From positions 9,176,001 to 9,240,000 of the forward strand of contig NC_088854.1 of NCBI RefSeq assembly GCF_963853765.1: a stretch of 64,000 nucleotides of DNA, in the 5' to 3' direction. The first letter of the stretch is position 1, and each line of letters starts with the position of its first letter. A program made the translations under genes and the position numbers. The stretch is from Magallana gigas. Taxonomy: Eukaryota. The notes beneath the pieces were generated by a model. That model worked only from the letters and a program-made list of their open reading frames with translations, had not been told where the DNA came from and did not search any database. This document shows positions 1 to 64,000 of the stretch, one piece after another.

Positions 1-13471: not shown

Positions 13472-14420
13472 TTATACCCCTGCAAACAAAGTATATTGGG
13501 GTATATTGGTTTCACCCTGTCCGTCTGTCTGTAGATGCAACTTTGTCCCCCCTATAGAATTTTTTACTACTGCGTGGAACAGTCTGAAAATTTGTACATA
13601 TGTTGATCACCATCTGAAGATGTCCACCTGCAATTTTTTTTAAGATCAGACAAGATTTAATGATTTTATGATAGTTTTCATTTTCCTTATTCCATATATT
13701 GTACACTAATGTTGAAAAGTAATGGAAGTAATCCTTACAGATTTTATGAATTAATTAATAGTATTAAAACACTCTAAGATATATTTATATAAATACATCC
13801 AAATAACTAAATTTATTTTTTATAAGTATTCTATCAACTGACAATGCAAAATTTTTGTTTGTCAATGATAAATTCTTAGGAGCTAATAAGAACATCAAAG
13901 ACAAGTGTGGCTGAATTCATTTGTCCCAAGGGGGCCATTATCTGAGCCATGGTTTAGATGGAGCATGTGTTTAGGGAAATTTCTGATATGGAGTTCCATT
14001 GTACCACAGGAGAAAGTGGGGAAAATTTGAAACAACTAATTGCATTTGTCAAGACTTTTATTAGAAAGATATTCAAAGTTTTATCAACAGAAGAGCATTG
14101 CTTGGCTACCGTTATTTCCATTTACTGCAAAGGGAGGGGTTATTGTCATTTTATTGGTTTTTCGTTAAAACAATTAAATAAAAAAAATATCAGCAGATAC
14201 ATAAATTTGTAAATGTATTACTGTTATATGTATTTAAAGTGAAATTCTGACAATTTTGAGTTTAATTTTTCTTTGTCAACAAACTTTTTTTTTTTTTTTT
14301 TACAATTCTAGAATTTTTTTATTTGTATGTGTTCCAAACCTTCATTATTCAATTCAATTATTTGTCCCCATTTGAAATTAGCCTTGCGGGGGTATTAGTC
14401 CCATTAGGACAGTTTTAGTT
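13472..14420 (+). mobile_element. DINE-1/HINE-like non-autonomous Helentron
   Basis: 5' TTATACCCC...GGGGTATA subterminal inverted repeat plus GTCCGTCTGTCTG microsatellite. 3' GGGGGTATT, short palindrome GTCC-CATTA-GGAC and AGTTTTAGTT end. Confidence 0.7.
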
Positions 14421-15616
14421 AGTTTCGCTCAGTAAATGTCTATGCCAACATGTGCCAAACTTCAATTTCTTCTCAGGATGATAACATAGATGATTTGAGT
14501 TAAAAATTATATTTTGTAGTAGTAAGAATGAAGTTGCGCCAGAAAATGTCCTGTGAGTGACTTGTGTAATATTTGCAAATAGTATTTGTTGCTGTCTACT
14601 TTAGTTATGCTTGTATTGGCTCTGCAACAGAGTTGAAGTTGCACCAGAATATGTCTTGAGTGACCTGTGTATGATTTGCATGTATTTTTTTTTCTCTTTT
14701 ACATATTATGTTATGCTTGTATTGGATCTTAAAAATTGAAGAAAAAAAATAATATTGTTTTTAAGCAATTTAATGTTTTTATAAAAGGCTTATTGAAGTC
14801 ACACGATCCCAATCAATTTACAACTTTTAAAAGTGTAAGTTTTACTGACACCTCCAATATACATAAAGAGGAACAGAATATACAATGACCCTTAAACTAC
14901 TTTGCCAAAAACCCCATGGCCACTATTGTACATGTATATGCTTACTAACCATCTGCCAACATGAGAAACATTTCTCATTCTAATGTGCTCATGAATGAAA
15001 TTGAAAACTGAAATATTTGCACACGGAGAAGTTTTTACAAAGTATGTCTTATTTCAAATATGTCACACAAAATTGGTCATTATACACTTGTACTTTAATA
15101 CTACAGCATGAATGGTTTAGTACTAGACATTTGTCAGAAATTATTTATTTGTTTTATTGAGTTTTTTAATAAAACATTTCCTATTGTGATATGATGCGTT
15201 TTTGTTGGTCTTTTTACACATGAACTTAGGTTGCAGGTTAACTTTTTTTGGTCAATGTTTAATGCCTGTTTTTGTGTAACTCTTAAATGCTAATATATTC
15301 ATCTTCTCCACGTCCACTTGACAAATATCAGTCAAACGTGGTAAAAAGCATCCTAATGTGAATACCTTGTAAAATCATTCTAACAAGGGTTGCTCTCTAT
15401 ATAAGAACAAGACGCTGGAAAATGGGGGTGATGTTTCAAAGTATTCTTTGGATAATCACTGTAACAGATATGTCAATATTTTGAATAAAAGTCTATCAAA
15501 TTCTGTAGATTTAAGTAAAGTCCAACCCCATAACGTATGATGGGATAAAAAGGGCTGGAATTTTTTTTAAAATGGCTCAAAAACTGCAACTTTGCAATGC
15601 GACTCTTTAATAAAAT

Positions 15617-15947
15617 TTACTTCATCCTAAAATGTACATTATATAATGATTTACGAAATTTACTTATTAGAAATACCACTGGCTCAACAAATTATGAAGA
15701 ATTTGAATTATTCAGAACTTTAGTATGTACTTATCCCCGGCAATGCTCTCAATTTATTATTAATGCTCTAAAACTAAGACAATCAAAATTTTCACGTTGA
15801 CTTTTAAATATGTAATTTATATAACCAGTGACATATAGGTCCGATGGGCCGGGTGCTATTATCTTGTATTATTGTTTCACTGTATTATTGTAACATGCAA
15901 AATGCACATGTCACTATAATAAATGATTTACTTACTTACTTACTTAC
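15617..15947 (+). mobile_element. 3' fragment of a second LINE family
   Basis: Encodes FILKCTLYNDLRNLL, resembling the ORF2 C-terminal motif, then a stop, a 3' UTR, AATAAA and a (TTAC)5 tail. Confidence 0.6.
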
Positions 15948-17136
15948 AATAAAGACATTCTGATATTGTATAAAATGCGGTTCTGTCCCTTGTTAACTCG
16001 CAATCAACTAGAAGAGCAAAGAATACTCCATGGTCTCTCGGACACCATAGAGATAAAATACTTGGACAAAAGAGTCCAAAGAGATATCATTGTGAATATG
16101 AGAGCTAGCTTTCTAGCAAAAAAAGTATGGAAAAACAGATACATTTAACTTTCTACATAAGAATATAATTTTTCTAAGATGTCTTTTAAAAATATTCCTC
16201 TATTTTTATAATTTACATTGTTTATATTTAAATAACAAATACCTGTGATAAAATTAAAGTTAAGCGATATCATAAGAAAGACCGAGGACAACAAATTAGA
16301 GTAAAACGGGTTGCTTCAGAAGAAGGGAAATACCCGTGTATATATATGATAAGGGTATCATCAAATCGACAATTAAGTACAGACACAATCAAGTTTAGAC
16401 AAGACCTAGTACATGGATATTTAAAGGAGACATAAAATACACAGGTTGCACCTGCGGTCACTCGGTGGTTTCCTGAGCCTTTTTTTTTTAACAAATCTGA
16501 TATTTCAGATTGCCGGACAGCCAAACTGTGTTCCGAATATGATAACAAATGATGTGCTCAAATAGAGCACATCATATTCGGAATCATTGCCACGGCTATG
16601 GAAAAAATAATATTACAACAACATTTGTTGTTCGGCCTTTAAATTGAATTGAAGCAACATAGTTTGAACTTTTCGTTAATTTAAGAAGTTAAAATAATTC
16701 ATTCTATTGCTTATCATTTTGCCATTTATGCGATTGCTTCTCTCCTTTGTAAACAAGGCTTTGTATAATTATGTAACATTGCCATCCAGTGATTAGTTTT
16801 GCCCAAGTGAACTCTTATAAACCTGAATGAAACTGCAATCAACCTTAAAAATACTTAATGAATATAGTGGTTCTGACTAACCGTTAAATATCGTTTTACA
16901 TTAATGAGCAAAAGCGATCTTTTTATACCCCCAATGAACGCCTATGTCATCTAAATGTACCCTAATAACACCAAAATTATTAAAACAACAACCAGACATA
17001 AGTCTCTGCAACAACATATGATTTTCGAACTGAATATTTTATTACCAAATGCTCGTATCCATAAATACCTATTACACCAAAATTCAGAAAGTTTTGACAA
17101 AATATCAATCTGTAGAACGTGTCACACTCTTTTTAC

Positions 17137-17948
17137 TTGCTGGTTCTTTTGATCTGCGCACCGGTCATCTAGCCATCCTGTGGGGACGATGCCGTCATGT
17201 GCTCCACACACGGATACGTATTCTATAACACACTCTCTCCATCGCAGATAAAAACTGGAAGTAAGAGAACACCAATGCTTGCTTTATTGACTGATTTAAG
17301 ATATGATCAGTTCTGTTTGTGTTTTGTTTCACCGTCAGTCATAGAAGAAACTTTGTAATAGAGTTTGTCCTTGTTTTCTTAACATTACTTGTTACATGTT
17401 ATTTTGGTCGCACTGAAAATTATCAAAAAGATCGAATTCCATAAAACGCTTCTTTATTGCCTTTTGATTTGCATATAGTTTGACGAATTTGTTTTCATGA
17501 TTCTAAGATTTAGAAAATATTATTTTTTAGCCATGCAGCAATTTCCGATCAAGCGCCATCTACACAGTACTTGATTTTACAATCCGTTAAGATCAGCTAA
17601 TTTATTACAAAGTTAGCATTTTTAAGCGTTGAACTTGAAATAGAAAACACTTGAAACACATTTAGTGTATCAGAAACAATAGTCTCACCTGCACATATTC
17701 GTTAAAATGTCTTGCAAGGAATGTTTTGCAACTATTTCTGCGCAAGTGCCATACACTGATGTATCATCGCACTCATATCCGGTTTTCGTGGGGACCAACG
17801 AAGCTGCTTGATATGAAAAAAAGTTCAAAGAATGAAGAAAAATGAGGCAAGGATTGTAAATGGCAAGAATTGACACAGACCTGCTGCTACCTTCAGAGAG
17901 GCTGATAAGGAGTGTAACTGCCGCAATCACTGGTATCCGTATATCCAT
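17137..17948 (-). CDS. orphan secreted Cys-containing protein (at least 98 aa; last exon unresolved)
   Basis: Exons 17948-17891 (signal peptide MDIRIPVIAAVTLLISLSEA), 17806-17689 and 17254-17137, phases 1 and 2 consistent, six Cys. Ends either by read-through (VKRV*) or via candidate exon 16525-16505 (FGCPAI*). TATAAAT on the minus strand near 18062-18068. Confidence 0.7.
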
Positions 17949-18915
17949 GTCTTCTTATAGCTTAAATATTAAATCAGTGACATCATTTACGATTTGATTA
18001 ATTTTTTCGTTTCCAAAGTTTATCAATTAACAAATAAGAAAATGTGAGTAATGTGTTATCACATTTATACACGCGTGCACGTTCCGCCAATTCAATGGCA
18101 CCGAATTTTATTCGTTAATACGAAGAGAACCACGGTTAGTTTTACTGCATTTAATTTGATGTATAATATTTAGATGGCATAAAACGTTCAGATATTGGCT
18201 TGTTGACATTTTCACAATCGCTTTAGATACAAATTCGGTTAATTAATGATACATGTAGTATTATATAATATCCTAAAGTCGAGAAGTTTGTACATTAATA
18301 ATAATCAGTTTGATTCTTATTTTAAAAAAATACAATATTGACTATACTCACCTACTAGTATGTACTCTCTGTAGTACCTAGTCCGCTGGTCGAGGTGGCA
18401 TAGACAGCTGAATCCGACAGATAATATGCCCTATGCAGGGGGCACGGCCGCTACCCCCTCGGAGTGGAAGTCCCCCCAACCTCGAGCTCGCACCTGTTGT
18501 TTACCGAGACAATCGACCTTGACATTCCATATTTGGTACTGATTTCCAAAACAGTTACAGTGTTCACAAACATTATATTTTGACATCAGTAATTAATGAA
18601 TATTAAAAATGTGCTTATTTATTGATAAAATATTTAGATAAGACAAAGCTGAACACATAGAGTCTGCTTTTGTAGGGGCAATGAAACAATTACTTCAAAA
18701 ATATCACTAACAAGAGAAAATAATTAGAAAAATTAACAACCATTTTATAGTTTAAACAACTTTAACATATGGTTGAACAATATAACATGCCATATAATGG
18801 GTATAACATGCAGTCAAATTAGGACGACCGATCAATCTTCTGTTGACGTTACTGTATATCATATCATATATAAATGTGTGTATCAGTCATGCTATACAAC
18901 AAACAAAACCTGGCT

Positions 18916-19310
18916 GTTGGAATTTCAAACTTAAATCTTTGAATAGGATTTTCAAAGTTATCTTGGAATTTTCAGCTTGAAAGTTGATTTTTCCAACTTT
19001 AAAGTTGGAATTTCCCATTTTATTCTCGGAATTTCCAACTTTAATTGTTGGCATTTCCAGTTTCCATCGTGGAATTTCCTACTATGAAGTTGATTTATCC
19101 AACTTTAATCTTGGAAATTTCCAACTTAAAAGTTGGAATTTCCAGCTTTAGTCCTAGTTTATTTTTTTTTTCAACTTTAAAGTTGGAGTTTCCAACATTA
19201 AACTTGGAATTTCCAACTTTAAAGTTGATATTTCCAACTTTAAAGTTGGTTTTTTTCATTTAAAAGTTGGAATTTTCAACTTGAATCCTGGAAATTTCAA
19301 CTTTGATTTC
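18916..19310. repeat. ~21-bp palindromic minisatellite (AAAGTTGGAATTTCCAACTTT)n
   Basis: About 17 degenerate units. A second, oppositely oriented cluster lies at ~19645-19742. Confidence 0.9.
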
Positions 19311-19948
19311 TGCTGAACATTATTACCATGCGTTTTTCATTTTCAGACGAATGTCTTTTTATTAAGAGATCATTATCAATGCCATGTATATAAAGGCAGT
19401 ATCAAAACTCTGACTTTGATCTTCATTGTCTCCTAGTGTACTTCTTTCAAATCCTGTATTTAACTAACGATACCCCCTGTTTTACATATTAAGATAACAT
19501 TTATTTGATTCAAAATAATTTCTATATTTGATACTGTAGACATTTAAACGTTTTAATTTTCACATATATACAATTATAAGCTTATACACAGTTTGCCTGT
19601 GATATAATGTATACTGTTATATCAACAAGAAATTAGTTAAAACAAAAAATTTGGAAATTTTAAGATTAAGATTGGAAAATTCAACTTCAAATTGGAAATT
19701 CCAAGATTAAAGATGAAAATTACAACTTTAAAGTTGGAAATTCGTTTCCGTAGTATTTTACTAGAATGCGCAAAAACATGCGCAATGAAAACTAAAGTTG
19801 GCTTCCTTAAACTCCTTACGAAGAAGCGCTATTCAAAAGGAAAATGAAAAATGTTTATTTAAAGCTTAAACATATTATTCTTTTCTTCTCTAAATGATAG
19901 TTAATGATATCTAATACAGTAATTCAGGATACAATGTAGATCTGATAG

Positions 19949-20118
19949 TCAAGGAGGCTGGATGGTCAATAAATTAACCATCAGATCTACCTAAAATTTA
20001 AGGTACGAAAAAATCATTTTATTTTAATACTTAGTAAAAGGTAATTTTTCTATAGAGCTCTTCTTCTATAGAAGATCAATACAGTCTAAAATTCGCCACA
20101 GCCATCCAGTCCTCTTAA
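19949..20118. mobile_element. TTAA-type MITE (Kolobok/piggyBac-like termini)
   Basis: TCAAGGAGGCTGGATGG...CAGCCATCCAGTCCTCTTAA. Same family as 43628-43848 and a fragment at ~45595-45645. Confidence 0.6.
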
Positions 20119-20546
20119 TTGGTTGACTCTCCAGCCTTCTTTAATTATAAATAATTCGCATTAGAGAAAATTTCACAAGAATGGCCAGAGCATCGTCGTT
20201 GCAAATATTTTTGGTTTTTGTACTTGTTAAGGTGCTCCGATCCTCAGCTACAAATTATATTTTTATCTTAAAAACGTTATTTGTCCTTTTAATTTTAAAA
20301 ATGAAATGAAATTATGGCTGAGGATTGAATATCGATAAATGATCAACATATGCATGGTCGCAAAAATAAGCAGAGCAGCTTTTATTGGGGGAAGAATCTA
20401 CATGCATTTGCGAATAAACAGCGAAAATCTTTTCCTTTATTTATTTTAGCAGGAAACATTCGCCACAATGGAGCTCTCCTTTCGCGCGATTTTTTTTATA
20501 CGCCATTAAAATATTATTCAAAGCCTCTGTGGAGTCATTGAGATTC

Positions 20547-20639
20547 ACAACCACGCAAGCCACGGTTTTTCGGTCCTTGCCATTTCCCAGTAAATGGAGA
20601 GCAGAGTGAGCTGAAAAACCATTGGCTTGCGAAGATGTG
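20547..20639. mobile_element. degenerate small palindromic MITE related to 24664-24750
   Basis: CAACCACGCAAGCCA...TGGCTTGCGAAGATG termini with a similar internal TTTTCGGTCC. Confidence 0.55.
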
Positions 20640-21068
20640 ATTCATAGATACCGTTTTCCATGGTTATTTTTATAGGTTTGTCAGGCTTTCTTTGTATATT
20701 CCTTGTATAAAACTTAGGAAACTCCTGTGGTTTATAATTTACAATTTAAATTCTTGGCTGAAGGTTTCTACAAATTATTACAATGTTGACTAAATAGTCC
20801 ATAAAATTATTACGCTTATTTTGATGATGATCATAGACAATTTTTTCTACACAGTTTAAGTTTACAAGGAACCGTAATATGTAACATACTTGCTGCCTCA
20901 AATCAGCTTCAACCTTATAATGACTTTTGTACTCCAATTGAAATTAAAAAAAAAAAAAAGGAGAAAAGTTCAGTTTGTTTCACATACACTTTTTAATCAA
21001 TATTTTCTAACAAACATCACATTTTTGCATGTTGTGTGGTATTTTTAAAGTCACTTTAGTTGTAACGT

Positions 21069-23459
21069 TCAATTAGCTTTCGCTCTCTCAGCATCCATTT
21101 TTTTAATGTCCTCTTCTGTAAACATTTCAGTATCTCCGTAAGCACCAGGGATTTTATAACCACCCCAGCATCTACGGCCGATCACTTCACCCACGACAAA
21201 AAAGACGGCAACATCAGCTACCAGGAGTGATTTACAAAGGGCTTCCTGGCAAAAAAACACAACAAAACAATGAATTAGCTTTGTGAAATTATACCGTACA
21301 CTCATTATATTGCTAGTAGATTGTAACATGTATTGCTAAGTTATTGTTCATGTATAATACAAACTGAGGGGAAATATATCTAAAGAAAATTTTATGTGTT
21401 ATTTTAATAAGCATTTTAACTGCATATAATTAAAATCACACAATCTCTAAATATATGTTATGCAAGTGGATGTGCCCAGGTGGTTCAAGTCAATGAACAC
21501 TTTCTTTGTTATACCACTGGACATCACTTTCCATTTATAATTATGAACCCTCAAATCAGACTACTTTTTTGAAAATGTTGGCAAGGTATATAATATATGA
21601 CTGATAGAATGTACATGTACAATACTAGGAAACCTGCTAAGTCATAGTGTCTATTACATTTGTTTGAAAATATAATGTTCCTACAATCACACGATTTAAA
21701 TAAATGTACTACATGTATCTATATAAAATCTAGCATGACCCATCAGCAGCAGTTTTAATAACAAGTGATCTGATCAGATAATCTGGCATAGACCAATATA
21801 AATTGTTCAGGATAAAGAAGTAGTTTAATATGACAACATTTATCATCAGCTGGTTACAATTGCTTTCAAATTTATCTTGTGTTTACTTGTAGCACCAGAA
21901 CCGCATGTGTTAACTGAATACTACACGTATAGCCTGTCAGGGTAGACATATCACCAAAATATCTAAACATATGTAAGTGGAAAAAAGATCCATTGATTGT
22001 TAAAGGATGCATCTTTAATTATCCTTTCTTGAACATTAGTCATCATCAAAAACATCTCATTGATCAAGCAACCATTTCAACACCAATTCAGTGGGATTTC
22101 AGATATTCATAATTTCTGTTGCCAAGGGGGTAGACTTGATGTAGAAAAAAACATTGCCTATTCTCTGTCCCAAAATGTCCTGGACCTCAGATTACATTTA
22201 GCTGAGTATTTGATATTTATAAATACCACTGGGTCAAAAGATTCACTACAATGAAAAATTTCAAGATTTTGTTGATGAAATATCCCCTCTATATATATGT
22301 TTTTCGGTTGTAGAAAAAAGCTTAATAAAAAAGATCTAAGGAGATTTTGTAATGCAAACAAAATTAAAATATGAAATTGTTTTAAAAAGGGGAAAGTTAT
22401 TCCAAGATATTGATGAGGAAAAAAGATGTCAGCTTTTCACATTTAATATCTGTGCGAGAAATACTTCATCATTCTAGTCAATCCTCAGGGTGACAAGTCA
22501 ATGACTGAAGAAAACTTGGGTCCCCCCCCCAATTAGTTTTCAGTTGTACTTATTTGACAGATATGTGTCTTTTTAATAAAAATAGTGAAAAAAGTGACAA
22601 AGACATTTAATCGGAACAGAGATAAGTGAGGTACTATACTCTGTCCCAAGATATTCTGGATTTACATTTGCCTTAATTGCTTGATATTTATAAATACCTC
22701 AGGGTTCAAACAATGTTCATTCAAAAGTATGAAAAATTTCCAAGATTTCTCAGTCGAAACGCCCCTGTTAGCTTATCAGGTTTCAGTACAATGCTAAAAA
22801 CTGTGATGTCTATGGGCCCTTTCAACTATTTCAATTGCACTTCTTTCACGGGAATGTGTATTTTCATTAAAAATCGTCCAAATGTGCTACATAAATATCT
22901 TGGGACAGACTATAGTTACACTGTAGGCCTAATAAAATATAATAAATCAGTACAAAATATTTTCCTTACTTTGACATTCATGTTAGCAATTTTTTGGCCG
23001 CTCATTTTAAATGGAAGGTCCAAGAATTTGGCGATGCTTTCTTTAGCCTCTATTGGGTTTGGTGGAGCAAGCTCTGTTTTGAAGTAAAGAGCAAGCATCT
23101 GCATGCGGCTCATGCTCTGCCCGTTGGCCTGACAAACCGCAACTAAATTTAAAGAAGAAAATTAAATTAAAAAATCTGACACATCAACGCTGTTACCGAA
23201 CTATTAGGATAACTTTAATAAATAGACATAAATAACATAAAATGTTGTGTATGTAGGTAAGCATGTTGATTCTCCAGGTGATGACACTGAACATTGGTGT
23301 AAATCATTCATTATATGTAAATTTTTTAATGTCTCACATATTTAGATTAGTTATTTCTGATTTAATACCTTTGTTGATGTGGTCTCTCCATGCTATTGTG
23401 GCATACTTTTTAACAAAATCGGTACTTCTTTGCACGAAACCCGTCAACCGAGCCGCCAT
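21069..23459 (-). CDS. ATP5MG: mitochondrial ATP synthase subunit g, 146 aa
   Basis: Exons 23459-23369, 23142-22970 and 21245-21069, phases 1 and 0. Motifs YFKTELAPP, NVKEAL and FFVVGEVIGRRCWGGY match subunit g (human KVELVPP, TVKEAV, FYVGEIIGKRGIIGY). Confidence 0.9.
22158..22915. mobile_element. two adjacent related TIR elements in ATP5MG intron 2
   Basis: Left termini CTATTCTCTGTCCCAAAA (22158) and CTATACTCTGTCCCAAGATA (22634); right terminus TATCTTGGGACAGACTATAG (22915). Same TIR family as 57351-58165. Confidence 0.65.
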
Positions 23460-23623
23460 GTTTGACCTTCAGTGAGTCAACCTAAAACAAGTCGTTCATA
23501 GAAATGTCGAACACTATGTACGAGTTATTTAATTTTAAGTTGCGAAATCATTACTTTAGACGTTTAGTGATAGTGAATGCTGTTAATATTTAGTTCTGTT
23601 TAGCAGTTTTCGATTTTTAAAAG
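23460..23623. promoter_or_regulatory. putative bidirectional promoter ATP5MG / SC5D
   Basis: ATP5MG ATG at 23459 on the minus strand. Plus-strand donor AAAG|GTAAAG near 23623, and an acceptor directly before the SC5D ATG (24844). Confidence 0.5.
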
Positions 23624-24329
23624 GTAAAGTAAACCCTTTTAATCTTAAGTAATATTCTATCAGTTTAAGGTTAAAGGTGTAGTTACATGTAGGCCTACCG
23701 GTGAATAGGTAAGTGCATACAAGAACCGTTTAAACATTAGGTACAGTTAATGGCGAGATGATGATGATGGTAATATGTAGGCCTTATTTCTTTTTTGTAT
23801 TTATTAATGTAGCTGGCTTGTTTTGAATCAAGATGGTCTATATTTTTGTACCATTTCAAAGTTGGGACACTTTAGAATTCTACAAATATAGTAGCTGGAA
23901 CTGTAAATATAGTAGCTATAGTTTGCTGGATGATGTAAGAAACAAAGTCCACATCAGTGGAGTAAACATTCAGAATGATGGATGGCATCATTTAATGCAT
24001 ACAGGGCACAGAGTATCTCATATCATTAAAATGACTTTTTAAATTGTGTTCATTTAACATTTATTTGTATTAATGTTAAGCATTTAGGAAACAAATTGCA
24101 TTTGATTTTTCTAATTTTAAAATGATGGTACGTCTTAAAACACGTTTATTACATATATTCATTTTATATTTACATTTTCCAGTGTCTTTGCCTGTGATAA
24201 CACTACGTATCGATTTTGTACTATATAACCCATAATACAAAAGACGCCAAATTGAGGCGCCAGCGGGGTTTGCTTATTCATATTAAAATATTTAATCGTA
24301 CGATGGCTTAAAATTATATAAATATAAGT

Positions 24330-24478
24330 AATAAGGAATCATTCTTTGAGTATTATTAGGTGATAATTTCGGTCGGGGCGAGATCAAATCTATCATAAAG
24401 CCCTTCGGGCTTTATTGGATTTGATCACGCCCCGACCGAAATTATCACCTCATAATACTCAAAGAATGAGTCCTTATT
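24330..24478. mobile_element. long foldback element, family B
   Basis: ~70-bp arms around the apex GCCC-TTC-GGGC, which reads cGAAg on the minus strand. Confidence 0.85.
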
Positions 24479-24504
24479 CCTTATACATGTTCTGTTGTGA
24501 AATA

Positions 24505-24780
24505 GTTAAAAGAGTTGAACTTTGATATCTTGAACACTGATTGATTACAATGGATATGTCAAAGTGATTTTTTAAGTCCCAAACACTCATTTTTTCAGTA
24601 TTTTACCCTCTATAACTCGAATACTTGGATATCTCAAAGTTTTTAAACAGTCCCATCTAGTTTCATATTCGCTAGCCAAGAGTTTTCGGTCCACTTTGCT
24701 CCCTGCTCATGGGGAGCGAAGTGGACCAAAAAGCCTTGGCTAGCGAAGATGATCTAGTTTGTGATAACAAAGTTTGACTG
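24505..24780 (-). mobile_element. MITE; same family as 28220-28383 in opposite orientation, interrupted by a nested insertion
   Basis: Shared ACAATGGATATGTCAAAGTGATTT and GGATATCTC(G/A)AAGTTTTTAAACAGT segments. Confidence 0.7.
24664..24750. mobile_element. 87-bp Mutator-like MITE with 9-bp TSD
   Basis: TIR CATATTCGCTAGCCAAG / CTTGGCTAGCGAAGATG. TSD ATCTAGTTT at 24655-24663 and 24751-24759. Confidence 0.85.
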
Positions 24781-24845
24781 TGCATCTATTTTAGAATGAT
24801 AAATTAACAATGCAGAATCAATAAGTTTTTCCACTTTCACTTAGA

Positions 24846-26299
24846 ATGGACATAGTGCTGGGCTATGCTGACAGGTTTGTCCTTACCCCATATGTTTACC
24901 CCTCTACATGGACAGAGGATGACCCTCTCCGACAGATTCTTAGTCTCCTGCTGATTACAAACATTGGGGGATATATCCTGTATTTCATGACGGCCACCAT
25001 CAACTATTTCACTATATTTGATTCCCGCTTGATGAAACACCCGTTATTTTTAAAGGTAAAATGATTGAAAATCATGTACATACATACATACATATATATT
25101 TCAAAAATGTATGACTCTGAATAATTTTCATTTTTTCGAGATCGTAGTTTAATAATTATAAAGTTTTCTAACATTCACTGCCAGTTTAAGAGATCGACCA
25201 GTTCAAAATTCCAGTATATCACTATTGACCAGCAACTCAATTGATCGACTGTTATTAATTACGTATCTAAATAGTTCAGACAAATGAAAAGACACACAGA
25301 ATAGACATAAATACTAAATACTTGATAAAAAGATTAAAGTTGTGTTGTATTTGGTTTCAGAACCAAGTGAGACTTGAGATATTATACACAGTTAAATCTG
25401 TGCCCCTTATGTCCATCCCCACTGTGGCCTTATTCTTCATTGAGGTCAGAGGTTACAGTAAATTGTATGATGCAGTGCCCAACTCCTTGAGTGGTAAGAA
25501 CTCTCTGTCATCAAAACTAAATATGTGTAGTAAATTAAATACATGCATTGTTCAGTTGCTTTAAAAGATGAGAAATTGAATTGCATTTCTACAATTTCTA
25601 GACAAAATAATTTGAAATAGAATTTTGAACTGTTTCTTATCTAAGGAAAGATTTTATAATGTAAATTGCTTTTTGATTTAATAGGTATAAAAATTGGTGT
25701 TGATGATTTATGTTAAAAGCAATAATATTTCTAGGGTTTTTTTTGAGTGAAGCGCAACAAGGTTTTGTTTTTCAGACTGGTGTAACATTCTGCTCAGCGT
25801 TGTGAGTTTCATCGTGTTCACTGATGCCTGTATTTACTGGATCCACCGCTTCCTTCACCACAAACTTATATACAAATACATCCACAAAGACCACCACCGC
25901 TGGAAGGTCCCCACACCATTCGCTTCCCATGCTTTTCACCCCCTAGATGGATTTCTCCAAAGTTGTCCGTACCATATCTATCCCTTTCTGTTTCCGCTAC
26001 ACAAATGGACCTACCTGTGTCTGTTTGTGTTTGTGAACATTTGGACGGTGTCTATCCATGACGGTGACTACAGAGTGCCCCTCCCCTTGGAACCGTTCAT
26101 CAATGGCTCCGCCCACCACACCGATCACCACCTGTTCTACAACTATAACTATGGCCAGTTTTTCACTCTGTGGGACAGAATTGGGGGCTCCTTCAGGCAC
26201 CCCAGTTCACTGGAGGGCTGTGGTCCCATTCAAGATATACTCAAGAAAGAGAACTCCAATGGGACAACATCTAAAGGCAAGTTGAAAAAAGAGGAATGA
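24846..26299 (+). CDS. SC5D: lathosterol oxidase / sterol-C5-desaturase, 288 aa
   Basis: Exons 24846-25055, 25361-25493 and 25776-26299. His boxes HRFLH, HKDHH and HTDHH. Near-colinear with human SC5D (TPYVYP, KHPxFLKNQV, [27 protein letters not shown]). Confidence 0.97.
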
Positions 26300-27457
26300 A
26301 AGGAAATGTACAATATTAATGTTCATATAAAGTTTTGGAATGAATGTATGGAAATAAGCTTGATATTTTCTAACTGATATTGTCGTGTTATTTTTGTAAC
26401 TTTGTTTTTGCTTTTTTGATGATGAATTGTTTTTGATTTATGGAGACTTGAAGAAAATTATGTACTACAAAAGCAGATGTTCCATCACTATTTTACTGTT
26501 TTCTACTGAAATGATCAAATTTAAGATAGAAATATGATGCTTACATTAACAAGTATTTATAAGAATAGATATGATGATTGTGTAAGTGCAATGTTTTTTT
26601 TACTCTGATTTGTTTGTAAGTCACACAAGTTAAAGATTCTCAGTTAATGCCGAACTCCTGTGATTTTTAATGAATAATTGTGATTGCAATATGTTCACTT
26701 CTTGATTTCTCTCATGTAAGTTTTTCTTTTATTTTTGACATAATGTAGTTTATTTCACATACATTGTATTACCATGCAATAATGAAAGGTAGTGCATATG
26801 CTGTACACTTTGATATGAAATTACTTTATTTTTTTATCTGTCAGAAAACACAAACTATACATACCGGATGTATATAATTGAGTTAACCTTTATACATTTT
26901 TTTTTACTGAAACTCAACTTATCTATTTTTAATAATTTTTTGTTTTATTGTGCCATAGACAGTTTGAATGGTACCATGTTGATTATATTATAATATAATA
27001 ATATGCAAACAAACAAAAAGTCAGTGATACAAGTATACACATTACATTTTATTAAATGGCTATACAAATATATTTTCAAGACTTAAAAATGTTCCAAGCC
27101 TAGCGGTGAACCTAGATTTAACCTCAGGGCTGCATATTTTCACCTGTGTCTGTTATTTATTAATAATTAATTAATCTAAATATCAACAGTATTTTTAAAT
27201 GTGATCTTGGCCCAGCGGTAAACTTAGACTGCATATAATTAATTAATCTGAATATCAACAGTTTTTAAACATGTGAAATCCTAGATATGATTATACATAT
27301 GTCAAGTATTTGTTATTCTATTTAAACAAATTTAAGTTTGTTAAAATTGATGATATAAAGAATTATGAATGCCTTTATTGGCATTGCCTGCACCACTTAG
27401 TTAGTGTTCAAACTTACCAAAAACTGTGTACATTTATTTTAACACTACATATTTACC

Positions 27458-27543
27458 AACATGGGTAAAACTAATTATTGATATTCTTTTATATTATAGT
27501 AACATGGGTAAAACTAATTATTGATATTCTTTTATATTATAGT
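27458..27543. repeat. perfect 43-bp tandem duplication
   Basis: AACATGGGTAAAACTAATTATTGATATTCTTTTATATTATAGT x2. A separate 15-bp duplication AGAGCAGGAATTCAC x2 lies near 27657-27687. Confidence 0.95.
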
Positions 27544-28219
27544 ATTAAACTATTTGTTCATTTTCAGTCATCCATGTTTAGTAGGTTATTGTGGAATTTT
27601 ATCAGTTTTGCATAGCTGATATTGATTATTTAGTCATTGAATCAATATTGTTAAATAGAGCAGGAATTCACAGAGCAGGAATTCACAGAGTACTGTCTAG
27701 ATTTGGGTATTTGTTGCAATAACTGACTGAACTCAACTAATCCAGGGTAGCACTAAAGTACTTACTCTGATTATACCTAAAACAATGACTTGTTTTTGTA
27801 TGTTTGTTTTTTGTCATTGGCATAATGGCAGGATTATCTTAAGTAAAGATATTCTATCCATTGCATTGTCATTAACCTCAATGTAAACAAGTTCATTTAT
27901 TTTTAGAATCTTTATTTGTACTTTATGTTGTTGTCTTTGTTTGTTTGTTATTTTTTGATTTTACATTCCATATATATACAATTTTAAAATTAAACCAATC
28001 AATGTACTTTAGTGTATTGAAGAGTGTGAATAGTGTTTTTAGTTTTTGTGTTGAATTTTTGTTTGTTTGAGTGCTTATTTAAGCATGCATGTTCTTTTAA
28101 TTCTGCAAGTTAACTTGTGTATTTGTGCCTCTTTTCATTGTAACCATTCTAGAAGAATATTTATCTTTTAGACCAGTGGTTAATAAGACAAAGATTATCT
28201 GTTGATGAGACAAGGATTA

Positions 28220-28383
28220 TACAGTAAAACTTTGTTATTTCAAACTAGATGGCACTGTTTAAAAACTTCGAGATATCCGAGTATTCTAGACACCAAGGAT
28301 AAAATACTTAAAAAATAAGTGGTTGTGACTTACAAATCACTTTGACATATCCATTGTGTTTGAGATATCAAAGTTCAATTGTA
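28220..28383 (+). mobile_element. MITE with TA-CAG...TG-TA termini
   Basis: TACAGTAAAAC...AATTGTA; homologous to 24505-24780. Confidence 0.65.
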
Positions 28384-29008
28384 TCTGTTGATTTGACAAA
28401 GATTATATCTGTTGATGTTACAAAGATTATCTGTTGCTACAAGTCCACATGTTTTTCCAGGATATCTGTGATATGATTCAATAATAAATTCTAGAAGTAA
28501 TGAGGAGTTCTGTTTTCTTATTGTGATAAAAATATCATTTCCAACTATACGCTTATATAAAACAAAACCATAAAAAGGCGATGAAGAAATTATGACATAT
28601 TTTAATCAGTGTTTGCAGCCCTGTATCTGGAGGGACAAATAGCTAACTTCTAAAGGGGATAAAGAAAACAAAACAGTGGAACAGGTGCATGCGTAATGCA
28701 ATACAATTAATGTTCGTAGAAATAAGACCAACATCTTACATGTTTTTTTGACTTTATTAATACATTTAAGATATTTGAGAATCAGATTGATGCATACCAA
28801 GGAACAATTAGTTATGTACTTGCGTAAAAGTTTTGTTAGACTGAAGAGAAACGTATATAACCCAACATCTAATATTTGGGAAAAGGAATCGTTATAAGTG
28901 AACAAAGTCAAGAACTCCGAAAAAATTGTTCAGTTGTTTAATCTGATGACGAAATCTGTAACATATGATTCACTACTATCGCTTGTAGATGTTGAAGGTA
29001 TACATGTA

Positions 29009-31245
29009 TTAATTGTCACATCGACATTTCTGGTTGATACACTTCCATTCTGTGGTGCAGGTATAGGAATGGCGGTCACAGTCTCCTTTATCCAAACAAT
29101 CTACAACAAATCAAGGCTATTGTAAAGGAATCCGGATAAAATATACAGAATCATCGCTACTTGAGCAACCGAGCACAGCGATGAATGTATACTTGATTGA
29201 TTGCATGTTGTGCTACGTTCCTTTCGAGTACATTGTTTTCAAATTCAGACGTCAGTTCCGGTGGCGCTCCAGGTATGTAATGGTTTTTATCGTGCCAGAA
29301 CCTCTGATAAGGTAAATGACTTATGGAGGGTAGACACCTAGTTATAGAAATCCAAATTTAGCCTAATATATGTATTTCGTCCATAACCGCAAAAGGCATC
29401 GTCGCAAACCATGGCCGATATGTACGATCCTCTCCCATCTGAGAGAGCGATACGGACCCCGAACCATGGCTTAAGACGATGCTCAGTTATAATTTGGGGT
29501 CTTTAGTTACAGAGAAAATCCACTTGACTAGCAATGAAAATGAAAACTTTTGTACTCAGATGAAGAGACACGTAGCATCGTCTTTGAAAGTAGGGGGGGG
29601 GGGAGTGGCACACTCAACCAAAAACTCTTGACAAGCATGAAAAAGCCTCTTCCCAAAATCCTCGAAAATCCGAAGGGGGGGGGGGTATAACGCAAACTTC
29701 TATATTACTGTTTATTTCCTTATATATTTTCAATTCAATTTTTTACATGGCCCCATAAATAAAGGAGGGGGGGGGGCAACTTCATGTTCATTCATTTCTT
29801 TATATGTAAATTTAAGAAAAAATCTTTCCTGCGCCAACAAGTTGGCGGGGGGGGGGGGGGGGGAGAGGCTGTGTGTTTGCCCCCCCCCCCCCCCCCCACC
29901 TCCTCATGCTACGTGCCTGATGTATAATCCTGATCACATGTGTATGCACTTTTAATTCTTGCTGACAAAGCCTGTTCTAGAACTTTGACTATTATTACTT
30001 AATCATGAAGCGTCAGGTCCAGATATCAATGTAGTCAAGTAGATATGTTGTAATATTGCTCCGTTTTTGGCGCACATGATCCAACTTTAGACAAAATTAA
30101 ACACCTGTGTTCTAAAAAGGGACATCTATTCTAGTAATAAGCCCGTCCTTTGGTATTTTCTCAGACAAAACTGTGGGATACTCATACAACTGCCTTTGGA
30201 GACATGCACTAAAAATAGTTTCCCGGAAATATGTTACCCAAAAAGGCAAACGTTTAAGACTAAACGAACCTTTAAAAAATGAAAAAAAGTATTACATTGT
30301 TTGATCTTGTAATACTAGACAATGTTTAATAGTTACAATAAGGTTTGATATATTCTTCAATTCCAAAGTATAGAATATTTCCATTGATAAGGCCAAAGAG
30401 AACATTGTCGATGGACTGACTGCCTTAATGCACGAGTGTTTATATCACATCGAAACCGATGGATTTGGATTTTAACATTGTCGACATTGTATTTTGCATA
30501 ATTTAATTGGTTATGGGCTCTAGATAAATAAGACATGATGAGAATGGTGGATTTGGAAACATCTATTATATTTTGTAAAATACTACTGCTGGCCGCGCCC
30601 TGAGGCCACGACTTCACAGTTTTAGACCCCTGGGTGAGGGTCACGAGGATGTCAATTTCGGTTTCCTTCTTCCAACATACAACATTTTGTCCCGATTTAA
30701 TTGCTATGTAGTATTCAAAAAGAAAATTTTCAAAAGTTACACAAACAACATAGACAATGTAATTTACTCACGAATATCGTAGGGTGGGAGCGAGCAGGTA
30801 CAGATGCCGTGGACACACTCCAGGTTGGTGTGGTGGTTACAGACCGTGTCTATACAGCCACCGACCACCGTACAGTCCTCGGCCCTCGGCGCACCTGTCA
30901 ATCATAAAACGGCGCGGTACGTAAAATATCTGCAGTTTTGTTCGGAAATAGATCTATTTCATTATTTCTTCTTATGTGGAAAGGTGTGTTGTAATAGTTT
31001 ACACGACGTCAATTTTACAAAAAGCCAACAAAACAATACCAATCTTTCGTTACAGTTTCAAATAACATATAATGTACCCCCCCCCCCCCCCCCCAAAAAA
31101 AAAACAAAAAACAACAACCCGTAAAAACCGCGAACTATACAAAGATGAAAAAGATATAATCAAGTAATTAAAATTTACAAACGAATCAGAATACTTTACC
31201 AATTAATGCAGCAACGACAAAAGTACACAAAAGGATAGTCTTCAT
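29009..31245 (-). CDS. cvSI-2-like secreted 12-Cys protease inhibitor A, 86 aa
   Basis: Exons 31245-31200, 30894-30772 and 29100-29009, phases 1 and 1. Protein MKTILLCTFVVAALIGAPRAEDCTVVGGCIDTVCNHHTNLECVHGICTCSLPPYDIHCLDKGDCDRHSYTCTTEWKCINQKCRCDN. The family name rests on size, the 12-Cys spacing and recall of oyster cvSI-2. Confidence 0.82.
29569..29915. mobile_element. poly-G/poly-C-rich MITE
   Basis: TIR CACGTAGCAT / ATGCTACGTG enclosing several G9-G17 runs and one long C run. Confidence 0.7.
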
Positions 31246-31544
31246 TTTCCTGGAGAGAATTCTGAAAAAAGTAATTGTTAAACAATTGATCTTGATATTT
31301 TTTTTACATGACATCAATTCAAAATTCAAAAATAGATAAGGGAGCACTAAGAACCATCGATTACGTACCGTCTGTGTGGTGTCCCAAAAAGTACTGCTTC
31401 AGAACTGGAGCAATGACCAGGGATTAATTGGTTTCTAGGTAGGACGGTGGTCTGACTGGGAGAAAGGTCGAGTTAACTTGATAAGGGGATACCATTCCGT
31501 GCTTTTCAGTATTTGAACTTTTGCTTTACCTAGTTACGCCGGCC

Positions 31545-31828
31545 ATGGGAATGTTGAAAGCTATTCTTTTTGTCTCACTTTTCGGTATGTATACTATTAT
31601 TTTCAGTCATATTCCATGTCCATTGTTACTGTTAGTGAAACTTTTGGAAATGAGTGTCTTCTTTTGAAACTATACGCTCTTGATGATATAGATAATCTTA
31701 CTTATAATTAAACCAGCTTTTCGTTGACCGAATGATATTATTAAGTAGCAACATAACTGAAGGTAGCTCATCACACCCATTTATTACTATATTGAATCTT
31801 GATGAATACTAGTATATGTTGTTTTTAC

Positions 31829-31889
<61 letters not shown>

Positions 31890-33547
31890 ACGTGTATGGA
31901 CATTATTTATTTTGTGTAGGTCTCTTTGCGGGAGAATCTTGTGTCAGCAAGTATGACTGCATTGATGTTGGATGTGTCCATCACACAACGGTGACGTGTG
32001 ATAACAACCTGTGCACCTGTACACCGATAACCGATGTTTACAGTAAGTATGCAGCTTCAGATATGGTCGAGTTCACAGTGAATATACAGCATCAGATATG
32101 GCCGAGTTTACAGTGAATAAATATCATCAGATATGATCGAGTTTACAGTAAGTATACAGCATCAGATATGGTCGGTGTGTACAGTAAGTATACAGTATCA
32201 GATATGGCCGAGTTTACAGTAAGTATACAGGATAAGACACCGGTATTACCAATATATATAAATGATATACAGCATCAGATATATAAAATATTTACTTGTT
32301 TACCAATACCTGGGTGTGTCAATCAAACTACAGTGACTTGTAATACCAATCTGTGTATCTATTCACCGATAACCGATATTTACAGTGAGTATACAAGCTC
32401 AGATAAGTGTATTTGTATACCAGAGACCAAAATGTTTACTAAATCATTGACAGTATGCAAGCAACAGATAATTGTATGTTTATTCAAATAATAAGTGAAT
32501 ATAAAACATGTATACATATATGTAAATGGTTACATTGTGTATACACCAATAGATAAGCATGTAAAACATGTATGCCAATAATTCATGTTTACAGATATGT
32601 GTACCATGCAGATATGCGTATATTTACATGTTCACTGATTACAATGAATTGACCGCTATGTACATATATATTTATTTATAACTACACTGATAATTGTTGT
32701 TTACGGTGTATACAGCAACAGCTGTGTATATATTTACATGTAAACTGAAAATCCTAGTTAACAGTGAGTATACAACTACAACTACAATAATAGCCGGTGT
32801 ATATACAGCGACATCTTTATTGCTTAAAACACTAGTAACTGAAGTTTACTGTGAGTTTACAGCAATGAAATAACAAATGTATTTACATGTACATGTACGC
32901 CAAAACCCAATGTGTACTGTCATAATTCAGCAGTGAAAATATCTACGTTATACCAATGTTTACGGAATAAACTGGATGAACTTATATTTTCACCTGCATA
33001 CTATTTACGTTTACAGCACGTATACAACAAAGTACATATTTATTGTTTTATTAATTACTTATGGTATCACTTTTGTATAGGGGTTTTCACATAGTAATTT
33101 TACAGCAAACTATCCACAAATCTACACACCAAAAACATGATAGAGGTTTCCCACTGAAATATAGTATACAGCGACTGTGCCTTCAGCCCTTTGTGTATAC
33201 TAGTATATCAAATTGATGTTTTAGGTCTTAAAATGAATGTCTTCTAGATTTTGTTGCTCAGCCTACATGTAGATAAAAGGCTAAAGGCAAAGTTTTTATT
33301 GTAATAGAATAAAATATATTTGGGCCAATTTTGGATGGATTGTCAATTTTGTGAAGGTTCGCGGGGATGGATACAGAAATAAAGTATTTGCGTAAATACA
33401 TACAATTTGACTTAAAAGTTCTATGTAAATCTTAACAAAGTACCCTCTTATATTTTAGGATGCCTGACCCCATCTGATTGTAAAAGGCACATCCACGTGT
33501 GTTCTACTGCGTGGGAATGCATACAGCAGCAATGCCGCTGTAAATGA
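31545..33547 (+). CDS. cvSI-2-like secreted 12-Cys protease inhibitor B, 83 aa
   Basis: Exons 31545-31584, 31920-32042 and 33459-33547, phases 1 and 1; exon 2 is 123 nt as in paralog A. Protein MGMLKAILFVSLFGLFAGESCVSKYDCIDVGCVHHTTVTCDNNLCTCTPITDVYRCLTPSDCKRHIHVCSTAWECIQQQCRCK. Confidence 0.82.
31830..31886. repeat. (CT)n microsatellite
   Basis: Uninterrupted CT run just upstream of the exon 2 acceptor. Confidence 0.98.
32030..32230 (+). repeat. 35-bp minisatellite containing the exon-2 splice donor
   Basis: Six units with ACA|GT(A/G)A at GT positions 32043, 32078, 32113, 32148, 32184 and 32219. Confidence 0.92.
32291..32384 (+). pseudogene. degenerate duplicate of inhibitor-B exon 2
   Basis: FTCLPIPGCVNQTTVTCNTNLCIYSPITDIY versus YDCIDVGCVHHTTVTCDNNLCTCTPITDVY. 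Donor GTGAGT at 32385. No phase-compatible acceptor found. Confidence 0.75.
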
Positions 33548-34156
33548 GTGTGTCTGTCTGTGACTGTAAATCCTGTATATCCTGTAATGTTTTCACCTTG
33601 AATTGCTCATTAAACAAAATAAATTTTTGAGACCTGACATTTCAACACTTTGTTAAAAAAGTAAAATTGCTATATACATGTAGATGCTTCATTATGAGGA
33701 TCTACTCAACAACGTCTTGATTAGACCAAAAAAGAAGTGAATTTAAATGGAAGTAAAACATCGCAAACACCTTTATAAAGCAAATACGATGAATAAGTCA
33801 AAAATAATACAATGGAGTTCTTCTAGTGCACTGTGATTTACATAAAGCTCCTTTATATAAAAAAATTAATACTAGTATCATTCTTAAAAATGGAGACGCA
33901 TGATAATGGCCATATTCAGATTATCATCGTATCGCATTGTTTATCAATCACCTGCAGTCTAAAGCGCAGGTATAAACATTACATAAAAATTAAACAGTAA
34001 AATAGTATAGCTCTGAGATAATGCAGTGATTTCTGTCACGTCAGCAATCTCTTATCTTAGCCTTTATCAAACATCACCATTCTGGTGTGCGTAAAATATC
34101 CATAATAATCACTTGATTTTAAAAATAAGATAAAGGGGTGATACAATAAATTATTT

Positions 34157-34306
34157 AAACAATAAAATGCTCTCTTTGGTGATTTATACAGGATATGAAG
34201 AAGGCGAAATTTCGTTAGCGGGTTATGTAATTTTTTTTGATTTTTTTTGCAATGATCGCTCCCTTCCTAACCTGCATGAACCACCAAAGAAAGCATTTTA
34301 TTGTTT
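34157..34306. repeat. degenerate foldback element
   Basis: Arms AAACAATAAAATGCTCTCTTTGGTG / CACCAAAGAAAGCATTTTATTGTTT. Confidence 0.65.
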
Positions 34307-34611
34307 ATATATTTACATCTTTCTTTTAACAAATTAACAAGCTGATCGTAAAAATTACGAAAATTAATTAAATTATGATTAACGTACATTATATCACATT
34401 AAAAAAACAGCCAAATCATCACCTATGTAAATTTAAGTCTGACATCATCATGATTATTTCGTGCAGTCCGTAATTATTTTTTTTGTGGCTGTAGGTTTCG
34501 ACCAATTGATAAACGGGGCGTGTAGATTTCAGTCATGTCAGTTTCTATTGTACGGTGTCCGGATAGGGCCATTTGCGTTAGCGCTACATCGCGTTTAGAA
34601 AAACGCGCCGC

Positions 34612-34806
34612 CGTGCTAACACAACTTTGCACAACGCGCCTTCCCGCTAAAACACAACACACCGTCGCGCTAACACAACACGGCGTTGCGCTAATTAACA
34701 CAGCACGCTGTCGAGCTAATCGAAAACATGCAGTTCGCTAACACACAGCATGTCGTCGCTATACACAACTTTGCACAACACGCAGTCGCGCTAACGCAAC
34801 TTTGCA
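34612..34806. repeat. GC-rich ~23-bp degenerate minisatellite (GCGCTAACACAAC core)
   Basis: About 8 units of (G)CGCTAACACAAC...; explains the spurious ORFs at 34474-34741. Confidence 0.8.
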
Positions 34807-35354
34807 GGTTTCACAGTTTATAGTAGGAAGTCGTGCCCGAAAACAACAGACTGCGCATTATGAAATATGTAAGCCTGCATGCAAGCATCGGTAAAATTCT
34901 AAAGAGCTATGAATTAACAATAAGTTTCCGTAGAAAATAGAGGGAATAATACCCGGCAGATGTAAATATTTTGGAATGATATGTTATAGTGACATGGTGT
35001 CAGAGTTTTGAGACGGTTTATAGAATTCCGCAATGTTACGTTCCATTCATATCAAAATCTTCAATAAATATGAATGATAGTTTTAATACACCTGTAAATT
35101 CTTCCTTTATTTTTTAAAGAATTCGTGATTTAGTAAATCCTATTTTAAAAAGTATCCTATCTGTGCCTGAGAGGCAACATTTTCATAAATTATGTAATAG
35201 CAATATCGAAAAAAAAAATATCATAAACGATCCCCGAGTCATGTGGCGGCCTAATATATTTTGCCTCAAAGGAAGAACAAATTAATATGCGCATTACATG
35301 TTAGAGTGTCGATGCACATAGCAACACAATAATGTCTTTAATTTTCCCCTCCAA

Positions 35355-35433
35355 TATATAAACTGCTCCGAGGTAGAGGGGCCCTCTACCCTCGCCTAAC
35401 CTCGACGGTCTAGACGTGCCTAACTTATCAAAG
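35355..35433 (+). promoter_or_regulatory. TATA box and non-coding first exon of the MCO-like gene
   Basis: TATATAAA at 35355-35362, donor AAAG|GTAAGG at 35434, and acceptor TTTAATAG immediately before ATG 35989. A GC hairpin (CGAGGTAGAGGG/CCCTCTACCCTCG) lies at the presumed start. Confidence 0.6.
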
Positions 35434-35988
35434 GTAAGGCGCATCTCACTATCTCATCAAATTGATTTGTTATAAAGACATTGATGAAGGACAAATAGAA
35501 AAAGCGTCAGGAAATAATTTAAGAAAATCTTCATCTCATTCGCCGATAAAAGCGGTGTTAAATTAATTGTATTGTAATGATGGTTGGCTTATTATTGCAA
35601 AAAGCAAATTATTGTTATCTGTGGAATCAGCATATTAAGGAAAATACATGAAAAAATACATGAAAATATCAGAAAAAAATTGATACTCTTTCCTCGTATT
35701 TCTTTAAGAAGGCGTATAATTTTTCTGATAAGTTTAAAGAAAATGGAGATCATAAACAATAAAAAGTAATAAATTATTATCCATTGAGATGTTGATGCAA
35801 ACTAAAGACCAAAGATATTATTCGTGTTATAAGAGATAGAAATATTTGCGTGGAATCAAACATACTTTAAACATTTTAAAGGTATATTGCGTATCAGTTA
35901 TAGCTATAGGAGGTTATGCTCCAAAACTAAACCCCTTGTAAAGGCACATTTCTGGCATCGGAACTGAATTAGCCTTATTTTTTAATAG

Positions 35989-38522
35989 ATGAGACTATCC
36001 TTAACCAGTTGTGTTGTATTAGTAATTCTTGGTGGAGCTATTGGGTTTCAATGCGACCAAAACGCAACGATATGCAGAACTTCTTTGGAAATCACCGAGA
36101 AACTAACCATGTTTCACGAAACTGAAAAAGCCGTCTACGCGAAAAATGGTTCTTTATATAGATATGACGTAACAGACATCAACCTTGCCAGACCCGTGAA
36201 CTCTGGTGAAGTTATCGCGGGAGATGGGTGGGAAAAGCAAAGAATGGTGGTTGTTGCCAATGGTACCTTACCAGGACCCCCTATCGTTGCCTACAAAGGT
36301 CAGGTTCTAGTAATTCACGTCAAGAACTCGCTCCCGTCTGATACCGTTTCTGTGCATTGGTACGGGATAGAGCAAAGAGGTACCCCTTATATGGACGGAG
36401 CAAGCTTCATCACCCAATGCCCCATCAATCCCGGCCAAACCTTCACGTACACATTCAGAGTTGATGAAAGTGGTACTTACTGGTACCATTCAAGCGCAGG
36501 CGCACAGAGAGGTAAGGGATTGTATGGGGCTTTGATAGTTCTGGATCGAGAGCCTCCGGCTAATTTAGATAAAGTCGATGGCGACTTTGTTCTACAGATA
36601 CAGGACTGGAATCATGATTACGATGCTGAACAAGGTTATATGCTTTCTAAAGACGGGGTTTATGAGAATAGGAGCCAAATCTTGACGACAAGATTGCCAA
36701 GAGGACGAAACAATTCTCTTTGGAACGCTCATTCGTCACTGATCAATGGAAACGGACGGTATTATGACCCTCAAACCGGGAAACACAACGAAGCACCTCT
36801 GCGGGATTTCAAGGTTCAGGAAGGAAAAAGCTACAGATTTCGCGTTATAAACGCAGCCTCTGTTTACTCATACAGAGTTTCAGTGGACGGGCACAATATA
36901 ACCATCATTGCCTCTGACGGCAAAATGGTCGTACCTGTCGAGGTAGAATCGTTTTGGGTTCATCCCGGAGAGAGATTCGACTTTTTATTAGAAGCCACTG
37001 CAAGAAGAGGAAAATACATGATTCGTGGAGTTGCAGAAGATGCCATCAACCCGATACCCGCCGAAGCTGTTTTGCATTACCTCGGAGCACGACCAGATGT
37101 TGATATAAACTCTGAAAGGTCTCAGTGTAACGAGACTGAGCCATGTACAGTGTTAAATTGTCCATTTCAATTTTATCTAAATAATCCAAAACTTCGATGT
37201 CTTGCCATTGAAGAATTAGTTTCTGATGTATCAAATGTAATTCCTGAGTACCAAGAAAGTCACTTCCAGGAGTTCTTTTTGAATTTTGCTATACCAGGGG
37301 CAGAAACCTATCCCGCCACCGTTAACAACGTCCAGTTTTTACAACCAACTGTTTCGGCCCTATCCCAGCCTAATGAAATCGTAAAACCCTGCTCTAAAAG
37401 TGGCTGTAAAGGGAACGAAACATGTACGTGTACAAATATCCTAGATGTGATTCATAACAACACCGTCCAATTCGTGTTCATGAACATGGGTAAGAGACAA
37501 ACATCGCACACTATCAGCATGCATGGACATTCCTTCTATGTTTTGAAAATGGGATTTGCTAATTATAACGAAACAACTGGCGAATATATTTCACAGAATG
37601 AAGATATAAAATGCGAAGGCAATGCTACCGAGGATGAAGCCTTTTGCAACAAGCCATCATGGACTAATCCCGAATGGCGCAACGGAAACGTCTCGGGTTT
37701 GAATCTTGTCGACCCCCCGCAGAAGGATACCGTTGTAGTCCCGTACGGTGGGTACGTTGTACTGCGTATCAAGGCCGACAACCCTGGGTTTTGGATGATA
37801 AAAAGTAATTCTCTCCCCGAATCACTGAACGGAATGGCCGTACTTATGAACGAATCTTTCTCGTATTTGCCAGATGTTCCTAAAAATTTCCCAACCTGCA
37901 GGAACTTTGAAGGCATAGATCCAGGTAAGAATGTACAAACTGTTTGACTGCTTTTTTAAATCGTGATTTGATTTTTGTAAAGTATAAGTTCAATTAATGA
38001 CCTGATTATTAATGTTGACAGATGTTCTTTGGACGACACCTGAACCTGTGACGACCACGCCCATACCTACAACAACCGAACCATCCAGTAAGTATATCAA
38101 CGCTCATTGTAAAAGAGTCAGCTGATCACATCCTTTTGTCATGTTGTAAATTTTGAATTTACTGAGACCCACCCAGTAAATTCAAAATTTACAACCTGGC
38201 ACATCGGGAAGTATTTGTTAGCGAAGTTTATTAAAGACAATATTAAATTAAAACGAAGTAATACTATTTCATTACCCTGAATTATACGAGAGTAGTACAC
38301 TTCGGAAGGTATTCTTTCCGCATAGTGATGGTTCCTTCTTAGAAGAGAGTAGGTAGGTATTATGTACATCATGCGTAGAATAAGGGTAAATATATATATT
38401 TTTTTATCTCCATAGCTTGCGTGACTTCCGGAGACTGCCATCGTCACACCTGGAATAACGACAACTGTCTACACAAGTGGGAGTGTATCAACGGAATCTG
38501 TCACTGCAATTCTAGTACATGA
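35989..38522 (+). CDS. laccase-like multicopper-oxidase homolog lacking most Cu ligands, with Thr/Pro stalk and C-terminal cvSI-2-type six-Cys module, 702 aa
   Basis: Exons 35989-37924, 38022-38087 and 38416-38522, phases 1 and 1, total 2109 nt. Signal peptide and three cupredoxin domains (NGTLPGPPI, TQCPINPG, YRFRVINA, DTVVVP.GG, ADNPG.W). Confidence 0.88.
38143..38195. repeat. perfect 22-bp-stem hairpin in the last intron of the MCO-like gene
   Basis: GTTGTAAATTTTGAATTTACTG-agacccacc-CAGTAAATTCAAAATTTACAAC. Confidence 0.9.
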
Positions 38523-39130
38523 GTCCTCACTGTTAAGTCGCCGTACTGTTACTGAATGCCGTATAAAGAGACTAGAAAGTGCCTTCTTTTTACCCTCATG
38601 TGTAATGCAATTGTAGCATTTTACAATCAACAGATTTGAACAATTATAAGATTAGGTTTTCGTTGTTTCTATTTCTAGAATTTATAATTATCACCGTGAC
38701 ATAAACAAATGCCGGATTTATACATTAAGTGAAACAATGTAGCATGTATACAGTAAAGATGACATTATCATATCAATTTGATTTATTTCTTATTCAAACT
38801 TGGTATATTCTCAATTATTGAATGATTGAAAAACTGAATGAAAATGTTAGGTCATCTCATGGTCCAGCTATTTTCCATGGCCTCTTTGTTCCATCTTATT
38901 TGAATGAGTTGTTTGAACCTTATTTCAACGTCAAAGTATTCAAGTTCAAAGATTTTGACAATCAAGTTCTATCTGTATACCATTATCTGTACAAGGAAGG
39001 AACCAAGAAGAATTTCTACATTTTGCTGACATCCAATAATAATGCTAATAAAATTAGAAAAAAAACTAGTTCAATTCACAAATGAATATTTATTTGCTCC
39101 ATGTTTAACGCCTTCCATGAAGTATACTTT

Positions 39131-39433
39131 TTATACTTTCTCCTGATACTCCCAGTCCGGATCCCCCGGGGGTCGGTATACTCTCTGTCCGTGGTCCCAG
39201 TCAGGGTCATTCGGGGGTCTGTATATTGACCTACTTTGTCGTGATCTGTCCTGTCGCTTCTGGGTGTGGATTTCTGTCCCATCAGGGGGAGGGAGGTACT
39301 GTTTTGTCTGTAAGCCATGGTGAGGGTGATAGCATGGAGGGTCATAGCAAATTATACCATCACGGGCGGGATAACCGAGGATTGTGGCGACCGTTAAAAC
39401 CAGAGCAGTCAATATGATGGAAGCTCTGCTCAT
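39131..39433 (-). CDS. small secreted prepropeptide-like protein with two YRPPxDPDW repeats, 100 aa
   Basis: Signal peptide MSRASIILTALVLTVATILG, then CYDPPC, a KR site and a 15-aa repeat. Coding-like GC content against an AT-rich background. TATA-like element near 39517-39530 on the minus strand. Confidence 0.75.
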   Translation of the reverse strand: MSRASIILTALVLTVATILGYPARDGIICYDPPCYHPHHGLQTKQYLPPPDGTEIHTQKRQDRSRQSRSIYRPPNDPDWDHGQRVYRPPGDPDWEYQEKV

Positions 39434-39790
39434 CTTATAGCCTGAAATATTTAAAATACGTACCGCTAAATCTCTCACAGCACTGGTCTCTACTCTCTAC
39501 ATTTCAACGTTGATACTATAGATATATAGCTATGATGCTTCGAATTCCTTTCCAACTGTCTGTCTCTGTCCTTTTTATGTCAGTACATATTGTATGTCCA
39601 ACTTGACTTTGAGAATCGATTTAGAGATTTTTATGGCAAAGTAAACAAGTTTAAATTTCATCAATTTTTTAAAATGTAAGTGTAAAGGTAAACCCTTCAC
39701 ATGATCAGTCCCGAGTTACAACTTATTTATACAACAATTTATATTCTCCCTCGTTTCACTTCTCCGAAAATAAAAAGAATTCGACCTTAT

Positions 39791-40152
39791 ATAAATAGAG
39801 CCTGTTTGGGAGGGTAACAGTTGAAATTGACACCCCGAGAAAACCATTGTCAACCGACGCGAAGCGGAGGTTGACAATGGTTTTCGAGGGGTGTCAATTT
39901 CAACTGTTATCCTCCCAAACAGGCACTATTTATTTTGTTATACTGAATGTCTTAATTTTTAAGAAAATTTTACTGCTTTTATATAGGAATAACGTGAATT
40001 CTACAGCGAACCGTACGCGCATAATTTTCGCGCATGTAACATTTTTTAATGTTACCCGTTGCTAAGTGCGTTGCTAACGCTGAGGGTAATAGAAAATATT
40101 ATTAACTGCGTCTTAACCAATCAGATTTCAGTATTTAACATGAAAGTATAAC
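39791..40152 (+). mobile_element. intact foldback element, family A
   Basis: ~63-bp arms (39791-39933) around the apex CGC-GAA-GCG, followed by a ~220-bp tail ending CCAATCAG...AAAGTATAA. Confidence 0.88.
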
Positions 40153-41992
40153 AATGTTTATTAATACATAACAACGAATTAGAGTAGTTTAGGTGCGTTC
40201 GATACAAGATCGCTTAAAAGGATGCCGACTTTAGTTTTTATTGCGCATGTTTTTGCACAGTTTAGTAAAATACAGCGTTTTTATACTTTAAATAAATTTT
40301 TAAGGGAAATTTCATATTTAAATAATATTTCCGTTGTACAGTCGCTATTGTGCTTTTATGACGTTATGATGAAATCATGCTCTGTATGAGTGTGTTATTA
40401 GAAATAACATGGAAGAAAAAGTAAAAATCGCACGACGTTGAAAATCTATACACAGAATAATGAAGACTTTTGCTTTTGTAGTTTTTCCGCAAATAAAACA
40501 AAATTGGCCTCCTTAATTACATTATATCATGTCACAAAACAAAATTTACATATCATAATCATATGCCAAATAAACAAACATATAAATTTTGCAGTACAGT
40601 GTATAGAGCGGGGGTATCAACTCCTAACAATCTTGTAACGAACGTCACAATGACCAACACGTGGAAAACTATTTATACTTCGCGCCAAGTCACTCGTACA
40701 TGACGAAACTACTAAGAATAGAATGAAATTATGTTATGTCATAAAATCAGAAACGTTTAGAAATTCATTTATACTGGATGAATTCGCCCATGTCATTTTA
40801 ACTTGATGGCATTTAAACAAAGTTTAGTTTAAACTAGCTACTTTAGCTCAATTTCCAATTTACCGTTGAAAAAAAGATGCATTTTATATTTACCCGTTTA
40901 AGGTAAAGTATAATTAGAGAAAATTAACACGTGTACAGTGATTGTTGTTGTCATGCTAACAACTAACCAGCTTTATACTGTTTAATTTTGCTGCAGAAGA
41001 TTTATATTGAAAATATAGCATATTGAAAATATAGCGTTACTTCGAACATTTCTAAATATTGTCATCATTTTTAAACGTGCAACGTATATTACGCACCTTT
41101 ATTAATAACTTACCTGCTATGGATCTTGCAACGGACTTATAGTTTTGTTGCAAGCAATCGCTTTTTATTCGAATTTGAGCTTATTGTCGAGAATTTAAGG
41201 GTCTTAAGCCATATGGTTTCATCCATTGCTAATAGTACTTGAATGTCAAATTGCATGTTACTAATAGAGAAACATGTTATCCAAAAGAAGGATTAATCAC
41301 TTCTTTTGAAGTTGTTTTATTGGAAACGCAAACACGCGGACGTTTTTTTTCCCAATTGGCAATTCATCTTTATGTCGATTTATTTCTAGCCATAACTACA
41401 TGAAAATGTTCATTTTAAAAAACAATGAGTTTTACACGTGTTGAAAAGACGGAAGTGAAGGGTGAATCCGTTTTCTATCCTCCTTATACGGCTAAAAACC
41501 GGAAATATCTTGTTTAAGTTTTAATGGTTAAAAACCTTATTACATGATACATGAATACAACTGTCAACTACATAATGTTATAGGTCCCTCATATTATAAG
41601 GGTTAAAATTCAAAATTAAGAAACTTAATTTATTCCCTTGCATTGATCAAGACATAAAATTGATTCTCATGCAATTTACTATTCCAAATATTGCTATCCT
41701 AGAACCTCACATAAATTGAAACATATAATAAGATATGGAGATACAAATACAATCTATTGTACAGATTTGAAAAATATGAACACTGACGCTGTGTAGTACT
41801 TAGTCTAAGATTTCGTGTAACATACACACAGAACTACCTCAATCTCACATCTACGAGTTTTCCAAAGCCAAGTGTTCCCAACAGTATCTACTACGAATGA
41901 AGTTAGGCTCATAATCGAAACTCATGCATAATTTATTTGCAATCACCCATTCTGATACTGCTCATTGTCAGTCACAAAAGTGGTTCATAATA

Positions 41993-44900
41993 TTATAAAC
42001 AACAGTCGCGGACTTTTTTGGACATGCTTTCACCAGGTCCTACTTTGATATTTTGTTCACTTTTCTCTTGTACGTTCCTCTGCAACAGCTGGGACCCTTA
42101 AATAAAAATGCTATCATAATTAATAAATCCATGATAAAGATGCATAAGGTGTGTTTGAAATTTCAAATTTAATAAACCTTACTTATTCCAATTCTAATGG
42201 ATACTATACCTAGTTCAAAGAATATTTCTTCAACATTGGTGCCCCTTTTCGCTGACGTTTCGGTAAATAGCATTTTATGCTTGTTTGCATACCCCTGGCC
42301 TTTCTATGAACAAAAATGGAAAAACTTAAATGTGTGAACTTATCATTTTAGTCCAACAAGAGGCCCACAGGCATTGATGGTCACCTGAATACCATAGCTT
42401 TTAGACTGACATATTAGAGAGACTCATATTAGTATTTTAAGCTTCATTTTGAAGTGTAAACCTGTAGACTTCTTTGAATGTTACCCAGCTTTTATTATTT
42501 TGGTGTTTCAAAAACATTCATTTATGAAAATGTAAAGGTTTAATAATAAGGGACATGCAAGCCTTTAATGGTCAACCTTTTATAATATTCATATTTCATT
42601 TACAATGCACATAAAACGCACACAGCTTTTTTTTTTTTACAAGTTTACAATGCAAAGGATATTAAAGTAAATTACCTAAAATAGAACACCTATTGAATTT
42701 AATATTGCCAAGTGACAATTTTCTATGTAGTTTTCAAAATACAAAGGGGTCACAAATTTCACACACAATTTTGGTAAAGGATTTTGTGGACATCAGAACA
42801 ATGCATTTAGTTTTTTCTCAAAAATATATGCATTGGAAGTATAGAAAATTTTCTCTAAGATTTAACACATTTTTACTACATGTATATAGCCATATTGGCC
42901 CCAGCCTAAGGTCTGAACCACTTACCCAAAGGACATATGAATTTCACAAATAAGGTAGAGGACTTTGTGGATATCATAACCATGCATTTCATTTTTCAAA
43001 AACATGTATGGAAGTAAAGAAGATTTTTTCTAAGATTTAATACATTTTAACTATATGTCTATATATTGGTCCCATCATAGGGCCTGAACCCCTGTCCAAG
43101 GGGTCATAAATTTCATAATTTAGGTAGAGGGCTTCATCGACATCATAACCATACATTTAGTTTTTTTCCCACATGTGTAAAAGCAGAGAACCCGCTTTTG
43201 GAAAATTTGCCCTTTTTTGCATATTTGGCCCCGCCCATGAGGCCCCAAGGGTGGTAAATCTATGAATTTCATAATTTAGATTCCTCTTCCAAAGAAATGC
43301 TTCACACCAAAAATGGTAACATTTGGCCTAGTAGTTTTCAAGACGAAGTTAATAATGTAAAATTGTTTCCTTTGTAAATCGAAATAACCCCATGTGGATC
43401 AATAAAAGCGGTTATGAAGCTTGTTTGTAATTTTTTATTCAAGTTATTTTAGTATTCGCCAATTTTTAATGGAAATGGAATTTCAAGTAAAGATAGTTGA
43501 AATAGTGACACTAATTAGAGCCCTTATTTTAGTTAAGCACTTGTGAATTTCATGAATTTCTGTTTTGACCATTATATAAATTAACCTTTTGACTTACAGA
43601 TAAATTAACCTTTTCACTTACAGATAGTTAAGGGGACTAGGGTGTGGCTGCCATTTTAGACAATATTGATCTCCTTTAAAAGAAGAGCTCCATATAAAGA
43701 TAATGAGCAGTGATGAAATTTTATATTAAAATAAATGAAAATTTTCTTTATCAAATAGTAGTTGATAGCTTCAGAAATCGCATTAAAAATTTTCAAATAA
43801 ATCTAATGGTTTTATATTATATTATATTTTGACCCCCAGCCTCCTTAAAGGTCACTACCCACTGTCACTCTTTACTTGAATTATGATTTAATATGATAAA
43901 GTGGATTAGAAAATATGACATAAACAAGGAGTATGCACAGGTATCTGCTTTGACCTTGACATTTGACTGAAACATTTACCTACAGGCACTATTTGGATAA
44001 ATTATGTGCCAAATGGTGTCAAAAGTAGATTAATATATGCTTAAGATAAGACATTAACACTGATCGGCTCTGTCTGAGACGCTTGGTTTAAGTAATAATT
44101 ACACCTTCTACCTAATCCATTCTTGGAAGAAGGGTGATATGCCCAAGACAAGGATTTTTATTCAGAGATGTGTTTTGGCCTGATCTATGACCTAAATCTT
44201 AGTCACTGGACACAGGAATTCTTTGGGTCATGAGCCAAATACAGAAAAAACCATATACCCCAAATACGGATTTTTCCAGAATATGTTTTTGACATAACTT
44301 CTATATAATGATATATGAAAATGATTGGTACACACCCATTACACAGATGCACTCGCTGGGTGAAGTATGGGCCAGATTGGGCCAAGTGAAAAGGAAATAT
44401 GTTCCACATAAGCAATATTGGACGTACTGGTCACCGCAGAGTTGTCACGGTTAATTTAAAGGGAAATATACATGCAAGACTCGTATTTACACGCAAGTTA
44501 TAGCTTTTCACAAACTCGTTGTTTCATGCAGATTCTTTCAACAAATAACCCCTAGAAATGATCAAGGGAGACTGGCATTCAAGTCATACTGCTATCAGGT
44601 AGTGAATTAACGACTCTGGACACTTACCCTAACTTCCACTTTTCTGTAGTCCTTTAGATCTGATTTGTTTCCTATAACAGCCACAGTAACTTCCGGTTCC
44701 GCTGTAAGGAGATCAGATTGCCAAGCTTGAAGGTTCAAAAACGATTCCTGCAAAATGTTACGGTATCCTAGAATATCACAACGATCAGTTTATTTGTTTC
44801 ATTTATATGATCGAATCCTTACAAAAAACATTGATGTATTGATTGATATACGTTGCCCTAAAACACCCCAACTTTTGGCATGAGTTATTTTGCCTACCAT

Positions 44901-45501
44901 TGATGTAATATCATACACTAAAAGTGCAATTTTTGCGTCTCTAAGAAACATAGGAACGAGGGATCTGAAGTTTTCCTGGCCAGCCGTGTCCCATATTTGA
45001 AAATACACCTTTCTGTCCTCGATTTCCAGGTGTTTCACAAAATAACCAGCTGCAAAACAATATTAAACTGCGTGAATTAAAGAGCAAAAATTTGGAAGGG
45101 GGTGAAACAGATTAAGAACATCGGAATGTTTTAGTTGATATAAAATGTAAGCTGCAGTGCGTGTGCATATAGCATCAAAGCGTCATAACAGGACGGCCTG
45201 AAGATAATTGTATTCTGGAAGGTACTTGAAACAGTTCAATGTGAACATGCATGATATAGTTTTTGTGCAAGAATGGCTAGTTACATGTATGACTTAACCT
45301 TGATCACAAACGTTTGAATAATAAGATGATCGAGGACATTTTAGCATTTTGCTGACACTAACCGCCAACTGAGCTGGCCGTGTTTTCGGAGAAAGAGTCT
45401 TGAGCAAATCTCTGTGCTATGGAAGTCTTGCCCACGCCGCTGTCTCCAATGATGACGACTTTTACACAGAACTTGTCATCTTGTAGCCCAGGGCGGCTCA
45501 T
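41993..45501 (-). CDS. Rab-family small GTPase A, 202 aa
   Basis: Exons 45501-45363, 45049-44898, 44747-44628, 42303-42210 and 42096-41993, phases 1,0,0,1. Motifs [25 protein letters not shown] and C-terminal CCL. Subfamily not assignable by eye. Confidence 0.93.
42355..43370 (-). mobile_element. HINE-type Helentron derivative carrying about 3 tandem ~165-bp satellite-like units
   Basis: AACAAGAGGCCCACAGG...GGTCACCTGA terminus. Repeated TTCTAAGATTTAA...ATATTGG(C/T)CCC...GAATTTCA...GGTAGAGG units at ~42750-43280. Confidence 0.75.
43628..43848. mobile_element. TTAA-flanked MITE
   Basis: TTAA-GGGGACTAGGGTG...GACCCCCAGCCTCC-TTAA; related to 19949-20118. Confidence 0.7.
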
Positions 45502-48500
45502 TGCCTCATCTCATTGAAGACGAAGATTGCTGGAAAAAACGACATTAATATAGAAAACTATTACACCACTCGTTTCAAATATCCTAAACATAATGGAAGC
45601 TGGATGGTCAACAAACTAACCACCAGGGCTGCCTTAATCTTTTAAATATGATATTTTTGGCCATAAACTATTATTTAGTAAAGGATAAATCTGAATATCT
45701 TAACTTAGAATTTGAACATTTTCCTATATTTTAATACAGAACTCTTTGTCTAAAAGAGGTCGATATAACCTAAAAATGGCCACGACCACCATGCCGCCTT
45801 ATAGAGGGCTATCTTGGCCTATAAGAGATATTGGCTCTTTGGGGGACAAAAAAATCGCCTAAATTTAAATTACCAAAACTTCAATAGTGAAAATATCAAA
45901 ACTACATTGGTTCAAATGCTACTCGTACCAAATTGAATCTTTTAAGACATTTATTTTTAAAAAAGTTTTGAATAAAATAGATCCAAGTCACACCATTTGT
46001 TATAGAAAGGCTTTGAAAGAATTCCAATTGTTGATCTGAGCTATTGATGGGGAAATGCCAGATCATTTAGTATATGATTCTTGGGGTTCGACAAAGAGAA
46101 GTCTTGTAATCTAATACAAGACGATTTGACCCAAACCCATTTTCAATCTAAATATATTATTGTGTTGGTTAATTTGGATGATGGTTTTGTGTTCTTACAA
46201 TCAACAGTACATGGAGTAGCATCTGTCTTATTCAAAGTTCCATCAAACATTCAATACATGTAAATTCATATATATGTATGTGTTTTATTAAACAAGTCGC
46301 GCTGTTTTCATGTTTGTCTGGCTTATAAATAATAGAAGCAAACAATGGGCACAAACTTAAAATCCATGCATGAAATCTCAGATTTTTTAATGTTCATTTA
46401 ATAATTGCTGCGCAATAATAAACAATTCTGTTTGTTGTGTTTTTTCACCTATTATTTTCGAATTATTTGTTCTCAGGTTATTTGGAGATATTATTAACTT
46501 CAGAGAAATCATAGACCAGGGAAAGAAATATTTTAAAGGGCTTTGTTCTTGCGATATTTTGATCGATGAACAATGAGAATTTTAATCTATAATATGTAAT
46601 ATATACAGCCATTATGCAAGCAGCATTTGCATTGTATGCATTAATAATATTCACATATTATAAATGTAAATTGTTATTAATTGGTTTGAACATATTTTAT
46701 TGTATATATAATATACAAAGGGTTCGAACGCAAGTTCTTGCAACTTACTAGTAATTAATTAGTAATTAATTAATTATTAACTATTAATGTGAAGAAAAGT
46801 TCACATTATTTTTTTTTTGCCAAAACGAATTCCAGTCAATGTAACTGATGTCTAACTGGAATTTGGGAAATGTTACAGACTTTGTACCACCAGAGATCTT
46901 TTACACTCAATTGATGAATTGTTTTTTTCTTAACTTTAAAAGAAGACAAAGCCCTTCACTACAATTATCTCACTATAAGTTTAAATAAGTGCACTGAGAT
47001 GGTTTCCCGTCTTTGCTGATATGCATTTGTGCATGCGAATTAGTTTCCAACCACTTAACACGTCGCACTGTTACGCGTATGAGTCATTTTGAGTTTTTAT
47101 TGCAGGCTAATTTTATTTATTGATCATTGCTCAATGGAGAGAAACAATTCAGCGGGAATCATCCATGCATTAAAATCAGTGCATGTCGGAAGCACACGGT
47201 TTCAACAAAATTAAGGGGGAGGGTGGACTTTGTTGAAGGAGGAGGAACTTCAATCCACTCTAAATACGAACCGTGGTCTTGAGAGTCGTGTAGATTTCGT
47301 TGACAAAAGATAACAACACAAGTGTAGGAATATAAATGCAACAAAATCGTCACTTCGTTTGAAAGTTTTTTTTTTCATTTAAACAGCAATGAACATGCCT
47401 AATACGTAAACTATACGACATGGTTGGTTGACGTCAAAATGGCATGATTCATGGTTTCAATTTTGATTGAACTTACAGTTCTTCTTATCATGATTATTGA
47501 TAGTGAAATAGTGTAGAAATCAAAGATCCTACTTTCATTTCTCACTTCAGTTTTAAGCACATAAATATATACATGTGTAATAGATACCATTTTCATTTTG
47601 ATAAACATAACATTTAGTCGAAGTGCAGACATAAAACGTGAAATTTCACTTCATCTTCATGTATCAAAATGTACAGTAAAATGTAAACAATATCTTATCA
47701 AAACGATTTGGTTTTTAAAACACCTACCTGTAACAGAAATAAACCAGAATACAGCCAGGTCACATATTAAAACCCGAGAATTTACGATCATCTAAAAGAA
47801 TTTAAATATCCATTCATGACTAGTTTTGGTCTTGATACAAGAAAAACCCAGACTGGGGAATCTTTCAAAATACACGGCGACCGAAGAAATAAAGTCCCTG
47901 TGTTTTTACTTCCTCCATCAGTCGGCGGCAGTTCTGAGTGTGCAAAGAGAGAAAGTGTTGTCTCTGCAGGCAGGTCTCAATAGGCTCACAATGTTATTTA
48001 CCAAAGGTGGTCACCTTCACCAAAATCAAAAACACTAGTAGGGCTGCACGGCTAGTATGCATGTTTGTCAACATTACAATTCTGGCACAAATAAAATAAA
48101 TAGTTTTAATTTTCTGATTATTTTAGTATCATTTCCATGCATGCATATTCTCAGAGAACCTCTAGAATATTTGTTTAGCAAACAGGAAAGGATTAATATC
48201 ACAACTAAAGAACCCACAACGTGAGGAAATGCAGCTCAAAACTTGTTGATACTGTATGGACGGATGCCAAATCTGAAGCAGTCTAATTTTCAATAGTTTC
48301 ATGATAATTCTGTTCGATGTGATATCTCTGGTTATAATATTTTGTATTCCTACTCACTTACTTTAAAGTCAGAATTTACTTGCAGTCTTACCTTCTCTAC
48401 TCATAACAAATCATACACTCTCGGAGATAGGCCAGCTCAATAAAAATCTGAATGGAGGTTTATTGGAATCCGACGGGCACCTGTTGAGGAGGTTTATCAA

Positions 48501-50197
48501 CGATATACTATGGAGTGGACACGACACAGCAATGTAGATCAACAGGTCTAATTGGACGTTGAACACCCAACAACTTCATATCTGAAAATGTCCTATCATA
48601 AACCTTTCTTATTTGGATGGAAACATAACCAAAGAACAGGGAGTTGCATGTACACGTACAAGTTTTGCCTACGTGTATTTCAACAGACACATCAGGGCAA
48701 AGTTTACAAAACCGTAATACAAGCAATGTTTTTGTTGGTTTTTGCATTATTGTGGTCTTAAGGTGTATGCTGTCACCTTCATGCTGACCAGGGCTTGCTG
48801 TGAACTAGTTTGAATATACATACACTCAGAAGATATATTACATTAAAAATTTAAAATGTTTCAATTTAAACTTTACTATAACAGTTTTAGGCATATAATT
48901 ACGCAATGTTGTTTCAAGAGATTTATAGCAATTCTTGGGAGAAACATATGTCTGATTTATAATTTTACAATTAGATATATAGAGTCTGCCAGGTGACAAT
49001 GGCTAATTCACTTTGTAAACATTAAATTCTTGGAATATATGACAAAATAAATGTTGTATTTGAAAAGTTAAGTCCGGAATAAAGTTAGTCATAGAAAAGT
49101 CAATTATGCACTGTTATAGATGTCATATATTTCTGATTTTCAGTAAATATCTTATAGATCAATTAAATGTATTGCATCAGGCACGTATCATCGCGAAGTG
49201 GAGGAGATATCAAAAAAGAGAATAGAAAATTATTAAGCTGATACTGGCATTGCAAATTATGCTACATGTACTATGATAAAAATTGGGAAAGTAAATTTCA
49301 AAATCATGTAAAGATGTCAAAATTTTAAGGCACACAGTCCTAAAAAGTCCGAAATATCTGACGTTTTTCGGGCCTTTTTAAACGATTTTGATATTTTAGT
49401 AAGGAAAACAACTTATCCTGGCAAGTAAAATATCAAAATCGTTATGAAATCTAGGAAAACGTCAGATATTTTGGACTAAGTCTTGAATTGCCAACTTTCC
49501 TGTGGGCGTGTCTCTGCGACATTTTCTGATTGTATTAATAGTGATTGAGTATTGATTACTCAACATTGATTATGGACGCAACAGTTCTAATATAGACGAA
49601 GTGGTTGAAGTATAGGTGGGCACACTTTAAGAACAGTCGACATTGTAACCTTTTCACATATTTATTTTGAAATGGGTTATGCATAATGTAGTATCTCTGC
49701 GATGAACATACAGCAAAATCATTTTTGTTTATAAAATATAAAAAAACATTATTCCAGTCCAGATGACCGGCTTGCTCCTCTGACACGCTAAAAAATTTAC
49801 AGGGACTAGTTTAGCTTAAATTAAGACAAAAAAGAGTTCAGTGATCATTTTCTTGCAAAACATAAAAACAAAAAATGACCATTTTTCTTTTCAAGAAAAA
49901 TTGTTACAATAATCATACAATACTGCATGCGCTACTTGACAACCACTGTGAACAAAAACTAGCAGATAAAGACGTGAATCTGTACATGTACAACATGATG
50001 TTAGTGTATGAATTTCATGACGATCAATGGCTGCAACGATGCACCGACTCAATGTGACGTCATTGTATTTTCTGTTCACTTTGCGTCAACATTGTCAAAA
50101 CAACACGACAATCTAACTCGCATAACACAAAACAAATGTTCAAAACATAGTACAAGTACATGTTTTAAATAACACAGATAAATCACAGACACGTTTA

Positions 50198-53100
50198 CTA
50201 TGTGCAGCAGGAATTTTGAGGGGGTTGATTCGCGTTCGGTGGAATGTATACATTGGTAACTTTTTTGTACTTTTCTGGCACCTTTATGCTTGCATCCAGA
50301 CATCCTCCAAGTTCAGGGTTAGCCATTCGTAAGCCTGCAAAAGATAAACACTATACTTATAGAAGCAACAACAAATTAAACAGAGCAGATCGCGACTTAT
50401 AAAATAAGAACACCAAACTGTATTTAAGTTTTATGCAGTACTCATGTACATTTGTTAAACCATGGATAAAACACATACACATGTACTTAAGAGTCATACG
50501 ACTACTGGGTATCAGTACAAAGGTAACTACGTGTTATCATTGTATACATGTATATATATTAGACTGTACTCCCCGGCTTCGGTGACTACATTTAACACGT
50601 ACGTACCCAAGTCGTAGAACAGCTCCTCTACGTTTGTCCCTAGTTTGGCCGAGGTCTCTGTATACAGCATCCTGTGTTTGACCGCGTACGCCCGGCCGGT
50701 CTAAAAGATAGCAAATCGCTAATTATACATGTATAGGGGAAATAATATCGTTCCAATTAACAGTACATTTGATGCGGGGTTTTTTCCATTAAAGTTGCTC
50801 ATTACATCAAAAGTTATACTTTTTTTTAGACACAACTCCAAAAGATGGCGATTCAAATTGATTGCATCAATCAGTTTGGGTGGATATGGTCATAACTCAG
50901 CTTAAAATTCTGAAGATTTTTTTTTTTAATCCAGAATTGCATATTTTTGCCTATTTGACTTATATATACAATCATGTATTATCTTTCACAATCAAGTAAT
51001 TTTCTTCTGATTTGAGAAACTATTTCAAGGTGTAGTGATCCACCTTAAATAAAAAAGCATTTTGAAAGGAATTTTGAACTGGGTATACTTTTGGAGAGGG
51101 TTTCCTGAAAACTACCAGATGTGATCATATGATACAATTTCATTGTGTATACATTAAACCGGAACTAATTACTAAATACATTGTATATTTTCTTTATAAC
51201 AGATGTGCAATCTAAAGATATATTTTTATTGTATGTAAATGACATACATGTTAATAGATATTTAGTCTTCATTATAAGACCTTTTTTAATGCGAGCATTC
51301 CTGCTCGGATCACGGGAATACGAACCGTGGACTCTATTTGTCTTTTGGCGCCGAGGTCCGACTTGTTGCCCACCACTGCCGTTGTCACGTGACATGGCGC
51401 ACTTGTTAAAAGTTCTGTTCTCCATAACTCTAAGCTGTGAAAGGTTTCCTTGAAACATAAACGTTAGATTGACTTCACATACATGCTGCTTATAAACTGT
51501 TCTTAGTATATCAGCCTCTACTTGAACACGATATGATAGCATAAAGGGTTAAAGATACTTATGTCTAGCATATACATATCTTTGGAAAAAAGTAATCGTT
51601 GGATTATGAAAATCAAATCATTTTTCCTGTATATTAAGTTCGGTCTATCTATATAATAATTTTAAAAGAAATGAATTCAATATATATTTGTTTTATACAA
51701 TATAAAATGGTTTGGGGCAGCTTACGCTTTATAAATCGCGTAGCGGTTTATAAAAAAGCGTAAGCTGTTTCAAACCATTTTATATCGTATAAAACTAATA
51801 AATATTGAATTCATTGCTTATAATTTAATTTTTTTACTCTTCATTGTAAATAAAAACTGTCATTTGACATTTAAAATGACGTAAAATTGTCCAAATTCAA
51901 ACGTAACGTCAGGCGTATTGATACGTTTGAGACGTTAGTCTTACTATGACGTAGGCAACATTCTTTATACAATATAAAATAATTTTTTAGCCAATCAGAA
52001 AGCGCGTTACAACCAGAATTAAATTATTTTTTATAGAGGTTTTTCCCTTGTGATTTCATTTTGAATTAATTACATGTGAAAACATACCTTTGACGTAATA
52101 TCATACACTAGCAAGGCTATGTCGGCGTCCCGAAGGTACATGGGAACGAGGCTCCGGAATCTCTCCTGGCCAGCGGTGTCCCAAATCTGAAACAGGATTG
52201 TCCTCCCTTCTATCTCCATAGATCGAATGTAATAGCTGGCTAATAAAACCGTTCAAATATGATTTATGGGTGTTATATATATTAACGTGCATTCATTTTT
52301 AAAAAAAAAGTGGTGTATCGTTAGAAATTGAAAAACTGGTTGAAGCTGATATTGAAATAAAAATCGACATAAATTTTCGACATACATTTTATTTTTCACA
52401 AATTACATGTTGTAAACTCTTGAAATGTTGATATGTAACTATATTATATAAGCATAAAAAAACAAATAATGATTTTCAAAAAATGTAACTGCATGGCGAC
52501 TGTACGGTATGTGATTTTCAGGACATTTTTTAGATGAGATATTCTTGTCATTTAAAGTATCTACTTTATGATTTATGATTTCTGCATTTTTTTGAAAGCA
52601 TGTACATGCATATCATAGTACTTGAATACTACTTGAATACATGTAGCTAATATAACAGCTAAAAACAGTCATAGATTTAAAAATGTATTACATTCTGTCG
52701 ATTAGATATGTCATAGTTTGATGAAATAATGTGATCATACATATTTTTTTTATCTTTATGGAGTTAAGAAAGTTCATCAAGGAATAATAACTTCCATTCC
52801 CATCCCGTCCTAATTAGCAACTAAGTACAGGCAATGACATGCGCTGGTCTAAACAAATTCATCTTCGAATTCACGAGGTCATTCTCGCATACGTTTACTA
52901 ACTCCATCAATGGGAGAATGAAACACTTTATAATTAGCTTTAGGAGGTTTGCAAACAAAGATCATAACGAAAACATTTGGTACTTGCATAAGCATTTATC
53001 GCACGCGATTGGTTGAGTTTTCTCCCTAAGATTGTGAATGAACCAATCAGAATAGGACATGCATTATTCATGAGAACAAGAAAAATTCTGTAACCTTTCC

Positions 53101-54272
53101 AGTAAACGAATTCGAGACTGGTCATGGGTTTCCGAAACGTTTGTCAATTGAACTGGAATTTTTACCATAAAGAACCCTTTTATCTTTAGTAAAATATGAA
53201 CTATTTCCCCAGTCCAACAATGTTAGGCGATAAATCGATTTCATCTTTTTCATTATTTCCGGTTCACGTGTACATTACTGCACTTTAATACAAAATTCGG
53301 TCATTGCATTTCGTTCCCATGTTAGATAATTTGATAGATTTCCTGATATTATGTGTTAATTGACAATTTGATATATAGTCACACACTGATATATCAATAG
53401 GAAGTGCAACACATGCACCCCTCCATTTATATAGGTCATAGAAAGAGGGAAAAATAAATGATTTCATCAGAATAATTAGAAATGGTCTTTCAAAACGATT
53501 GCTATATTAAGTAACCTTCAACATGTCCAAGTAAATGTCGAAGATAACGATTAGCTCATTTTTTCCCTTAATTTTCAAAGAAGAGATTAGCGGATTCCTG
53601 ATTTTCATAATTGGTTTGGAAAGATAATTACATGTATATCCAAGTTATTACAACCAAATGTATGCATATAAGCATGTACATGTATATGTATGATAACAAG
53701 AAAAAAGCTGTCAATGTGACACAAACCGGGATTTCTTTTGTGTAAATAGTATCCATAATCTATTTGTCGTCTCTTAATTGATAAACACTACCTATCGTGA
53801 GAAATGGGGTACTCTACGTGCAACATTTGGTAAAATATATGACTAAGTTCAACAGCTGGTATTTTTACATAAATTATCAGAAATCAAAATCCAGTTAATA
53901 TGCATATGTCTTATATATGTACAACTGATCTGAAAAACAAAACTCCCTCATCTCTAAAACTGTAGGAGGAGTTATCCGTACAAGAGGAGTAACCTTTTGG
54001 CAGCCGCCAGCCCGCCATTTTTACCATTTATATATAAATAACCGGCGGATCTTTTCTTTGGTAAATCAGCTTAAAAGGTTTAATCAAAGTTTATATTTAA
54101 GCTTGCTTATGAGCTGGTAAATAGACAAACCTCCTACGGTATGTGGTAGTTTCTCTTCGAATGCATTCTTGGTGAATCGATGCGCAATGGCGGTTTTTCC
54201 AACACACATGTCTCCTATGACAACAACCTTGACCCGAACAGGGTCCTGGAAGTTCTGCTCATTGAGGCTCAT
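50198..54272 (-). CDS. Rab-family small GTPase B, 215 aa
   Basis: Exons 54272-54131, 52239-52088, 51448-51326, 50700-50607 and 50334-50198, phases 1,0,0,1; exons 2 and 4 have the same lengths as in Rab A. Motifs [25 protein letters not shown] and C-terminal CCT. Candidate non-coding exon donor GAG|GTGAGT near 55862. Confidence 0.93.
51670..52030 (+). mobile_element. foldback element, family C
   Basis: ~68-bp arms (51670-51815) around the apex CGC-GTA-GCG; tail ends CCAATCAG...AAATTAT. Confidence 0.85.
53695..54070 (-). mobile_element. probable HINE-type repeat in Rab B intron 1
   Basis: AACAAG terminus, internal satellite-like segment and GCCGCCAGCCCGCC microsatellite remnant. Confidence 0.45.
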
Positions 54273-56351
54273 TTTTGGTTGTCATTGTGAGCTCCTTGAT
54301 TAAAATCCCACTGAAAAATAATGTTTTTCAACCGTGGTAATTGCAAAAAATGTTGAGTTACCACAACTTACCATTTGTCATCAAGTATTCGAATAAATTA
54401 CATGTATGACCTCTGATTTAAGAACAGACCATTCAATTCTTGGAACTCTGATAGGGAAACACATTAAACCTCAAATGGTACATGTTTCCGGAATTAGTTG
54501 AAACCTTTAATGATTGCACTAAGTGTTTAGTAAACTGATAAAACAAAAAAAGCCTATCTAGTGTTTTCCTTGCGGAGACAACATCAAGCAATGGTAATCT
54601 ATCTTAAATCTCTGGACAGGAAGCATGGATTCTATTGGCAGTCCATATTAAGTTATATGTAAAACCAAACTAATATCATGCCAAAAACTATATAAAGCTT
54701 TCAGGACGTTTTAATTGGATATTTTGGGTTTCCACAAAAGACGGTCCGTGGAATCTTCTGTATTTAAAACTCAGTTGGAGTAGCTTTTAGCTTTATATTG
54801 AATTTTCTTCTTTTACTTTGTCTTTTTTATGTGCCATATATACGACTGGTTGATTCTATTTTCATGTTTGAATTCATTGTTCTACTCATCAATATTCATT
54901 CAGATATTAATTCTGCACACTTTGTCGCCGACTATATGAAATTCATTTTACCGGCAGACCGATCAACATTGAAATTGTTCGTAATGTTAAATAAACATCC
55001 GCTTTGTTAGACTTTTCGGTGGTAAGAAATATAGAGAAGTTTTTTTTAGGCAAGTGTTACGTGTTTTGGGCAAAGGCATCTGACGTTAAAAATCTGTAAG
55101 TAAAAATTTCCCCGTACTGTAAAATAAATAATGCAGGAAATTATATACATATGTCTATAAAAAGAAATGTTTTCATATGATTTTTTTTTAAATTGTAGTT
55201 TTCAATTGCTAAAAATATATTCAAACCGGAAAAGATAATCTAAAAAAAAAAGGAATTCATTTTTTGAAAATGAGTTTTATATTTTTGTCATGGATGGAGG
55301 TTTCATCGAAATAATACTCAAGCGTTTAAGAAAAAATCAATGGACACACTTTTTTCCTATTCACTTTTTCTGATGTTAATGAATTGCAGCATAATACAGC
55401 TAATGTAACATGTTCGTCTCTGGGATATTTTCAATTAATCGCATTTTCCGACTGACACTCTTTTTGTTTATCAATGGATATTTTTTTGTAGATTAATAAT
55501 TTAGAGAAACGAATATGTTTTATATTCGTTAATACGTACTTTTATGTTATATGTGACAATATGAGCTGTTAGAAATAGAACAAAAACATGCGTGTGTCCA
55601 TTCAAGATTTCAAGTTAGCTCTAGAATAAATTTCGGAGGGGTGAATATGTACAAATGTGTGACAATTTTTTGAAACAAATTTTCTTCTAACTTTTCTGTA
55701 CATTCGATTCATCCACTAGATAAGTACAGCTTTCATTTCTTATTAAATCTTGAGGATTAGAGAAAAATTAATGGGCACGGTTGACGTTGAACATAACGAA
55801 AGTGTGTTTAAAATATAGGATCGACCTGCCTAAACCAGTGCACATACACATATATTTACTCACCTCAAATGAAACTGACAAGGTTTTGACTAATGTCCAG
55901 GTTTCTGCCAATATCAGGGACTACATTCTCCTTCTAGCTCGTCTGCTCTAAAAGTTCATGGTCGTTGACTAAAACACAACATCAAGTTGGTTACGTTAAA
56001 ATGACAGTTCCTTGTGTCACAACTTAAACGCGGAAATCCCAGCTAGTTTTCAAATCTCTGAACTTTTGCATTTATATTTACTTCCGCTTTGAGATAAGTT
56101 TAATCACTTGCCCCCCTGTGTTTAGCGGTTATTCTTGACTTTAAAGCCCTACTCAGCCCTTATAATACTAAGCATCTACTTAACGTAACTGTATAAGATA
56201 GGTCTAAGATAAATATGTTGTCCGTGTATGGTGCACTGTACATGTGGCTGACGTGCTAATGAAGGAATGATTGTTTCGGATTTTAATTGATGTACATGTA
56301 TTTTTAATAATGCCATTTCATGTTGTTGTTTTTTTTAAATCATAATGAAAA

Positions 56352-56353
<2 letters not shown>

Positions 56354-56415
<62 letters not shown>
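56354..56415. repeat. (CT)n microsatellite
   Basis: Uninterrupted CT run. Confidence 0.98.
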
Positions 56416-56419
<4 letters not shown>

Positions 56420-56502
56420 CAGGCCCGGAGTAAGAGATTAATTGACTGAATTACAGTATACATCTTATCTTTTAGACAAAAATAAATGTAAGATCTGTAA
56501 TG

Positions 56503-56596
56503 ATTTGTGATGGTATATGATTATTATCCAATGAGTTGACGAGGGGATAAATGAACAGACAAAAATAATGGATAAAAGTCATATACCATCGCAAAT
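56503..56596. repeat. degenerate foldback element
   Basis: Arms ATTTGTGATGGTATATGA / TCATATACCATCGCAAAT. Confidence 0.65.
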
Positions 56597-57350
56597 TATG
56601 AGAGATTCTTTTATCGATTTGTGACGTTAAAAACATAATCTAAAATAAAGTATAATAAATATTATAATTAAAATCGTGTAAGATGAGATTGACTTAAAAA
56701 CTCTACAATTGTAATATTTTGATCATACATCGACACCATTATCAACAGTACATTACTCCTTTCTTGGCGGTGGATTTAGAATTTTATTTTGCGGTAAATG
56801 TCTGCTAGTATGATAAATGTGCATGTGACTTAAACCTTTAGGATAAACAAGATTTGAAAAAAAACAACAACAATTTTTGTCAGAGGAAAGATTTCTCTTC
56901 TAAGGAATATAAGCTATTCAGTTTTTGTACAGGACGAAAATAATTCAATTTTGCTTCAATTAAGGCTTCTAAACGGCTTTCCCCACAAAAATATGGCTAA
57001 TAGAACTTTAAAAACAATGATATCTTTTGTCATTTTAGTAGAAAATAACATTTTCGTAAAAAAAAAATTAAAAATTAACTCATATTGCAGCTCATATTGC
57101 TTTAATATCTATTAGCCAATATACCGGTAAATACCACGATATGCCAATTTTTTTTTTTGGGGGGGGGGGGGGGGGGGAGAGAAAAAAATCAGCTTTGATA
57201 TAATCCCTGGACCAAACCACGATTTAAACATTTTTTTATTTCACCATTCAGAAATACACAAATATGGGGAAAAAGTGAAAATTTAATCAGCGCTTCTTCA
57301 ACAAATTTTTACATAGTAAAAAGTGTTAACTTTCGGGGCGAATCCCTACA

Positions 57351-58165
57351 GTCTGTCTCAAGATATTGATGATTTATGAAGCACATTTGGATAATTTTTA
57401 AGAAAAAATACCTATGAAAAAAGTGCAATTGAAATTTATGATAGGGACAATATCCAAGATATCTTCATTGACACATGATCAGTTTTCAGTCGAACGAAAA
57501 CAGATTAATTTCTTATGGAGTTTTATAATGGTAAATGCTTACACCTTTTCTCCATTCGGAAGTCACTTTGAATACCTCGCACAATTTTTCAAAGTTATCA
57601 CCCGGGTACTTTTATCTCTTTTGCAATGCGAAATTCCCGTAGACTTTTTATTTTTATAATAGTCGTGTAGTGAAACCCGACAAGCTGGAGGGAGCGTTTC
57701 AAAGTAAAATCTTGATATTTTTTCAAACTATGGAATTATAATCCATATCGTTACATCGTTAACAGGTTAAAATCCAGGACTGCGTTTTCCAAAAGAACTT
57801 ATGACAAAGTCATAAATATTTTCAGTTTCATGGAATAAACTTGAAAGAACAATACACGGCTAAAAAATGTGATGTCTACGGGGATTTTGTATTGCAGCAG
57901 ACCCGGATTATAACGTTGGAAAATTGTACGAGGTATTTCGAGTGACTTCCGAATGGAGAAAAGATAGAAACAATCCCCATTATAAATCTCCGTAAGAAAT
58001 CTGTTTTCGTTCCCGTTAACTTTTATGAGTGAAAAATGATAATGTGTCAATGAAATTATCTTGGACATTTTCCCTTTCATCGATTTCAATTGCACTTCTT
58101 TCACAGGTATGTGTATTTTTATTAAAAATCGGCCAAATGTGCTGCATAAATATCTTGGGACAGCC
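57351..58165. mobile_element. non-autonomous DNA transposon with ~130-bp TIRs
   Basis: 57351-57480 is the inverted copy of 58035-58165. The TIR is shared with the elements at 22158-22915. Confidence 0.8.
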
Positions 58166-58378
58166 AGGCTTATAGTGAGCAACTGAGCGAATCATACTTC
58201 CCGCAAAACTTGCAGATCGCCCGAGGACTTCCGAGAGAAGCAGGAACTCAATGACTGAAAGTTGCGTCACGTGGCCTTTGTATTTACAAACACTAACGTT
58301 AGTGCTTATGATGTTTCCGTGTAAGAAAAGATAAAACGCTAAAAACACTCGTCTAATGTGCCGGTTCAATCACTGAAC

Positions 58379-58597
58379 ATGGCACTGAAAGACACAATCA
58401 TTCTGTGGAATGACGGTGTAAATCTATATCTTGAAGAGGAATTTGAAGAAGCTATTTCGAAATTTAAACAAATCGAGAACCCGAATGCTCGTGTTCTATA
58501 CAACGTCGCCTTTTCTTACCTCCAATTGGACAGACTAGATGATGCATTAAAGGTAAGGTTAAATTAATTTGTTTTTTGGTTAATTAAACAGGTGAAA

Positions 58598-58634
<37 letters not shown>

Positions 58635-61600
58635 AACAATGTAATACGCAAGTTTAATCTATAACAAGAAATCAAATGACCTGCCGTACCTTGTTGCAAA
58701 AGGTCCTTTGAATCATGGTATCTTTATAAAATGAAAATGTTAGGAGGTATATGTATTTTAACAATTTGATCTGGACCTACTTGGATCAAGTTCTAAAACA
58801 CTTAATTATGTATCTTGACCATTAGGTTGCTAATGGTTATACCTCCTATACCTCCTGCATACACACGTCTATTAATAAAAAATCCCCAACAGATATGGTT
58901 AGTTCTAACTTTGCAAAAAAAAGTGGAGGGGATAAATACACCCCACCCCTACACATCTGCAATATCTACAAGGTCATCTTGACTTACAAAAAAGATATTA
59001 CACTAACCCATACATACTCAGCATCATAATGAGTACAAAATCTGTTTCTTTACAATAAAATTAGTTATCTGAGTTTCTAAAATTTGGGAAGTGAACGCTG
59101 GAGGCCAGGGGTTTTGATGGTAGGACAGTCAATTTTCTCCAATGATTTAAATATTAATTCATTAAGAACATCATTGCATATGGCCATGCATGCAACTCAC
59201 TAGAACCAATCACCTATCTATGCATATATGTATATTTGTCATCATGCAGTGTATAGCTAAGTACATTAACTTGTCACATTTCAGCCAGCTGAAAAACTGT
59301 ACATGTATATACTTAATAAACATGTGCAGGTAATTGCAAACTGCATATGTACAATGCTGTGGAATATCTATTAAGCTGTATAGTAATGAAGTTGTTAATT
59401 TTCGGTTTGAATTGCTTGATATGATAAAGCTTTGAATAGTTTTTAAGTACAAGATCTCTCACGATCCAGTGAACAACTTTTCTAGTTATAACACCAGGAA
59501 ATTTTTAACTACAAACATGAAGGATATGTAAAGTTAATATAGATAATTACTCATGACACGAGAAAAAAGATAAAGATTTGCCATTAGGGCATACACACAA
59601 GCTAATTAGAACTTGTTTTTTTTTTCAGTTTCTTTACTACTGCGCAAAACATGCATTACCTAAAAATAATGTATTGGCATTTAAGAGAAAAAAACCCTAT
59701 GTATAACTTAATTTTACACATATCATCTTAATATAATTTGATGTGTATTTACATGCAGTGCAGTGTATATATAAGGGTCATAAAGCATATACTGCCAGCT
59801 AGGGTATTTGTTGTAAAATACTGGAATAAAATGTGTTATCATCTACCATTACCTTTACACATTTAGGACTAAATGCATGTAATTACATGTATATACACTC
59901 ACAATCATATAGCTTATATTTTACATAAACATTAAATTTACCAGGACTTGTGTATTTATATTCATTCCCTTGATGGACTAAAGTGCAAGGTATATTTACA
60001 AGTCATAAAAATGATATCTAACTTTATTATTTTCAAGATTAATCTGTATCAATGATTTTCCTTATAAATTGGTACTAATTAATATTTGTTGGTAAATGTC
60101 GCATGTACCCGGTAATATATACCGGTAAATGATATTGATAAAAGATTCAGTGTATAGTGACAGAATTACCGTAAGCCTCATAGTGTCTATTGTCTGACTT
60201 CATCTTAGTGTATATGACCACTGTATCCTGATTGACATAATGAATCTTCCTATATTGCAGTAAACATTGTTAATCATCATATACTTCCTTTTTATCACTA
60301 ATACTGGTACAACAAAACTAATGTTTGATACGTAGCTACTACAATAAAACTTCCAAAACATCTCCTTTGTTATAAAAGCTAGGTTTTAACAGGTATCCTC
60401 AATAATCAAGTTTATTAAATTCTAGCAGGTGTTGAGGGCAAGCTTTATAAGAATTTCATCAGGTTGAATAAAATCTAAGAGAAAGTACTGTCCCTTCTTT
60501 TAATTATGGTATATATATGCATAATTTCCTTCTCGAACTTTGCAATCTTTCAGTCAGAAGGGGAAGTTATCCGGCTAGAGGGCATCGGTTGGTTTTATTA
60601 AAAGTTTGCAGTATGCACAATTGCAAATATGCCAAAATCAGAAACATTGAGTTAAAAGATGATTCTTAATTTCTTTCAGTTATATTAAGGAAGTCTTTCA
60701 GAGCAATGATCATGCAGTTAGATAGATAAAATATTTTCAATTAAATATAAACTGATGTAAAACCCAACCCCCAAAATGTAGAAAGAGCCTGGAGTGAGAA
60801 AGCAATATCAGGGCATGCAAAATAATATTGTATCTAATAGAATGTAGAAATATTAAAGTTTTGTTGAACTTGTTGAGTTTTTTAATTCTGTAGAATCTGA
60901 AGGAGACAGTACAGAAAGATCAGCACCTAGCCATTGCCCATTTCTGTTCAGGACTTGTAGAGGCCAAGCTTCGCAGGTAGGAATATACCTAATTAGTACA
61001 TTGAATATTTTTTAATGATTTTGAAAAGAAATTACTGTACAATGCAATTACTTCACAGCTGTGATATTTAGTTTTCTTTCATTAAAAAAAATATAAATAC
61101 ACATGTATATATACATGCGCAAGTACCGGGTAGTACAACCATATTTGATGAGTTCCATAGCAGATAAATGTATTGATGTTTATCTTGTTTCAGGTACAGA
61201 GAGGCTATATCTGATTTTGACAAAGCTGTGGAGAAATTACGGTCAGCAACCTTCATAGACTACACCCAGCTGGGGATGGGATATAAGCTGATGCTCTCAG
61301 AGGTAACCATGACCTTGTACTATTAAAGTGAAAGGTCAAGGACATTGACAGCATAAAATCACAATGTCTTGGCCACAGGGCCAAGCCGGTTTTAACATTA
61401 ATTTCAATGTAACCATAAATTGAAATTAATGTTAAAACGGGCTTGGCCCCTGTGGTCTTGGCAGAGAAAATTATTTTCAACAAAAGATTAGGATTGAACA
61501 AATTATGATAATAATTATAGATTACTATGAAGTAATTGTTAATCTTTAAGTCAGTTTACTTTATAACAAAATGGGTTACATGTCACAACACATGCAATAT

Positions 61601-63344
61601 TTATGTTTTGAAAATTAATATTTAAAAAACAAGAATAATACTGTAAAATTAAACAGGCATTAAAATACATTGATCTTGATGAAAATAAATAGATCAGTAT
61701 TAAATGTAAGTCACTGATATTTGATCTAAATTATGTTAGATATGGGTTGCCAAGGCGACTGCCATGACAATGATGGGGCGGGGAGAGGATGCTGAGGAGT
61801 TTCTGATCGCTGCAAGTCAACAGGAAGATGATGAAACAACCAGAAAGAACTGTATTCTTGGTCTACAAAAACTACAGGTTTGTAGGAAGTGGTTTCACCT
61901 CAGTAACTAGGGCAGGCTTTGTCTTTGTTCAGATAGAAGGATGGTAATTAAAACAAAAGTACAGTTCAACTCGTTTAGTAAGCTCAACCTTAATTTATCT
62001 ATAGCGACAGCACAGATATAACAGTATTTTAGTTAAAATACCATGTATTGTTTTACACTTTAAATAAATTTTGATGAAACAATGAAATTTATGGATCTAT
62101 AAATTAAGTATCTAATTTCATGTCTTTAACCAGGAAAGGAAGTCGGACGTTACAGCATTAAAGAGACGACTCTCTCTAAAAAGTCAGAATTGGTTTCATG
62201 GTCAGTTATCGAGGCAGGAGGCAGAAGCTTTGCTGCGCAATCAAGGGGATTTCCTGGTCAGAGAGAGCCTGCGGAAAAAGACTAATGAAATCCAGTATGT
62301 TTTGTCAGTTCTATGGCAGAACAATAGGCACATTCTTATCGTACAAGATCAGGAGGTAAGACTCTCCGAATGAAATTAATTTCTTTACTTACAAATATGT
62401 GCCATCCTCCCCTTCATACTCAGTTGAATGCCAGTTGGTGTTTGGTCAATCACAATTAGGTCAAAGGTCAAACTATTTTAGACATATCATCTGCTAACCA
62501 TCTTGGGAACCATTTGCTTGCCTCCTCAGTACATTGTGAAATAATTTACTAAGTAATTCAATTTCAGTTGCCACATGTAGGGCATAAATTTGTTTCTTAA
62601 AACATATATTGGTAATAATCTTGTTTCATCACAATTCCACTTACACTAGTAATGAGAAACATGTGATAAATGCAGGTTGGGTTAATTATGTTAAAAGTAC
62701 AGATATGTACTTATGACAATTTTGTACTTCATTAGATATAGCTATAAATCTGATGATATTATCTAGTTGGTACTCTGGTGTAGCTGGTACTTCCTGGTAG
62801 ATGACTGGTCAAATCTTTCAATACAAACTTATTACCCTCACTCAAATTTAAATAATTCCCATCAATACAAACCTTCATTACCCTGATTAATATTAGATAT
62901 TTCCTATATAATTGCAGCTATCTATTTTGTAAATTCTAACCTATCAACCACACTTTTTACAGAAATGCATAGTTTTTAAATTTAATAGTAAATGGGATGT
63001 AAACTACATGTATCAAAATGAACAGAACGACAATACAGGGGTATATATGTATACTTTGAGTAGGTTTCTGAGATTTTTAAGTACTGTAGAACCTATGTGT
63101 ATATATGTAAGAATAATGTTAAAGTAATTGTATGTATTCATGTGACCCACATAATATGTCTCTTTTATTTGAGCTCTCTGCTATCTCAATTGGACAGGGT
63201 TACTGGAAGTTTGAGGGCTTCTCTTTCCCTACCATTCAAGAACTTGTAGAATACCAACACAGCAGTGGTAAACCAGTGACCAAGCGGTCCGGGGCGCTCC
63301 TCAAAACCCCCATCAGCCAATCAAGACAACCAAAGATGGCAGAG
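58379..63344 (+). CDS. p67phox/NOXA1-like TPR domain fused to a Fer/Fes-type SH2 domain (probably continues beyond the window)
   Basis: Exons 58379-58552, 60894-60976, 61194-61302, 61740-61877, 62134-62355 and 63198-63344, all GT-AG and in frame. TPR part: MALKDTIILWNDGV..., KDQHLA, LRSATFIDYTQLG. SH2 part: WFHGQLSRQEAEALL, GDFLVRES, YVLSV, FEGFSFPTIQELV, VTKRSG. Confidence 0.85.
58602..58632. repeat. (CT)n microsatellite
   Basis: Uninterrupted CT run in intron 1. Confidence 0.97.
61374..61454. mobile_element. 81-bp palindromic hAT-like MITE with 8-bp TSD
   Basis: CA...TG termini, ~35-bp arms and a 10-nt loop. GTCTTGGC at 61366-61373 and 61455-61462. Confidence 0.8.
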
Positions 63345-63519
63345 GTTGGTGCAGAAATATACACTCTACTCTTAAAGGAAGGTTAAAGTGTTTTGTGAGA
63401 GCAATTTAAATGTACTTGCTAAAGTGCATATATAAATGATAAGATATTTAGTCTAAAGCTCATAGAGAACGTATTAACACAACTGTTGTTGAATTGCCTA
63501 GTATCTGAAATATACACGT

Positions 63520-63600
63520 TATGATCAACTGCAAACAAAGTTTAGGGGTATGTTAGAATAACCTTGTCCATTTATCTGTTTTCCTGTCCATGACTTAAAT
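63520..63600 (+). mobile_element. degenerate 5' end of a HINE related to 13472-14420
   Basis: CTGCAAACAAAG...GGGGTAT...ACCTTGTCCATTTATCTG. Confidence 0.5.
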
Positions 63601-64000
63601 TTTTTTCAGACATGATTTAAAATCAAAGTACCGAGAGTACTGAAAGACGGGGTCTTGAAAGTGTCCTTGATTTCCTCGAATATGCTTCCAAAAATTATGA
63701 GTTTGAATAAGTTGTTTTAATCTATTTAATTCGGCTTTTTTGCAATTGTCTGATACTTTGTCTAAAGTTTACTCAATCCCGGCCTTCATAATTGTAGAAA
63801 ATTGACACAACAGTATTTTATGTAAAATTTAAAAATTACTACTAACCGGGAAAATCAAAACAACTATATCAAGGTAGATAATTTAAATCATTAGATTTAT
63901 TTAATTCTGTGATCCAAGGGAAAATCCACAAGTCGGACGGTATCCGTTATATATGAAACCTCAAAAACGCTCAAACTGCTGGATTACTAAACAAAGTGAA

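What the first reader, a model, noticed from the sequence alone, without database searches (positions are those of the whole stretch)
36355..37836. Intact laccase-like ORF that has lost 7 of 11 copper ligands (pseudo-enzyme)
Seen: L1 HWHG->HWYG (36355-36366), L2 WYHSH->WYHSS (36481-36495), L3 HPxHLHGH->HTISMHGH (37507-37530) and L4 HCHxxxH->KSNSLPE (37801-37821); the axial Met is kept. The type-1 Cys and His, one type-2 His and four type-3 His are gone. Several substitutions need two nucleotide changes, yet 645 codons stay free of stops and frameshifts and are rich in N-glycosylation sequons. Known: these motifs are required for MCO catalysis, and ligand-deficient relatives exist in plants (SKU5/SKS) and mosquitoes (MCORP). 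Inference: long-term selection for the fold rather than for oxidase activity; possibly a separate molluscan origin of a non-catalytic MCO.
Basis: partly seen in the sequence, partly recalled or inferred. Interest (0 to 1): 0.75.

Follow-up and report, generated by a model that had tools for sequence, protein, structure and literature searches.

The report
Copper-less oyster laccase with inhibitor tail
The Pacific oyster expresses and conserves a secreted laccase-fold protein that has lost 7 of its 11 copper-binding residues and carries half of an oyster protease inhibitor at its end, so it is a naturally evolved 'dead enzyme' kept for some non-oxidase job.

Summary
Of 17 full-length paralogues in the genome 14 keep all 11, as do 107 of 114 lophotrochozoan homologues.

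It is not a decaying copy:
- It is transcribed, polyadenylated and spliced.
- dN/dS against a congeneric orthologue with the same seven losses is 0.20-0.25 (p about 1e-20).
- Polymorphism is 20 synonymous to 9 nonsynonymous.
- The modelled fold is a confident laccase.

Corrections and additions:
- The real protein has 702 residues. The ORF's last 7 codons are intron. Two small exons add a Thr/Pro linker and a 6-Cys tail.
- The tail is homologous to the second module of MEROPS I84 (cvSI-type) serine-protease inhibitors, and I84 genes lie directly upstream in three oyster genera.
- Ligand loss is staged. The C. virginica and O. edulis orthologues keep 10/11, under selection. Magallana and Saccostrea collapsed independently.

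Most likely it is a secreted non-catalytic scaffold or binder. A role in defence or protease control is only inferred. It is a new variant of the SKU5/MCORP kind, arisen independently.

The parts
35357..35433 (+). Exon 1, non-coding 5'UTR
   Evidence: Spliced Logan transcript contigs L036-L038 map here and then jump to 35987/35989. An RNA contig shows the joint 35431>35987 with GT..AG.
35989..37924 (+). Exon 2: start codon plus 645 codons (and 1 nt) encoding the signal peptide and the whole three-domain MCO body
   Evidence: ORF listing, Pfam, transcript mapping, and a CCAG|GTAAGA donor after 37924.
35989..36048 (+). Predicted signal peptide (about 20 residues, hydrophobic core). The boundary is approximate and read from the sequence.
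   Evidence: Translation. The AF2 model has an N-terminal helix at residues 2-14 with lower pLDDT.
36235..36552 (+). Cupredoxin domain 1 (Pfam Cu-oxidase_3, aa 83-188), containing L1 and L2
   Evidence: PF07732, E 2e-38.
36355..36366 (+). L1 HWYG: T2 His kept, T3 His replaced by Tyr
36481..36495 (+). L2 WYHSS: first T3 His kept, second replaced by Ser (two nucleotide changes)
36682..37086 (+). Cupredoxin domain 2 (Pfam Cu-oxidase, aa 232-366)
   Evidence: PF00394, E 1e-31.
37393..37854 (+). Cupredoxin domain 3 (Pfam Cu-oxidase_2, aa 469-622), containing L3 and L4
   Evidence: PF07731, E 3e-26.
37507..37530 (+). L3 HTISMHGH: T1 His kept, T2 His replaced by Ser, T3 His kept
37801..37836 (+). L4 KSNSLPE...M: His-Cys-His replaced by Lys-Ser-Asn, T1 His replaced by Glu, axial Met kept
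37925..38021 (+). Intron (97 nt, phase 1).
   Evidence: The joint 37924>38022 (GT..AG) is seen in 8 and 6 raw polyA RNA reads and in two RNA contigs.
38022..38087 (+). Exon 3: Thr/Pro-rich linker of 22 codons, probably O-glycosylated (inference)
   Evidence: It is conserved in the C. virginica, O. edulis and S. echinata orthologues.
38416..38522 (+). Exon 4 coding part: a 6-Cys module homologous to module 2 (exon 3) of MEROPS I84 serine-protease inhibitors, with the stop at 38520-38522
   Evidence: BLASTP against the S. echinata 'Cvsi-2-like' protein gives E 4e-8, and 5e-14 for the O. edulis tail. Six Cys and D-C-x-R-H are invariant in alignment A3. Intron position and phase are the same as in the neighbouring I84 gene.
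38523..38774 (+). 3'UTR. Sense-strand raw-read depth falls to zero in the next bin (38775-38913). Some assembled contigs run on to 39065-39381, where a convergent minus-strand transcript overlaps.
   Evidence: Depth table and contig pieces.
31545..33547 (+). Neighbouring I84 (cvSI-2-like) inhibitor gene A: three exons with phase-1 introns. It is a likely source, or a relative of the source, of the tail exon.
29009..31245 (-). Neighbouring I84 inhibitor gene B, head-to-head with gene A

Best explanation
This is a functional gene of Magallana gigas (NCBI 'laccase-4', 702 aa). It encodes a secreted, glycosylated protein that keeps the three-cupredoxin laccase fold but can no longer assemble the type-1 copper or the trinuclear copper cluster, so it is not an oxidase. 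It is a chimera of signal peptide, MCO body, Thr/Pro stalk and one 6-Cys module captured from an adjacent family-I84 (cvSI-type) serine-protease-inhibitor gene.

The fusion arose in the oyster (Ostreidae) ancestor after duplication of an intact laccase, on a fast-evolving stem branch. The copper sites were still kept under selection in the Crassostrea virginica and Ostrea edulis lineages (10 of 11 ligands each). They collapsed completely, and independently, in Magallana and in Saccostrea. The rest of the Magallana protein stayed as constrained as before.

Shown: identity, gene structure, expression, ligand loss, purifying selection, fold, tail homology and synteny. Inferred: the selected function is a copper-independent binding or scaffold role that predates the ligand loss. 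It most likely acts outside the cell, with the stalked I84 module as the interacting or targeting end. My guess is humoral defence or protease control alongside the neighbouring I84 inhibitors; I give that specific role about 0.3.
For: - **Family and fold:** Pfam finds three MCO domains. The AF2 model has pLDDT 89.4 and pTM 0.88, with the body at 95-98. The best Foldseek match is termite laccase 8r7i, E 6e-46.
- **Ligands:** 4/11 remain, against 11/11 in 14 of 17 paralogues and 107 of 114 homologues.
- **Expression and splicing:** spliced 702-aa transcripts occur in four Logan run assemblies. Stranded polyA raw reads cover the exons, splice joints are seen, and intron 3 has depth 0. The model equals XP_011455858.2 apart from a few polymorphic residues.
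- **Selection:** against the 91%-identical congeneric orthologue, which has the same 7 losses, dN is 0.046, dS is 0.18-0.22 and omega is 0.20-0.25. Fisher's test gives p 1.7e-20. SNPs are 20 synonymous to 9 nonsynonymous, p 8e-8.
- **Clade:** the five defective orthologues form a clade with 100% support on a stem of 0.38, sister to an intact oyster clade. The clade has about 2.5 times more unique changes than the intact sister clade.
- **Staged loss:** C. virginica has the T1 His replaced by Asp. O. edulis has a T3 His replaced by Gln. S. echinata has 7 different losses.
- **Ligand retention:** keeping the other 10 ligands under neutrality has P about 6e-11 (C. virginica) and 4e-8 (O. edulis).
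- **No general speed-up:** M. gigas and C. virginica have 66 and 69 lineage-specific changes (p 0.8). Magallana-specific changes are enriched near the ligands (12/66, p 0.036).
- **Tail:** homology, identical intron phase and position, and I84 genes upstream in M. gigas, C. virginica and S. echinata but absent from the intact-paralogue loci fetched.
- **Precedent:** an insect MCO homologue lacking His-Cys-His had no oxidase activity and almost no copper (PMC4203857).
Against: - No biochemical data exist for this protein. Loss of activity is inferred from the ligands and from the MCORP precedent.
- Four His and the axial Met remain and could bind a metal in some other way.
- The tissue, the binding partners and whether the tail binds any protease are all unknown.
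- The tail is modelled with low confidence (pLDDT 50-59).
- It is only half of an I84 inhibitor, and the reactive site of I84 inhibitors is not described in the paper I read (PMC9198434).
- Deep dS values are saturated (1.7-2.6), so only the Magallana pair gives a reliable omega.
- The species behind the 91% orthologue (run SRR14865004) was not identified.
Confidence: 0.72

Rival explanations
1. The MCO body is a non-catalytic structural or matrix glycoprotein (shell, periostracum, mucus or extracellular matrix). The Cys-rich tail serves only as a matrix-anchoring knot, in the way the intact paralogues use a transmembrane anchor or a ShK-like tail. On this reading it has nothing to do with proteases.
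For: The architecture is a body, a Thr/Pro stalk and a small disulfide knot. Paralogues carry alternative C-terminal anchoring devices: a TM helix in P0020 and L012, and a ShK-like Cys tail in P0169 and P0163. There is no evidence that half of an I84 inhibitor inhibits anything.
Against: The tail keeps all six Cys and the D-C-x-R-H motif of genuine I84 modules across more than four genera. The gene stays linked to I84 genes, which hints at a shared context. No localisation data were found.
Confidence: 0.15
2. The protein is still a metalloprotein with redox or metal-handling activity that uses the remaining His123, His167, His507, His512 and Met616 plus new ligands (Tyr125, Glu611, Lys605). 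That would make it a re-engineered metal site and not a dead one.
For: Four His and the axial Met are kept in both Magallana species, and the seven replacement residues are identical in both. The P of that under neutrality is about 0.035 and 0.15, which is weak. The C. virginica and O. edulis orthologues evidently keep copper sites under selection with one unusual ligand each.
Against: The T1 Cys and the whole His-Cys-His electron-transfer triplet are gone, and 4 of 6 T3 ligands and one T2 ligand are gone. The insect analogue with a similar pattern had no activity and about 6% copper occupancy (PMC4203857). The overall omega of 0.2 already explains the identity of the replacement residues.
Confidence: 0.1
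3. A recently disabled gene copy on its way to becoming a pseudogene. The open frame would be a matter of time and chance.
For: The clade evolves about 2.5 times faster than its intact sister clade. Genuinely broken MCO copies exist in the same genome (L018/L019, with in-frame stops).
Against: Omega is 0.20-0.25 across an unsaturated dS of about 0.2 since the losses (p 1.7e-20). pN/pS is about 0.13. Every sequence read from the 351 + 51 clustered sequences of two species is intact. Splicing is correct and the mRNA is polyadenylated. There is no rate increase relative to C. virginica.
Confidence: 0.03

Closest known systems
Insect multicopper oxidase-related protein (MCORP; PMC4203857)
   Same: An animal three-domain MCO homologue that has lost the His-Cys-His triplet and most T1 and T3 ligands, is conserved among related species, and is presumed or shown to be non-catalytic.
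   Different: MCORP keeps both T2 His, has an N-terminal signal anchor (membrane-bound), and was found only in insects. The oyster protein keeps only one T2 His, has a cleavable-looking signal peptide and a C-terminal I84-type Cys module, and nests inside molluscan laccases, so its origin is independent.
Plant SKU5/SKS and Bp10 ascorbate-oxidase-like proteins (PMC10315306; cited in PMC4203857)
   Same: Extracellular glycoproteins with the MCO fold that lack T1 and T3 ligands and act by an unknown non-classical mechanism.
   Different: They are GPI-anchored, keep both T2 His, form an old and large plant family related to ascorbate oxidase, and have no protease-inhibitor module.
Intact oyster laccase paralogue (window genome L002, NCBI XP_011415244; C. 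virginica LOC111107109)
   Same: Sister clade, 55-56% identical, with the same single large coding exon and the same three domains, and also secreted.
   Different: It keeps all 11 ligands, carries a different (ShK-like) Cys tail, evolves about 2.5 times more slowly, and is not next to I84 genes.
MEROPS family I84 serine-protease inhibitors (cvSI-1, cvSI-2; PMC9198434)
   Same: The tail exon shares the six-Cys pattern, the D-C-x-R-H motif, 43-54% identity, and the intron position and phase with module 2 of these mollusc-specific inhibitors. I84 genes are the immediate upstream neighbours.
   Different: I84 inhibitors are free peptides of about 8 kDa with two different 6-Cys modules (12 Cys). 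Here only module 2 is present, attached to a 70-kDa MCO body by a Thr/Pro stalk. Inhibition is untested.
Coagulation factors V and VIII A domains (from my own knowledge, not tested here)
   Same: Ceruloplasmin-type MCO folds that gave up oxidase chemistry and serve as protein-binding cofactors in an extracellular protease cascade.
   Different: They are six-domain vertebrate proteins with no sequence relationship closer than the superfamily. This is only an analogy for how a dead MCO fold can work.

Membership tests
Three-domain multicopper oxidase (laccase-like) superfamily | Three cupredoxin domains in the order Cu-oxidase_3, Cu-oxidase, Cu-oxidase_2 | tested here: met
   Pfam E-values are 2e-38, 1e-31 and 3e-26, all above the gathering score. 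Foldseek against laccases gives E 6e-46 and TM 0.75-0.84 by target.
Three-domain multicopper oxidase (laccase-like) superfamily | Ten His and one Cys in motifs L1-L4 that bind four copper ions | tested here: not met
   Only 4 of 11 are present.
Three-domain multicopper oxidase (laccase-like) superfamily | Oxidase activity coupled to O2 reduction | not testable with these tools
   This needs recombinant protein, metal analysis and activity assays.
Ligand-deficient MCO homologues of the MCORP or SKU5 type | MCO-like sequence lacking the His-Cys-His triplet and most T1 and T3 ligands, yet conserved | tested here: met
   KSN replaces HCH, omega is 0.20-0.25, and the protein is conserved in a second species.
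Ligand-deficient MCO homologues of the MCORP or SKU5 type | Both T2 histidines retained | tested here: not met
   H123 is kept but the L3 T2 His is Ser510. The feature is described in PMC4203857.
Ligand-deficient MCO homologues of the MCORP or SKU5 type | Common descent with insect MCORP or plant SKS, and their anchoring (signal anchor or GPI) | tested here: not met
   The tree nests the protein within bivalve laccases, sister to an intact oyster clade. It has an N-terminal signal peptide and a C-terminal Cys module, with no hydrophobic C-terminus. No insect or plant sequences were put in the tree.
MEROPS I84 protease inhibitors | Module-2 cysteine array (C-x5-7-C-x3-6-C-x5-8-C-x4-C-x-C) with sequence similarity | tested here: met
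   All six Cys and D-C-x-R-H are invariant across 4 tails and 4 I84 modules. BLASTP gives E 4e-8 to 5e-14. The loop between Cys2 and Cys3 is lengthened to 10 residues in M. gigas.
MEROPS I84 protease inhibitors | Twelve Cys in two different modules on a secreted peptide of about 70 residues | tested here: not met
   Only the second module is present, fused to a 645-residue MCO body.
MEROPS I84 protease inhibitors | Gene structure in which a phase-1 intron precedes the module-2 exon | tested here: met
   In neighbour gene A and in the laccase gene the intron falls after the first base of the codon just before Cys1. The paper reports type-1 introns for the family (PMC9198434).
MEROPS I84 protease inhibitors | Inhibition of subtilisin-type serine proteases | not testable with these tools

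The most novel reading that the evidence does not exclude
The oyster 'laccase-4' clade is a natural, dated series of an enzyme turning into a pseudoenzyme. An intact laccase first captured an exon of a neighbouring immune protease inhibitor and gained a copper-independent job. It then kept near-complete copper sites for tens of millions of years in Crassostrea and Ostrea, and finally lost them wholesale twice, in Magallana and in Saccostrea, without any change in constraint on the rest of the protein. If so, the new binding function came before and permitted the catalytic death. The protein would then define a new kind of humoral factor that joins an MCO scaffold to an I84 module. Together with the separate 'HSQ' lineage (L012) and L007, oysters would hold at least three independent pseudo-MCO origins.
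Probability: 0.4. Interest if true: 0.72.

Novelty: new variant of a known kind. Interest (0 to 1): 0.62.

Why it matters
Non-catalytic relatives of enzymes are common, but how they arise is rarely visible. Here the living species preserve the steps: an intact sister gene, two orthologues with one odd ligand each that are still under selection, and two lineages with seven ligands gone by different substitutions. That makes a long-standing question testable with four recombinant proteins: does the new function come first, or does catalytic death? The protein is also the first case I could find of a multicopper-oxidase fold fused to a module of the mollusc-specific I84 protease inhibitors, a family linked to resistance of oysters to Perkinsus (PMC9198434). 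The gene may therefore matter for oyster immunity and aquaculture. On the practical side, databases call it 'laccase-4', and counts of oyster 'laccases' or phenoloxidase genes that include it, or the L012-type genes, overstate the number of catalytic genes.

Tried and rejected
- **Complex prediction:** I submitted the tail (residues 660-702) with subtilisin Carlsberg. The tool did not fold it because it does not pair eukaryote chains with microbial ones. There is no verdict, and I did not try another route.
- **ESM Atlas:** a feature search with the tail gave no usable hit.
- **Pfam on the tail:** only sub-threshold matches were found (late nodulin, EB, scorpion short toxin). I did not use these for any claim.
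- **PDB sequence search with the I84 peptide:** nothing significant.
- **Exact look-up of P0009's coding contig:** failed. I replaced it with the NCBI C. virginica member P0149.
- **First call for sequencing runs:** failed because the tool was busy. The repeat worked.
- **Literature:** ten searches found no paper on this gene, on ligand-deficient molluscan MCOs or on an MCO-I84 fusion. The library does not hold most subscription journals, so this is not proof of absence.
- **Earlier scan findings:** nothing was returned.
- **N-glycosylation as a special feature:** rejected. Paralogues range from 0.5 to 2.9 sequons per 100 aa and this protein has 2.0.
- **The 788-aa UniProt model** that fuses the upstream I84 gene to this gene: rejected as the main form. 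The transcripts start at a separate 5'UTR exon, and one contig carries adaptor sequence at 35395.
- **General relaxation after ligand loss in Magallana:** rejected, 66 against 69 unique changes.
- **Branch-model codon tests (PAML or HyPhy):** these programs were not available, so none were run. Deep dS is saturated, so only pairwise and relative-rate tests were used.
Full report
**What is there.** Window 35989-37947 (+) is an uninterrupted 652-codon ORF with an N-terminal signal-like hydrophobic stretch. It stands out as a GC-richer block (0.43 against about 0.33) in AT-rich surroundings. Pfam finds the three multicopper-oxidase (MCO) domains in canonical order, well above threshold. The best solved relatives are laccases and ascorbate oxidase. 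The window is chromosome-scale contig C2:9176001-9240000 of a 564-Mb genome. Cluster members name the gene as Magallana (Crassostrea) gigas 'laccase-4', XP_011455858.2, 702 aa.

**Check of the observation.** Residue-by-residue alignments to solved laccases, to the 16 other full-length paralogues of the same genome and to 113 homologues put them opposite the canonical ligands. In the order T2, T3, T3, T3, T1, T2, T3, T3, Cys, T3, T1, Met, the ligand string reads H Y H S H S H K S N E M, so 4 of 11 ligands plus the axial Met remain. Compared with the His codons of the orthologues, four of the seven replacements need two nucleotide changes. The loss is far from background: 14 of 17 paralogues and 107 of 114 lophotrochozoan homologues have all 11. 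Apart from two truncated sequences, every exception in that set belongs to this gene's own orthologue clade. The sequon count (13, or 2.0 per 100 aa) is not unusual for the family.

**Gene model.** The ORF's last seven codons are intron read-through. Spliced transcript contigs from four run assemblies (L036-L039) encode 702 aa and map as four exons:
- 35357-35433: 5'UTR.
- 35989-37924: 645 codons plus one base.
- 38022-38087: linker.
- 38416 onward: coding to the stop at 38520-38522, then 3'UTR.

Stranded polyA raw reads from two 2026 runs cover the exons with first mates on the minus strand. They show the 37924>38022 joint (GT..AG) in 8 and 6 reads and have zero depth in intron 3. RNA contigs show the other two joints. 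RNA runs hold 0.66-0.71 of the sampled words of 35700-38700, and DNA-like runs hold 0.90-0.97. That is what spliced mRNA should give, because 76% of that stretch is exon. The gene is therefore transcribed, polyadenylated and correctly spliced.

**Is it decaying?** No.
- A congeneric orthologue from run SRR14865004 (L031) is 91% identical in protein and 89.7% in DNA including introns. It carries exactly the same seven replacements and an intact tail exon.
- Over 645 codons dN is 0.046 and dS is 0.18-0.22, so omega is 0.20-0.25. There are 66 nonsynonymous changes on 1510 sites and 82 synonymous on 425 sites, Fisher p 1.7e-20.
- Variants seen in the RNA reads are 20 synonymous to 9 nonsynonymous, and all nine are conservative. 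That is p 8e-8 against the neutral 3.55:1 site ratio.
- The same-species cluster has 351 sequences and the sister-species cluster 51. Every member I read is open.
- The AlphaFold model built on 114 sequences is confident (mean pLDDT 89.4, pTM 0.88, body mostly 95-98). It superposes on laccases, best on termite laccase 8r7i with E 6e-46.
- By contrast, the same genome holds a really broken MCO copy with in-frame stops (L018/L019).

**Phylogeny and the order of events.**
- In a maximum-likelihood tree the M. gigas protein, its congener, C. virginica LOC111127532, O. edulis LOC130051743 and S. echinata LOC133192695 form a clade with 100% SH-aLRT support on a long stem (0.38). The clade is sister to an intact, slower oyster clade (L002 type) with members from C. 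virginica, Saccostrea cucullata and O. edulis. The duplication therefore predates the oyster radiation.
- Relative-rate tests give about 2.5 times more unique changes in the defective clade (119 against 47, p 2e-8).
- The ligand states differ by lineage. C. virginica lacks only the last T1 His (Asp). O. edulis lacks only the second T3 His of the His-Cys-His triplet (Gln). S. echinata has seven losses, six of them at other positions or to other residues than in Magallana, plus Met to Ile.
- Gln607 uses the same CAA codon in Ostrea and Saccostrea. Asp/Glu611 is shared by Crassostrea and Magallana. This suggests two separate first hits.
- The ten remaining ligands of C. virginica and O. edulis cannot have survived by chance. 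With the estimated dS, P is about 6e-11 and 4e-8. This is a rough calculation on saturated dS. Those proteins therefore very probably still bind copper, and the full collapse is derived, once in Magallana and once in Saccostrea.
- The M. gigas lineage shows no overall acceleration relative to C. virginica (66 against 69 unique changes, p 0.8). Its lineage-specific changes are enriched within five residues of the ligands (12 of 66 against 10% expected, p 0.036). Saccostrea is moderately faster than Ostrea (71 against 47, p 0.03).
- The constraint on the rest of the Magallana protein thus does not depend on the copper sites.

**The tail.**
- All orthologues share a Thr/Pro linker and a six-Cys C-terminal module that the intact paralogues lack. 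The same module occurs four more times just upstream in the window.
- A search with the upstream peptide returned a Saccostrea protein annotated 'serine protease inhibitor Cvsi-2-like' (77% identity). This is MEROPS family I84: mollusc-specific secreted peptides of about 8 kDa with 12 Cys in two different six-Cys modules. The modules are encoded by exons 2 and 3, the genes have phase-1 introns, and the family is implicated in defence against Perkinsus (PMC9198434).
- The laccase tails align with module 2. The O. edulis tail gives 54% identity and E 5e-14, and the M. gigas tail 43% and E 4e-8. Six Cys and D-C-x-R-H are invariant in all eight sequences compared.
- The intron before the tail exon has the same phase and the same position (one codon before Cys1) as in the neighbouring I84 gene.
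- I84 genes lie directly upstream on the same strand in M. gigas, C. virginica and S. echinata. None lies within 5 kb in O. edulis, and none in the intact-paralogue loci fetched.
- The simplest reading is capture of an I84 exon by the adjacent MCO gene in the oyster ancestor.

**How it probably works.**
- Shown: it is a secreted-type, expressed and conserved laccase fold that lacks the type-1 Cys, the His-Cys-His electron path, four of six T3 ligands and one T2 ligand.
- From established MCO chemistry, and from the insect MCORP experiment (no activity, about 6% copper occupancy; PMC4203857), it cannot be a conventional oxidase.
- Inferred: its selected function is binding or scaffolding that predates the ligand loss. 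The stalked I84 module is the most likely interacting or targeting end, and the setting is extracellular. A role in humoral defence or protease control is suggested only by the module's ancestry and by the conserved linkage to I84 genes. I rate it at about 0.3.
- The rivals are a matrix-anchored structural glycoprotein, a re-engineered metal site and incipient pseudogenisation. They are listed with their odds.

**Comparison with what is known.** In kind it matches insect MCORP and plant SKU5/SKS, which are conserved ligand-deficient MCO homologues. It fails their membership tests: only one T2 His is kept, the anchoring differs, and it nests inside molluscan laccases. It is therefore an independent origin. 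It is not an I84 inhibitor either, because it has one module of two on a 70-kDa body. I found no paper describing it, any molluscan pseudo-MCO, or an MCO-I84 fusion, within the limits of the library.

**Verdict.** It is a new variant of a known kind. Its interest lies in the preserved stepwise series and the domain capture, not in the existence of a dead MCO as such.

Noticed in passing
window 29009-31245 (-) and 31545-33547 (+): Two head-to-head three-exon genes for family-I84 (cvSI-2-like) serine-protease inhibitors. Their start codons are about 300 bp apart, and each has a signal-peptide exon and two 6-Cys module exons with phase-1 introns. A degenerate extra module-1-like stretch lies at about 32312-32404.
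   Followed up: partly
G000:C8:15124505-15126358 (L012) and its orthologues P0184-P0190: A second, independent ligand-deficient MCO lineage. His-Ser-Gln replaces His-Cys-His and one L2 His is Gln (7-8 of 11 ligands). The pattern is shared by M. gigas, two C. virginica genes (LOC111102118 and LOC111102119) and other clusters. The nearest S. echinata homologue is intact. The protein has a C-terminal transmembrane helix. A 93-member Logan cluster shows the sequence recurs in many public run assemblies.
   Followed up: partly
G000:C4:8651678-8653495 (L007), 5 kb from the intact L006: A third ligand-deficient paralogue (6 of 11; WYYST and HSL...Q) on a very long branch (1.28). The frame is open, but it has no obvious start or signal peptide in the same exon. 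I did not determine whether it is a fast-evolving gene or a young pseudogene.
   Followed up: no
window 31545-37924; UniProt A0A8W8KRV8 (P0122): A 788-aa database model fuses the upstream I84 gene to the laccase gene. Assembled transcripts instead start at a separate 5'UTR exon (35357-35433), and one RNA contig carries adaptor sequence at 35395. The fused model is therefore probably a read-through or a prediction artefact.
   Followed up: partly
window 38134-38167 (intron 3): A short inverted-repeat element that attracts reads and contigs from elsewhere in the genome, with both strands, strand-switch joints and many different loose ends. It looks like part of a multi-copy MITE-like repeat.
   Followed up: no
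window 39050-39480 (-): RNA reads of the opposite orientation (first mates on +) cover this stretch. It holds minus-strand ORFs rich in Pro, Asp and Arg with short repeats. A convergent gene's transcript appears to overlap the long 3'UTR isoforms of the laccase gene.
   Followed up: no
G000:C1:42087061-42088823 (L018/L019): A broken MCO copy with in-frame TGA and TAA stops, next to intact paralogues L014 and L015. It is a true pseudogene in the same family and a useful contrast to the gene studied.
   Followed up: no
P0169 / P0163 (L002 clade), C-terminal about 40 residues: The intact sister paralogues end in a different Cys-rich tail that looks ShK-toxin-like by eye. Other paralogues end in a transmembrane helix. 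Oyster MCOs seem to swap C-terminal anchoring or targeting modules freely.
   Followed up: no

What the first reader, a model, noticed from the sequence alone, without database searches (positions are those of the whole stretch)
35989..38522. Multicopper-oxidase scaffold fused by exon shuffling to the six-Cys module of the neighbouring cvSI-2-like inhibitors
Seen: after the MCO exon, a phase-1 exon encodes a mucin-like stalk (DVLWTTPEPVTTTPIPTTTEPS). A final phase-1 exon encodes C-VTSGD-C-HRHTWNNDN-C-LHKWE-C-INGI-C-H-C. The last exons of the two inhibitors 3-9 kb upstream read C-LDKGD-C-DRHSYT-C-TTEWK-C-INQK-C-R-C and C-LTPSD-C-KRHIHV-C-STAWE-C-IQQQ-C-R-C. All three share D-C-x-R-H, W-x-C-I and C-x-C, and have the intron in the same place and phase. 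The ORF track hides this because the unspliced ORF stops at 37947. Inference: an MCO coding block was recruited into a third copy of the inhibitor gene. The product would be a glycosylated carrier displaying an inhibitor-type module on a stalk, a candidate new secreted defence or matrix system together with the two free inhibitors.
Basis: partly seen in the sequence, partly recalled or inferred. Interest (0 to 1): 0.86.

Follow-up and report, generated by a model that had tools for sequence, protein, structure and literature searches.

The report
Dead laccase fused to half-inhibitor
Oysters carry an expressed, conserved gene in which a laccase-like protein that has lost most of its copper sites ends in a sugar-coated stalk and one half of a mollusc-specific protease inhibitor, an exon captured long ago from the inhibitor genes next door; what the protein does is still unknown.

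Summary
RNA contigs from independent studies join 35987-37924 | 38022-38087 | 38416-39065 into one transcript. The product is 702 residues: signal peptide, three cupredoxin domains, a Thr/Pro stalk and a six-Cys tail.

The tail is homologous to module B, the exon-3 half, of family I84 (cvSI-type) protease inhibitors (hhalign 98.6%, E 8e-16). Two complete I84 genes lie 2-9 kb upstream as a divergent pair. In all three genes the intron is phase 1, two bases before the first Cys codon.

The fusion is old. The same architecture occurs in a sister species, Crassostrea virginica, Saccostrea echinata and Ostrea edulis. These proteins form one clade (100/100). Three of the other species also keep the I84 pair upstream.

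Tail-less paralogues have the same phase-1 intron, followed by a membrane-anchor exon.

Every tail-bearing protein has lost copper ligands: 7 of 11 here, 7 others in Saccostrea, 1 each in Ostrea and C. virginica. All 107 complete tail-less homologues keep all 11. Selection is still purifying (dN/dS 0.19 and 0.11).

Function is inferred only: a secreted non-oxidase carrier displaying a possible protease-binding module. Public annotations hold the gene models as "uncharacterized" or "laccase-4-like". My literature searches found no description of the fusion.

The parts
35402..35433 (+). Non-coding 5' exon of the fusion gene (at least 64 nt; only its 3' end is placed), donor AG|GTAAGG
   Evidence: Loose ends of RNA contigs X4, X5 and X7 before 35987 match 35402-35431 exactly and uniquely.
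35989..37924 (+). Main coding exon: signal peptide plus three cupredoxin (multicopper oxidase) domains. Copper-ligand positions read HWY, HSS, H..S.H and KSN...E, so 4 of 11 ligands are kept.
   Evidence: Pfam Cu-oxidase_3, Cu-oxidase and Cu-oxidase_2, E 2e-38 to 3e-26. Ligand columns. RNA contigs cover it. dN/dS 0.19 against the sister species.
37925..38021 (+). Intron (97 nt, GT..AG, phase 1); holds the in-frame stop at 37945-37947 that ends the unspliced ORF
   Evidence: The junction is skipped in X4, X5 and X7 contigs and in 8 raw reads of X21.
38022..38087 (+). Stalk exon (phase 1 to phase 1): Thr/Pro-rich, with TTTPIPTTTEP invariant in five oyster lineages
   Evidence: Orthologue tails. 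Synonymous differences between species at the DNA level.
38088..38415 (+). Intron 2 (328 nt, GTAAGT..AG, phase 1), containing a 28-nt-arm inverted repeat at 38137-38201
   Evidence: Contigs X5 record 8 and X7 record 15 pass from 38087 to 38416 without a break. Inverted repeat.
38416..38522 (+). Terminal coding exon: six-Cys module homologous to module B (exon 3) of family I84 inhibitors, then NSST and stop. The 3' UTR continues to about 38716-39065.
   Evidence: hhalign of tails against I84 gives 98.6%, E 7.9e-16, aligned only to module B. BLASTP E 1e-7. AF2 on the tail alone gives pLDDT 76.6, a helix plus a hairpin. dN/dS 0.11 for stalk plus tail.
31545..33547 (+). Free I84 inhibitor gene, same strand as the fusion gene. 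Exons 31545-31584 (signal), 31920-32042 (module A), 33459-33547 (module B plus stop); both introns phase 1.
   Evidence: Its module-A exon is 81% identical to its S. echinata counterpart P0121, which NCBI names 'serine protease inhibitor Cvsi-2-like'. It fits the I84 gene structure described in PMC9198434.
29009..31245 (-). Free I84 inhibitor gene, divergent from the other. Exons 31245-31200, 30894-30772 (module A), 29100-29009 (module B plus stop); both introns phase 1.
   Evidence: The spliced product equals P0133 (Magallana gigas K1Q976) and P0130 ('serine protease inhibitor Cvsi-2-like', C. angulata) apart from start-codon choice and, for P0130, one residue.

Best explanation
SHOWN. This is one expressed four-exon gene of an oyster. 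The window is most likely Magallana (Crassostrea) gigas, because the neighbouring inhibitor product is identical to a M. gigas UniProt entry. The gene encodes a secreted 702-residue protein with four parts: an N-terminal signal peptide; a three-cupredoxin laccase-like body that keeps only 4 of the 11 copper ligands; a 22-residue Thr/Pro stalk; and a C-terminal 30-residue six-cysteine module that is the second half (exon 3, module B) of a family I84 (cvSI-type) serine-protease inhibitor. Two complete I84 genes sit just upstream as a divergent pair. The same architecture is present in Crassostrea virginica, Saccostrea echinata, Ostrea edulis and a sister species of the window organism. These proteins form a single clade nested among tail-less, membrane-anchored oyster MCOs. 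The gene is under purifying selection.

INFERRED, origin (about 0.85). In an ancestor of living Ostreidae, a copy of the terminal exon of the adjacent I84 gene landed downstream of an MCO gene. That MCO gene's large exon was already followed by a phase-1 intron and C-terminal stalk/anchor exons. Because I84 exon 3 is also entered in phase 1 and carries its own stop and 3' end, it could replace the membrane-anchor exon. This turned an anchored oxidase into a soluble protein with a new head. Afterwards the copper sites were no longer needed and decayed, at least twice independently.

INFERRED, function (about 0.35). The protein no longer oxidises anything in this species. It serves as a large glycosylated carrier that displays the I84 half-module on an O-glycosylated stalk. 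That module binds a target of the kind the free inhibitors bind, which are subtilisin-type serine proteases of parasites or microbes. The gene would then act alongside the two free inhibitors in extracellular defence.
For: Transcript: both junctions lie in continuous RNA contigs from two studies. The first junction is also seen in a third study and in raw poly-A reads, and all first mates lie on the minus strand, as expected for a + strand RNA in a stranded library.

Domains: Pfam MCO triad. Tail against I84 module B: hhalign 98.6%, E 7.9e-16. An exhaustive phmmer search of 1.84 billion proteins with the S. echinata inhibitor recovers the S. echinata MCO fusion at E 1.9e-6. D, R and H (the D-C-x-R-H motif) and five of the six Cys are invariant, and the third Cys and the W nearly so, across 5 tails and 7 free modules.

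I84 features: the neighbours meet the features listed in PMC9198434, and orthologues are named Cvsi-2-like by NCBI.

Conservation: orthologue tails. Synteny [I84-][I84+][MCO-tail+] in S. echinata, C. virginica and the sister species. One clade at 100/100.

Recipient gene: phase-1 intron at the same place in O. edulis LOC125655475 and C. virginica LOC111108406, followed by an anchor exon.

Ligands: 107 of 107 complete tail-less homologues keep 11/11, while all tail-clade members have lost 1 to 7, with different substitutions in the two main branches.

Selection: dN/dS 0.19 for the body and 0.11 for stalk plus tail, at dS 0.24. The stalk motif is conserved despite synonymous change.

Folding: AF2 folds the tail alone into a helix plus a hairpin at pLDDT 76.6, and it has an even number of Cys. 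Both fit an autonomous module.
Against: No functional data exist for this protein. Nobody has shown that I84 module B alone binds or inhibits a protease; the reactive site of the family is unknown, and PMC9198434 only speculates that there are two modules. The tail is not uniformly conserved. The second loop is 6, 7, 8 or 9 residues long in different species. The C. virginica tail has lost the Trp and the His of C-H-C. In O. edulis no I84 exon lies within 10 kb upstream, so linkage with the free inhibitors is not universal. O. edulis and C. virginica keep 10 of 11 ligands and might retain some copper chemistry. Tissue and condition of expression could not be read because run labels are coded. 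The AF2 models are only of medium confidence, and no structural relative was found.
Confidence: 0.75

Rival explanations
1. The tail has no protease-related role. It merely replaced the membrane anchor, making the protein soluble, and acts as a small disulfide-locked cap or an attachment or oligomerisation knob. Whatever the protein does (binding of phenolics, metals, or matrix or mucus components) resides in the ligand-poor cupredoxin body.
For: Loop 2 length varies from 6 to 9 residues. C. virginica has lost the conserved Trp and has C-V-C instead of C-H-C. Only half of an inhibitor is present. Other oyster MCO paralogues carry quite different C-terminal exons, such as TM anchors or a C-type-lectin-like start in S. 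cucullata P0013, so C-terminal swapping may be opportunistic. The body itself is under purifying selection (dN/dS 0.19).
Against: The tail plus stalk is more constrained than the body (dN/dS 0.11). The non-cysteine residues that mark free I84 module B (D-C-x-R-H, mostly T and W) are kept in the tails of lineages that separated long ago. Loss of catalysis tracks gain of the tail.
Confidence: 0.3
2. One reading: a third copy of the inhibitor gene existed, and an MCO coding block was inserted into it.
For: The locus is an I84 cluster, and the tail exon lies on the same strand and in series with the plus-strand inhibitor.
Against: There is no inhibitor-type signal-peptide exon or module-A exon between 33547 and 38416. 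The N-terminus aligns over its full length with MCO paralogues (100% query cover). Paralogous MCO genes at other loci have the same large exon ending in a phase-1 intron at the same place. The stalk resembles the Thr/Pro stretches that precede the anchors of other mollusc MCOs.
Confidence: 0.07
3. The protein is still a working multicopper oxidase, and the tail only modifies its location.
For: The O. edulis and C. virginica orthologues keep 10 of 11 ligands. The fold signature is intact.
Against: In the window species the T1 Cys and both flanking His are K-S-N, the second T1 His is E, and one His is lost in each of the other three motifs. The MCORP paper (PMC4203857 abstract) states that the ten His and one Cys coordinate the four coppers required for oxidase activity.
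Confidence: 0.03
4. Artefact: a chimeric assembly, read-through, or an independent small gene at 38416-38522.
For: None found.
Against: Spliced contigs appear in several independent RNA studies, and raw reads show GT..AG ends. The same exon order is seen in five species' genomes, and NCBI models give the same product in three of them.
Confidence: 0.01

Closest known systems
MEROPS family I84 serine-protease inhibitors (cvSI-1, -2, -3 of Crassostrea virginica; scSI-1 to -14 of Sinonovacula; PMC9198434)
   Same: The tail is homologous to the second six-Cys module. It has the same Cys order, the D-C-x-R-H and W-x-C motifs and the final C-x-C. It is encoded by one exon entered through a phase-1 intron just before the first Cys. 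It is secreted and lies in an I84 gene cluster.
   Different: Only half of the 12-Cys unit is present. It is attached to a 650-residue protein instead of being an 8-kDa peptide. Loop 2 carries a 3-residue insertion in this species. Tails mostly have C-H-C (C-V-C in C. virginica) where the free modules compared here have C-R-C. Inhibition is untested.
Mollusc laccase-like three-domain multicopper oxidases with a C-terminal membrane anchor (for example C. virginica LOC111108406, O. edulis LOC125655475)
   Same: Same three Pfam domains, 49-56% identity, the same single large coding exon followed by a phase-1 intron, and an N-terminal signal peptide.
   Different: Those keep all 11 copper ligands and end in a hydrophobic anchor. 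This clade has a stalk plus I84 module instead, and has lost 1 to 7 ligands.
Insect multicopper oxidase-related protein, MCORP (PMC4203857)
   Same: An MCO-fold protein that lacks many copper-coordinating residues yet is conserved, so a precedent exists for a non-oxidase pseudo-MCO. According to that paper it is essential for viability, longevity and ovary development.
   Different: An independent origin in insects is likely but was not tested by a joint tree. I know of no added inhibitor-type module there. The MCORP mechanism is itself unknown.
Existing public gene models: C. virginica LOC111127532 (earlier 'laccase-4-like'), O. edulis LOC130051743, S. echinata LOC133192695 ('uncharacterized protein')
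   Same: Orthologues with the same MCO, stalk and six-Cys tail product, so the spliced model is already in public annotation.
   Different: They are annotated without any mention of the I84 module or of ligand loss. No paper in the searched library links I84 with laccases.

Membership tests
Family I84 inhibitor (applied to the fusion protein's tail) | Sequence homology to I84 peptides | tested here: met
   hhalign 98.6%, E 7.9e-16, to module B only. BLASTP E 1e-7. phmmer over 1.84e9 proteins finds the S. echinata fusion at E 1.9e-6.
Family I84 inhibitor (applied to the fusion protein's tail) | Twelve conserved Cys (6+6) in a mature peptide of about 70 residues behind a signal peptide (PMC9198434) | tested here: not met
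   Only the second six Cys are present. The protein has 702 residues and no module A.
Family I84 inhibitor (applied to the fusion protein's tail) | Module-B Cys spacing C-X5-7-C-X3-6-C-X5-8-C-X4-C-X-C (PMC9198434) | tested here: inconclusive
   The window tail is X5, X9, X5, X4, X1, so loop 2 is out of range. O. edulis and S. echinata tails have X6 and fit. C. virginica has X7 and the sister species X8.
Family I84 inhibitor (applied to the fusion protein's tail) | Cys 7-12 encoded by a single last exon entered through a phase-1 intron | tested here: met
   Intron phase 1, two bases before the first Cys codon, as in both neighbours and as described for I84 genes.
Family I84 inhibitor (applied to the fusion protein's tail) | Inhibits subtilisin-type serine proteases | not testable with these tools
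   Needs protein and enzyme assays.
Family I84 inhibitor (applied to the two upstream genes) | Signal peptide, 12 Cys with C-T-C in module A, three exons with two phase-1 introns, clustered genes | tested here: met
   Gene models. Products equal or nearly equal P0130 and P0133, and P0121 is an orthologue, all named Cvsi-2-like. The criteria come from PMC9198434.
Multicopper oxidase (laccase-like, three-domain) | Three cupredoxin domains | tested here: met
   Pfam PF07732, PF00394 and PF07731, all far above cut-off.
Multicopper oxidase (laccase-like, three-domain) | Ten His and one Cys that hold four coppers | tested here: not met
   The ligand string is HYHSHSHKSNE against HHHHHHHHCHH, so 7 are lost. 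All 107 complete tail-less homologues keep 11/11.
Multicopper oxidase (laccase-like, three-domain) | Oxidase activity | not testable with these tools
   Needs copper analysis and substrate assays.
Cysteine-stabilised alpha-beta (scorpion toxin / defensin) fold, considered for the tail | Significant structural or sequence match, with C-x3-C in the helix paired to C-x-C in the strand | tested here: not met
   Only sub-threshold hits: Pfam Toxin_2 E 0.017, PDB scorpine E 0.64, Foldseek E of 1.8 or more with TM about 0.6, VIA-align no Z of 2 or more. The C2-C3 spacing is 6-9, not 3.

The most novel reading that the evidence does not exclude
Gain of a single I84 half-module switched an oyster laccase from enzyme to binder. 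After the capture, catalysis became dispensable and copper sites decayed independently in at least two oyster lineages. The secreted pseudo-laccase now acts as a glycosylated carrier or trap that presents a protease-binding head and works with the two adjacent free inhibitors as a conserved three-gene defence locus. It would also be a natural experiment showing that I84 module B is an autonomous functional unit.
Probability: 0.25. Interest if true: 0.7.

Novelty: new variant of a known kind. Interest (0 to 1): 0.55.

Why it matters
The review text I read (PMC9198434) describes family I84 inhibitors only as free 8-kDa two-module peptides of molluscs. They matter for resistance to Perkinsus (Dermo disease), and their reactive site and fold are unknown. 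A conserved natural protein that carries only module B offers a direct way to ask which half of an I84 inhibitor does the binding.

The case is also a clean, datable example of exon shuffling through matching phase-1 introns between neighbouring genes. Repeated loss of an enzyme's metal ligands followed while the protein stayed under purifying selection. That makes it a pseudo-enzyme whose birth can be tied to a specific domain gain.

For oyster genomics it corrects labels such as "laccase-4-like": the protein in M. gigas and S. echinata cannot be a laccase.

Tried and rejected
1. Word-indexed search for the stalk plus tail in proteins of 385-1225 residues (P0010 residues 640-700) returned only the query itself. 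With 11 candidates this is uninformative, not evidence of absence.
2. Pfam has no model for the six-Cys exons; only sub-threshold EB, Toxin_2 and Nodulin_late hits appear.
3. No solved structure of an I84 relative by sequence. Foldseek on the AF2 models of the inhibitor and of the tail found nothing at E <= 0.001. VIA-align wide found no Z >= 2. The recurring weak scorpion-toxin and defensin rows are a lead only.
4. DNA comparison of the tail exon and its flanks with both inhibitor exon-3 regions found no significant similarity. A recent duplication is rejected.
5. Which of the two inhibitors donated the exon cannot be resolved. Identities outside the Cys are 6-11 of 21, with a slight lean to the plus-strand type.
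6. The look-up of encoding contigs found no record for P0009 or P0125.
7. P0127 and P0128 from the exhaustive search are low-complexity repeat proteins, not I84 relatives.
8. Literature searches returned nothing on this fusion. I searched I84 with laccase, oyster laccase gene family, and laccase with shell matrix. The second search was swamped by oyster-mushroom papers.
Full report

Yes. The ORF 35989-37947 (652 aa) carries a strong donor, CAG|GTAAGA, after 37924.

- A 66-nt exon at 38022-38087 follows in phase 1. It reads D-VLWTTPEPVTTTPIPTTTEPS and ends in A|GTAAGT.
- A last exon starts at 38416 behind a pyrimidine tract and AG. It reads T-C-VTSGD-C-HRHTWNNDN-C-LHKWE-C-INGI-C-H-C-NSST-stop and ends at 38522.
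- A six-frame scan finds five six-Cys exons in the window against 0.01 expected in shuffles. They belong to two complete small genes arranged head to head, plus the MCO tail.

The two small genes:

| Gene | Exon 1 | Exon 2 | Exon 3 |
|---|---|---|---|
| Minus strand | 31245-31200 | 30894-30772 | 29100-29009 |
| Plus strand | 31545-31584 | 31920-32042 | 33459-33547 |

In both of them, and in the MCO gene, the intron before the last six-Cys exon is phase 1 and ends exactly two bases before the first Cys codon.

**2. Is it transcribed as one gene?**

Yes.

- RNA contig X5 record 8 (2718 nt) covers 35987-37921, 38019-38087 and 38416-39065 with no break in the record. X7 record 15 does the same.
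- X4 shows the first junction. So do raw poly-A reads of X21: 8 reads at 7 start points, with GT..AG ends.
- The second junction is missing from the tool's junction table, which dropped one joint at the low-complexity stretch 38386-38414. It is plain in the table of contig pieces.
- Depth in intron 2 (38174-38407) is zero in X4 and X5.
- All X21 first mates lie on the minus strand. That fits a + strand RNA in a stranded library (inference).
- A 64-nt loose end upstream of 35987 maps uniquely to 35402-35431, so there is a non-coding first exon.
Those were transcripts ending at 37947, or an independent small gene at 38416.

**3. What are the parts?**

*The body.* The large exon matches the three Pfam multicopper-oxidase domains (E 2e-38, 1e-31, 3e-26).

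*The neighbours.* They are family I84 inhibitors.

- The plus-strand gene's module-A exon is 81% identical to P0121, 'serine protease inhibitor Cvsi-2-like' of Saccostrea echinata.
- The minus-strand product equals UniProt K1Q976 of Magallana gigas (P0133). It differs by one residue from a 'Cvsi-2-like' protein of C. angulata. The window is therefore most likely M. gigas.
- Both genes meet the family description in PMC9198434: a signal peptide, about 70 mature residues, and 12 Cys as 6+6 with C-T-C ending module A. They also have three exons with two phase-1 introns, and exon 3 encodes Cys 7-12.

*The tail.* It is homologous to module B only.

- A profile of four tails against a profile of five I84 proteins gives 98.6% probability and E 7.9e-16, aligned to the last 29 columns.
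- BLASTP of the window tail against P0121 gives E 1e-7 for module B and 0.10 for module A.
- An exhaustive phmmer search of 1.84 billion representatives with P0121 picks up the S. echinata MCO fusion at E 1.9e-6.
- Across five tails and seven free modules, including one from Pinctada, five of the six Cys and D, R and H (D-C-x-R-H) are invariant. The third Cys and the Trp are nearly so.
- Four of the five tails share C-H-C where the free modules have C-R-C; C. virginica has C-V-C.

**4. How old is it, and which gene was the recipient?**

The same product ends are found in the following lineages:

| Lineage | Gene or locus | Identity to window |
|---|---|---|
| Sister species | L003 (exons read from genomic DNA) | 91% |
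| C. virginica | LOC111127532 (formerly 'laccase-4-like') | 66% |
| O. edulis | LOC130051743 | 64% |
| S. echinata | LOC133192695 | 58% |

- In a maximum-likelihood tree of 39 MCOs, the five tail-bearing proteins form one clade (100/100) on a long stem (0.51). The clade is nested among tail-less oyster MCOs.
- The order [I84 minus][I84 plus][MCO-tail plus] is conserved in S. echinata and C. virginica. L003 also holds the plus-strand inhibitor's last exon upstream.
- O. edulis shares the downstream Arf/Roc gene with C. virginica, but has no six-Cys exon within 10 kb upstream.
- No nucleotide similarity remains between the tail exon region and either inhibitor exon-3 region.
- The capture therefore predates the split of these genera. 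From general knowledge that is roughly 100 million years; it was not tested here.

The direction of capture follows from four observations.

- Tail-less paralogues at other loci have the same single large exon ending in a phase-1 intron at the same place. In O. edulis LOC125655475 this is CRNFGNY-G|. In C. virginica LOC111108406 it lies a few residues later. A hydrophobic anchor exon follows in both.
- The N-terminus and signal peptide of the window protein align with MCOs over their full length.
- No inhibitor signal-peptide exon or module-A exon lies between 33547 and 38416.
- So an MCO gene captured a copy of I84 exon 3.

**5. Loss of the copper sites**

I took the 11 ligand columns from an alignment of the window protein with the 120 best homologues.

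| Protein | Ligand string | Ligands lost |
|---|---|---|
| Expected | HHHHHHHHCHH | 0 |
| Window and sister species | HYHSHSHKSNE | 7 |
| S. echinata | HHRQVHHAYQL | 7, mostly different ones |
| O. edulis | HCQ in the last motif | 1 |
| C. virginica | final His is Asp | 1 |

- All 107 complete tail-less homologues keep 11 of 11. Two further sequences are truncated fragments.
- The Gln shared by Ostrea and Saccostrea, and the Asp/Glu shared by Crassostrea and Magallana, suggest one first hit in each of the two main branches. Further decay followed in Saccostrea and Magallana (inference).
- The gene is not decaying as a whole. Against the sister species, dN/dS is 0.19 for the body and 0.11 for stalk plus tail, at dS 0.24.
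- The stalk motif TTTPIPTTTEP is identical in all five lineages. The four checked at the DNA level use different Thr codons.
- An earlier first-stage note of this scan (s1-392509) reports the same 7 of 11 count. I reached it independently.

**6. Structure**

- AlphaFold2 folds the tail alone, from a four-sequence alignment, at mean pLDDT 76.6. It gives a helix at residues 4-11 and a hairpin at 20-24 and 27-31.
- The whole S. echinata inhibitor gives 66.8, and each module shows the same helix-plus-hairpin pattern.
- Nothing significant was found by Foldseek, VIA-align or PDB sequence search.
- Weak, repeated rows for scorpion K-channel toxins and plant defensins (TM about 0.6 over 30 residues) and a sub-threshold Pfam Toxin_2 hit are only a lead. 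The C2-C3 spacing does not fit the classical cysteine-stabilised alpha-beta motif.

**7. How it most likely works**

*Shown:*
- The protein is secreted: it has a signal peptide and no anchor.
- It is probably heavily glycosylated: it has many N-x-S/T sites and a Thr/Pro stalk.
- In this species it lacks the residues needed for the type 1 copper and for most of the trinuclear cluster.
- It ends in an I84 module B.

*Inferred:*
- The body is a carrier or second binding surface.
- The stalk holds the module away from the body.
- The module binds what free I84 module B binds.

According to PMC9198434, I84 peptides inhibit subtilisin-type serine proteases, including the Perkinsus virulence protease. 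I put about 0.35 on a protease-binding role. I put about 0.3 on the tail being only a soluble-making cap or attachment knob. The rest is spread over unknowns. The structural and evolutionary account stands at about 0.85-0.9.

**8. Comparison with what is known, and novelty**

- The tail is related to I84, but the protein fails the family's definition: half the Cys, and it is not a small peptide.
- The body has the MCO fold but fails the ligand criterion.
- The nearest functional analogue for the body is insect MCORP, a conserved MCO-like protein lacking many ligands (PMC4203857).
- The spliced gene models are already public, as 'uncharacterized protein' or 'laccase-4-like'. No searched paper connects I84 with laccases.
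- I rate it a new variant of known kinds. It is a good case of exon shuffling followed by pseudo-enzyme evolution, and a handle on I84 modularity, but it has no known function yet.

Noticed in passing
window 32036-32237 and about 32310-32385: The intron after exon 2 of the plus-strand I84 gene starts with 5.7 copies of a 35-bp tandem repeat. The unit contains the exon's last bases plus the GTAAGT donor, so there are several decoy donors. A degenerate extra copy of the second half of module A follows (C-VNQTTVT-C-NTNL-C-I-Y-SPITD, last Cys lost), apparently a pseudo-exon.
   Followed up: partly
window 38137-38201: A 28-nt-arm inverted repeat (93% complementary, 9-nt loop) lies in intron 2 of the fusion gene. 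RNA contigs and reads pile up on it with loose ends that continue into unrelated sequence, as for a dispersed MITE-like element transcribed elsewhere.
   Followed up: partly
protein P0013 (Saccostrea cucullata LOC134258593 isoform X2), C-terminus: A tail-less-clade MCO paralogue ends in what looks like the start of a C-type lectin domain (CPADW...NHCY). C-terminal exon swapping behind the phase-1 intron may therefore be recurrent in oyster MCOs.
   Followed up: no
L001 (Ostrea edulis) 1-10000: The orthologous O. edulis locus has no six-Cys exon and no called gene in the 10 kb upstream of the fusion gene, unlike Magallana, Crassostrea and Saccostrea. The I84 pair is either farther away or lost there.
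   Followed up: partly
window 39131-39478 (-): A small ORF just downstream of the fusion gene's 3' end has a signal-peptide-like start and repeated YRPPxDPDW units. Another first-stage note (s1-392574) also flags it.
   Followed up: no
window 25802-26299 (+): An ORF with histidine-box motifs (HRFLHH, HKDHH, HHTDHH) typical of membrane fatty-acid hydroxylase or sterol desaturase-type enzymes. It is probably an exon of a neighbouring gene.
   Followed up: no
window 29590-29910 and 31080-31110: Several long poly-G and poly-C runs (10-20 nt) lie in the intron of the minus-strand I84 gene.
   Followed up: no

Follow-up and report, generated by a model that had tools for sequence, protein, structure and literature searches.

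In p67phox (NCF2), residues D67, R102 and V204 are critical, and the TPR region together with the activation domain (AD) makes up the "Nox-activating region" (PMC2121648). Nox2-like and p22phox genes are reported for oysters and Lottia (PMC4892480, PMC2121648), and an apocynin-sensitive burst is known from oyster macrophage-like haemocytes (PMC12064177); these cells have two NOX isoforms. Among the cytosolic phox components, p67phox alone has been reported from oysters, in the form of a 185-aa fragment, and p47phox and p40phox were reportedly not found (PMC4892480). FER, in turn, has expanded more than any other tyrosine-kinase subfamily in C. gigas (PMC4883820); the species has eight FER paralogues.

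The first six coding exons of the locus described here, LOC105348235, lie at 58379-63344 of a 64,000-nt stretch of Magallana gigas DNA (positions 9,176,001 to 9,240,000 of contig NC_088854.1, referred to below as the window). With a probability of roughly 0.78, the locus may be read from its sequence as the Pacific oyster p67phox/NCF2 orthologue into which Fer-type SH2 exons have been inserted, the product presumably serving as an activator with an added phosphotyrosine (pTyr) step.

Gene model and transcription

The product of LOC105348235 (XP_011455864.3, 522 aa) is labelled "uncharacterized protein" by NCBI and "SH2 domain-containing protein" by UniProt. The window carries six of the eight coding exons, the remaining two being located past its end (Table 1). 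All borders of exons 1-6 are of the GT..AG type, and their splicing produces a frame of 291 aa, still open at its 3' end, which is identical to residues 1-291 of XP_011455864.3; the genomic sequence covering the locus (L001) is identical to the window across 5622 nt. The 5' UTR contains short uORFs, and an in-frame stop precedes the ATG.

Table 1. Features of LOC105348235 (window coordinates unless stated otherwise)
Feature	Position	Strand	Remarks
5' UTR	58299..58378	+	RNA contig starts at ~58299-58312 (X5 record 14: 58299; X12 record 1: 58312)
Coding exon 1	58379..58552	+	174 nt, aa 1-58; TPR1 and start of TPR2; position 37 Ala, R38 kept
Coding exon 2	60894..60976	+	83 nt, aa 59-86; D67 equivalent at codon 60918-60920 (GAT)
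Coding exon 3	61194..61302	+	109 nt, aa 86-122; TPR3 and p67phox-typical beta-hairpin insertion; R102 at 61240-61242 (CGG), D108 at 61258-61260 (GAC), position 104 Ala
Coding exon 4	61740..61877	+	138 nt, aa 123-168; TPR4 and capping helix; last exon common to oyster and scallop genes ahead of the insertion point
Intron 4	61878..62133	+	256 nt, phase 0; joint 61877>62134 in X4, X5 and X12
Coding exon 5	62134..62355	+	222 nt, aa 169-242; basic linker (62134-62187, conserved RRxSL motif) and N-terminal SH2 half (WFHG, alphaA Arg, FLVRES, betaD His)
Coding exon 6	63198..63344	+	147 nt, aa 243-291; C-terminal SH2 half to ~63320, then short spacer
Intron 6, first 656 nt	63345..64000	+	full intron 2382 nt; no coding sequence on six-frame reading of 63345-64000
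Exon 7	1727 nt past window end (L001 11349-11450)	+	102 nt; groove segment and activation domain
Exon 8	2063 nt past window end (L001 11685-12275)	+	591 nt; tail

All five junctions between exons 1 and 6 are present in RNA contigs of three independent studies (X4, X5 and X12). X12 record 5 crosses exons 3-4-5, with 137 and 223 nt flanking the joint between exons 4 and 5, whereas X4 record 10 and X5 record 17 extend ~1060-1080 nt past exon 6. The sampled raw-read run X21 yielded two reads at each of three junctions, and none at exon 4>5 or exon 1>2; since no X21 read crosses it, the exon 4>5 junction rests on assembled contigs. Many RNA-derived full-length products of 522 or 529 aa in Logan agree with the NCBI model. 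In agreement with the preliminary description, then, the exons, the domain matches given below and the contigs of three studies place a p67phox-like TPR region and a Fer/Fes-type SH2 domain in one mRNA, and the junction that joins them is transcribed.

The two SH2 exons form a cassette of 369 nt with phases 0/0, the skipping of which keeps the frame, and it might be argued that they are alternatively spliced, the main protein being SH2-less and the SH2 form regulated or minor, all the more so as contigs lose rare variants and the contig junctions covered were those among exons 1-6. However, every RNA contig of the three studies joins exon 4 to exon 5, and the SH2 domain is found in all full-length Logan products read as well as in all NCBI isoforms of Magallana and Ostrea. 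The search with the TPR region (four proteins, insensitive index) gave none without PF00017 and, as discussed below, the SH2 domain is under purifying selection, so that such a cassette seems highly improbable.

TPR region and Rac-contact residues

Exon 1 matches residues 1-56 of human p67phox, starting at the initiator Met, and exon 3 matches residues 89-120; exon 4 alone found no match in the PDB and is recognised only within the whole TPR region. The latter (residues 1-152) aligns with p67phox 1-152 (1hh8) at a phmmer E-value of 7e-21, the two being collinear, also in the hairpin that is inserted after TPR3 and before TPR4. The HMMER alignment bears out the assignment of Rac contacts made in the preliminary description: D67, R102 and D108 are kept, while S37 and N104 are replaced by Ala. 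The D67 column is invariant in the alignment of oyster, scallop and amphioxus proteins. In a Foldseek search, the Rac/p67phox complex (1e96_B) ranked first, with 1wm5, 1hh8 and 8wej_D among the other top matches and Fes/Fer SH2 domains next. The nearest cluster in the ESM Atlas is named "NADPH oxidase activator 1" (0.84), which is to be taken as no more than a lead, and that resource showed no cluster combining TPR and SH2.

SH2 domain

Exons 5 and 6 encode an SH2 domain (Pfam, 1.4e-16), the closest solved structures of which are those of FER and FES (E-value of 1.6e-18). Both pTyr-binding arginines (SRQE, FLVRES) are present, as stated earlier, together with the betaD His, and these residues are conserved in four oysters. 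The first AlphaFold run, based on a 9-row MSA, modelled the domain with a pLDDT of only ~50. The second run, to which Fer-type SH2 rows had been added, mended the SH2 domain (pLDDT 84-95 for residues 181-280; Foldseek TMt of 0.86-0.88 against Fes/Fer SH2) and lost the AD segment. The domain thus appears to be a complete fold with the pTyr-binding residues, and is predicted to bind pTyr.

The oyster SH2 domain shares 61% amino acid sequence identity with that of a scallop Fer-like protein (E-value of 9e-38). The intron that splits it (before exon 6) occupies the same position as in Fer genes: many animal genomes, and also the Fer-like gene of L003, have a first SH2 exon of the Fer type that stops at this very codon position, which was read from L003 and genomic ORF fragments, as the structure of the scallop Fer gene is not on record. 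Among three oyster genera, the dN/dS ratio is ~0.10 for the SH2 domain, 0.06 for the TPR region and 0.03-0.10 for the AD exon, and the first of these values indicates that the SH2 domain is under purifying selection.

Activation domain and tail

Downstream of the SH2 domain, the segment LPDSCIFHPSKDLLKNVDKRNYLGKAKVISS, encoded by exon 7, aligns with residues 177-208 of human p67phox. The match comprises residues 299-330, includes the YLGKAxV motif and brings V326 into the position of V204. Its length is 32 aa and its conditional E-value 2.9e-4, which against the whole PDB is not significant by itself; the segment is identified as the activation domain because it is collinear and conserved across bivalves and amphioxus. 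Residues F305, P307, N314, Y320, K323, V326 and S328, all located after the SH2 insertion, are invariant in the oyster, four scallop and one amphioxus NCF2-like proteins, the column of V326 being invariant throughout oysters, scallops and amphioxus. The groove/AD segment reached a pLDDT of 79 in one AlphaFold model and of less than 40 in the other; hence neither its docking into the TPR groove nor the relative arrangement of the domains is established by the models.

A disordered, proline-rich tail closes the protein at residue 522; it is Pro/Ser-rich, has conserved tyrosines and displays the motifs FYSRRPPP, AEYEEEP and YVNT. AEYEEEP is similar to DEpYENVD, a ligand of the Fer SH2 domain, and YVNT is of the Grb2 type. 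The architecture of the whole protein is therefore as follows: TPR region, basic linker, SH2 domain, groove segment with activation domain, and Pro/Tyr-rich tail.

In the preliminary description it was suggested that the SH2 domain takes over the rest of p67phox, resulting either in a Rac-GTP-to-phosphotyrosine adaptor or decoy which cannot activate Nox, or in a Rac-gated Fer-like kinase. Inside the window the frame does run from the TPR region straight to the SH2 domain, with no AD, SH3 or PB1 visible, the SH2 domain is indeed of the Fer type, and the expansion of FER in C. gigas mentioned above would fit as well. The full-length 522-aa product, however, has no kinase domain (Pfam found neither FCH nor PK_Tyr in XP_011455864.3), and the Rac-gated kinase was rejected. 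The groove segment and the activation domain follow the SH2 domain instead of being displaced by it, and with V326 in place the premise of an inert decoy is gone; moreover, the dN/dS of the activation domain is the lowest in the gene. An adaptor, decoy or kinase of this kind is thus very unlikely.

Neither SH3 nor PB1 was detected by Pfam in the oyster or scallop proteins, whereas both were found in the amphioxus NCF2-like protein. Since the SH2-less scallop orthologues are also without these domains, their absence represents the bivalve ground state rather than an outcome of the fusion. SH3 and PB1 are not universal in the family, as fungal NoxR and the p67-like protein of Lottia also deviate (PMC2121648).

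The same absence bears on the possibility that the bivalve TPR-AD-proline-rich proteins constitute a family of Rac effectors or scaffolds acting, for example, in the phagocytic cup or in cytoskeletal signalling, and not of Nox activators, the SH2 domain adding a pTyr input. SH3 and PB1 link vertebrate p67phox to p47phox and p40phox, neither of which was reportedly found in oysters, and scallops carry His at the R102 position. Yet the AD motif, the critical valine included, is invariant from amphioxus to oysters, and both the Nox2-like and p22phox genes reported for oysters and Lottia and the apocynin-sensitive haemocyte burst speak against such a reading, so that a role entirely outside Nox activation is considered unlikely.

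Origin of the SH2 exons

The exon plan of the oyster gene (174/83/109/138/222/147(141)/102/591(576, 564) nt) is not confined to Magallana, the same eight exons being present in Saccostrea and Ostrea. The scallop "neutrophil cytosol factor 2-like" gene has the plan 162/83/109/138/114/597, with phases identical to those of the oyster, minus the two SH2 exons. The intron following its 138-nt exon is found at the same codon position as oyster intron 4, and no SH2 coding sequence exists anywhere in the 16-kb scallop locus. In alignment A1, the oyster protein shows a clean 120-column SH2 insertion relative to four scallop and one amphioxus NCF2-like proteins, the linker and SH2 module accounting for 123 aa between the TPR region and the activation domain. 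As judged from gene structure, the SH2 domain was evidently inserted between these two parts without replacement of the C-terminus, and the insertion is best explained by exon shuffling in the oyster lineage at an ancestral phase-0 intron, in line with the earlier proposal that the switch falls at ancestral intron 4. Three genera of oysters retain this arrangement, on which purifying selection acts.

Searches with the TPR region and with the scallop protein gave four and seven proteins, respectively; the word index used is insensitive at 30-40% identity, and these numbers are therefore hardly informative on a second oyster paralogue or on mussels, pearl oysters and gastropods. As to novelty, it had been claimed that no protein of this architecture is described. 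No paper mentioning the locus or its accession, or describing the protein, was found in the literature searched, although the gene model itself is already in NCBI and UniProt. Its annotation should read oyster NCF2 orthologue instead of the two labels given there. The gene offers an unusually clean natural example of exon shuffling, in which one can identify Fer as the donor family, the intron that received the exons, an internal intron that was preserved, and scallops as a sister lineage without the SH2 domain.

Proposed mechanism

It is proposed that, in the lineage of the oysters, a tyrosine-kinase gene of the Fer type was the source of two copied exons which together encode an entire SH2 domain and which landed in the ancestral intron, of which intron 4 would be the upstream remnant. 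The oyster protein would remain a Rac-dependent Nox2 activator, a role that we infer because D67, R102, D108 and the Val-204 equivalent are retained, and the SH2 domain would add a phosphotyrosine-dependent step. From its conserved residues, the protein is predicted to bind Rac, to activate Nox and to recognise pTyr. Such a step could operate in two ways. The SH2 domain may attach the activator to a membrane partner that carries phosphotyrosine, thereby assuming some of the organiser function of p47phox. Alternatively, it may bind those tail tyrosines that are specific to oysters (AEYEEEP, YVNT) and so form a switch within the molecule. The combination of both, in which the SH2 domain replaces the p47phox organiser role and the tail tyrosines latch it over the activation domain to give a tyrosine-kinase-gated burst, is a tentative idea that we regard as rather doubtful. 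To our knowledge, no Nox2 system is known in which the respiratory burst is gated by a tyrosine kinase. The oxidative burst of oysters may have a direct connection to tyrosine-kinase signalling, and a pTyr-reading activator provides a testable hypothesis for the control of ROS in haemocytes of an aquaculture species with infectious mortality.

Comparison with known systems

As in p67phox/NCF2 and NOXA1, the oyster protein has a four-TPR N-terminus, collinear from Met1 and including the beta-hairpin insertion, and it keeps D67, R102, D108, the groove segment and an activation domain with the Val-204 equivalent. Unlike these proteins, it has the 123-aa linker and SH2 module between the TPR region and the activation domain; compared with vertebrate p67phox, it is also without SH3 and PB1, ends in the disordered Pro/Ser-rich tail and has Ala in place of S37 and N104. 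The TPR region, the Rac-contact residues and the activation domain would thus place it in the p67phox/NOXA1 family, of whose vertebrate domains SH3 and PB1 are absent. It is an oyster variant of this known family, the SH2-bearing form being new to the literature searched.

The NCF2-like proteins of scallops (Ylistrum XP_060066004.1, Pecten maximus and Mizuhopecten yessoensis; 401-414 aa) share with it the exon boundaries and phases, the TPR region, the activation domain and a proline-rich tail ending in RPPxPP, as well as the lack of SH3 and PB1. They differ from it in having no SH2 exons, in the His at R102 and in tails without FYSRRPPP, AEYEEEP and YVNT.

The likeness to Fes/Fer kinases is confined to the SH2 domain, which, apart from its closeness to scallop Fer, is 39-42% identical to the human FER/FES structures. 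The oyster protein has neither F-BAR nor kinase domain, and its second SH2 exon stops just past the domain, whereas that of Fer continues into the kinase N-lobe; only the SH2 domain appears to derive from Fes/Fer, and the product of LOC105348235 is, by its domain content, not a member of that family.

Finally, p47phox possesses PX and tandem SH3 domains and is released by Ser phosphorylation. With p47phox/NOXO1 the oyster protein has no homology, and the proposed analogy is purely functional, namely phosphorylation-responsive membrane recruitment. In contrast to p47phox, the oyster protein would have the phosphorylation-reading element, an SH2 domain of the pTyr-binding type, built into the activator itself.

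Gene structure and transcription

The sequence (GC ~0.33, AT-rich animal DNA; identical at 5622/5622 nt to GCA_963853765.1 OY970746.1 where compared) contains six exons, all with GT..AG borders, whose spliced frame of 291 aa bears out the chimeric reading frame proposed in the preliminary description. Stop codons occur in frame 5' of the ATG. Beginning with the initiator methionine, exon 1 matches residues 1-56 of human p67phox, and exon 3 matches residues 89-120; exon 5 is recognised by Pfam as SH2, and exon 6 matches only the C-terminal halves of the FER/FES SH2 domains.

Transcription was assessed on positions 58001-64000 by mapping the RNA contigs of three separate studies together with one raw-read polyA run. 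All five junctions were found in RNA contigs with GT..AG ends, at a word depth of ~90-190 against ~5-20 in the introns. A 556-nt contig (set X12) spans exons 3 to 5 and extends 137 nt to one side of the exon 4>5 junction and 223 nt to the other; contigs of sets X4 and X5 lead from exon 5 through exon 6 to ~1060-1080 nt past the window end. The sampled polyA reads cover three junctions with 2 reads each and the exon 4>5 junction with 0, hence the support for this joint comes from assembled contigs and full-length RNA-derived products. The chimeric mRNA is real.

Positions of the features discussed (L001, oyster genomic sequence running past the window end)
Feature	Positions	Remarks
Exons 1-6	58379-63344	frame open at 63344
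Exon 4>5 junction	61877>62134	
Linker motif	62155-62175	aa 176-182
(CT)n microsatellite	58608-58633	intron 1
Hairpin repeat	61378-61449	intron 3; 34-nt arms, 94% complementary, 4-nt loop
Inverted 100-nt arms	57508-57607 / 57901-58000	83% complementary, 293 nt apart, ~400 nt upstream of transcription start
High-depth repeat	58001-58200	just upstream of the gene
High-depth repeat	63600-64000	within intron 6
Exon 7	L001 11349-11450	
Exon 8	L001 11685-12275	
TTLL11-like tubulin tyrosine ligase family gene	L001 14289-16278	next downstream of LOC105348235

Several repeats accompany the gene. Mapped reads seem to be cut at the microsatellite. The hairpin shows an RNA word depth ~10x that of the exons on either side, with many loose ends, and resembles a dispersed MITE-like element transcribed elsewhere. 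The two high-depth repeats, dispersed and reaching word depths in the thousands in 4/4 RNA runs, are probably members of transposon families, and the inverted arms could represent a foldback element or one of MITE type.

Full-length protein

Searching the whole library by phmmer, with exon 5 as query, led to a 515-aa Saccostrea echinata protein with an identically placed SH2 domain. In M. gigas, residues 1-291 of the 522-aa XP_011455864.3 (LOC105348235) are identical to the window product, many RNA-derived full-length products have 522 or 529 aa, and the Ostrea edulis orthologue is LOC130051746 (510/511 aa). The SH2 domain is followed by QAPELNELPDSCIFHPSKDLLKNVDKRNYLGKAKVISSLGQ, which HMMER aligns, as a second collinear stretch, to human p67phox 177-208, that is, the segment that packs in the groove of the TPR domain, together with the activation domain; the rest is a disordered Pro/Ser-rich tail terminating in RPAAPTRPPPPRRN. 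Val-204 of p67phox, to which oyster V326 corresponds, has been described as crucial to Nox2 activation (PMC2121648). The presence of the groove segment and this motif does not uphold the earlier view that the product cannot activate Nox. The Rac-contact positions align as originally described, D67, R102 and D108 being retained and S37 and N104 replaced by Ala. At the R102 column, scallop NCF2-like proteins have His, with Arg two residues on; oysters keep Arg.

A Rac-gated Fer-like kinase had been envisaged should a kinase domain follow. This proposal failed and the identity as a Fer kinase was rejected, since a domain search detected no kinase domain in the full-length 522-aa protein.

Origin of the SH2 domain

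Four oysters were compared with three named scallop species and one unnamed scallop-like transcript (P0186). In the scallop 'neutrophil cytosol factor 2-like' proteins (Ylistrum, Pecten, Mizuhopecten; 401-414 aa) the TPR end runs directly into the groove/activation-domain motif shared with oyster. In the protein alignment, the oyster linker and SH2 form a clean block of ~120 columns missing from four scallop and one amphioxus proteins, and downstream of it F305, P307, N314, Y320, K323, V326 and S328 are invariant.

Coding exon lengths (nt) from exact splice mapping
Species	Exons
M. gigas	174/83/109/138/222/147/102/591
Saccostrea	174/83/109/138/222/141/102/576
Ostrea	174/83/109/138/222/141/102/564
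Scallop (Ylistrum)	162/83/109/138/114/597

These lengths, together with intron phases that are the same throughout in the three oysters and Ylistrum, place both SH2 exons, 369 nt in all and of phase 0/0, in one scallop phase-0 intron, and SH2 coding sequence is absent from the whole 16-kb scallop locus. The SH2 domain is thus an insertion into a p67phox-like gene, and the suggested exon shuffling stands.

The best solved relatives of the whole domain are FER (1.6e-18) and FES, with SHC behind; Foldseek with the predicted model retrieved Fes/Fer SH2 at TMt 0.86-0.88, and identity to the SH2 of a scallop Fer-like kinase is 61% (E 9e-38). The nearest non-orthologous fragment, P0004, is located in a JGI metagenome contig (L003; 13.7 kb, GC 0.38) carrying a eukaryotic Fer-like kinase gene, in which Fer-like coiled-coil exons are followed by the P0004 SH2 exon and tyrosine-kinase exons. 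In this gene, as in a dozen Fer-type ORF fragments from the genomes of other animals, the end of the first SH2 exon coincides exactly, in codon position, with the oyster exon 5/6 border. Since the internal intron is retained, the comparison points to duplication of two Fer exons at the DNA level rather than retroposition. The representative search also returned P0002 (687 aa), an unusual multi-SH2 kinase with four tandem Fer-type SH2 domains before a tyrosine kinase domain.

Conservation and proposed function

Nei-Gojobori dN/dS values among Magallana, Saccostrea and Ostrea, approximate at dS > 1, were ~0.06 for the TPR, 0.10-0.12 for the SH2, 0.03-0.10 for the groove/activation-domain exon and 0.13-0.18 for the tail. 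The pTyr-binding arginines and betaD His are present in 4/4 oyster sequences. AlphaFold with Fer-type SH2 rows gave pLDDT 84-94 for the TPR and 84-95 for the SH2, with a low-confidence linker between; the activation-domain segment scored 79 in the first model but could not be resolved in the second, so that its docking is not established. The analysis shows an expressed, conserved protein combining a p67phox-type TPR, an intact Fer-type SH2 and an activation-domain motif.

In SH2 domains the two termini lie near each other, on the side facing away from the pTyr pocket, and such a domain can therefore be looped into a linker while its flanks stay together. TPR and activation domain together constitute the 'Nox-activating region', which cooperates with Rac (PMC2121648). 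We infer that the oyster protein would still be a Rac-dependent Nox activator, with phosphotyrosine as an added control of recruitment or activity. The SH2 might dock onto a tyrosine-phosphorylated membrane protein and so stand in for the organiser; in oysters, p47phox and p40phox were reported absent and p67phox was seen only as a 185-aa fragment (PMC4892480). Non-exclusively, it could bind tyrosines of the tail, where residues 404-466 (exon 8) hold FYSRRPPPALP, AEYE(E/S)EP and (M/I)YVNT, kept in 4/4 oysters and missing from scallop tails; these motifs apparently originated in the lineage that gained the SH2. In crystal structure 6kc4, according to its title, the ligand of the human Fer SH2 is DEpYENVD. 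The basic linker motif ALKRR(L/H)SL, between TPR and SH2 and conserved in all oysters, suggests an additional Ser-kinase input, its RRxS being a plausible predicted Ser-kinase or 14-3-3 site. Oysters may also have a second paralogue of the gene, a gene of p47phox type or an isoform that skips the SH2.

Family placement

The literature search found no paper describing an SH2 domain in any Nox activator. The architecture appears undescribed, as supposed, although the gene model is already catalogued without a name ('uncharacterized protein' in NCBI; 'SH2 domain-containing protein' in UniProt, A0A8W8KP19). By its TPR, Rac residues, activation domain and gene structure, the protein is a p67phox/NOXA1 family member; like its scallop orthologues, it has neither SH3 nor PB1. 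In Fer the second SH2 exon continues into the kinase N-lobe, whereas its oyster counterpart stops 8-10 codons past the SH2.
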